Shown one piece after another: positions 1 through 40,178 of a stretch of 40,178 nucleotides of DNA. The notes under the pieces were generated by a model. It did not search any database, had not been told where the DNA came from, and saw only the letters and a program-made list of their open reading frames with translations. The stretch lies in sequence record SRR2962707_771; one strand, written 5' to 3'. The first letter of the stretch is position 1, and every line of letters begins with the position of its first letter. Position numbers and translations under genes: made by a program.

Positions 1-1
1 T

Positions 2-244
2 GTTTTGGGCGTGGATTGTGTTAGCTTGAACACTGTATTTTTGCGTGCTGAGTGAGGCTTGATTGGTGTTCTTTTCTGGCGCCTCATCTGCGCTTTTTGA
101 GGCAGTGTCGTTAGCCGTGGCTGTTGTGTTGCTGCTGCTGTGTTGTGCTGCGGTAATGCCGTGCCCGCCAGCGTATACCCATAAGACCGCCGCAATGGTG
201 ATCGTGATGGCAACCACTGGGCCTATTTTGCTTTTAAGCTCCAT
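2..244 (-). CDS. 5' part of a membrane-anchored periplasmic protein, probably an RND efflux membrane-fusion (adaptor) subunit; runs off the window start
   Basis: Not in the ORF track. Hand translation from ATG 244: MELKSKIGPVVAITITIAAVLWVYAGGHGITAAQHSSSNTTATANDTASKSADEAPEKNTNQASLSTQKYSVQANTIHAQN, open to the edge. SD AAGGAG at 256-251. One N-terminal TM segment followed by a low-complexity linker. The product call is inferred from this architecture. Confidence 0.7.
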   Translation of the reverse strand, partial: MELKSKIGPVVAITITIAAVLWVYAGGHGITAAQHSSSNTTATANDTASKSADEAPEKNTNQASLSTQKYSVQANTIHAQN

Positions 245-337
245 TAACCGCTCCTTGATGCATTTTGCTTGTTTTTATTATTTTAAGTTTTGCGTCAATT
301 ATATGCACAAAAAATACGTCATTAAATGATCTTGATT

Positions 338-351
338 TGCTTATATAAGCA
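338..351. promoter_or_regulatory. Perfect 14-bp palindrome TGCTTATATAAGCA, putative repressor operator
   Basis: Exact inverted repeat in the divergent intergenic region, about 95 bp upstream of the minus-strand gene. Confidence 0.4.
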
Positions 352-521
352 TATTTCTTTGATGAATGTTGTATCGGGTCGCTTTCAGCAGCGGTTTTCT
401 CTTTTTATTGGTGGCTAATTGTCAATTTTTAGATTGTCACTTCTTGGTTTCGCTAAACCTTCGTTAGGAAGGGTGATATTATACGCCCACAAAATTTACT
501 CTCTTTTTTATTTGGATAGAT

Positions 522-2429
522 ATGAGTCTATTGTCTTTAGAACAGGTCAGTGTTGCATTCGGGCATAATCCGCTGCTGTCAAAAATCAGTTTCGCTGCAG
601 AAGCAGGGGAACGTGTTGCTATTATCGGGCGCAATGGCGCGGGTAAATCAACGCTCTTAAAAATCATTTCAGGTGAACAAGTCGCTGATGAAGGTGTGGT
701 TCGTTTGGAGGGAGGAATGCGCATTGCCCAGCTTCCTCAAGAGCTTCCTGATGCCAACAATAAGACGGTTCGTGAAGTGGTCAGTGAAGGCGCTGGTAAA
801 GCCCATGACCTAATGAAACGTTACTTTGCCTTGTTGGAAGATTTCGAAAACGATCATTCTAATGAGTTAGGCGACATTCAAAGTGAGCTGGATAAGATCC
901 AAGGTTGGGATCTTGAACAACGCGTAAATCACATGATTCAACGCTTGAAGCTGCCGGCTGAAAAGCTCATGTCTGAATTGTCTGGTGGCTGGCGTCGTCG
1001 TGTTATTTTGGCGCAAGCATTGGTATCAAACCCAGATGTATTGCTGCTTGATGAGCCGACAAACCATTTGGATGTGCCGACCATCGAATGGATGGAGCAA
1101 CAGCTTCAGCAATTTCGTGGGTTGATCTTATTTATTACCCATGACCGTCGTTTCCTAGAAAAATTAGCGAACCGTATTATTGAGTTAGACCGTGGTAACT
1201 TGATTTCCTTTAGTGGCAACATTAATGAATTCCTTGTCTTTAAAGAAAAGATGTTGGAAGAAGAAGAACGTGCCAATGCCTTGTTTGATAAGCGCCTTGC
1301 TGAAGAAGAAGTTTGGATTCGTCAAGGTATCAAAGCCCGCCGTACTCGTAACGAAGGCCGTGTGCGCGCTTTGAAAGCGTTGCGTGTTGAGCGTTCAGAA
1401 CGGATTAATCGTCAAGGCAACGCCAAAATGGCCATTGAGACCAAAGAAAGCTCAGGCAAATTGGTGGCAGAGTTCACTCAAGTGGCTCACTCGTTCGAAG
1501 ACAAAGTGATTCTTCAGCCAATGGACTTGATAGTGAATCGCGGTGACCGTATTGGCCTTATCGGCCCCAATGGTTGTGGTAAAAGTACCTTCTTAAAAAT
1601 CCTCTTGGGTGATTTGCAAGCGGATTCAGGTACCGTTCGCCAAGGTACTAAGCTTAACGTTGCTTATTTTGACCAGCTTCGTGAACAGCTTGACCCCGAG
1701 CAAACCGTTGCTGAAAACGTTGGTGAAGGCAAAGAAACCATCGAAATCAATGGCCAGAACAAACACGTCATTGGCTACCTTGGTGATTTCTTATTCCCAC
1801 CAGAGCGTGCTCGTACGCCAGTCAAAGCCTTGTCTGGTGGTGAGCGAAACCGTGTGTTGCTTGCCAAGCTGTTTACCAAGCCTGCCAACCTGTTGGTGAT
1901 GGATGAGCCTACCAATGACCTCGATGTGGAAACCTTGGAGTTATTGGAAGAATTATTGCTGAACTACGACGGCACCTTGCTGCTAGTAAGCCATGACCGT
2001 GCGTTCTTGGACAGCGTAGTGACCAGTGTGATTGCGTTTGAAGGGGAAGGTCGCGTGCGTGAATACGTAGGTGGCTACCAAGATTGGATTCGTCAAGGGG
2101 GTAAGTTCCCAACCGAATCGACGTCTCAAACTAACGAGACTAAGCCCGCTAAAATTGAAGTGAAGAAAGCCGCGGAGACGGTCGTAACCGCAAAGCCTAA
2201 GTCAAAGCTGAGTTATAAAATACAGCGTGAATTTGATCTTATGCCAGAAACGATTGCGGCATTAGAGCATGACATTGCGGCTTTGCATCAAATTACGAGT
2301 GCAGCTGATTTTTATGCCGGCGACGCTAAACAGGTTCAAAAAACCTTAGCCAAAGTGGCCGCGAAAGAACAAGAACTTGAGACGACCATGGAGCGTTGGC
2401 TTGAGTTAGAAGAAATGCAGAATGGGTAA
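522..2429 (+). CDS. uup: ABC-F family ATPase Uup
   Basis: Two ABC cassettes (GRNGAGKS/LSGGW/LLLDEPTNHLD and GPNGCGKS/LSGGE/MDEPTNDLD), the Uup-typical linker EEVWIRQGIKARRTRNEGRVRALK, a C-terminal KLSYK coiled coil and no TM segments. Confidence 0.93.
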   Translation: MSLLSLEQVSVAFGHNPLLSKISFAAEAGERVAIIGRNGAGKSTLLKIISGEQVADEGVVRLEGGMRIAQLPQELPDANNKTVREVVSEGAGKAHDLMKRYFALLEDFENDHSNELGDIQSELDKIQGWDLEQRVNHMIQRLKLPAEKLMSELSGGWRRRVILAQALVSNPDVLLLDEPTNHLDVPTIEWMEQQLQQFRGLILFITHDRRFLEKLANRIIELDRGNLISFSGNINEFLVFKEKMLEEEERANALFDKRLAEEEVWIRQGIKARRTRNEGRVRALKALRVERSERINRQGNAKMAIETKESSGKLVAEFTQVAHSFEDKVILQPMDLIVNRGDRIGLIGPNGCGKSTFLKILLGDLQADSGTVRQGTKLNVAYFDQLREQLDPEQTVAENVGEGKETIEINGQNKHVIGYLGDFLFPPERARTPVKALSGGERNRVLLAKLFTKPANLLVMDEPTNDLDVETLELLEELLLNYDGTLLLVSHDRAFLDSVVTSVIAFEGEGRVREYVGGYQDWIRQGGKFPTESTSQTNETKPAKIEVKKAAETVVTAKPKSKLSYKIQREFDLMPETIAALEHDIAALHQITSAADFYAGDAKQVQKTLAKVAAKEQELETTMERWLELEEMQNG

Positions 2430-2432
2430 GTT

Positions 2433-3026
2433 ATGAGCCAGAAAATTACATCAATGTCTTTTATTCCGCGCTTTTTTGGCGCGTTTGGACAGTTTTTCAA
2501 ATACATGGGCAGTGGCGATTACGCGGCCCGTTGTTCCGCAGTAGGCAAAGGCGAAGTATTGGCTTTTGAGGCGGAGCCAAAGGTAATAACCAAAGAAATT
2601 GAAGTCATTCGTGAAGTTGAAGTGGCGGCACCAGTCCTGGACACAGTCAATGAAGATGGGGCGCATCAATTGCTGCAACTGTTGCAACATGAGGCGCGTT
2701 TTATCGACTTTATTCAAGAAAGTATCGATGGTTACGACGACGCGGATGTGGGTGCTGCTGCACGCCAAATTCATGCAGGTTGTGCGAAAGTGATCAAGCA
2801 GCACTTCACCATTGATGTGGTGAACAGTGCGCCAGAAAACAGCCGCATTGAGGTGCCAGCAGACTACGATGCCAAGCAAATTAAGCTAGAAGGTCGTGTT
2901 GAGGGCGTCGGTCCTTATGCCGGTACCTTGATTCATCCAGGTTGGAAAGTGACGAGCACACAGCTCCCTAAAGTCAGCTCCACCGATAACTTAACCATCC
3001 TAGCGCCCGCAGAAATCGAGGTATAG
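2433..3026 (+). CDS. DUF2760 family protein (C-terminus GrpE-like, inferred)
   Basis: Motifs AHQLLQLLQHEARFIDF, DADVGAAAR and GTLIHPGW...LAPAEIEV, recognised as DUF2760. Starts 3 bp after the uup stop and ends 2 bp before the Hsp70 gene. Confidence 0.85.
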   Translation: MSQKITSMSFIPRFFGAFGQFFKYMGSGDYAARCSAVGKGEVLAFEAEPKVITKEIEVIREVEVAAPVLDTVNEDGAHQLLQLLQHEARFIDFIQESIDGYDDADVGAAARQIHAGCAKVIKQHFTIDVVNSAPENSRIEVPADYDAKQIKLEGRVEGVGPYAGTLIHPGWKVTSTQLPKVSSTDNLTILAPAEIEV

Positions 3027-3028
3027 TC

Positions 3029-4783
3029 ATGAGCGATTATTTTATTGGTATCGACCTAGGTACCACGCATTCGGCTGTCTTTTATTCTGCAGCCAACACT
3101 GAAAATGGCGCGGCAGACATTAAACAGTTGCCTATTGCGCAGTTCACCGCGGCAGGGCAAGTGGCAGAACGTCCACTGTTGCCTTCTTTTGTGTATTTCC
3201 CCCATGCCACTGAGTTTTTAGAAAGTGATATGCAATTGCCGTGGGGCAAAGCCGATGCGATTGTCGGGCAACTTGCGAGAGAGTTGGGTGCCAAATCGTC
3301 TGGTCGTTTGGTGCAAAGTGCTAAAAGCTGGTTGTGTCACTCTCGAGTGGGCGCAGACGAAGCTGTTTTGCCAATCGATGCGCTGGAAGAGGTAGCAAAA
3401 ATCTCGCCCGCAGCGGTCACTGAAACCTTGCTCTCTCATTTGGTGAACGCATGGACAGTGGCGTTTCCTGATGCGCCGATACAGGATCAAGAAGTGGTGA
3501 TTACTGTGCCTGCCTCATTTGATCCGGCGGCGCGTACTATCACCGAACAAGCGGCGAAGCGCATCGGGTTGCGAGCCCGTTTGATTGAAGAGCCATTAGC
3601 GGCGTTTTACGCTTGGCTGGCAGATCAAGCGTCTTGGACGGATGCACTTGACGTGAACGAACATATCCTGGTTGTGGATGTGGGCGGTGGTACAACAGAC
3701 TTGTCTTTGATCCAAGCGGTTGAGCAAGAGGGCGTACTTGGTTTGGAGCGTGTTGCTGTGGGTCGTCATATCCTATTGGGTGGCGACAACATGGACATGG
3801 CATTGACCTATCACCTAGCTGGACAGCTTGCACAAAACGGTACAACGTTAGAGCATTGGCAGATTTCAGGTCTGACGCAAGCGTGTCGTGAGGCGAAAGA
3901 GCGCTTGTTGTCGAATGCGGATTTGGCCGACGTGAGTGTTGTCGTTCCAAGTCGTGGTCGCAGTTTGTTTAATAACAGCATTAAAGCGACCTTGACTCAA
4001 GGCGACGTTCAGCAGCTTTTGTTGCAAGGCTTTTTCCCTGAAGTGGCGTTTGGTGAGCAGGCTCAGAAAGCCCCACGAAGCGGCATCAGTACGATCAACT
4101 TGGATTACGAAAGTGATCCTGCCATTACGCGTCATATTAGTGAGTTTTTAGCCCAACATCAGGCTAAGCCAACGAAAATTTTGCTGAATGGTGGTGTGTT
4201 TAACGCCGGTTTAATTCGAACCACCATTGAAACGCGCCTGCGTGCCATGTTGGGCGATGTTGACATGACCATGTTGACGCCATCGCATCTGGATCACGCC
4301 GTTGCGAAAGGAGCAACGTATTACGCTGTGGTGCAAGCCGAAGGCGGCGTAAAAGTGAAAAGTGGCTTGGCGGCGAATTATTACATTGGTGTGGCGAGCC
4401 CAATGCCCGCGATTCCAGGCATGGCACCACCGGTTGACGCCGTTTGTGTGGCGCCGTTTGGGTTAGAAGAAGGCTCTGAAGAGCAAATGTTACCCAACGA
4501 ATTTTCCTTGGTGGTTGGCGAATCGGTGACCTTTCGTTTCTTCCAGTCTCAAGACAGTCAGGTCGATTCCGTAGGAAAAGTGATTTCTTCGTTTGCCTTG
4601 GCCCAATTGACTGAGCTGAATCCTATTAGTGTGCAGCTAGATGCAGGGCACTACCAAGAAGGCGAGATGGTTCGTGTGTATTTGACTGCTCGGGTGACTG
4701 AGCTCGGGTTGTTGCTGTTGCAAGCGCACGATACAAAATCAGACCTACATTGGACGATTGAGTTTCAAGTTAGGGAGGCGTAA
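3029..4783 (+). CDS. Hsp70/DnaK-related protein (short, no helical lid)
   Basis: GIDLGTTHS, ITVPASFD, EEPLAA, VDVGGGTTDLS, LLGGDNMD, NGG and AVAKGA match the Hsp70 nucleotide-binding-domain motifs. The protein ends after an SBD-beta-like segment. Confidence 0.9.
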   Translation: MSDYFIGIDLGTTHSAVFYSAANTENGAADIKQLPIAQFTAAGQVAERPLLPSFVYFPHATEFLESDMQLPWGKADAIVGQLARELGAKSSGRLVQSAKSWLCHSRVGADEAVLPIDALEEVAKISPAAVTETLLSHLVNAWTVAFPDAPIQDQEVVITVPASFDPAARTITEQAAKRIGLRARLIEEPLAAFYAWLADQASWTDALDVNEHILVVDVGGGTTDLSLIQAVEQEGVLGLERVAVGRHILLGGDNMDMALTYHLAGQLAQNGTTLEHWQISGLTQACREAKERLLSNADLADVSVVVPSRGRSLFNNSIKATLTQGDVQQLLLQGFFPEVAFGEQAQKAPRSGISTINLDYESDPAITRHISEFLAQHQAKPTKILLNGGVFNAGLIRTTIETRLRAMLGDVDMTMLTPSHLDHAVAKGATYYAVVQAEGGVKVKSGLAANYYIGVASPMPAIPGMAPPVDAVCVAPFGLEEGSEEQMLPNEFSLVVGESVTFRFFQSQDSQVDSVGKVISSFALAQLTELNPISVQLDAGHYQEGEMVRVYLTARVTELGLLLLQAHDTKSDLHWTIEFQVREA

Positions 4784-7494
4784 TGCCAGAATCAGCTTTT
4801 CGAGTAGGCATTGATTTAGGAACAACCAACAGCGTTGTTTCTTACTTATCGAACGAAGGCAGTGAACCGACTCTATTGCCGATTCCACAAGTGATGGCGG
4901 ATGGTTCGGTGCAAGAGTTTACCTACTTGCCCAGCGCCATTTATTTGTTGGCGGCGGATGAAAAGTTGGACCCGGTATTGCCTTGGCGTAATGGCGACAA
5001 AACGCGCATTGTGGGGCTCGGTGCATTAGCACTCGGCCAACGCCGTGCTGGGCAGTTAGTGCAAAGTGCGAAAAGCTGGTTGAGTCACCGCCAAGTGGAT
5101 CGGCGTTCTGCGATTCTTCCTTGGGCCAGCGAATTTGCCAAAAAAATGAGCCCTCTGGACGCCAGTCAAGCCTTGCTTATGCACATTAAGCAAAGCTGGA
5201 ATCATCGTTTCCCCAATGCCCCGCTTGAGAAGCAAAGCGTCGCACTCACGTTACCGGCGTCGTTTGATGAAGAAGCCCGTGCGTTAACGCTTGAAGCGGC
5301 AAAAAACGCAGGACTAGAAGACCTTTATCTTCTCGAAGAGCCGCAAGCGGCCTGTTATCACTACATTAGTGATGATGAAAAATTGGCGGCGCTCGCCAGC
5401 AAAAAAATGTTGCTCGTGGTGGACATTGGCGGCGGTACCAGCGATTTTAGTTTGGTGTCTATTCAACCGGCTTCTAGTGAAAAGAAAAGTGTCTCACTGA
5501 AGCGAGTGGCGGTTGGTGAGCACCTGTTATTAGGGGGCGATAACTTGGATCAAGCGTTAGCGTTTCAGCTTGACCCAAAACAAATATCGGCTCTGTCTGC
5601 GACCCGTTTAGCGGCCTTAGTGCAGCAAACTCGTCAAGCGAAAGAGACACTCCTGAGCGAGGCTTCTCCCGACAGTGTGAACATTACGGTATTGGGTGGT
5701 GGCAGCCGTTTGATTGGCGGCTCACAGAAATTTTCCGTGTCACGGGATGCGTTATTGGAGCAAGTTCGCACAGGATTTTTTCCTTTAATAGACCCCGACA
5801 CCAAGGTGCAAAAAAGCGACTATGCAATGCATACGCTTGGCTTGCCTTATGAATCAGACCCTGCCTTTACGCGTCATCTTGCGGCCTTTTTAACCACCCA
5901 TCAAGAGGCCATTTTACGTGCCACGGGCAGCACCATGCCAGACGCTGTGTTGTTTAACGGTGGCTTATTTAACAGCCCTTTGTTAAAGGCACAACTGTTG
6001 GCGCAATTAAACACCTGGTCTGAAATACCGATACTGGCCTGCGCGGCGGACGAGCCTAATGATGCGGTAGCAAAAGGCGCCGCCTTATATCTCAGTGCGT
6101 TAGCGGGCGAAAGCACGCGGATTGAAAGCGGCGTGGCTCATGGCTTATTCCTTAAAGTCGGTGACGAGCAGTTTGTTGGTATCTTGCCAAAAGGCACTTT
6201 AAAAGGGGAAACCCTCACCCTAGAACAAGACTTTTTTGTCACCTTAGGGCAGCAAGTACAATTTCCTCTGTACCGCTCGGATGATCACATTGATTGTGTG
6301 GTGGGGCAGGTGCGCGAGCAGACTGGTTTGCACTACATTTCTACCTTGTCGACTGAGTTGGATGCCTCCGTTGATGCAACAGAAACAGCGGTCAATGTCG
6401 CAGTACAAATGACGGAAGTTGGGGTCTTGCAAGTGACCTTAAAAGCGACGAATCAGCGCGATCAATGGCATTTAGACTTTTCTATTAAAGAGTCGACGCA
6501 AGCCGCGTCAGGACAAACCTCAGCAGACCAAAAAGAGCAAGATCAGGCTGGTTTACTGCACGCCAATATGGGGCAAGCGGAAGAGCATTTGACCAAGTGT
6601 TTTTCTAGCGCAGGCCAAAAGCAAGCCCCCGATTTGGTGAAGGCCTTAAAACAAGATTTGGATGCCATGCTGGGCAATCGAGACGATTGGAATTTGGCAA
6701 CGTCACGACGTTTGGTCGACAAACTGCTCAGTTTGAAATCAGGGCGTATGAAAAGCGCCCAGCACGAGCGTCAATGGCTACAGCTTATGGGGTATTGCTT
6801 ACGACCAGGCTATGGCGCTGAGGACGATCTTGCCCGTGTGCAGCAGGTGATCAATATCACCAAAGCAGGCACGCAGCACGATGCCGCGGCAGTATGGGGG
6901 CAATACTGGACTATGTATCGTCGTATTGCTGGTGGCTTGTCTTTTGAGCAACAAACGGTACTGTTTAAGCAGTTTAGTCAGTTCTATTCACCTTCAGGTC
7001 AACGCTCTCGTGAAAAAATGAAGGCGTTAACGACACGCTCCAGTGACGATCTAATCCGTCTTGTGGGGGCGCTGGAGAAACTAGAGCAGGCGGATAAAAT
7101 GACGACGATCGATTGGTTGTTAAAACGCCTGTCTAAATCTTCAGAGCCGGATACCGCTTGGTGGACGCTAGGGCGCATTGCATCGCGTCACTTATTGTGT
7201 GGTGAGCAAGCTCTGCGAATTCCTGAAGACACGCTTTACCCAATATTGGATGTGGTGCTTAAAGAAGATTGGAAAAAACGCAAGCAAGCAGGCCTTGCCG
7301 CGGTGCTCATGGCTCAGGTGAGTCTGGAAGAGTCGGATAAGCTCAAAGCATATCGACATAAAATTGCGAAAAAACTACTCAAAGACAAATGCCCGGCGCA
7401 ATGGTTAGCACGCCTTAACAGTCAAATTGAAATCAATAACGATGAGCTTACTGCTTTAGTCGGTGAGAGCTTGCCTATTGGTTTGCGCTTATAA
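4783..7494 (+). CDS. Hsp70/DnaK-related protein with C-terminal DUF3731-type domain
   Basis: GIDLGTTNS, LTLPASFD, EEPQAA, VDIGGGTSDFS, LLGGDNLD; C-terminal ~310 aa with LRPGYG and YRRIAGG motifs. TAATG overlap with the upstream gene. Confidence 0.9.
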   Translation: MPESAFRVGIDLGTTNSVVSYLSNEGSEPTLLPIPQVMADGSVQEFTYLPSAIYLLAADEKLDPVLPWRNGDKTRIVGLGALALGQRRAGQLVQSAKSWLSHRQVDRRSAILPWASEFAKKMSPLDASQALLMHIKQSWNHRFPNAPLEKQSVALTLPASFDEEARALTLEAAKNAGLEDLYLLEEPQAACYHYISDDEKLAALASKKMLLVVDIGGGTSDFSLVSIQPASSEKKSVSLKRVAVGEHLLLGGDNLDQALAFQLDPKQISALSATRLAALVQQTRQAKETLLSEASPDSVNITVLGGGSRLIGGSQKFSVSRDALLEQVRTGFFPLIDPDTKVQKSDYAMHTLGLPYESDPAFTRHLAAFLTTHQEAILRATGSTMPDAVLFNGGLFNSPLLKAQLLAQLNTWSEIPILACAADEPNDAVAKGAALYLSALAGESTRIESGVAHGLFLKVGDEQFVGILPKGTLKGETLTLEQDFFVTLGQQVQFPLYRSDDHIDCVVGQVREQTGLHYISTLSTELDASVDATETAVNVAVQMTEVGVLQVTLKATNQRDQWHLDFSIKESTQAASGQTSADQKEQDQAGLLHANMGQAEEHLTKCFSSAGQKQAPDLVKALKQDLDAMLGNRDDWNLATSRRLVDKLLSLKSGRMKSAQHERQWLQLMGYCLRPGYGAEDDLARVQQVINITKAGTQHDAAAVWGQYWTMYRRIAGGLSFEQQTVLFKQFSQFYSPSGQRSREKMKALTTRSSDDLIRLVGALEKLEQADKMTTIDWLLKRLSKSSEPDTAWWTLGRIASRHLLCGEQALRIPEDTLYPILDVVLKEDWKKRKQAGLAAVLMAQVSLEESDKLKAYRHKIAKKLLKDKCPAQWLARLNSQIEINNDELTALVGESLPIGLRL

Positions 7495-7539
7495 GGTGTG
7501 ATTGTGGTGGTTGCCAAAGGTATTGGGCGATGGGTGTTT

Positions 7540-7578
7540 AAAAAAGAGCCAAGTAACCTGTTACTGGCTCTTTTTTTT
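7540..7578. terminator. Bidirectional intrinsic terminator
   Basis: AAAAAAGAGCCAAGTAAC-CT-GTTACTGGCTCTTTTTTTT between the convergent Hsp70 and lipase genes. Confidence 0.85.
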
Positions 7579-7625
7579 ATGGGCAAAATCAGCACAAAGA
7601 GTGCTTTGTCGCTGAATGACGATTT

Positions 7626-8495
7626 TTAATCGAAGGAAAACCCAAACAAACTAATGTCGGTTTTATAAGGTACTTCGACTGGGCTTTCCAGCAAACCATT
7701 AATTAGACCGAGGTAGGTCGTCATTTTATGGGCGTTGAGGTTTTGTTCGTTAGGGATGGATGTGGTGAACTTGGTTGCTCTTAGCGCACTTTTGACACCA
7801 CTGGTTTCGGCGTATTGCTTGTTGCCCATGAGTATGACTTCTTTGCCCATGTGCCAGAAAATATCCAAATCTTTGATTTGTAATGGGCTAATAGGGGGAA
7901 CAAGAGGAACAATGTCGTGTAGGGTGACGACGCGGATAAGTGGTAAATCATCGAATTTTTTTGCCCCAGTTACATTGGTGACCTTAGGTTGCCCAAACGT
8001 AATGATCTGAGCCACTGGATAACCATCTTTTTGCAAGTACATGCCCAATATCACGGCAATGGCGCCGCCTAAACTGTGTCCGGTAATATGAATGGGTTGG
8101 TCTTTGTTTAGATAAGGCTTCATGTTGCTGTAAATGGCTCTCGCCGCGGACGCAAAACCTTGGTGCAGTTTAATGTCCAGCACCGGATCTGGTTGCAAGG
8201 AAACGGTTAAATCCACCATGGCATTTTGTAGGTTGGCGGTGCCGCGCACAGCAATGGTCTGAACGCCATTGGCGGTGCTTAAAAAATAACTTACTTGGGA
8301 CGCAGGGATCAAAGATTGGTGCACGAGCTGCTGGTTTTGCTCTTGCAGTCGTTGCTCAAGCGTTGCGGCTTCAAGGTAGGTGTCGTCGGAGAGCTTGGCT
8401 TGGGCTTTGATGAGGTTAAAATCTTGTGCGGCAAAAGCGGATTGAAATGGACTGATGAGCAGAACAAGAATGAATAAAATAAAAGCATTAAACAT
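7626..8495 (-). CDS. Secreted class 3 lipase
   Basis: Signal peptide (...FQSAFA|AQ), VRGT, LHQGF, nucleophile elbow ITGHSLGG, TFGQPKV, DIVPLVP and a C-terminal His (AHKM). Confidence 0.9.
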   Translation of the reverse strand: MFNAFILFILVLLISPFQSAFAAQDFNLIKAQAKLSDDTYLEAATLEQRLQEQNQQLVHQSLIPASQVSYFLSTANGVQTIAVRGTANLQNAMVDLTVSLQPDPVLDIKLHQGFASAARAIYSNMKPYLNKDQPIHITGHSLGGAIAVILGMYLQKDGYPVAQIITFGQPKVTNVTGAKKFDDLPLIRVVTLHDIVPLVPPISPLQIKDLDIFWHMGKEVILMGNKQYAETSGVKSALRATKFTTSIPNEQNLNAHKMTTYLGLINGLLESPVEVPYKTDISLFGFSFD

Positions 8496-8613
8496 TGTGA
8501 GGCAGCTAACTTATTGGTTGAAGAGCGCAGAGAGTACTAAAAAAAGGCTTTTACGAACAGCGGTTTATCCGATTGTAAGGGCGTTTTTACCCTTGTTCAT
8601 ATGGGGTGGGGGG

Positions 8614-8657
8614 CTAAAAACCTTGATCCTTCTTTAGCGGTTGATCAAGGTTTTTAG
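8614..8657 (-). terminator. Intrinsic terminator of the ParB-like gene
   Basis: 15-bp inverted repeat CTAAAAACCTTGATC...GATCAAGGTTTTTAG, 18 bp after the stop codon. Confidence 0.7.
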
Positions 8658-8674
8658 GGCGCTGATGATTTATC

Positions 8675-9592
8675 TTATAAGCTGTTTTTATATGCCAGCA
8701 TATAAGTGACTTTCCCTTTTTTAGCATTAAAGAGTTTGGTCAGGCCTTTTTGGTTAAATGACTCAAACTGTCCCATTTCTTTGGCTGTTTTTCCTGAGCC
8801 ACCAATATTGTCGCTCTTCATATTTAAAAGGTAATGGCTGACGTCTGTGATGGCTTGGCGGTACCCTTTGGCGGAAGTTAAGTCATAACGATTTAGATCA
8901 ATGCCTTTGCGAACTTCCTTAGACCAATAGAACTCAAGAAAGGGCACGGGATTTTTAGGTTTGTCCCAGCCCACATTACGGGAGTAGTACATCACAGAGC
9001 GGTATTTATCATTTTCAAAATTAGCCATGCCCAGAGACGTCGGCAGCTGCTGATAAGTAATAGTGTGCCCTGTGCTGTTTTGTAGCCAAGTATTACCGTC
9101 TTTCACCATGGCTTTCCAAAATGCTGTCATGGTGGGCAATGCACGATAATCTTTGGCAACAACGACCTTGACCTTAAATTGCTTGCCGCCATTACGCATC
9201 TGCCAGAAGGCGTTAAAAGTATGGTGCCCATCGGTAAGATAATATTGGCCATTGGGTGCAATCACTATGGTCTTCATGGCTTGCTTTTCTGTGCCCACGG
9301 CCTCATCACATTGAAAGCTGCTAGGAATGTTTGGCATAGAGCCGGTATTAAAATGTGAGACACCTTTTTGGCCATTTGCCTCACAGATTTCATCAAATTG
9401 TTTCTTAGGGTCCGCTTGAAATCGTCCTAATTTGTAATAGACCTGATCGTACCCTATAGCAGGTTGAGTTGGGTGCAACTCACCCAGTGTCACAGTGGTA
9501 ATGCTACCTACTTCTAACTCGTTAGCGTTAACCAAAGAGGAGATGAGTAGAAGTAACGACAAAAATGGCAGCATGAGTGTTTTGGGTATCAT
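8675..9592 (-). CDS. ParB/sulfiredoxin-fold protein (ParB-like nuclease family) with signal peptide
   Basis: ELHPTQPAIG, YYLTDGHHT and PFLEFYW motifs; hydrophobic N-terminus ending VNA|NE; SD AAGGA. Confidence 0.75.
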   Translation of the reverse strand: MIPKTLMLPFLSLLLLISSLVNANELEVGSITTVTLGELHPTQPAIGYDQVYYKLGRFQADPKKQFDEICEANGQKGVSHFNTGSMPNIPSSFQCDEAVGTEKQAMKTIVIAPNGQYYLTDGHHTFNAFWQMRNGGKQFKVKVVVAKDYRALPTMTAFWKAMVKDGNTWLQNSTGHTITYQQLPTSLGMANFENDKYRSVMYYSRNVGWDKPKNPVPFLEFYWSKEVRKGIDLNRYDLTSAKGYRQAITDVSHYLLNMKSDNIGGSGKTAKEMGQFESFNQKGLTKLFNAKKGKVTYMLAYKNSL

Positions 9593-9919
9593 GGTGTTTT
9601 TCCTTAGTAGCGCGTGAACAGTAGGGTGTTAAAAAAAGCAGTGTATAACCCTTAAGTTACATTTGTGTATCAACATCAGTGACACATAATAAACCGTTAG
9701 CGGAACTGGGTGCTGGCAGGGTGTGTTTATACAACATATTGAGTTGGGCATTGGGTCTCTAGAAAGGACTTTTAGCTAAGCCCTTAAAGCAATAACGATA
9801 TTCCATTACGTTATGAATACTTTCTTGCAGTCGATTACCACTGCTTTAAAATCCACCCCCCTGTATTTTTCTAATGTCTTGATGATTAGACATTTTTTAA
9901 CCTTAATTTGGAATAATTC

Positions 9920-11173
9920 ATGAATGCTAAAGAACATCTAAGCGGTTTTGTGTTGCTTGGCCTGGTATTGGCCTTGGGTGGCATTGCGCTAGACTCAATG
10001 ATCTTCTTTCGTTTGGTGATCGGTCTTGGCTTGGGCTATGCATTGACGCGTTCTGCGCTGGGCTTTGCTGGCAGTGTAAACCGTGCTTATCGGGCCGGTT
10101 CTACTAAATTAATGCGTGCATTGATGCTGATGTTTGCTGCGACTGCCGTTGCTTCTGTGGCCTTTCTGTATAACCAAGATCCCCATGATATGAACTTGTG
10201 GGTAAACCCAATTAACGCCGGTTTGATTGTTGGCGGTTTAATGTTTGGTTTTGGTATGTCGTTTGCGGGCTGTTGCGCTTCTGGAGTATTAACATATTTC
10301 TCAAGCAGTTTGACTCGTCCTGCCTTGGTTTTGTTTAGCTTTGGTATGGGAGTCTTTCTTGGTTTTCCGTTGCAGGCTCAAGAAAACTGGATTCGCGAAA
10401 GTTGGATTTCGACGGCGACGTATGAAGGTAAGGGTGTGTATTTACCGGATTTGTTTGCCGGTACACCAATGGATGGCTATCTCGGTGCTATCTTACTGAC
10501 GGTTTTGTTTGCGGGTATCGTGACTTGGTTTGCTCATCGCTATGAACGTGGTCGTCGTCGCCAAGATACTTTTATTGGAGTGGTGTCTGAGAAAGAACAG
10601 TTAGAAAACACACCCCATGATTTGGCCGCGCATCCTTTCTTTAGTCGCGAGACATATCATGCGCTCTTCGTGCGTCGTTGGTCGATGACAACAGGTGTCG
10701 CCGTCATTGTGGTGTTGTTTACTCTTATGATGGGCGTGACCGGCGCTGGTTGGGGGGCTTCTACGCCATTTGGTCTTTGGTTTGGTCGCTTATTGATTGC
10801 TGTCGGCATGGACCCAATGAACATTGCGGCATTTACGCATCGCCCTGTACAAGCCTTTACTATGCCTTTCTTTAGCCACCCAATTAATGTTCAGAATATC
10901 GGTATTATGTTGGGCTCAGTGATTTCATTGTTGCTGGCTGGTCGCTTCTTCAGTGGTATGTCGCGCCTACGATTAGGCGGTCGTGAAGCCGTTATGTTGG
11001 TTATTGCCGGTTTGGCAATGGGGCTAGGTACACGTTTTGCGAATGGCTGTAATGTGGGTGCCTTGTATACACCGATTGCCAATTTCTCATTATCTGGTTG
11101 GATCTTTCTGGTCGTGATGGTTGCAGGTGGTGTGTTTGGTAATCAGCTAGGTAAGCGCTTAAAGAATGCGTAA
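9920..11173 (+). CDS. YeeE/YedE family sulfur-compound (thiosulfate-type) transporter
   Basis: Multi-TM and Gly-rich; repeated motifs GGLMFGFGMSFAGCCASG and MGLGTRFANGCNVG. Confidence 0.85.
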   Translation: MNAKEHLSGFVLLGLVLALGGIALDSMIFFRLVIGLGLGYALTRSALGFAGSVNRAYRAGSTKLMRALMLMFAATAVASVAFLYNQDPHDMNLWVNPINAGLIVGGLMFGFGMSFAGCCASGVLTYFSSSLTRPALVLFSFGMGVFLGFPLQAQENWIRESWISTATYEGKGVYLPDLFAGTPMDGYLGAILLTVLFAGIVTWFAHRYERGRRRQDTFIGVVSEKEQLENTPHDLAAHPFFSRETYHALFVRRWSMTTGVAVIVVLFTLMMGVTGAGWGASTPFGLWFGRLLIAVGMDPMNIAAFTHRPVQAFTMPFFSHPINVQNIGIMLGSVISLLLAGRFFSGMSRLRLGGREAVMLVIAGLAMGLGTRFANGCNVGALYTPIANFSLSGWIFLVVMVAGGVFGNQLGKRLKNA

Positions 11174-11225
11174 TCGACAAAATTTGTAAAACACTGTCTG
11201 TTTTTTTAAATCATAAGTGTTTGCT

Positions 11226-11262
11226 AAAGCCGTCTTCTTTTCATGAAAGAGGCGGCTTTTTT
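11226..11262 (+). terminator. Intrinsic terminator
   Basis: AAAGCCGTCT...AGAGGCGGCTTTTTT downstream of the YeeE-family gene. Confidence 0.8.
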
Positions 11263-11561
11263 ATCTGCTATCGACTAGAATGTATAGCGTCTTTTGGTGG
11301 GTAAAATCATTGTTTTCAAAAGATTAGTTTTACTTGTTCTAGGCAGAGAAATAGCCGTGCTTGATACATGTTTTTATCAAAGAGTTACATAAGTCCTATA
11401 TTTATAAGCTAGTGTTTTCTTATATTCTCAATATAACAGGCAGTTTTTTGATAGTAGATGTAAAAGCTGAGGCATTTGCGTGATGCAACCACAGAGAGTG
11501 CCGTGTTTATTCTAAACGTGTTCTTGTTAGATAAACAAATTCGTCTATAAGGAAATTTTAG

Positions 11562-13835
11562 ATGCATAACGTAACGGGCTATAGCAGTGTAAAAACCGTG
11601 TTAATGCCAATTGTAGCGAGCTTAACCGGCTTAATTTTATTTTTTATTTTTTACCCTCCTGCTCCACTATTCAGTACAAAAATAACGATTTCAATTATCG
11701 CCGTTGTTTTTGGCAGCAATGTGCTCACCTCTATTTTATTGCATCGATTGTTTAAGAAAAACCTTCAGGTAATGACCAATATTTTCCATTCGATGGACGA
11801 TGTGGTGGGAGTGAAAGACTACCAAGGTAATTTTGTTTTCTGTAATGAAAAAGTCGCTTATTTATACCAAAGTACCCCAGAACAGATGGTTGGAAAAGAC
11901 GACTATTTTTTTACTAAAAATAGGGAACAGGCCGATTTCTTCTTAAAAAGTGCTCAAGACATTATGGACCGTTTTGAAAAAGAAGTGGTTTATGAATCGT
12001 CAATGGACACGAACACCGGCGAGGTTCGTCATTTTAGTTCAACCAAAATTCCCTTTAAAGACACCCAAAATAATTGCAAGATTGCTATTTTTGCTAAAGA
12101 CATAACCGATATCGCCCGCCTTAAAGAAGGGGCGGATAGAAACCAAAAACGTCTTGAACATGTACTAGATGTTTCCGAGGAAGGGTTATGGGAATGGAAC
12201 ATTCAAACTAACCAGGTACTGCATAATAAGCGCTGGGAAAACATCATTGGTATTGAGTCGAGCCGAGAAACCTTTATTGAGTTTGAAGCCTGTATTGTGC
12301 AGGAAGATAAAGTGAAGGTGGGTCAAGCGCTGGATTTGTTGTTAACCAAAAGCCAACCTTACAATATTGAGTTCCGTATGAAGCGCCCCGACGGAAAAGT
12401 CATCTGGGTATGGGACCGTGGTCGAGTGGCTGAGGTGGATGAAAATGGTGATCCGATTTGGTTAGTGGGCATCATTTTAGACATTACGACTGAAAAGTTG
12501 AATCAGCAGAAAATTGAACGTCTCGCGTATTACGACAGCTTAACAGGCCTTGTTAACCGAACTCAGTTAGAGGTTGAGCTGGATGAAGTCATTCGGTTAA
12601 GTGTGCAAAAAGGCCAATACAGTGCGGTGTTATTTTTAGATCTAGACCGCTTTAAACTCCTAAATGACAGTTATGGTCATCATATGGGGGATAAGTTGTT
12701 GACTCTGGTGGCGTCTCGTCTGATTGATAAAGGCTCTAGTGATATGGTTATTTCGCGCTTTGGGGGTGACGAGTTTGTCATTATTTATCCCTTGGTGGAT
12801 AGCGACGAAGACAAAGCCATTTTCGAAGCACAGCGATACGCAAATGAGCTGATGATCGAGATTTCCAAGACCTTTTTTATCCAAAACGATCACCATGATG
12901 TGTCCATAGAATACGATATTTCTGTCAGTGTGGGCGGCATTGTATTCAATGGACAAGACACGACGACGGGCTCATTACTGCAATTGGCAGACCTGGCTTT
13001 GTATCGCGCAAAATCCACATCGGTGTCGCAGGCACTGATCTTTGGTATCGATATGAAAGATGAGTTAACCCATTCGAGTCAGCTGCTTAAAGACATTAGG
13101 CAGTCTATCGTGGACCAGGATTTTCTGATCTATTTACAGCCGAAACTGAACCGAGATGAAACCTTGATTGGGGCCGAAGCGTTAGTGCGCTGGCAGCACC
13201 CTACACGAGGTTTGTTGAACCCTGCGGCCTTTATTGATCAAGCGGAAGAAAGTAACTTTATTGTCAAAATTGGCAAGCAAGTACTGATGCGGGTATGCGA
13301 GCAACTGTCTCTTTGGCAGCGCTCTTCAGAGACTCAACATCTGACGATTTCTGTGAATTTAAGTGCAAAGCAAATTTGGCAAAGTCAGTTTGTTGACGAC
13401 TTTATGTTGACGGTGAATTCTTTTGATATTGATAAGAGTAAGTTGATTGTCGAAGTGACGGAAACTGTGTTGCTGCAAGACATTAAGGACGCCACTGAAA
13501 AAATGAACAGGCTGAAGTCTCACGGTATTACGATATCTTTGGATGATTTTGGCACCGGCTACTCGTCATTAAATTATCTGCACCGTTTACCGATTGATGA
13601 AATTAAGATAGATCGCTCCTTCATTAATGATTTTGCCGAAGACGAACAGGTGAAGTTAATGGTGAAGTCGATAGTGGATCTTGCCAACAATTTTGGCGTC
13701 AATGTGGTGGCAGAAGGCGTTGAAAATATAGAACAGTTTGATTTATTGAAAGAATTCAATGTGGACGTGTATCAAGGTTTCTTTTTTAGCAAGCCGATTT
13801 CACTCATAGAGTTCGAACGTTATCTTTTGACCTAA
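11562..13835 (+). CDS. Membrane-anchored PAS-PAS-GGDEF-EAL c-di-GMP enzyme
   Basis: Two N-terminal TMs, two PAS/PAC segments, DLDRFK..NDSYGH..GD, RFGGDEF, GAEALVRW, DDFGTGYSS, VAEGVE and QGF. Confidence 0.93.
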   Translation: MHNVTGYSSVKTVLMPIVASLTGLILFFIFYPPAPLFSTKITISIIAVVFGSNVLTSILLHRLFKKNLQVMTNIFHSMDDVVGVKDYQGNFVFCNEKVAYLYQSTPEQMVGKDDYFFTKNREQADFFLKSAQDIMDRFEKEVVYESSMDTNTGEVRHFSSTKIPFKDTQNNCKIAIFAKDITDIARLKEGADRNQKRLEHVLDVSEEGLWEWNIQTNQVLHNKRWENIIGIESSRETFIEFEACIVQEDKVKVGQALDLLLTKSQPYNIEFRMKRPDGKVIWVWDRGRVAEVDENGDPIWLVGIILDITTEKLNQQKIERLAYYDSLTGLVNRTQLEVELDEVIRLSVQKGQYSAVLFLDLDRFKLLNDSYGHHMGDKLLTLVASRLIDKGSSDMVISRFGGDEFVIIYPLVDSDEDKAIFEAQRYANELMIEISKTFFIQNDHHDVSIEYDISVSVGGIVFNGQDTTTGSLLQLADLALYRAKSTSVSQALIFGIDMKDELTHSSQLLKDIRQSIVDQDFLIYLQPKLNRDETLIGAEALVRWQHPTRGLLNPAAFIDQAEESNFIVKIGKQVLMRVCEQLSLWQRSSETQHLTISVNLSAKQIWQSQFVDDFMLTVNSFDIDKSKLIVEVTETVLLQDIKDATEKMNRLKSHGITISLDDFGTGYSSLNYLHRLPIDEIKIDRSFINDFAEDEQVKLMVKSIVDLANNFGVNVVAEGVENIEQFDLLKEFNVDVYQGFFFSKPISLIEFERYLLT

Positions 13836-13847
13836 TGGGTTAAATAG

Positions 13848-13881
13848 GAATGAGAGAAGGTGATGTACCTTACTCTCATTC
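13848..13881. terminator. Hairpin between convergent genes, probable terminator
   Basis: GAATGAGAG-AAGGT...ACCTT-A-CTCTCATTC. Confidence 0.6.
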
Positions 13882-13890
13882 GAGTGGTTA

Positions 13891-15564
13891 CTAGGCGTTG
13901 AACTTAGCGGTAATGTTTTTAATCATTTCTGCTTGTTGTTCTAGCTTATTCATTTGCTCCGCTGTTTTGGCAGAGTCACTTCCTATGTTTTCGGCCAGTT
14001 CGGCAATGCCAGAAATATTCTTCGCAATGCTGTTGGCGACTTGAGATTGTTCATTGGCAGACGTTGCTACCTGAACGTTCATCAAGGTTAAGTTTTTGAT
14101 TGAGTCTGTGCTTGAATCAATAATGCCATTGATTTTGGCCATGGATTCCACCACCTTGTTACGCTGCTCAGTTGAACCATACATCTCATCCATAGTTTTA
14201 ACCGAGCTCGTTTGCAGCTTTTCTAAGATGTCTTTGATTTCGACCGTACTGTGCTGAGTGCGTTGTGCAAGGCCTCTTACTTCGTCGGCAACGACCGCAA
14301 AGCCTCGACCTTGTTCGCCCGCTCTTGCGGCCTCAATGGCAGCGTTCAGGGCTAATAGATTGGTTTGTTCAGAAATCCCTTCGATGACGGCCAATGCGCT
14401 GTTAATTTCTTCAACATTTGCGCCGACTACTTTAACGGATTGCTCAACATTGGTCAGTACGCGGCTTAGCTCATTCAGTTGCTCACTTGAGAATTGAACT
14501 TGTTTAACAACCTCTTGAATTTCCATTTCAACATTTTCAGCCGAGTGTTTTGTGTTTTCTGCGATGTCGGCAATTTGAATGGAGTTAGACGCCATTTCCT
14601 CCACGGCGGTGGCGACCATGTTGGTTTCGTCAATCTGTTTGGCTGAGACTTGCTCACGTTGAGTGCGTTGTTGATTGGCCATCATCGAAATGGTGTGCAA
14701 TTCTTCGCTGGAATGCTTAAGTGTTTTGATGTCTGTGGCCATGGAGCTCAAAAAGGTATTAAAGTCATTGGCGATGTCGTTCAAAATATCGATCGAGCTG
14801 CTGGGCAGTGCTTTTGTTAAATCACCTTGTCCTGAGGCGAGTCCTTTAACGGATGCGCCTAAGGTGAAAAGAGGGGTTAAAATACTGCGTGAAGAGAATA
14901 AAACACAGAAAATGACCACGACAAAGACCGCCGCTAACACCAATAGGGCGCTGATTAAACTGTTGTCTTTAATGTTATTAATAGAAGATTGAATGCCAGA
15001 GATGATCTTGTCTGTGCTGTCGATGTAAAAACCGGACCCGACGACGATATCCCATTTCGAAATATACACCGCGTAACCAAATTTCTCAGACGCCTCTTTT
15101 GCGCCAGGCTTAGGGAAATAGAAAGTACTAAAGCCATCGCCTTTCACTGCAGAATTGACAATGTCTTGGATAAAATATTGGCCTTTTTTGTCTTTGGCAT
15201 TCCAAAAATTACCGCCTAGTGGCGCGCCAGCGCCGTGCATAACGCGTACGCCGCTGGTGTCGTAGGCATACAGGTAGCCTTGTCCATTATCAAAATTTAC
15301 CTTGTTTAGGGCGTTTAAGGCGTCTTGCATGCCTTCTTTTCCAGGCTTGTTTATATCATCTTGTACGATACTGAGCGCGGTGTTTAATACCGACTCTAAA
15401 CGGGTTTTCTCGATGTCTAAAGTGGATTTTTCGGTTAGATCAGACACGTCATTCGTAATAGATTGCAGCGTGCTCATCTGAATAACAGCACTGACGATAG
15501 CGATGGCAAAAAAGGGCAGAAAGGCGAGTAAATAAATACGGAATTTCAAAGATTTTAACATCAT
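13891..15564 (-). CDS. Methyl-accepting chemotaxis protein with a single Cache sensor domain
   Basis: TM, Cache domain (GYLYAYD...D.KG...[10 protein letters not shown]), TM, HAMP; signalling motif [34 protein letters not shown]. Confidence 0.93.
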
Positions 15565-15823
15565 ATTATTTTATATGTTCCTTAATGGGATATTACGATG
15601 GCACTATAATCTAAAGTTGAGTAAACGCAAACAATAGGGCGTCGTATAAGACAATGACGTCAGTGTTATAAACGCAGGGACCATATTAGCGTTTAGACGT
15701 TGGTCATGATGAAATAGTTAAATATCGTGTGACTAAAATCAATTGCGAAGGGCGTTTATTTGCGACAAGCCTGTAATAAATCAACAGGTTCTGTTTTGCT
15801 GGCGGGTTTTGAATGGTAGAAGA

Positions 15824-15854
15824 AAGGCATACGATATGCTTTGACGAATGCCTT
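15824..15854 (-). terminator. Probable terminator of the RraA-family gene
   Basis: AAGGCAT...ATGCCTT imperfect hairpin, 14 bp after the stop codon. Confidence 0.45.
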
Positions 15855-15867
15855 ATTTAGAGTGTGT

Positions 15868-16359
15868 TTAGTTTTTTGGCATGGCCAGAGGTTGCTTAGC
15901 GACGGCAATCCCATTAAGGTCGCAATAGATTTGGTCACCTGGTTGCACCGTGATACCCGCAAATTTAAGGGTTTTACCCACTTCGCCTAAACCGCGCTTT
16001 TCTGTCGGCATCGGGTGTGCGTTAAGAGCGTGAATACCGAGATTGACCTGAGATTGAGCGGCCACATCACGGATCGCGCCATATATGACAATGCCTTCCC
16101 AGCCGTTATTGGCGGCTTTTTCTGCCAACATGTCACCCAACAAGGCGCGGCGTACGCTGCCACCACCATCGACGACTAATACTTTTCCTTTTCCTGGCGT
16201 GCCGACAAGCTCGCGCACACGGCTGTTGTCTTCAAAGCAAGACACAGTGACAACTTCGCCATTGAAGTGGCTTTTTTTGCCGTAGGATTTGAAAACAGGA
16301 TCGGCGATCTGAAGGTGCTCAGGATAGAGATCGCATAAATCTGGGAGAATGTCTTTCAC
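15868..16359 (-). CDS. rraA: RraA family protein (regulator of RNase E activity / HMG aldolase-like)
   Basis: PDLCD, CFEDNS, VLVVDGGGS.RRALLGD, GAIRD, PGD.IYCD.NG; GTG start with GGAG SD. Confidence 0.88.
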   Translation of the reverse strand: MKDILPDLCDLYPEHLQIADPVFKSYGKKSHFNGEVVTVSCFEDNSRVRELVGTPGKGKVLVVDGGGSVRRALLGDMLAEKAANNGWEGIVIYGAIRDVAAQSQVNLGIHALNAHPMPTEKRGLGEVGKTLKFAGITVQPGDQIYCDLNGIAVAKQPLAMPKN

Positions 16360-16497
16360 AAGAACTCCATTTAGAATCAGAAAAGTCAGGTTAAATAAAA
16401 ACGTACTCTTTCTGACTCTAAATAGGAAAGCTTATCAACACCAGTTTCTTGTGCTTATAGTCATCATTTTACAGCGCTATAAAAGTGTCAATATTAT

Positions 16498-17016
16498 TTA
16501 CTCTGCACTTTGCTCTGGAATATCTGCCGCGTCGATCAAGCCATATTCAACGGCAATTTGCAGCAGTTGAATGATGATTTCATCAGGCGGTAATAAATGC
16601 AGTGGTGTGGTTTGGCCTTGTTCAGCCAGAGCGTCCGTTAGAGACACGTCGCGTTCTTCGAACCAAGAATGAATACTGTGGATTTCAAAGCTTGGGTCTA
16701 AACCTTTCGTGTCATAGGTCGCTTCAACCAAGGTATTGAGTTCGTCAGGGTCGAGACCGTAAATAACGTCAGTATCGAATTCGTTCGTCCATTCTGCCAG
16801 AATATCACTGGCTTCAAAGCCAAATTCATACAGTTGGTTTTCATCGAGATCCAGAGCGTTTTGCTCGACAGTGTGGTTTTCTAGCCACTCATCATCAGGA
16901 ATCACCAACACTTCTTTTACTTGGGCCTCAGGGGTCGACCAGGTGAATAAAAGAGGAAAAGCGGGCTCGTCAGATGAATTGGCGACAGCCGTCATGAATA
17001 TAGGTAAACTTGCCAT
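16498..17016 (-). CDS. Very acidic hypothetical protein, possibly a degenerate DEDD/DnaQ-like fold
   Basis: Fills the gap between rraA and the peptidase gene. Start moved to ATG 17016 to avoid overlapping the divergent gene; ATG 16995 is an alternative. About 38 D/E versus 3 K/R by hand count. Confidence 0.7.
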   Translation of the reverse strand: MASLPIFMTAVANSSDEPAFPLLFTWSTPEAQVKEVLVIPDDEWLENHTVEQNALDLDENQLYEFGFEASDILAEWTNEFDTDVIYGLDPDELNTLVEATYDTKGLDPSFEIHSIHSWFEERDVSLTDALAEQGQTTPLHLLPPDEIIIQLLQIAVEYGLIDAADIPEQSAE

Positions 17017-17052
17017 AAATAGAACCAATGTTTGATTTTTAAGGAATAAAGA

Positions 17053-18210
17053 ATGACCAGCCGAATCAAGATCAGTAGTGCGTTTGATGGCGGTAACATC
17101 TCCGTTATTGAAGCCTCGGAGCCGGACAATATTAGAGTAAAGATCCCTAATGATACAAACTCTAAATTTCTTCAATGGTTTTATTTTCGCTTACAAGGCG
17201 GTATGGGCGAAAGTTGCGTGATTCAATTTGAGAACGCCAATGACGCCGCTTACCCAGATGGCTGGGTCGATTACCAAGCCGTTGCCTCTTATGACAGAGA
17301 ATATTGGTTCCGTGTGCCAACGGAATACGTAGATGGGAAGCTGGTGATTAATCATCAGCCTGAGCAAGACAGCGTCTATTATGCGTACTTTGCACCGTAC
17401 AGCTACGAGCGTCATTTAGACATGATGGCGTGGGCGGCGAGCAATGAAGACTGCATTACGCACCATCTAGGTGAAACCGCCGAAGGGCGCGATATCACCA
17501 TGTTGGAAATCAGCAAAACCCAAGGTCTGGCGAAAAACATTTGGATTACCGCGCGCCAACACCCAGGTGAAACCATGGCAGAATGGTTCATTGAGGGCTT
17601 GTTAGAGCGTTTATTTGATGAGTCTCATCCTGTGTCGCGAGCCTTGCTCGAAAAGTGTCGCTTCTATGTGGTGCCGAACATGAACCCAGACGGCGCAGTG
17701 CATGGTAATTTGCGCGTGAACTCAAAAGGCGTGAACTTGAATCGTGAGTGGAAAAAACCGACGAAAGAGTTCAGTCCAGAAGTGTTGGCAGTGCAAACTA
17801 AGATGGCCGAAACGGGCGTCGACATGTTTTTAGACATTCACGGTGACGAAGCCTTACCAGTGAATTTCGTCGATGGTTGCCAAGGCGTGCCGTCGTTTGA
17901 TGCGCGTATGGAATCGATGGAAACACTGTTCAAAGACATGTTTTTGGCGGTTAGCCCAGATTTTCAAACGGAGATTGGTTACGAGCCAGATCAGTTTGGC
18001 GAGGCCAATTTAACGGTGGCGACAAAGTGGGTTGGTGAAACCTATCGCTGTTTAGCGCTTACCCTTGAAATGCCTTTTAAAGACAACCAAAACCTGCCTG
18101 ACGAAATGGTGGGTTGGTCGCCTGAACGTGCCAAAATATTAGGCGCTGATGTGCTTTATCCTGTGTATCACGTGCTGAATAGCAAGTACATGCAGGTTGA
18201 TAGTGAATAA
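17053..18210 (+). CDS. M14 family cytosolic zinc carboxypeptidase (Nna1/CCP-like)
   Basis: N-domain FDGGN and QWFYF, YFAPYS, ARQHPGE, NPDG, NLNR, LDIHGDE, TLEMP. Confidence 0.9.
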   Translation: MTSRIKISSAFDGGNISVIEASEPDNIRVKIPNDTNSKFLQWFYFRLQGGMGESCVIQFENANDAAYPDGWVDYQAVASYDREYWFRVPTEYVDGKLVINHQPEQDSVYYAYFAPYSYERHLDMMAWAASNEDCITHHLGETAEGRDITMLEISKTQGLAKNIWITARQHPGETMAEWFIEGLLERLFDESHPVSRALLEKCRFYVVPNMNPDGAVHGNLRVNSKGVNLNREWKKPTKEFSPEVLAVQTKMAETGVDMFLDIHGDEALPVNFVDGCQGVPSFDARMESMETLFKDMFLAVSPDFQTEIGYEPDQFGEANLTVATKWVGETYRCLALTLEMPFKDNQNLPDEMVGWSPERAKILGADVLYPVYHVLNSKYMQVDSE

Positions 18211-18557
18211 TGGATTCTCTTGAAACGCTGAAAGTCGCTATGCGTGAATTCGCCAAGGAGCGAGAGTGGGATCAGTTCCACTCTCCTAAAAACCTTTCTA
18301 TGGCATTGGCTGGTGAAACGGCCGAGTTGTTGGATTGTTTTCGTTGGTTGACCGAAGAGGCGTCTTATCAATTGGACGCGGCACAATCCCAAGCGGTCAA
18401 AGAAGAGCTGGCAGACGTACTGCTCTTTACTGTGCGTTTGGCGGACAAACTGAATATTGATTTAATGGCGGCGGCAGAGCAGAAAATTGAGAAAAACGCG
18501 CGTCATTACCCAGTAGACAAAGTCAAAGGCAGTGCGAAAAAATACAATCAGTATTAG
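18210..18557 (+). CDS. MazG-like nucleotide pyrophosphohydrolase (DCTPP1-like)
   Basis: FAKEREWDQFHSPKNLSMALAGETAEL, EELADV, KIEKNARHYP; TAATG overlap with the peptidase gene. Confidence 0.9.
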   Translation: MDSLETLKVAMREFAKEREWDQFHSPKNLSMALAGETAELLDCFRWLTEEASYQLDAAQSQAVKEELADVLLFTVRLADKLNIDLMAAAEQKIEKNARHYPVDKVKGSAKKYNQY

Positions 18558-18739
18558 CGCATACGCTGAGCCAAGAAGGCAAATTATTGCTAGCAGTATT
18601 TGATCAACTGGATTAGCATCAGCGGCGAAAAATATCGTTTCAAAAGGCGATTGATGGGCACTGTAATAGGTGATGAACATGGTGCCAAAAAGGATAAAAC
18701 CTTACCTATTTAATAACATGACAGTTTAGGACGTAGAAA

Positions 18740-19312
18740 ATGCCAAAGGCTAGTGAAATCAAAAAAAATATGGCCATCGAATACGACGGCAAAACGTACA
18801 TTGTAAGAGACATTGAACGTTCTGTACCACAAGGCCGCGCAGGTGGCAGCTTGTACCGCATGCGTATGTACGATGTTGTGACGGATCGCAAAGTGGATGA
18901 AACATTTAAAGATTCTGAAATGTTGAATCTGGCTGATTTGGTGCGTCGCCCAGTGATGTTTTCTTACGCCGACGGCGAAGAATACGTTTTCATGGACAAC
19001 GAAGATTACACGCCTTATAGCTTGAACAAATCGTCAATCGAAGAAGAATTGCTGTTCATCAATGAAGCCACTGCGGGTATTCAAATTGTCTTGGTTGATG
19101 ATGCGCCTGTTGCCTTGGAATTGCCGACCAACGTTGAGCTAGAAGTCATCGAAACCGACCCTTCTATCAAGGGCGCATCTGCTACGTCTCGAAACAAGCC
19201 TGCGAAGCTAGCGACGGGTGCGATTATTCAAGTGCCTGAGCATATTTCGACTGGTGATAAGATCAAGGTAAACGTGGAAGAACGCAAATTTGCAGGGCGC
19301 GCTGAGAAATAA
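18740..19312 (+). CDS. yeiP: Elongation factor P-like protein EfpL/YeiP
   Basis: [10 protein letters not shown]-terminus, loop SVPQGR(33)[27 protein letters not shown]. Confidence 0.88.
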
Positions 19313-19344
19313 CAGCCGCTTTGGAATAACAGATCGATTCTGAT

Positions 19345-19370
19345 AAAACGCAGCCTAGGCTGCGTTTTTT
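19345..19370 (+). terminator. Intrinsic terminator
   Basis: AAAACGCAGC-CTAG-GCTGCGTTTTTT. Confidence 0.88.
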
Positions 19371-19517
19371 ATGGCAGACTATTGGCGTAAAGCGCGTTTT
19401 ATTTCTCAGCGCAGGTGGCTTTTCCTGTACAATTCGCGCATCGTATTTTCTGTGTGTTTCTTCTTATCCAGATGAACGCAGCTTCCACCACTTTTACGCA
19501 GTAAGTGATTTAACAAC

Positions 19518-20072
19518 ATGGCGACTAAAGCAACCGTATACAAAGCTTCTTTACAAGTGTCCGATATGGACCGCAATCATTACCAAAGTTACGATTTAAC
19601 CCTAGCACTTCACCCATCAGAAACAGAAGAGCGGATGATGGTGCGCTTGGCCGCATTTGCCTTATTAGCCGATGAAAAAGAAGGCACTGAACAGCTGAGC
19701 TTCACGAAAGGCATTAGCACCGAAGATGAGCCAGATTTATGGCAAAAGAACTTTTCCGACGAAGTGTTGATCTGGGTTGAGTTAGGCCAGCCAGACGAAA
19801 AACGTTTGCGCAAAGCCTGCGGTCGTGGTCAGCAAGTGATCGTGGTTAACTATAACGATAAGTCTGATATTTGGTGGGAACAAAACAAAGGCAAGACGAG
19901 CCGCTTTAATAATCTGCGCATTTTAAAATTCGCAGAATCAGAAGTGCAAAAATTGTCCGCGTTATGCGCTCGCTCTATGCAGCTGAATGTAACCATTCAA
20001 GACAGTGAAATGTGGGTGTCTAGTGAACGTGGCGAATGCAGTTTAACCCCAATTTGGCGAGGCGAGCATTAA
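19518..20072 (+). CDS. yaeQ: YaeQ family protein
   Basis: MATKATVYK, LALHPSETEERMMVRL, EPDLW, WVELGQPDEKRLRKACGR. Confidence 0.92.
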   Translation: MATKATVYKASLQVSDMDRNHYQSYDLTLALHPSETEERMMVRLAAFALLADEKEGTEQLSFTKGISTEDEPDLWQKNFSDEVLIWVELGQPDEKRLRKACGRGQQVIVVNYNDKSDIWWEQNKGKTSRFNNLRILKFAESEVQKLSALCARSMQLNVTIQDSEMWVSSERGECSLTPIWRGEH

Positions 20073-20110
20073 GCTCACCTCAACCACTTTATACTTGAAA
20101 CCTTAAAAGA

Positions 20111-20854
20111 TTACGCCTTGTGCAGTGTCTTTTGAAACAGCGCCACGGCTTTTGTATAGCACTCTAAGGCAAGAGCCGGGTCGTATCTATCCCCTTCGTC
20201 GCGCATAAACGCGTGCTGACCATTGACTTCATACCAAGTAAAATTTCGATCTGTATCAAGCAATTTCTGATAGATTTTCTGGCGACCTTGCGTAGGCACA
20301 TGAGGGTCTTGTTTGCCCCATACCATGGTTAACTCGCCTTGGATCTCTTGCGTGCGGGTAAAAGAATCGTTGCCTTCATCGCAAGGGATAGTATTCGAAT
20401 GGATGTCTGTTGCATACAAACAGAAACTGGCTTGGATGCGAGGGTTGAGCGCCGCACGATAAGCTAGGTGTCCACCTAAACACACACCCATGGAGCCAAA
20501 CTGCCCTGTGCAGTATTCCTGTTGAGTAAAGTAATCCAACATGGCGACAGTGTCCGTGTCGTGGGCTTCTAATGTCTTGGTAAACTTGTCCTCGTTGCCT
20601 TTGTCTTTCCCTTCGTCGTCGTAACCCAACACGGTGCCAATCGGGTTTAACTCATGAAACACCTCAGGTACGACAACCACAAAGCCATGGCCAGCCATAA
20701 TGGCGGCAGAGCGGGCAATGGGGGCAGTTTGTTGGAAAATCTCAGAATAGAAGAAAATACAAGGAAAGCGACCGTCGGCTTGGGGGCGATACACGGTGCA
20801 ACGCATGGTGCCTGTCGGCGTGTTAAGATCCTGATCGTGTTTTTGAATAATCAT
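20111..20854 (-). CDS. Dienelactone hydrolase family protein
   Basis: YSEIF, nucleophile GVCLGG, QDPHVP, HAFMRD. Confidence 0.9.
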   Translation of the reverse strand: MIIQKHDQDLNTPTGTMRCTVYRPQADGRFPCIFFYSEIFQQTAPIARSAAIMAGHGFVVVVPEVFHELNPIGTVLGYDDEGKDKGNEDKFTKTLEAHDTDTVAMLDYFTQQEYCTGQFGSMGVCLGGHLAYRAALNPRIQASFCLYATDIHSNTIPCDEGNDSFTRTQEIQGELTMVWGKQDPHVPTQGRQKIYQKLLDTDRNFTWYEVNGQHAFMRDEGDRYDPALALECYTKAVALFQKTLHKA

Positions 20855-21009
20855 GGTTTACCTAATGTCAGTGTCTAATTAAAAGAAAAAGAGCGTAACA
20901 ACAAGGATGACAAATCCGTTATAACGGACATGATATTCGACCCAACAACGATGAGCCAGTATCAACCAAGAAATAGGAAGGGGTTGGTCTTAATGAGTAA
21001 GAGGATTTT

Positions 21010-22113
21010 GTGCGAATTTTATTGATTAGTGCTTACGAAGCAAGCAGCCATAAAGCGTGGGCCGACGCATTGATGAGCAACCTGCCGGAGCATGATTGGA
21101 CCTATATGGCATTGCCGCCGCGGCATTTTGCTTGGCGTATTCGAGGCAACGCCATGAGCTTTGCGTTTGACCCTAAGTTCAAACCCTTGTTAGAAAAGCC
21201 TTATGATTTGATCATGGCCACGTCGATGACAGATTGCGTGGGATTAAAAGCCTTTTGCCCTGATCTACAAAATATCCCTTGGTTGCTGTATTTTCACGAA
21301 AATCAATTTGCCTACCCAGCGAGTGATAAACAGCAAGGCTTGGTCGAAATGCAAATGGTGACTTTGTACAGCGCGTTGGCGGCGGATCAATGCGTGTTTA
21401 ACAGTCAATTTAATAAAGACTCTTTTTTCTCTGGTGCGCGGGCCCTGCTTAAGAAACTGCCGGATTATGTGTCGCCAGATTGGCTCAGCGTGAGCGAAGA
21501 AAAAGCCTGTGTGGTGCCGGTTCCTGTTTCTGTCCCCACTTTAATGACAAAGCCTCACATCGATAAGCGAGCAGGGCAGGCGCCGATGCGCTTAGTCTGG
21601 TCGGCCAGATGGGAATACGACAAAGGGCCAGATCGTCTGCTCGCCATTCTTCAGGAATTAAGCGCTCGTCATGTGCCGTTTGAAATCGCCATCTTAGGTG
21701 AGCAGTTTCGTTCGATCCCCAAAGAGTTTGAGCAAATTAAGCAGGCATTTTCAGCACAAATCAGCCAATTTGGATTCGCTAAAAACAGACAAGACTACCT
21801 TGATTGTTTAGCGTCTGCTGACATTGTCTTATCCACTGCCTTGCATGAATTTCAAGGCTTGGCCGTACTAGAAGCCGTCGCCCTTGGCTGTGTCCCAGTG
21901 CTACCAAACCGGCAAGTGTACCCAGAGTTATTTGGCGATGAGTTTTTATATCACAGTGACCTGCATGACCCAGAAAAAGAAGCTCAGAGTGCGGTTGATC
22001 TGATGATAAAACTGGCCACAGAGAGCGCCGAAGCACCCTCTGTTGCACCGTTTGAGTTGTCTGCACTCTTACCATTGTACGCAGCTCAGATTCGGCAAAG
22101 CGCAGGCAGGTAG
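21010..22113 (+). CDS. GT-B glycosyltransferase with DUF3524 N-terminal domain (GTDC1/QTMAN-like)
   Basis: SSHK, LPPRHFAWRIRG, YFHENQFAYP, VFNSQFN, RWEYDKGP, STALHEFQGLAVLEA; GTG start with GAGGA SD. Confidence 0.85.
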   Translation: MRILLISAYEASSHKAWADALMSNLPEHDWTYMALPPRHFAWRIRGNAMSFAFDPKFKPLLEKPYDLIMATSMTDCVGLKAFCPDLQNIPWLLYFHENQFAYPASDKQQGLVEMQMVTLYSALAADQCVFNSQFNKDSFFSGARALLKKLPDYVSPDWLSVSEEKACVVPVPVSVPTLMTKPHIDKRAGQAPMRLVWSARWEYDKGPDRLLAILQELSARHVPFEIAILGEQFRSIPKEFEQIKQAFSAQISQFGFAKNRQDYLDCLASADIVLSTALHEFQGLAVLEAVALGCVPVLPNRQVYPELFGDEFLYHSDLHDPEKEAQSAVDLMIKLATESAEAPSVAPFELSALLPLYAAQIRQSAGR

Positions 22114-22140
22114 TGCTTTGAATATTAGTGCTTTAAATAT
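22111..22140. repeat. 15-bp tandem duplication TAGTGCTTT(G/A)AATAT x2
   Basis: Directly visible, with one mismatch; it fills the gap between the convergent glycosyltransferase and dabA genes. Confidence 0.7.
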
Positions 22141-22146
22141 TAATGG

Positions 22147-24528
22147 TTAGGCCTGCCATTCTTGCTGATAAAAGCGTTCGATGGTTTGGTCTTGCCAGTA
22201 AAAAAGAGACAGCCAGTCGTTGTCGATGAGTTGCCTTACTGTCTCATGTTTGGCGACTATGTCTGCAATGGCGCTTTTAGGGGCGGAAATATAGACGGCT
22301 AATCTGACCGGTGTGTGCATCCAATTTTTACCGTCGCTGATAGATTGCATGGGCAAGCCAATGCGCAAATCCCCGCCGTTGCCTTCAAAAACGCCAATAT
22401 TGCCGCCGACGGCATTGTGCAGCACTTTATTACCGCTACCGAACTTAAAGTGGTCGGTCACCGATAAGTTGTATTGCATATTGATCCAGTGGGCCACGAG
22501 CATTGGCGCGGTTAACAGGCGCTCTAAAATGCCAAAATCAGAATCGGTTTGATAATCGTAATCGTGTAAAAAACTGCGACCCTTTAAGTTGAGCTGACGA
22601 GTTTGTTGGCGTGGTGCGATGATAAAGGCATGGTTGTTGGCCAATCCCCATTCTGGGTTGACTTGAGACCAATCGTTCGCGCGTTTTATAAATGCTTTAT
22701 GGCGTTGCTTGTCCGATACATTGAGTAGGGAGGCATCGAGTTTCTTCGCTCGTTCTTTTTGTGTGCCGTACATGGCTTGTTCTAACCAATGGCTTTGTTG
22801 AGGCGTGGTTTGGTGGTCAAAGCAGGTGAGCTGATCCGTGGTGGTATTGTGCAGAGCCGCGACAAATGTTGTGTGCTGAGGGATCTTGATGCCCATGGTG
22901 TGTAAGCATGAGCGAACTTCTGCGTCGTTTAATAATCTGCTCAGTACTTTGACATTCACTTCACCGCTTTGCCCACCGCAGGCGCCGCACTCTAATCCAG
23001 CCGCATGCAGGTTGTTACTGGTATGGCTGCCATGACCAACCAAGAGCACGGTTTCTGCATAGTGCTTTATTCCCATGGTGTCTAATATGCCTTTAGCAAG
23101 CTTGGCTTTATCTTGTGTCGTTAATGGTTCGCCATTTTGGGTTATGTTCCACTGGGTGTTGGGCGCTAGTCTTGCCGCAGGGTTCGTTTGGCGCTTTGAA
23201 AACAGCGTTTGCTTGAACATTTTAAAGGCATACCACCAACCCATAGATTCGACCATTGAGAAAGTGGCTGGTGCAGAATGCCCCCAACGTTGCCAGCGGG
23301 CTTGTTGTTGCTCTTTTTGAGCGTGCTCAATATTAGTTTCGCATTCGCTTACTGTGATCGATGGCGATAATAAACCGGGTAACTGAGGCCTTGAGAAGGC
23401 GCTGTCTTTGGCTTTGTATTCGATGGGTAACCCAAAAAAGCCTGCAAACCCAAAGGTTTGTATGGCGTCATCTTGTTTCTCTAAAGCGCGTCTGATGACT
23501 TCGGAGCGAACATCGATGCAGAACACCGCCTGCAATACTGGCGGGCGTTGTTTTGTTAAGGGGTAGGATTGGGAGGTGAGCAGTGTATTGAGCTGTTTTT
23601 GCTCCGCATACTCTAAGGCCAAAGCCCAGATTTTTGCGCTCAGCAAGGCCTCTTTATGCTTGGCAATATGTTGTTCTATTGTCTGTTTTTGTTTTTCCCA
23701 CGCTTGTTTGATGGCGCTTGCCTGAGGGTTCTCTTGGGAGGTTAAGTAACGCCAGATGACCAGTTCCCACGCCATCTTAATCGCCAGCAACGACATTAAA
23801 TGATCTTCTTGGTCGTTGGGATTTTGCCAATGCAGATAAGCGAGATAACTGCTCCAGCCGTTAATGTCTAACAGTAAAGCATGGGCGTAGTAGGGCAAGG
23901 AGGCGTCATCCAGTGCCAATTCTTCAATGGCCAGCGCAAAGAGTTGATCCGTATTGTTTGGTAACGCGTTGAACAGATGAATTAGCTTAGGCTCATCAAG
24001 AACAATGCTCAATCCCTTGTCTTGCGTGGTAATGGTGAGCCAATGGGGGTATAGGTGTGTTTGATCATTACTGCTCATTTGTCTGAGTGTTGGGCTCACT
24101 TGCTGGTAATGATCGGCACAAAACTGACTCACTTGATGCGTGATTTCATCGTGCCACGACATTTTCGTCGCCGGCCTTTCTTGATCAGCTAAGTCGGCGA
24201 TGTTTTGCCATGGCGTCAGTGTTGGGGTTGGCTTAGAAAGCATTTCGATGAGCGATTCTGCTAATGCATCCACCGCATAATGTTGCGCGGCTTTGGTGAG
24301 CGACGCTTGATCAATGCGCCCCTGTTTAAACCAAGCGACATAGGTTTCTATCGGCAAATGGGCTTTGATCCCTGCGATGGCGGATAACTCAGCCGCCACA
24401 GTATCAAACGGCTTATCAATCAATGACCATAATGGATTAACGGCTATGAGTTTATCGAGAGGCCAGCTCGGGGCGATTTTTTTAGTGGCGGTCACTAATA
24501 GGCTTTTTTGCTGATTGTTCATAGTCAT
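22147..24528 (-). CDS. dabA: Inorganic carbon transporter subunit DabA (DUF2309/UPF0753, MpsB-like)
   Basis: IAPSWPL..IAVNP; Zn-ligand motifs FCIDVRSE, VGHGS and LECGACGG; HNTTTD, PEWGL, GRSFLHDY, TAPMLVAHWINMQY, GDLRIGLP. Confidence 0.92.
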   Translation of the reverse strand: MTMNNQQKSLLVTATKKIAPSWPLDKLIAVNPLWSLIDKPFDTVAAELSAIAGIKAHLPIETYVAWFKQGRIDQASLTKAAQHYAVDALAESLIEMLSKPTPTLTPWQNIADLADQERPATKMSWHDEITHQVSQFCADHYQQVSPTLRQMSSNDQTHLYPHWLTITTQDKGLSIVLDEPKLIHLFNALPNNTDQLFALAIEELALDDASLPYYAHALLLDINGWSSYLAYLHWQNPNDQEDHLMSLLAIKMAWELVIWRYLTSQENPQASAIKQAWEKQKQTIEQHIAKHKEALLSAKIWALALEYAEQKQLNTLLTSQSYPLTKQRPPVLQAVFCIDVRSEVIRRALEKQDDAIQTFGFAGFFGLPIEYKAKDSAFSRPQLPGLLSPSITVSECETNIEHAQKEQQQARWQRWGHSAPATFSMVESMGWWYAFKMFKQTLFSKRQTNPAARLAPNTQWNITQNGEPLTTQDKAKLAKGILDTMGIKHYAETVLLVGHGSHTSNNLHAAGLECGACGGQSGEVNVKVLSRLLNDAEVRSCLHTMGIKIPQHTTFVAALHNTTTDQLTCFDHQTTPQQSHWLEQAMYGTQKERAKKLDASLLNVSDKQRHKAFIKRANDWSQVNPEWGLANNHAFIIAPRQQTRQLNLKGRSFLHDYDYQTDSDFGILERLLTAPMLVAHWINMQYNLSVTDHFKFGSGNKVLHNAVGGNIGVFEGNGGDLRIGLPMQSISDGKNWMHTPVRLAVYISAPKSAIADIVAKHETVRQLIDNDWLSLFYWQDQTIERFYQQEWQA

Positions 24529-24537
24529 GCTAATTCC

Positions 24538-26145
24538 CTAAAAATGCTCAGGTAAGCTGAGGTCAGAAAACGACGTTGAGTGCTGTTCTTTGGCTCTTGC
24601 TGGTAAGTGAACGGGCCAGATTTTTAGCGCCGCACGGGTGACCCACTCGTCTAGGTACAAGCCCGCGAAAAGCGTCATAGAAAGGCGTCGTACGAATGGC
24701 CAATGAACTTGGTAGTGCAACAGAAGATGGGTCGCAAAGAGCAATGTAAATAAGCTCATTGCCCAGATGTCAGGGTAAGAAAATGCGCGAACCTGACCGG
24801 TTTCAGGAGGCAAGGCAAACCAGATGGCAGTCTTTAATGAGGCATAAATAAGCGTTAGCACTGCGCCGGTAATTAAGGTCGTTAACCATGATGCAGGGTG
24901 CTCAGAAGTGCGCCACTGAATAATCAAAATACTCAGTGCCAAGGCGAATAGCCACCAGGTGCTGAAGGCTGTTTCAAAATGAAAGGCAAAGCGTACTGCT
25001 ACGACACAAGCGGTGGCGATGGTGAGCGCTAAAAACCACTCTTTTAGCTTGGGTAAAGAAGGTGTCTTCGCGCTGTGTTTTGTCGGTGCTGAGAGAGCCA
25101 ACCGCAAATAATCGTTTACCGCATTGCCTGAGTTAAGGAAGGAATAGGCCTTGTAAAAAGAGTGAGCAAGCAAGTGCAACAGCACTAACTCATAAAGGCC
25201 GAGGGCAAATTCCAACAACATTAACCCCATTTGCGCGCTGGTTGACCACGCTAGGCGAACTTTAACGCTGATGCGCGTGGTCATCACCAAGCTGCTGGCA
25301 AGCGTGGACAGGCCCGCCACAATGAGTAATAGCCAAATGGCAGACAAGCTTTGGGACACAAGCGGGGTAAAGAGCAGCAACATATAGCCGCCTAAATTGA
25401 TCACCCCAGCATGAAGCAAAGCACTGACGGGGGTAGGGGATTCGACCACTTGAATGAGCCAGCCATGAAAAGGCAATTGGGCACATTTAATTAAGGCGGC
25501 AAAAGCAATCAAACAAGCGGCCAGTTGGTCTTGCCACGACAGCGCTTGCCCCATGCTCTCTTGCTGTGTCAAAGACGAAAGAATGCTGCTTATGTAGAAA
25601 CTTTGGTGTTGTTGGTAAAGGAGCATAAACGCAATGAACAGCGTCAGTTCGGCGATCCGCGCTAAGATGAATTTTTTATGAGCCGCTAAAATCGCACGAG
25701 GTCGATCAGGGAAAAAAGTCAGTAAGTTGTGCAGCGAGAGGCTAATGCACAGCCAGCCAAGCCAAAACAGCATAAGGTGGTTGGACATCACCGTCAGAGC
25801 CACAGAAGCAAGGGTAAACATAAGCCACCGGTAATAGCGGGCGCGATTGGCTTGTCCATTCATATACTGGCGTGAAAAGCGCAACAGTACCCAGCTCATC
25901 ACCACGATCAGCGCCAGCATAATCTGGCTAAGTACAGTGTGATGAAGAAGCGCATGGTCTTGCTTTGGTGTGGTTAAAAAGTAATGCACCCCTAGATTTA
26001 TGCCATAAAGAAAGAGCAAGCCTCGACTTAACCAAACGGCATTTTGTGGCACCGAGGTCGATTTTTCTCGACAGCCAAACCATCCGCACAGCACCAGCGC
26101 GAGAGGAATAAGAACAGGTAAAAAACTCCAAGTGACCACAGGCAC
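24538..26145 (-). CDS. dabB: Inorganic carbon transporter membrane subunit DabB (NuoL/ND5-like)
   Basis: KCAQLPFHGWL, ESPTPVSALLHAG, KVRLAWST.AQMG, HLLAHSFYKA; ends 9 bp before dabA; GTG start with GGAG SD. Confidence 0.9.
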   Translation of the reverse strand: MPVVTWSFLPVLIPLALVLCGWFGCREKSTSVPQNAVWLSRGLLFLYGINLGVHYFLTTPKQDHALLHHTVLSQIMLALIVVMSWVLLRFSRQYMNGQANRARYYRWLMFTLASVALTVMSNHLMLFWLGWLCISLSLHNLLTFFPDRPRAILAAHKKFILARIAELTLFIAFMLLYQQHQSFYISSILSSLTQQESMGQALSWQDQLAACLIAFAALIKCAQLPFHGWLIQVVESPTPVSALLHAGVINLGGYMLLLFTPLVSQSLSAIWLLLIVAGLSTLASSLVMTTRISVKVRLAWSTSAQMGLMLLEFALGLYELVLLHLLAHSFYKAYSFLNSGNAVNDYLRLALSAPTKHSAKTPSLPKLKEWFLALTIATACVVAVRFAFHFETAFSTWWLFALALSILIIQWRTSEHPASWLTTLITGAVLTLIYASLKTAIWFALPPETGQVRAFSYPDIWAMSLFTLLFATHLLLHYQVHWPFVRRLSMTLFAGLYLDEWVTRAALKIWPVHLPARAKEQHSTSFSDLSLPEHF

Positions 26146-26293
26146 GTTTTTGTCTCCACATTCGGGTTAGATAAGATGGGGGCGATTATGGGGATTTTAT
26201 TGCTATAATAAAAACACATATATTTTATGTAATCGTTCTGTTTTAGTTATGTTTCTGTTGATTGTACTTTGTGTTTTAAAAGGGTCACTGTTC

Positions 26294-27184
26294 ATGGGTC
26301 GATTAAACTACCACCACTTATATTATTTCTGGCGAGTGTCAAAAAATCGCAGTTTGACAGAAGCCGCAGACGAGCTGCATGTCTCTCAGTCCGCCTTGTC
26401 CGCTCAAATTAAACAGCTTGAAAGCAGCCTCAATGTGTCGCTTTTTTTACGACAAGGTCGAAAATTAGTGTTAACCGATGTGGGGCGAAGGGTGCTGGCT
26501 TACGCGCAAGACATCTTTAATACTGGGGAGGAGTTGGAAAATTTTCTTCAAAAAGACAGCGCTTACCAAATGCAGCACATTACCTTAGGGGTGCAAAGTA
26601 ACCTGTCTAGAAACTTCATTGAAAGTTTTATCGAACCTTTATTAGCAAGCAAGAATATCAATTTTTCATTGTCTTCTCGGGGCATGACGGATTTACTTAA
26701 TGGGCTTGTGAACCACGAAATCGACTTGGCTTTGACAAATCGGGCGATTCTGAGTGAAGGCCAAGATACGATCTGGCAAAACCAGCTGGTGGCCAGACAA
26801 CCGGTGGCTATCATTGGGCCTTATGGGGACAAACCGGCCGCCGCATTTCCGGAAGGTTATCAGGATAAAAAATGGGTCGTTCCGGGTAAAAACGCAGACA
26901 TCCGTTCGGCGTTTGAATCTTTCTGTGCGGTGCATCAATATCAACCTGACATCAAAGCAGAAGTGGACGATATGGCCATGTTGCGATTGCTGGCACGCGA
27001 CAGCGGCTATTTATCTGTGTTGCCTCCTGTGGTCGTAAAAGACGAAATTGAATCTAAGGTGTTGGAGGATTACGGCAGTATCCCACAAGCCTTTGAAAGT
27101 TTTTACGCGATTACGGTGCCGAGAAAGTTTGCGGCGCAAAATGTCTTAGATCTGATTAAAACGGCGATTAATAAATACGCATAG
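26294..27184 (+). CDS. LysR family transcriptional regulator (NhaR-like), divergent from dabBA
   Basis: MGRLNYHHLYYFW HTH (SLTEAADELHVSQSALSAQIKQLE), LF.RQGRKLVLT. True start is ATG 26294, not 26249. Confidence 0.92.
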   Translation: MGRLNYHHLYYFWRVSKNRSLTEAADELHVSQSALSAQIKQLESSLNVSLFLRQGRKLVLTDVGRRVLAYAQDIFNTGEELENFLQKDSAYQMQHITLGVQSNLSRNFIESFIEPLLASKNINFSLSSRGMTDLLNGLVNHEIDLALTNRAILSEGQDTIWQNQLVARQPVAIIGPYGDKPAAAFPEGYQDKKWVVPGKNADIRSAFESFCAVHQYQPDIKAEVDDMAMLRLLARDSGYLSVLPPVVVKDEIESKVLEDYGSIPQAFESFYAITVPRKFAAQNVLDLIKTAINKYA

Positions 27185-27246
27185 ACGATAGATTACACTT
27201 GCCTGTGTTTTCTTTGGGATGGACATTAATTTCATAGTAAGGCTTT

Positions 27247-27292
27247 CCATCTCATCTGGACGACCTTGATCGTGTCGTCGCAGATGAGATGG
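27247..27292. terminator. Long hairpin between convergent genes
   Basis: CCATCTCATCTG-GACGAC...GTCGTC-G-CAGATGAGATGG; no clear U-tract. Confidence 0.5.
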
Positions 27293-27311
27293 TGGGTTCG
27301 GCGTGAGTGGC

Positions 27312-27947
27312 TTATTCTGCGGCCACTAAATCAACGCATTTTCCTTCCATGGCCTTGGCGTCTTCTGCGTCATGGGTGACCAGTAAGGCAGGAATGTTTG
27401 CTTTGCGGATTTCCGCAAGCACAAAAGCTCGGACTTCACGGCGCAGTGCAGGATCTAGTTTGCTAAAGGGTTCATCTAACAATAGGAAACCCGGTTCAGA
27501 CAGCAAGGTGCGTTGCAAGGCCACACGGGCTTGTTGGCCGCCGGACAATTGCTCTGGCGTGGCATTGGCTTTGTCCTTGATGCCGACTCTTTCTAACGCC
27601 TGATAGGCGCGCTCCAAGCGGTCACACTTTTTTACTTTCGCTGGAATGGCAAAACTAAGGTTTTCCAAAATACTCATATGAGGAAACAGCAGCGGTGTTT
27701 GCTGAAGCAAGCCGACGCGTCGTTCCTGCGCGGTTTTGTTATGAATGGCGACGTCGTTTAAAAACACCTCACCTTGGGCATTTAAGCCTGATGAGAGAGT
27801 GCCGCTTAAGAAATTCAATAAACTGGATTTGCCTATGCCGCTGGGGCCCATCAGGGAGACGACTTGGCCATCGTCAATCTGCACATTGAGCTCTTTGATC
27901 AATGTTTTATGGGCCAAAGACAATGAAAAATTTTTAATAATAAGCAC
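27312..27947 (-). CDS. ABC transporter ATP-binding protein, YnjD-like
   Basis: GPSGIGKS, LLFPH, LSGGQQARVAL, LLDEPFSKLD, VTHD. Confidence 0.88.
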   Translation of the reverse strand: MLIIKNFSLSLAHKTLIKELNVQIDDGQVVSLMGPSGIGKSSLLNFLSGTLSSGLNAQGEVFLNDVAIHNKTAQERRVGLLQQTPLLFPHMSILENLSFAIPAKVKKCDRLERAYQALERVGIKDKANATPEQLSGGQQARVALQRTLLSEPGFLLLDEPFSKLDPALRREVRAFVLAEIRKANIPALLVTHDAEDAKAMEGKCVDLVAAE

Positions 27948-27985
27948 GTTTTCTCCTGCTTGTGATAACCATGAGTGGTCTGCTC

Positions 27986-29713
27986 TTAAGAATTAGTAGG
28001 AATTTGTTTGTAGCATTTCTTTACGCGCAAATAGATGGCCAAGCGCCATTTGGTCCAGCGTGGCGGCAATGCGTGGGCAAGCCAAAAAACAAACACAGGG
28101 AAAAACGCTTGCAGCAGCGCCATGCTGCCAACTTGTTTTCTGTCGCCAGAAGCGGCTTGTGCCACAGCTTCTGTAGTGAGTGTGCCATAGCGGCCTTCAC
28201 CGGCAATAAGGGTCGGTAAATATTGCGCGATACTAACGGAAAAACCGATGGCAAAGGCGGTCAGCAAGGCAGGTTTAAGCATGGCCAGTTTGATAAAAAA
28301 GTAATTGAACCAGGGGCGATTGTTTAAGCGATTGGCTTGCATTAGGTAATCTTCTTGGTACGCCAAATAAGGCCCTTTTAACGACAAATAAACGTAAGGC
28401 AAAACATACATTAAATGGAGTGCAATGATCGCTGTTAGGGTGCCATTGAGGTTGATCTGAATCAGCAGTACGTGCAAGCCAAACAAAAAGCCAATTTGAG
28501 GAAGCAAAATGGGCACATAGATAAGCCAATCAAAAGGGTGGTTTTTGGTCTGTTTGGTTAAGCGCTTTGTCTCTAGCATGAGTGCGCTCATCAGGCAGGC
28601 TATGAGGGTGGCGACCAGAGCGATGATCAGCGTATTACTAGACAGCTCCAGTAACACTGGGTATGCGCGTTCTATGTTGCTCAGGGTCCAACTGGACGGC
28701 AATACATCAGGAAAGCGCCAGCGTCGGGTGAGCGACCAAATGGGTAAAATGATTAAGGAAATAAACGCGCTTGATAAAGTGATTAGACCCAGAACAACGC
28801 CCAGACGTAAAAAATAATCGGTGAGGCCTGCGCGTTTACCATTGCTGCGTTCGGCTTTAGTAAGTCGCGTAAACAGGCAGTGGGCGAGTTCCCAGCCAAG
28901 CATCACCAGCGCAATGATAATCACAAGGGCAATGGCGCCAGCACTGGCAATAAAACGCGTCGATAAGGCAGGATCGTTAAACCAATGAAATAGGGTCACC
29001 GCCAGAGTCGATGGTGTATTAGGGCCGATAACAATCGCCAGATCGACGACGGTTAAGCTAAACGCAATGACGATAAAAATCGGCATGCGAATAATAGGGT
29101 AAAGCTGCGGTATTAATACTTTACGCCAAATGGTCAGGCGTTTATAACCAAGCGTTTGGCAGACCTCAAGGCTTTTTCTGGCGTCAATGGCGTGCAAACT
29201 GGCGAGCATAATAAAGAGCAAATACGGCATTTCTTTCATCACCAACGCGAAGATCAATGACACGCCATAAGGGTCTTGCACGGTAATCCAATTTGGCGGG
29301 CGGTCAAAGCCTGTTAACCAAGGGCTAAACAGTCGCATAAGCCAACCAGATGGGCTGAGTAGAAACAACAAACCTATGGCAATAGCAGCATGTGGAATGG
29401 CAAGAATGGGGGCGAGTAGCTTTTCAATTTTCTCGAAGAAGGCCCGTTGGTAGCCCCATGCCAGCAAAGACAAGGCTATCCACAGGGCAATAATGGGGGC
29501 AATAATGCCGGTGATCAGTGTCAGTTTTAGACTGGTGTAAAACTCATTGTTTTGAAACAGTTGTTCCCACGAGGTGAGGGAAAAGTGATATTCCCCTAAC
29601 GGTGGGAAGTAGTGAAACGCTGGCAGTAGTGTGCCGACCAGTCCAACAAGGACTGGGATGGCGAGAAATAAGGCAACCAACCAGGTGATAAATCGTACGC
29701 TTTTTAATGGCAT
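27986..29713 (-). CDS. ABC transporter permease (duplicated TM domain), YnjC-like
   Basis: LAIPHAAIAIG, LSPSGW, KEMPY, VVDLAIVIGP, WRFPDVLP, QYLPTL, TLTTEAV. Confidence 0.88.
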   Translation of the reverse strand: MPLKSVRFITWLVALFLAIPVLVGLVGTLLPAFHYFPPLGEYHFSLTSWEQLFQNNEFYTSLKLTLITGIIAPIIALWIALSLLAWGYQRAFFEKIEKLLAPILAIPHAAIAIGLLFLLSPSGWLMRLFSPWLTGFDRPPNWITVQDPYGVSLIFALVMKEMPYLLFIMLASLHAIDARKSLEVCQTLGYKRLTIWRKVLIPQLYPIIRMPIFIVIAFSLTVVDLAIVIGPNTPSTLAVTLFHWFNDPALSTRFIASAGAIALVIIIALVMLGWELAHCLFTRLTKAERSNGKRAGLTDYFLRLGVVLGLITLSSAFISLIILPIWSLTRRWRFPDVLPSSWTLSNIERAYPVLLELSSNTLIIALVATLIACLMSALMLETKRLTKQTKNHPFDWLIYVPILLPQIGFLFGLHVLLIQINLNGTLTAIIALHLMYVLPYVYLSLKGPYLAYQEDYLMQANRLNNRPWFNYFFIKLAMLKPALLTAFAIGFSVSIAQYLPTLIAGEGRYGTLTTEAVAQAASGDRKQVGSMALLQAFFPVFVFWLAHALPPRWTKWRLAIYLRVKKCYKQIPTNS

Positions 29714-29742
29714 GAAGGACTAACGGCTCTATTTTAAAAACA

Positions 29743-29768
29743 GCACAGTGGGCAATAACGCACTGTGC
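29743..29768 (-). terminator. Intra-operon hairpin after the binding-protein gene (attenuator or mRNA stabiliser)
   Basis: GCACAGTG...CACTGTGC followed by TGTTTTT on the minus strand. Confidence 0.55.
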
Positions 29769-29807
29769 AGGTAGGTCTTCTGTTTAGTGTGTTTTTGACT
29801 TATAGCG

Positions 29808-31007
29808 TTATTGTGCATAACGCTTAAGCCATTCTTTTTCTAATGCTTTTACCCAGCTCGTGTGGGGTTCAGGCAAGGTCTTACCTAACTCAGCAATGCT
29901 TAATGTGGCGATTCCGCGAGGGATAGCATCGAATTTTTTCTGATCAGCGGCCGCAAGTCGATCGTAAGACAATACGCTGAGGTCTCCCCAAACGGTCGGA
30001 ATCTGCTTTTGAATCTGTGCTTCTGGTGACAGCATAAAGTTTGCGACGACTTCGGCGCCGGCCTTGGCGCTGCTGTTATAAGGAATGGCAAGGAAGTGCG
30101 TGTTGCCAATGGTGCCATTGGTAAAGACATAAGAGCGCACGGTATCGGGTAAATTGCCCTGCTGAATGGCCACGGACGCAGAAGAAATATCAAAGCTGAG
30201 TGCAACATCAATTTCTTGATCGTCTAATAAACGTATCATTTGCGTAGAATCGCTTGGGAAGGTTTCACCGTGACGCCACGCCACTTTATTCAGTTTGTCT
30301 AAATACGCCCATAAAGGCGCCGTTACCGTTTGAAAGTCGACGCTGTCGACGGGTTTAGACAGTGCGCTTTTGTCCGTTGTGAGTTCGTATAAGGCCTGTT
30401 TTAAAAAAGTAGCACCAAGGAACTGAGGTGGCGCAGGGTAGGTAATGCGGCCAGGATGTTGTTGCGCATAAGCAAGCAGTTCAGGCATGGATTTAGGGGG
30501 CGTTTTCAAGGTGGCGGTATCGTACATGAAAATAACTTGCGCCATGCCCCAAGGGGATTCCATGCCGTCCACTGGGGTGCCAAAGTCATGGGTGATGCTT
30601 TGACGAGCGTGCTCATTTACGTACTTTTTGTAGTTCGGTAATTGGGTGCTGAACGGGCCATAAAGCAATTGATTGTCTTTCATGGCGCGAAAATTTTCAC
30701 CGTTTAACCAGATCAGGTCGATAGAGCCATTGTCGTTTTTACCGGCGGCTTTTTCCGCCAGCACACGGTTCACTGCATCGGCGGTGTCGGTCAGTTTTAC
30801 TTGTTTTAGGGTAACGCCGTATTGCTCTTTGATGCGTTTTGCCGACCAGCGAATATACTCGTTCACATTGTCAGCACCACCCCATGCGTTGAAGTAAACG
30901 GTCTGGCCTTTGGCTTCTTGTAATGTGTCTTGCCAATCGGCTTTTGCTTGGATGCTGGTGAATAATAAAGCACCACTGATCGATGCAGCGATCAAAGATT
31001 TGAGCAT
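29808..31007 (-). CDS. ABC transporter substrate-binding protein, YnjB-like
   Basis: Signal peptide; AKGQTVYFNAWGG, DLIWLNGENF, ESPWGMAQ, YPAPPQF.G.TFLKQ, GTIGNTHFLAIP. Confidence 0.9.
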   Translation of the reverse strand: MLKSLIAASISGALLFTSIQAKADWQDTLQEAKGQTVYFNAWGGADNVNEYIRWSAKRIKEQYGVTLKQVKLTDTADAVNRVLAEKAAGKNDNGSIDLIWLNGENFRAMKDNQLLYGPFSTQLPNYKKYVNEHARQSITHDFGTPVDGMESPWGMAQVIFMYDTATLKTPPKSMPELLAYAQQHPGRITYPAPPQFLGATFLKQALYELTTDKSALSKPVDSVDFQTVTAPLWAYLDKLNKVAWRHGETFPSDSTQMIRLLDDQEIDVALSFDISSASVAIQQGNLPDTVRSYVFTNGTIGNTHFLAIPYNSSAKAGAEVVANFMLSPEAQIQKQIPTVWGDLSVLSYDRLAAADQKKFDAIPRGIATLSIAELGKTLPEPHTSWVKALEKEWLKRYAQ

Positions 31008-31193
31008 TCCTTTCCCCTTAAATAGTGGTTGAGGTGACTATGATGCCTGTTAGACGTATTAGTTCGACTATTTATTACAGTCGTTTTTAATACTGAGAAG
31101 GTTTTTATTAAAAATTTGTTTTAGCGTACCATGTTGCCTGCTCTGATGCCTGTTCAATGTGGGCGTGTGTATCACCGAACTATACGAGTTATT

Positions 31194-32336
31194 ATGCCAT
31201 ATCAAATTTATTCCCATACTTTGCCGAGTGCGACACTGGGCACTCAGCGCATCATCAAAGCGCATCATTTCGGGGAGCAAGGCGCGCGACCTAAAGTGTA
31301 TTTACAAGCCGGGCTTCATGCCGATGAATGGCCGGGTTTTTTGGTCCTCAATAGTTTAATCAAACTGCTTAAAGAAGCCGATGAAAAGGGCTTAATTCAG
31401 GGGGAGATTATTATTGTCCCGGTGGCCAATCCGATTGGTTTGGCGCAAAACTTTCATGGTTACATTCCAGGTCGTTTCGCGTTCTCGGACGGTGGCGGTA
31501 ATTTCAACCGCAATTGGCCTCAACTCGGCGAAAAAGTAAAAAAACGTCTCCACGGTGAAGTCAGTTCAGATGGCCAAGAAAATGTCAGTTTAGTGCGCTC
31601 GATAATAGCGCAAGAGCTGGCTGAACTGCCTGAAAATACCGAACTGCAAGGCATGAAGAAAACCTTGTTGGCCTTGTCGATGGACGCCGACGAAATATTG
31701 GATCTGCATTGTTCAGGTGAAGCCAGTATGCATGCGTACGTGGCACAAGAGTTTGAAGAGCATTTCAGGCCTTTGTTGGCGTTATTGGGTGCCAAAGTCG
31801 GCTTGTCTGAATTGGAGACGGGGGCAGCGTCCTTTGATGAAACCAATGTCAGTGTGTGGCGAACGCTTAAATCTGACTATGCCCATTTGATTCCTTGGGG
31901 CAGTCGCTCGTTAACGGTGGAATTGCGTGGTGAGAATGACATTTGTGATGAATACGCGGCGCACGATGCGAAGGCCTTGTTTGACTATTTAATATTGCGC
32001 AATGTGATCTCAGGAGACACCCCTGAGATTGATGACAGCAAGGTAGTGTATTACCCATTGGATGCAATGGATTTGGTAAAAGCCCCCTGTGCTGGCATTG
32101 TTTGTTACCGCAAAAATATTGGTGAGTCGGTGGAAGCAGGTGAAGTCATTGGTGAGGTGGTGGACTTAATGGACGACGATGTTGATGCGTCTCGTTACCC
32201 GCTGGTGGCGCGAGCGGATGGGGTGTTTTTTGCTCGCGTGCAGCGCCGTTTGGTGGTCCGTGGTGAATCGATCGCGAAAATTGCCGGCCGTGAACATCTG
32301 GCTTTTCGAGAGATCGGTAATTTATTTGAAGACTAG
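31194..32336 (+). CDS. Succinylglutamate desuccinylase/aspartoacylase family hydrolase (M14-like)
   Basis: QAGLHADEWPG, PVANPIG, NFNR, LDLHC, TVELRG and a C-terminal biotinyl-like domain. Start taken as ATG 31194. Confidence 0.88.
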   Translation: MPYQIYSHTLPSATLGTQRIIKAHHFGEQGARPKVYLQAGLHADEWPGFLVLNSLIKLLKEADEKGLIQGEIIIVPVANPIGLAQNFHGYIPGRFAFSDGGGNFNRNWPQLGEKVKKRLHGEVSSDGQENVSLVRSIIAQELAELPENTELQGMKKTLLALSMDADEILDLHCSGEASMHAYVAQEFEEHFRPLLALLGAKVGLSELETGAASFDETNVSVWRTLKSDYAHLIPWGSRSLTVELRGENDICDEYAAHDAKALFDYLILRNVISGDTPEIDDSKVVYYPLDAMDLVKAPCAGIVCYRKNIGESVEAGEVIGEVVDLMDDDVDASRYPLVARADGVFFARVQRRLVVRGESIAKIAGREHLAFREIGNLFED

Positions 32337-32347
32337 GCTACATTATT

Positions 32348-34663
32348 TTGATTGATGAGATTTTGATAGATCAGCAAGCGGCGCCACGTCAATTGACGTC
32401 TGAGCAGCGTGCTGTTGTGCAACACAATATCCACTCACCTGCAAAAGTCATCGCGGTGGCTGGGGCAGGCAAAACGACCACCTTGATTTCGCGTATTGAA
32501 TTTTTGCTTGAGCAGGGTGTAGCGGCGTCTGAAATCGGCGTTTTTATGTTTAACAAGAGCGCCCAAGAAGAGTTTAGTGAGCGTTTGAGTCAGCATTTAA
32601 AAAACTGCGGACAAGGGCGTTCGCCCAGTGTTATGACGTTTCATGGCTTTGGTTTAAAGCTTTGCCGCCGTTTAGAGCAACAGGGTTGGCTGCCCAACGC
32701 CAAACTTCTGACGGACGATTTTAGTCTAGTGAAAATGTTGCGTGAGGCGTTAAATCGCTTGGTGCGCAAAGGGGAAAAAATCACCCTGCAAGACGAAAAA
32801 GATTGGCTCGAAGATGTCTTGTTGTTTATTGATCAAGTAAAGGCCTCCGCGACCTCGGCGAGGGAGGTTTTTGACGCCCTCGGCTGGTCGAAAGAACGTC
32901 AGTTTTTTCCGGCGCTCTATGAGGAGCTTGAAGACCTGCGCAAGCGCAATAATGTTCGTTTTTTTGCTGATTTGTTGGCCGATCCATACGATTTGTTATT
33001 GGACCTTAATGAGGCAGAGCGTCACCAAGTGCACGGTTTTGTGCCGGATTTTCGTTATTTATTGATCGACGAGTTTCAAGACATCAACCCTTGTCAGTAT
33101 GAATTGCTGAAAATACTCTACCCAGCGCCGTGTCAGTGGATGATTGTGGGTGATGTACAGCAGTGTATTTACGAATGGCGTGGGGCCAGTCCTGAAATTA
33201 TGGCGAGTCAGTTTGATCGTGATTTCCAAGCGGTCGAGACCTACCCATTAAGCACGAGTTTTCGTTTTGGTCATGCAATCGGCCTGATGGCGTCGAGTGT
33301 GATCAGTGAAAATGACCCAGACGCCTTGGTGATTGGCGAAGGCAAAAGCACTCAAGTGTCTTTTGCGCGCGCCCCAAAAACCGGTAAGGCCTTATTGGGC
33401 GAATTAAAAGCCTGGGTAGAATCCGGCCGTGCGTTAAATGAGTCGGCGGTGTTGGTGCGTTTGTACAGTGACATGGTGCCGGTGCAATTGGCGCTGATGC
33501 ACAAAGGGGTGCCGTATCAATTGCATGGTGATTCACCCTTGTTGGAAAACCGACAAATACGCATGCTGATGGCGTATTTAGCGGTGATTGCCGGTGCTTT
33601 GGAGAAGCCAGATCTCTTCTTTCGTCGTGATGATGTTGATTTTCTGCTGACCGTGCCTAGCTTGGGAGGTTCGGTGGCCCAGCGTAATACCTTGATTCAG
33701 CAAGCGAGGCAGTCGCCTCATTTGTTGCCGCAAATTATTGAAACCATGGCCGACCAAGCAGAAGGGTGGCGAGCCAAAAAACTCTATGAACGAGCCGATT
33801 GGCTAAGAAGTTTGAGTATTTATCGCTCGGACCCGGCACAAGGTTTGGCGCACACGCTCGAAAAACTGGGCATTTATCGCTATTTCGAAAGCACCAGTAA
33901 CAAAGACATTCAAACCCAAGAGAAAATCGCCACCTGTGATGCTTTTATGGCCTATGTACGCGGTGTGGGCGGCGATGCCGAAAGCGTTTTGACGCAACTG
34001 GCGACCTTGAATGAAAAGCAAGCCGATGATGAACGTGGCATTCATTTGATGACCATTCATAAATCCAAGGGGTTGGAATTTAATCTGGTGTTGTTGTCTG
34101 GCTTGCAAGAAGGCCGTTTCCCTTATTATGACGAAGACCTGAGTGCGATTGATAACAAAGCCGCGAGTCAGATGGCTTCAGAGCGTCGTCTGTTTTATGT
34201 GGCGATTACTCGTGCGAAACAAAAGCTGGTGCTGTTGGAAACCCCCACACCAGAGGAAAGTAAAAAAATGAAGCGTGGCGATATTCCGAGGGCGGCATTA
34301 AAGCATTTGGCGCTGTCACGGTTTGTGTTTGAGGCTCAGCCTTATGCGGTTAGTAAAATCACTCAACTTTGGCACGAAAAAAGCTGTGAAGACCCCATAG
34401 ATACGGAAAAGGGGATCTTGTTTCAGCGTTATTTGAATCGTGTGGACCCTTCTCCGAATCTGGTGTTTCGCCATCAAATAAGTGATAACAACAAGGGCTT
34501 AAAATCCGGCGATAAAGTGCGTCATGACCAATTTGGTCAAGGGGTGGTGGTGCGTCAAGAAGCCGATGGAAAGCGCATGATTTTTGTCGATTTTGGTGAA
34601 GAAGGACTAAAGCGATTTAATCCTCAGCACACCCAGTTGGTTAAGTTGTCGTCAAGAGCTTAG
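32348..34663 (+). CDS. UvrD/Rep/PcrA family (SF1A) ATP-dependent helicase, divergent paralogue
   Basis: AVAGAGKTT, LIDEFQD, VGDVQQCIYEWRGA, SFRF, TIHKSKGLEF, ERRLFYVAITRAK and a C-terminal GDKVRHDQFGQG domain; TTG start uncertain. Confidence 0.9.
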   Translation: MIDEILIDQQAAPRQLTSEQRAVVQHNIHSPAKVIAVAGAGKTTTLISRIEFLLEQGVAASEIGVFMFNKSAQEEFSERLSQHLKNCGQGRSPSVMTFHGFGLKLCRRLEQQGWLPNAKLLTDDFSLVKMLREALNRLVRKGEKITLQDEKDWLEDVLLFIDQVKASATSAREVFDALGWSKERQFFPALYEELEDLRKRNNVRFFADLLADPYDLLLDLNEAERHQVHGFVPDFRYLLIDEFQDINPCQYELLKILYPAPCQWMIVGDVQQCIYEWRGASPEIMASQFDRDFQAVETYPLSTSFRFGHAIGLMASSVISENDPDALVIGEGKSTQVSFARAPKTGKALLGELKAWVESGRALNESAVLVRLYSDMVPVQLALMHKGVPYQLHGDSPLLENRQIRMLMAYLAVIAGALEKPDLFFRRDDVDFLLTVPSLGGSVAQRNTLIQQARQSPHLLPQIIETMADQAEGWRAKKLYERADWLRSLSIYRSDPAQGLAHTLEKLGIYRYFESTSNKDIQTQEKIATCDAFMAYVRGVGGDAESVLTQLATLNEKQADDERGIHLMTIHKSKGLEFNLVLLSGLQEGRFPYYDEDLSAIDNKAASQMASERRLFYVAITRAKQKLVLLETPTPEESKKMKRGDIPRAALKHLALSRFVFEAQPYAVSKITQLWHEKSCEDPIDTEKGILFQRYLNRVDPSPNLVFRHQISDNNKGLKSGDKVRHDQFGQGVVVRQEADGKRMIFVDFGEEGLKRFNPQHTQLVKLSSRA

Positions 34664-34727
34664 ACGTTCTACAGAGTAAGACGATGTAGAACGAAACATA
34701 ATAATAGTGAAATTGGAGGGTCCAAAA

Positions 34728-35681
34728 GTGTCTATCCCGTTAATTGATTTGGAAAAGCTCACGCACACAAATGATTCGACACGTTTGGAAGAGGTGAGGG
34801 CGCTTGATAAAGCATGCCGAGAAATCGGCTTTTTTTATCTGGTAAACACCGGTATTTCGAGTGACTTATTTAATAAACTGATGACGACAGCGAAGACGTA
34901 TTTTGCTCAGCCAGAAGACGTAAAGCGTGCCATTGATATCAAGCAAAGCCCAAATCATCGTGGCTATGGCTGCATTGGTGAGGAGCAGCTAGATGAAGTC
35001 TCCCATGCAGATTGGAAAGAAACGTTTGATATGGCGCTGGATCTGCCGATCGATCATCCGCTGGTGGCCAAATACCCAAAAATGTATGGCCCAAACCAAA
35101 ACCCTACTGACCCGGCCGCTGTAGAAGTGTTGCAGGATTATTATGTGGCGGCGTTTGACGTGGCGAAGGTGGTGCTGACCAGTATGGCGCAAGCCTTGTC
35201 TCTTGAAGACGATTTTTTCACGCGCTGTTTCACCGACCATGTCACTGTGCTGCGAATGATTCACTACCCACCTCGTCCACAGAACGACCATGATAATGGC
35301 GCTGGTGCGCATACCGATTACGGCTGTGTAACCTTGTTGCTGCAAGACCAAATTGGTGGCTTGCAGGTGAAAAACCGTCAAGGTGAGTGGGTCGATGCTA
35401 CCCCGATTGAAAACGCCTTGGTCGTGAACATTGGTGACTTGATGCAACGCTGGACAAATGACGAGTACGTATCAACCGCGCACCGTGTGGTGTCTCCAGT
35501 AGAAGGGGTTCATCGTTACTCCTTCCCATTTTTTGTGGAACCGGATTACGAAACCAATGTTGTCTGTGTTGAGTCTTGTCAGTCGGACAATAAGCCGGCG
35601 AAATATGAGCCAATTTTAAGCGGTGATTGGATACAGTCGCGCTTTGATGCGACTTACGCCTACCGTGAAAAAGAAGCGTAA
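34728..35681 (+). CDS. 2-oxoglutarate/Fe(II) dioxygenase, isopenicillin N synthase family
   Basis: IPLIDL, AC.EIGFFYL, HRGY, LRMIHYP, HTD, NIGD, HRV, RYS; GTG 34728 follows SD GGAGGG. Confidence 0.9.
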   Translation: MSIPLIDLEKLTHTNDSTRLEEVRALDKACREIGFFYLVNTGISSDLFNKLMTTAKTYFAQPEDVKRAIDIKQSPNHRGYGCIGEEQLDEVSHADWKETFDMALDLPIDHPLVAKYPKMYGPNQNPTDPAAVEVLQDYYVAAFDVAKVVLTSMAQALSLEDDFFTRCFTDHVTVLRMIHYPPRPQNDHDNGAGAHTDYGCVTLLLQDQIGGLQVKNRQGEWVDATPIENALVVNIGDLMQRWTNDEYVSTAHRVVSPVEGVHRYSFPFFVEPDYETNVVCVESCQSDNKPAKYEPILSGDWIQSRFDATYAYREKEA

Positions 35682-35696
35682 CGACAACAACGCAAG

Positions 35697-35723
35697 GAAG
35701 ATGGCCGCTAGGCGGTCATCTTC
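35697..35723. terminator. Hairpin at a convergent junction, overlapping the amidotransferase stop codon
   Basis: GAAGATGGCCGC-TAG-GCGGTCATCTTC. Confidence 0.5.
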
Positions 35724-36493
35724 ATCAGATTTGGCAGGGGTTTAACCTGGTATCTGTTGTTTTTGATGCGTGCCATATGACCCTGTGGAATCAAGGCCCA
35801 GCCATCGCTTGATAGATCTAGGGGTTCTGAGCCAATCACAATGTGCTTCTCAAACTCTTTGCAATATAAACTGGGTGCGTGATCATCGCTCGAAAAGCGT
35901 ATGGCAATCATTTCGCTGCCATTGGACAAGATGGCGGTAAAACGAAAAGGCTCAGTGATCTTCTTTTGCTCCATTAAGTTGAGAATTTGGGAGATGGTTG
36001 CGGCAATGGCTTTTTCAGGATTCTCTTCTAGACCATTTGCAATCAGCAGTAAAAAAATCACTTCTGAGTCCGTGGCGCCACGTCGCTCACTGTACAGGTA
36101 TTCTGGGATCAAACGATCAAGCTGCCAGCGTAAGTCTTCATAATCGCCAATTTGGCCGTTGTGCATAAAAAGCCAGTTTTTATAGCTAAAAGGGTGGCAG
36201 TTAGATCGATTGGTGGCGGTGCCTGTTGACGCTCGCACATGGGCGAAAAACAGCCCACTTTTAATGTGTCGGGCGAGGCTTTTTAAATTGCAATCGCTCC
36301 AAGCAGGCAGTATTTCATGATAAAAGCCCGGCTCTTCTCGTTCATCGTACCAGCCTAGGCCAAAACCGTCGGCGTTGACTGTCACTTCAGACTTTTTCGC
36401 ACTTAGGCTTTGATGGATAAGGGAGTGTTCTTGTTCAAATAACAATGACTCAAGGTAAACAGCATCACCTTGATAAGCCATCCAACGACACAT
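35708..36493 (-). CDS. Class II glutamine amidotransferase / Ntn hydrolase (EgtC/DUG3-like)
   Basis: N-terminal MCRW, NADGFGLGWY, FAHVRAST, NCHPF, FMHNG, TDSE. Confidence 0.88.
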   Translation of the reverse strand: MCRWMAYQGDAVYLESLLFEQEHSLIHQSLSAKKSEVTVNADGFGLGWYDEREEPGFYHEILPAWSDCNLKSLARHIKSGLFFAHVRASTGTATNRSNCHPFSYKNWLFMHNGQIGDYEDLRWQLDRLIPEYLYSERRGATDSEVIFLLLIANGLEENPEKAIAATISQILNLMEQKKITEPFRFTAILSNGSEMIAIRFSSDDHAPSLYCKEFEKHIVIGSEPLDLSSDGWALIPQGHMARIKNNRYQVKPLPNLMKMTA

Positions 36494-36508
36494 GGTTTTC
36501 TCCTAACG

Positions 36509-36535
36509 AAAAAGGGAGATAATCCTCCCTTTTTT
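36509..36535 (-). terminator. Intrinsic terminator after the MCP gene
   Basis: AAAAAGGGAG-ATAATC-CTCCCTTTTTT. Confidence 0.75.
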
Positions 36536-36554
36536 AAAACGATCAAGGGGTATT

Positions 36555-38222
36555 TTACACCTTGAAATAACTAATTTTTGCAGACAGTTGCGACGCCAGA
36601 TTAGCCAGTTGGTCTGCGGATTCACTGATGGCGTGAATTGAGTCCGTGGTTTTCGACGCGATTTCTGTAATGTTGGTGACATTACGGCTCACTTCTGATG
36701 TAACGCTGGCTTGTTCTTCTGCTGTGCTAGAGATTCGATCGTTCATATCACGAATCTTCGACACAGACAGGTTGATGTTCTCAAGAGACGATTCTTCATG
36801 TTTTACTTGGCTTACCGCTTCAGTTGAGCGCTTATGGCTCGATGTCATGGCTTTCACCGCCGAAGCAGTACCTGAGTTGAGTAAGGCTATCATCTTCTCG
36901 ATTTGTTGGGTGGCATTTTGCGTATTAAGCGCCAAGTGTCGCACTTCGTCCGCAACGACGGCAAACCCTCGACCTTGCTCACCGGCTCTGGCGGCTTCGA
37001 TGGCCGCGTTAAGTGCCAATAGATTCGTTTGTTCAGCAATGCCAAGAATGACATTGAGTATATTACTGATTTCGTTTGTGTTGGCTTCCAGTTCGTTGAT
37101 GATATTGGCAGAGCTGGAAATCTCTTCGGCTAATTCTTGAATGCTGCCAATCGTATTGGCAACAATTTTGGCGCCTTCATTGGCGGCTATTTCTGCATCG
37201 TGGGCGGCTTTACTGGCATCGCTGGTGGATTCAGAAACATGCACGGCAGTGGCTTGAATTTCTTGCACCGCTTGCGATATTTGCGAGGTCTCTTGTTGCT
37301 GGCGCTCGACCATCTCGGATGATTCATCGGTGATCTTGTTTAATGCGTTGGCGGAGCTGGTCAGCATGCTACTCGATTGTGCCACCTCATTGATAATACC
37401 GCGCAGTTGAGCGACTAGCTTATCCATGGCGGTTTCTAACATGCCAATTTCATCTTTACGGGTAGAGCGAGACTCTTTCAAGATGAGTTCACCTGAGGCG
37501 ATTTCTTCCGCACGACGAACCGCTTTGCGCAGTGGCACACAAATGCCATTAACAATAATCAGACTGATCACCAGGCCAACAACAATCAGCACGGCGGCAA
37601 TAATGCCACTGGCGTAGGTGCTTTGGTCCATGCTTTGTTCTTGCTGCTGGGTGGTTTTGTCGTTGTAGTCGTGGAGTGCGGTCAGTATGTCTTCCATCTG
37701 TGCATTGATGGCTTTTAAACTGGCGTCGGCGCTGCGGCGTGATTTGTTCGCCTGCATGGTTTTCAGCTTGGTCCACCATTGGTAAGTGGATGTGCTCGCT
37801 TTTAAGAAGATGGCTTGTTGCTCTTCAAGGGCGTCAATTTGCGTTAGTAAGACAGTGCGCTCTTCATTGGCTGGCATGGTGGTCAAAATACGTTTGGCAT
37901 TTTCAATGCTACTGACCAGTTCGTTTGTGTATTTTTTGAATTTTTTCTCGGATTCTTTGATTTGCTCGGTGCCATAACCAATGATGGATTTGGCAATGGA
38001 GACCTGAAAAAAACCACGCTCGAACTCAACGGATTGCTGCAGCAAGAGCTGACGGCTTTTTTCTAAATTGCTCATTAGGTCTATGTTCTGGTTAGACAAT
38101 GTTTGTAATTCGGAAAAAACTTTTTTACTGGAAATGGCGGAGTTCACACTGACGCCAATGATGACGATCGAAAACAACGCAATAAGAGAGAGTATTTTGG
38201 TGCGGACAGAAAAATTCAGCAT
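36555..38222 (-). CDS. Methyl-accepting chemotaxis protein (helical periplasmic sensor, HAMP)
   Basis: Two TMs, HAMP (PL..AV...IASGEL...DEIG.L), [34 protein letters not shown]. Confidence 0.93.
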
Positions 38223-38268
38223 GCATTAACCTAGTTGTCATTATGTGAGAGGTGACTTTATTATTTTG

Positions 38269-38285
38269 AGCAAAACATATGCCAA
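38269..38285 (-). promoter_or_regulatory. Candidate sigma54 promoter of the MCP gene
   Basis: Minus strand TTGGCATATGTTTTGCT, with canonical GG-N10-GC spacing. Confidence 0.55.
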
Positions 38286-38295
38286 TAGATACCGA

Positions 38296-38322
38296 GTATC
38301 GGATATCTTTTGTTCTAGCTTA
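38296..38322 (-). promoter_or_regulatory. Candidate sigma28 (FliA) promoter of the MCP gene
   Basis: Minus strand TAAG-N15-TCCGATAC versus consensus TAAA-N15-GCCGATAA. Confidence 0.5.
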
Positions 38323-38491
38323 ATACGTGTGTAAATTGTTTGTCTATCTACTTGTTCGTTTTCATGAAGTATTCGCTATATATCGGAAAATAAAGGATAA
38401 AATCTCTGACTATCATAAATTCGGGAGAGGGAAGTTATGGTGTGGGATTTGTTTGTTTTTTGAACTGAATGAGAGCGAATTTGAGGCAAAT

Positions 38492-38534
38492 AAAAAAAGA
38501 GACACGGATAGGAAACGGCTTCCTGTGTCTCTTT
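38492..38534 (-). terminator. Intrinsic terminator after hisI
   Basis: AAAGAGACAC...GTGTCTCTTT stem, giving a U7 tract on the minus strand. Confidence 0.7.
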
Positions 38535-38562
38535 GTTGTGCAGGTTTGTTGTGGGTTTTGCG

Positions 38563-38967
38563 TTATTGTGGTGCGCTATGGATGACAACCTTGTCACCCT
38601 CAACACGAAAGAAGAAGCAGTCGCGTCGATTGGTGTGGCAGGCAGGGCCTTTTTGATCCACTTGCAATAAAATGCAATCCCCATCGCAATCAAAAGACAT
38701 GGACACTAAAGATTGTCGATGGCCAGAGCTTTCTCCTTTGCGCCAATAGGTTTGGCGGGAGCGAGACCAATAGCAAACTTGGCTTGTTTCCAGTGTTTCA
38801 CGAATGGATTTTTCATTCATGTAAGCCAGCATTAATACTTCGCCTGTATCGTGCTGTTGTGCGATGCAGGCAATTAATCCGGCATCGTCTGTTTTAAGAT
38901 TAGCGAGCACCTCATCCAGTGCTAGCGTCTCGCCTTTCTTCATGGTTTCAAACGCTTTTAAACTCAT
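38563..38967 (-). CDS. hisI: Phosphoribosyl-AMP cyclohydrolase
   Basis: VLMLAYMN, YWSRSR...WRKGESSG, DCDGD, GPACHT.RRDCF; start ATG 38967 with AGGA SD. Confidence 0.93.
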   Translation of the reverse strand: MSLKAFETMKKGETLALDEVLANLKTDDAGLIACIAQQHDTGEVLMLAYMNEKSIRETLETSQVCYWSRSRQTYWRKGESSGHRQSLVSMSFDCDGDCILLQVDQKGPACHTNRRDCFFFRVEGDKVVIHSAPQ

Positions 38968-38992
38968 GCTTTGTTTCCTGTTTTGCTTGTCT

Positions 38993-39859
38993 TTATTGTG
39001 CATCTATTCGTTTTTCTGAAATGGCGCCTTTGCCGACGCCTTCAAAGGCATGAACCTCAAAGTGTGAACCAGGGTTTTCTTCGGCAAGAGTGTCGGCAAT
39101 GTGCGCCGAAAGAGACTCTACCGTGGTGTCGCTGTTCAGCATGTAGACTTGCTCGCTGTCGATGAGCAGTTCAAACTGGCCTTGGGCACTTTCATAGCCA
39201 AACCTGTGATAGTGGTGCTCGTCTTCGTCGATCAATTCAAGCAGGTCTTCTTCTGTGCCTAAATAGCTGTCTTCCCAGCGTTTGGCCCATTCTTTTTCTC
39301 GTTCTAAACTGCGTTCACCGTCTTCATAAATTTCGATGGTTGAGCGATGGCCATGGGCGATGCGTTGGCAATTACCGGCATGCTTTTTTAAACCGTGGCT
39401 ATATTGGTACTCGGCGCCATCGATGTTTTCAGGTGAAAAGCGTACGCGAACGGCTTCTAGTTCCGCTGGTAGCAAGTTCAATATTTGCGACTCTACCCAG
39501 GCCGCTGCCGCTTCTGGGGTGATGGTGCTCATCGGCAAGCGGCAAATAGCTTGGTTTGGTGCTTGGCATAGGAAGCGACGACCATCCGCATGGTCAAACT
39601 GAAAAGAGACGCGATCCTTGTCTAAGGTGGTGAATGTGGTGCTCGGGTGCTCAGCCGGGATCGCGAGCATATGATCGATGTGATCATCTAGCCATTTCTT
39701 AATGTGTTTTTTGACAAGACTGAAGTCGCAGATCATGCTCTCGTCGTTAAGCTTGCCGGTCAGCACTATGTCTGTTTGCCAGCTTTCGCCTAATAAACCG
39801 CGCTCAGCATCAAAGTAGGATAAATCCACGTGCGTAAGGTTTTTAACAAATAGCTTCAA
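38993..39859 (-). CDS. Two-domain QueD-like 6-carboxytetrahydropterin synthase (PTPS family)
   Basis: C-terminal half YSHGLKKHAGNCQRIAHGH, TTVE, EGVGKGA; N-terminal half a degenerate repeat (DFSLVKK..DH); TTG start with GAGGAG SD. Confidence 0.8.
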   Translation of the reverse strand: MKLFVKNLTHVDLSYFDAERGLLGESWQTDIVLTGKLNDESMICDFSLVKKHIKKWLDDHIDHMLAIPAEHPSTTFTTLDKDRVSFQFDHADGRRFLCQAPNQAICRLPMSTITPEAAAAWVESQILNLLPAELEAVRVRFSPENIDGAEYQYSHGLKKHAGNCQRIAHGHRSTIEIYEDGERSLEREKEWAKRWEDSYLGTEEDLLELIDEDEHHYHRFGYESAQGQFELLIDSEQVYMLNSDTTVESLSAHIADTLAEENPGSHFEVHAFEGVGKGAISEKRIDAQ

Positions 39860-40021
39860 GTAGCCACTCCTCTAAAAATGATGGCGCTATCTTACCGTAA
39901 ATAGCGAAACTGGTACTAATCTAAAAAACAACGAAAGGGTAAGGGGAGTGTGCATAAACTGTTCGATTTGAGGGGGGAAATGTTTTTTTTGCTAAGCATT
40001 TGAAAAACGTAGTAAAACTTG

Positions 40022-40049
40022 TTGATATTTCATCATGGCTGCGTATAAT
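40022..40049 (+). promoter_or_regulatory. Sigma70 promoter of ffs
   Basis: TTGATA-N16-TATAAT followed by a GC-rich discriminator, about 30 nt upstream of the mature RNA. Confidence 0.7.
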
Positions 40050-40079
40050 TCTGCCCCAAGGTCAACAGGCCTCCTTTAT

Positions 40080-40178
40080 GGTGTCTCTGCTGGTCCCCTC
40101 GCAACGATAAACCGTTAACCTGGTCAGGTCCGGAAGGAAGCAGCCACAGCGGTGGACTTGTGTGCCGAGGTGCGGCTG
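40080..40178 (+). ncRNA. ffs: Signal recognition particle RNA (4.5S), 3' end cut by the window
   Basis: Helix-8 signature GGTCAGGTCCGGAAGGAAGCAGCC with flanks collinear with E. coli 4.5S RNA (CTCTG.TGGT...GCAACG...TGTGCCG...GCTG). Confidence 0.95.

Follow-up and report, generated by a model that had tools for sequence, protein, structure and literature searches.

The locus in Marinomonas

The window (the whole stretch of DNA analysed, 40,178 nucleotides) is a piece of a Marinomonas chromosome. ORF and profile calls place a set of three genes at 2433-7494, which encode a DUF2760 protein and two Hsp70-like ATPases, HspA and HspB (Table 1). The remaining genes in the window are housekeeping genes of the ordinary chromosomal kind, and the idea that the set is cargo of a mobile element or plasmid was rejected on that basis. 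The GC content of the triad is about 0.50 vs 0.42-0.49 in its flanks.

Table 1. Features of the uup-DUF2760-HspA-HspB region and predicted parts of HspB
Feature	Residues	Position (nt)	Strand	Basis
uup (ABC-F ATPase)		522..2429	+	NCBIfam NF050005 Uup, 872 bits, slightly below the cut-off of 900
DUF2760 protein, 197 aa		2433..3026	+	PF10816
HspA, 584-aa lidless Hsp70-like ATPase		3029..4783	+	PF00012
HspB, 903-aa paralogue of HspA		4783..7494	+	PF12531 and PF00012
HspB, predicted nucleotide-binding domain	1-440	4783..6102	+	AF2 model
HspB, predicted beta domain	455-566	6145..6480	+	AF2 model
HspB, predicted disordered linker	568-590		+	AF2 model
HspB, predicted all-helical tail containing DUF3731	596-893	6568..7461	+	AF2 model
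Intrinsic terminator, hairpin and U8 run		7536..7585	+	RNA fold

The sequence-only reading of this DNA described three tightly coupled genes closed by one strong terminator, and both parts of that description hold up. The DUF2760 gene ends in TAG, followed by the two bases tc and the ATG of HspA, and HspA and HspB share one base of stop and start in gcgTAATGcca; both junctions were read directly. The terminator hairpin has a folding energy of -17.8 kcal/mol (z-score -3.4; 1 of 200 shuffles folds equally well), and eight U come directly after it. A simple consensus scan for terminators missed it because of a one-base bulge. On its 5' side the hairpin has a run of A, so the convergent lipase gene (7626-8495) could use it as well.

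The stop codon of uup lies 3 bp from the ATG of the DUF2760 gene, which makes a four-gene string in Marinomonas. Contigs from RNA libraries (at least 95% identical, from one study and at most 3 samples) cover parts of uup, DUF2760, HspA and HspB and bridge the junctions at 2429/2433 and 4783, while 7606-8700 is uncovered in those runs. We take these contigs as a weak hint of expression, since an assembled contig is no proof of a transcript and the libraries may contain DNA.

Two lidless Hsp70 paralogues

Both ATPases belong to the Hsp70 superfamily, HspA with 73.9 bits and HspB with 59.9 bits against PF00012 (cut-off 20.6). They are 35% identical over 598 columns (E 2e-90), and all four motifs that had been quoted to argue that they are paralogues are visible in their alignment. 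In a tree, the 52 HspA sequences all group in a single clade (support 0.95), and HspA and HspB together stand apart from DnaK and a YegD-like protein, again with support 0.95. The 44 HspB sequences also form one clade in the topology, weakly supported at 0.21, and on this topology the duplication that gave rise to the two predates the sampled lineages.

It had also been claimed that both proteins keep the ATPase residues of DnaK, and this is borne out in the families at large. When a profile of the 52 HspA sequences is aligned to E. coli DnaK (1dkg_D), the DnaK residues D8, K70, E171, D194 and T199 correspond to D9, K99, E188, D217 and T222, which are invariant in all 52. The HspB equivalents D11, K97, E186, D214 and T219 are invariant in all 44 HspB sequences. 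Judging from these alignments and the predicted structure of HspB, both ATPases retain every catalytic residue and the canonical helical lid is absent from both.

Of the three proteins HspA is conserved best, with a mean column identity of 55% over its 52 sequences. It consists of a nucleotide-binding domain and a beta domain and is too short for a helical lid, ending at residue 584 directly after the region that aligns with the HspB beta domain. The consensus of its interdomain linker has diverged to a GVRIRGG-like form. The column at DnaK R167, which we take to be a J-domain contact, is not conserved in the HspA alignment, and the column at DnaK N170 is an invariant Glu.

HspB carries in addition PF12531 (DUF3731, 'DNA-K related protein'), which scores 246.1 bits against a cut-off of 25 over residues 658-903, C-terminal to PF00012. 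Its AF2 model has a mean pLDDT of 81.6. The extreme C-terminus is conserved as GESLPxGLxL, with G894, L897, P898, G900 and L901 invariant in the 44 sequences. A protein-atlas search with the HspB tail (596-903) returned no usable match, and even at E up to 5 a Pfam scan added no family to that tail or to the HspA beta domain.

The DUF2760 protein

The first protein of the set passes PF10816 with 161.3 bits against a cut-off of 25, over residues 75-196. Its AF2 model (mean pLDDT 85.5) predicts amphipathic helices at the N-terminus (10-38) and a conserved alpha/beta domain (74-176), with a linker of low prediction quality between them at about 40-72; the chain finishes in an extended tail that closes with APAEIEV. 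An alignment of 75 sequences has 18 invariant columns. In 24 of the 75 the Kyte-Doolittle hydropathy of the N-terminus (19 residues) reaches at least 1.6, and most of the others bear an amphipathic N-terminal motif of the FFxRxxLAFGxFF type. On the strength of this hydropathy and the predicted helix, DUF2760 probably sits at the membrane. The acidic motif A-E-V/I-E-L/V at the very C-terminus is the end of the protein in 58 of the 75 sequences, and about one additional residue follows it in the other 17.

The domain resembles little that we could find. No family besides PF10816 was seen in a Pfam scan at E up to 5, and Foldseek of the model against the PDB found nothing at E <= 0.001. The best Z from VIA-align, run over 48,161 chains, was 5.2, to generic helical hairpins, and GrpE was absent among the 50 best rows. 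Two uncontrolled runs of a complex prediction for HspA with DUF2760 each scored 0.29, the mark being 0.34, and are silent on binding either way.

Conservation of the module

DUF2760 is a widespread family, with 2,197 clusters at 50% identity and members in at least 574 species genomes. An HspA-type gene begins less than 400 bp past DUF2760 in 78 of the 79 loci with room for one. The junction between the two could be inspected in 73 loci where both ORFs were called: 32 have a 4-bp overlap, 8 a 1-bp overlap and 16 a gap of 2-4 bp, and 11 give no information, as their longest ORF runs too far. Translational coupling of DUF2760 with HspA is almost universal.

HspB with its DUF3731 domain lies downstream on the same strand, in the order DUF2760-HspA-HspB, in 55 of the 64 loci where 5.4 kb or more of sequence was available, and in the other 9 PF12531 is present elsewhere in the genome. 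One Lentisphaeria genome has the three genes scattered and retains them all. Of the 201 genomes in the class sample, 8 carry PF10816 and 7 carry PF12531, the 7 all being among the 8, and none of the 193 genomes lacking DUF2760 has DUF3731. We conclude that the three genes are one conserved, co-inherited module of Hsp70 derivatives. Verrucomicrobiota HspB is 67-68% identical to Myxococcota HspB, and this sequence identity suggests transfer between phyla.

There is one instructive exception. A 97%-complete genome has DUF2760 and HspA with no detectable HspB, so HspB is not always required. The same genome keeps the DUF2760 tail, which is a poor fit to the idea that the tail serves only to bind HspB.

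Within Marinomonas the set is single-copy and near-core, being found in 57 of 64 species genomes. The uup gene is directly upstream of DUF2760 in 8 of 8 Marinomonas loci and in 0 of 72 others. This linkage is lineage-specific and outside the conserved module, and a link to the ribosome by way of uup was rejected because the adjacency is limited to Marinomonas. The neighbourhoods of 80 loci contain no further recurring family, the most frequent reaching 9 of 80 and being lineage-specific.

The sequence-only reading had pictured a self-contained unit with no J-protein gene. The genes are indeed inherited together, and no J-domain, GrpE-like or other family recurs beside them across the 80 loci. 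Within the window, Pfam scans of 27 ORFs found no J-domain, and tblastn with the five real J-domains of the nearest genome gave a best E of 0.34. The claim about J-proteins is correct for the window and the neighbourhood and does not extend to the genome, since that nearest genome encodes DnaK and five J-domain proteins elsewhere.

Literature and physiological leads

We found no paper on DUF2760 or DUF3731 and none that assigns a mechanism. Some published work does bear on probable orthologues. M. xanthus encodes a 925-aa PF12531 protein, and agreement in Pfam architecture and in that length makes MXAN_5323, described as a 925-aa 'cd10170' Hsp70, the probable counterpart there. According to the available text of PMC8265645, loss of the gene reduces both sporulation and oxidative resistance, and the protein fails to rescue an E. 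coli dnaK mutant. The phenotype is mild, and in the same text it is common to deletions of three unrelated non-canonical Hsp70s.

In V. cholerae, VC1375-VC1373 is probably the orthologous module. The available text of PMC10328515 reports that HapR activates the VC1375 promoter in vivo and in vitro, and we find the exact published 22-nt HapR site about 0.4-0.6 kb upstream of a DUF2760-HspA-HspB triad in a Vibrio genome. VC1373-1375 are also listed among the in-biofilm repressed genes of a screen (PMC9201469, partial text). The statement that the genes have no assigned function is right as far as mechanism goes, but it overlooks a published knockout of a probable orthologue and a published regulator, HapR, of the Vibrio operon.

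A possible mechanism

Our preferred explanation, which we put forward tentatively and as somewhat short of an even bet, is a membrane-tethered Hsp70-derived machine in which DUF2760 is the dedicated partner of an HspA/HspB pair that works in specialised proteostasis. The sequence-only reading had proposed a probable heterodimer with its own exchange factor, and we treat both the heterodimer and DUF2760 as exchange factor as hypotheses. DUF2760 would replace the targeting co-chaperone. Its N-terminus would hold it at the inner membrane face; in this protein that segment is a predicted amphipathic, aromatic helix, and other lineages have a truly hydrophobic one. The alpha/beta domain and free acidic tail of DUF2760 would engage HspA. 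HspA and HspB would pair like Hsp70 and Hsp110 and help each other through the nucleotide cycle by contacts between nucleotide-binding domains. The helical DUF3731 tail of HspB may be a scaffold or a platform for clients, and the two lidless beta domains may be where the conserved flexible C-terminal peptides of DUF2760 and HspB dock. Rather than bulk folding or phage defence, the module most likely serves a specialised form of proteostasis, called on when cell density is high, when cells are in stationary phase or developing, and when they face oxidative stress.

A bolder version makes the tails central, and we consider it unlikely. It would be a J-protein-independent, membrane-tethered machine of two Hsp70s with a new class of co-chaperone, the tails serving as built-in ligands. 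DUF2760 would anchor HspA at the membrane, and A-E-V-E-L of DUF2760 and E-S-L-P-x-G-L-x-L of HspB would be ligands of the lidless beta domains. The complex would assemble and cycle through these tethered pseudo-substrates, as a bacterial counterpart of EEVD-type tail recognition, and HspA and HspB would exchange each other's nucleotide in the fashion of Hsp70 and Hsp110.

The two ATPases may instead work for DnaK. HspA, HspB or both would then be Hsp110-like exchange factors or disaggregation enhancers, with contacts through the nucleotide-binding domains, the genome's own DnaJ and GrpE in use and DUF2760 only localising them. In its available text, a 2026 review makes this very proposal for bacterial DnaK derivates and adds that derivates never occur without a bona fide DnaK (PMC13580251); the DnaK and five J-proteins of the nearest genome are in keeping with it. 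However, two paralogues and a dedicated third gene are kept together nearly everywhere, and this suggests that the paralogues partner one another. The altered HspA columns at DnaK R167 and N170 also speak against the proposal, as does the failure of the long M. xanthus protein to replace DnaK in E. coli, so far as the available part of PMC8265645 describes it, and we think service to DnaK has a rather low probability. It is improbable that the proteins are not chaperones at all and form an ASKHA machine, ATPases tethered by DUF2760 that remodel or scaffold something at the membrane like FtsA, MreB or PilM. MreB and BeeR do match the ATPase core weakly in profile scans, the partner has a predicted membrane-binding helix, the lid is absent and the interdomain linker has diverged. 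Yet Hsp70, DnaK and HscA are by a wide margin the most similar proteins, and both ATPases retain a beta domain after the ATPase, at the position of the Hsp70 substrate-binding domain.

The sequence-only reading also raised a role in stress or anti-phage defence. In an anti-phage or other conflict system, the sensor or the effector would be the Hsp70-like ATPases. Patchiness at class level (8 of 201 genomes), the HspB identity between Verrucomicrobiota and Myxococcota and the raised GC of the triad would suit such a system, and YhcG-type nuclease genes are inserted inside the operon at two loci. The PADLOC candidate PDC-M61B weakly matches both ATPases (about 30 bits, E about 4e-8), but the match spans only some 90-115 residues of the shared ATPase core, and DUF2760 matches no PADLOC-DB v2 model. 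Nuclease, protease, pore and NADase effector domains were looked for by Pfam and not found, and no defence gene family recurs beside the set in the 80 loci. The set is single-copy and near-core, keeps the same uup-adjacent position in all eight Marinomonas loci and lies in a housekeeping window, all of which count against a defence role. The anti-phage part of the idea is weakened by this fixed position and by the generic nature of the PADLOC match, and we regard defence as very improbable.

Significance

Hsp70 function is usually described as inseparable from J-proteins and exchange factors. The module described here is kept together across several phyla, with linked J and GrpE genes always absent. 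A dedicated partner without a known fold match stands in their place, so the module is a concrete case of rewiring of the Hsp70 engine. Regulation by HapR in Vibrio, together with the sporulation and oxidative-resistance phenotypes of the Myxococcus knockout, gives leads toward the physiology of high density, development and oxidative stress. Bacterial DnaK derivates are described as unexplored 'dark matter' in the available text of the 2026 review, which calls for study of exactly such systems (PMC13580251).

Comparison with known systems

The modules of MXAN_5323 and VC1375-VC1373 are probable orthologues, alike in Pfam architecture and length, and are known from phenotype and regulation only. 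The DnaK-DnaJ-GrpE system shares the ATPase fold with all its catalytic residues and a beta domain after the ATPase. HspA and HspB are not DnaK proper, however, scoring 60-68 bits against cut-offs of 648 (TIGR02350) and 822.55 (NF001413). They do not have the helical lid, and in the HspB model a disordered linker leads from the beta domain into an unrelated helical domain. The module links a DUF2760 gene and a second paralogue rather than genes for a J-protein and GrpE.

HscA-HscB and HscC are, like HspA and HspB, specialised Hsp70 paralogues with shortened lids. They differ in using a J-protein each (available text of PMC13580251, and in part general background), whereas the neighbourhood of the module has none. 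HscA is the top NCBIfam match for HspA at 91 bits, but scores of 81-91 bits against cut-offs of 620 (TIGR01991) and 708.55 (NF003520) mean that HspA and HspB are not members of that family.

The yeast Ssb/Ssz1/Zuotin system combines two Hsp70s, one of them atypical and truncated, with a partner that anchors them at a cellular site. That anchor is a ribosome-bound J-protein. By analogy, the module would likewise be a three-part system of two Hsp70s and one anchoring partner, the predicted role of DUF2760. Unlike Zuotin, DUF2760 has no HPD motif and has a predicted membrane helix, and the adjacency of the module to the ribosome-associated ABC-F gene uup is confined to Marinomonas.

The eukaryotic Hsp70-Hsp110 pair offers another likeness, in that two diverged ATPases of the Hsp70 fold occur together, one of them much longer and altered in its C-terminal part. 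There is no evidence of homology past the shared Hsp70 fold, and the extension of HspB is a separate helical DUF3731 domain after a disordered linker rather than an enlarged substrate-binding domain as in Hsp110. In the available text of PMC13580251 the pair serves as a model of mutual nucleotide exchange through contacts between nucleotide-binding domains, and by analogy the same exchange is plausible for HspA and HspB.

The locus

The window belongs to the ordinary chromosome of a Marinomonas species. A protein similarity search with DUF2760 gave best matches that are all named Marinomonas, and the nearest genome used for comparison, G001, has 83% of sampled words in common with the window. 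ORF calling places four plus-strand genes head to tail and tightly packed, and the junctions can be read directly: TAA-gtt-ATG between uup and DUF2760 (the uup stop lies 3 bp before the DUF2760 start), TAG-tc-ATG between DUF2760 and HspA, and TAATG between HspA and HspB. The string ends in a terminator, an RNA hairpin folding at -17.8 kcal/mol (z-score -3.4) with a run of eight U behind it, and the next gene, identified with Pfam, is a convergent lipase-family gene. The sequence-only reading described three coupled genes closed by one strong terminator, and the ORFs, junctions and hairpin bear this out. It should be extended, since uup adjoins the triad and makes a four-gene string in this lineage. 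The gene uup lies directly upstream of DUF2760 in 8 of 8 Marinomonas loci versus 0 of 72 others. Given this adjacency, the 3-bp spacing and the lack of any listed promoter-like site between the two genes (uup to DUF2760 start codon, window 522-2433), the triad is probably co-transcribed with uup in Marinomonas.

Features of the four-gene string (window coordinates for genes, residues for protein regions)
Feature	Position	Strand	Basis and remarks
uup (ABC-F)	522-2429	+	ORF call
DUF2760 gene	2433-3026	+	ORF call; Pfam PF10816
HspA, 584 aa, Hsp70-like	3029-4783	+	ORF call; Pfam PF00012
HspB, 903 aa, Hsp70-like	4783-7494	+	ORF call; Pfam PF00012 and PF12531 (DUF3731)
DUF2760 N-terminal helices	residues 10-38		AF2 model; confident
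DUF2760 linker after N-terminal helices			AF2 model; poorly predicted
DUF2760 helical hairpin	residues 74-124		AF2 model; packs against the four short strands of residues 125-176
DUF2760 tail	after strands		AF2 model; extended
HspB nucleotide-binding domain	residues 1-440		predicted model
HspB beta domain	residues 455-566		predicted model
HspB disordered linker	residues 568-590		predicted model
HspB all-helical domain	residues 596-893		predicted model

The window's other genes are housekeeping ones, among them EF-P, YaeQ, DabA/DabB, chemoreceptors, a UvrD-type helicase and transporters. The DabA/DabB-type inorganic carbon transporter pair (22147-26145, minus strand) adjoins a divergent LysR regulator gene. 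A 575-aa ORF (27986-29713, minus strand) lies between genes for an ABC ATPase and a solute-binding protein; it matches no Pfam family at E <= 1e-5 and probably encodes this transporter's permease.

Conservation across loci

Homologous loci were surveyed with a DUF2760 alignment at one genome per species. At least 574 of at least 600 pattern matches were confirmed, and the best 80 loci were analysed; by the names on their records, the sources are Gamma- and Betaproteobacteria, Myxococcota, a Lentisphaeria MAG, a Desulfobulbus MAG and others. In 78 of the 79 loci that extend 700 bp or more past DUF2760, an HspA-type gene begins within 400 bp of its stop codon. The exception (L067) is the Lentisphaeria MAG (G010), which keeps all three genes, scattered across contigs C9 and C4 at sites far apart. 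Among 73 junctions classed, the two genes overlap by 4 bp in 32 and by 1 bp in 8, are separated by 2-4 bp in 16, by 5-60 bp in 4 and by more in 2; the remaining 11 give no information, as the longest ORF there runs on too far.

HspB with its DUF3731 tail follows on the same strand in 55 of the 64 loci that offer 5.4 kb or more downstream, and the genomes of the remaining nine all carry a PF12531 gene elsewhere. HspB adjoins HspA in 50 of these 55 and is separated from it by inserts of 0.9-3.7 kb in five. Our script counted 49 and six; we moved L072 to the adjacent class, its HspA being split between two frames. The two pieces (L072:8594-10483) suggest that this MAG has either a frameshift or a fault in assembly there. 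The inserts include YhcG-type PDDEXK nuclease genes (DUF1016) in two betaproteobacterial loci (L064:10756-11829 and L066:11767-13194) and, in L027, an acyltransferase-family gene. When all flanking ORFs were clustered no other neighbor family recurred; the maximum was 9 of 80 loci, and such cases, uup among them, were each restricted to one lineage. The neighborhood check on the proposed three-gene system finds strong linkage between its members.

Two related ATPases and their proposed partner

HspA and HspB align at 35% identity over 598 columns (E 2e-90), and every motif earlier quoted as evidence of their paralogy is present in the alignment. Both score far under the NCBIfam cut-offs for DnaK and HscA. 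The ATPase residues said to be kept are indeed kept: in a 52-sequence HspA profile aligned to E. coli DnaK, D9, K99, E188, D217 and T222 match DnaK D8, K70, E171, D194 and T199, and these five columns are invariant in HspA, as are their equivalents in HspB. A tree of 52 HspA sequences and 44 HspB N-terminal parts with two outgroups, DnaK and a YegD-like protein (an MreB row was omitted), sets HspA and HspB together apart from the outgroups with support of 0.95. HspA forms one clade (0.95) and HspB one clade by topology, with support of only 0.21; the duplication is therefore older than the sampled spread. By mean column identity HspA is the best conserved member at 55%, ahead of HspB at 46% and DUF2760 at 28%.

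The HspA beta domain carries a proline- and cysteine-containing insertion that is absent from HspB (residues ~456-484, window 4394-4480), with P460, A461, P463, G464, C473, A475, P476, G478, E481 and G482 invariant. HspB (AF2 model, mean pLDDT 81.6) ends in an invariant G-E-S-L-P-x-G-L-x-L in 44 sequences (residues 894-903, window 7462-7491). This motif lies in a flexible, low-pLDDT part of the model and could act like a tethered hydrophobic peptide able to fill an Hsp70 beta domain.

DUF2760 (mean pLDDT 85.5) has no convincing match among solved folds by Foldseek against the PDB or by VIA-align structure comparison. Its N-terminus is clearly hydrophobic in 24 of 75 homologues (19-residue hydropathy of at least 1.6), and most others have an aromatic amphipathic motif of the FFxRxxLAFGxFF type, which in Marinomonas reads FIPRFFGAFGQFF. 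We infer from these sequences that both forms may be membrane anchors. The C-terminal end is A-E-V/I-E-L/V in 58 of 75, and the remaining sequences are about one residue longer.

Distribution

Among 201 genomes sampled evenly from the class, PF10816 occurs in eight (one, G047, is flagged unpublished) and PF12531 in seven, all among those eight; none of the 193 genomes without PF10816 has PF12531. The eighth, the 97% complete gammaproteobacterial genome G127, has DUF2760 and HspA followed by opposite-strand genes (L097, G127:C2:30000-44000), and HspB-DUF3731 could not be detected in it; the C-terminus of the DUF2760 protein there is still APAEVEL. The module is sparse at class level, in about 4% of sampled genomes. 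Within Marinomonas it is near-core, with PF12531 in 57 of 64 species genomes and 55 of 61 high-quality ones, one match per genome. Searched with a profile, 1.84 billion cluster representatives yielded 2,197 DUF2760 clusters at E <= 0.001. HspB is 67-68% identical between Verrucomicrobiota (including one named Pedosphaera parvula) and Myxococcota, which suggests that the module has passed between phyla. The GC content of the triad is slightly higher than that of its surroundings, and both observations together make old horizontal transfer likely.

What the module might do

These observations support DUF2760-HspA-HspB as a self-contained Hsp70-derived module. From the strength of linkage, the conservation and the predicted architecture we tentatively favor, at somewhat less than an even chance for the mechanism as a whole, a scheme in which DUF2760 would act as HspA's dedicated partner and as a membrane anchor, HspA and HspB would work as a pair in mutual exchange, and HspB would provide a platform in its DUF3731 tail. 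It had been remarked that no J-domain gene accompanies the triad. This is true of the window, by Pfam scans of the ORFs and by tblastn with J-domains, but not beyond the neighborhood: G001 encodes five J-domain genes elsewhere, plus DnaK and a YegD-like protein. The column of DnaK R167, which we take to be a J-domain contact, is not conserved in HspA, and an invariant Glu stands at N170. HspA and HspB may instead be helpers of the DnaK system, which we consider unlikely; a 2026 review (PMC13580251) describes bacterial DnaK derivates as unexplored 'dark matter' and proposes that some act on DnaK in Hsp110 fashion.

The module could also be a non-chaperone membrane ASKHA machine, a reading we find improbable. 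The sequence-only reading proposed a self-contained, probably heterodimeric machine with its own exchange factor, in proteostasis or anti-phage defence; the linked unit stands, the heterodimer and the exchange factor keep the rank of proposals, and the anti-phage role does not fare well. The near-core distribution in Marinomonas is unlike that of a variable defence island, the neighbors are housekeeping genes, and PADLOC returns nothing for DUF2760 and only a partial match of about 30 bits to a candidate family for both ATPases. A literature search on Hsp70 in anti-phage defence brought up nothing on this gene set. We regard a defence system as very improbable.

Comparison with known systems

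The triad was thought to have no assigned function. This holds for its domain names, as a full-text literature search found no paper on DUF2760 or DUF3731, but the knockout of a probable orthologue and regulation by HapR have been published. A protein similarity search finds a 925-aa PF12531 protein in M. xanthus. It is probably MXAN_5323 (WP_011555288.1), described by Pan et al. 2021 (PMC8265645) as a 925-aa 'cd10170' Hsp70. In that study its deletion lowered both sporulation and resistance to oxidative stress and left motility and predation normal, and the gene failed to rescue a dnaK mutant of E. coli. In V. cholerae, VC1373-1375 ('DnaK-related protein') came up as a hit in a screen for genes repressed in biofilms (PMC9201469), and HapR binds the VC1375 promoter and activates it both in vivo and in vitro (PMC10328515). 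An exact copy of the 22-nt HapR site was found in 2 of 285 Vibrio genomes, in one of them some 0.4-0.6 kb upstream of a DUF2760-HspA-HspB triad. This position ties the published regulation of VC1375 to this module.
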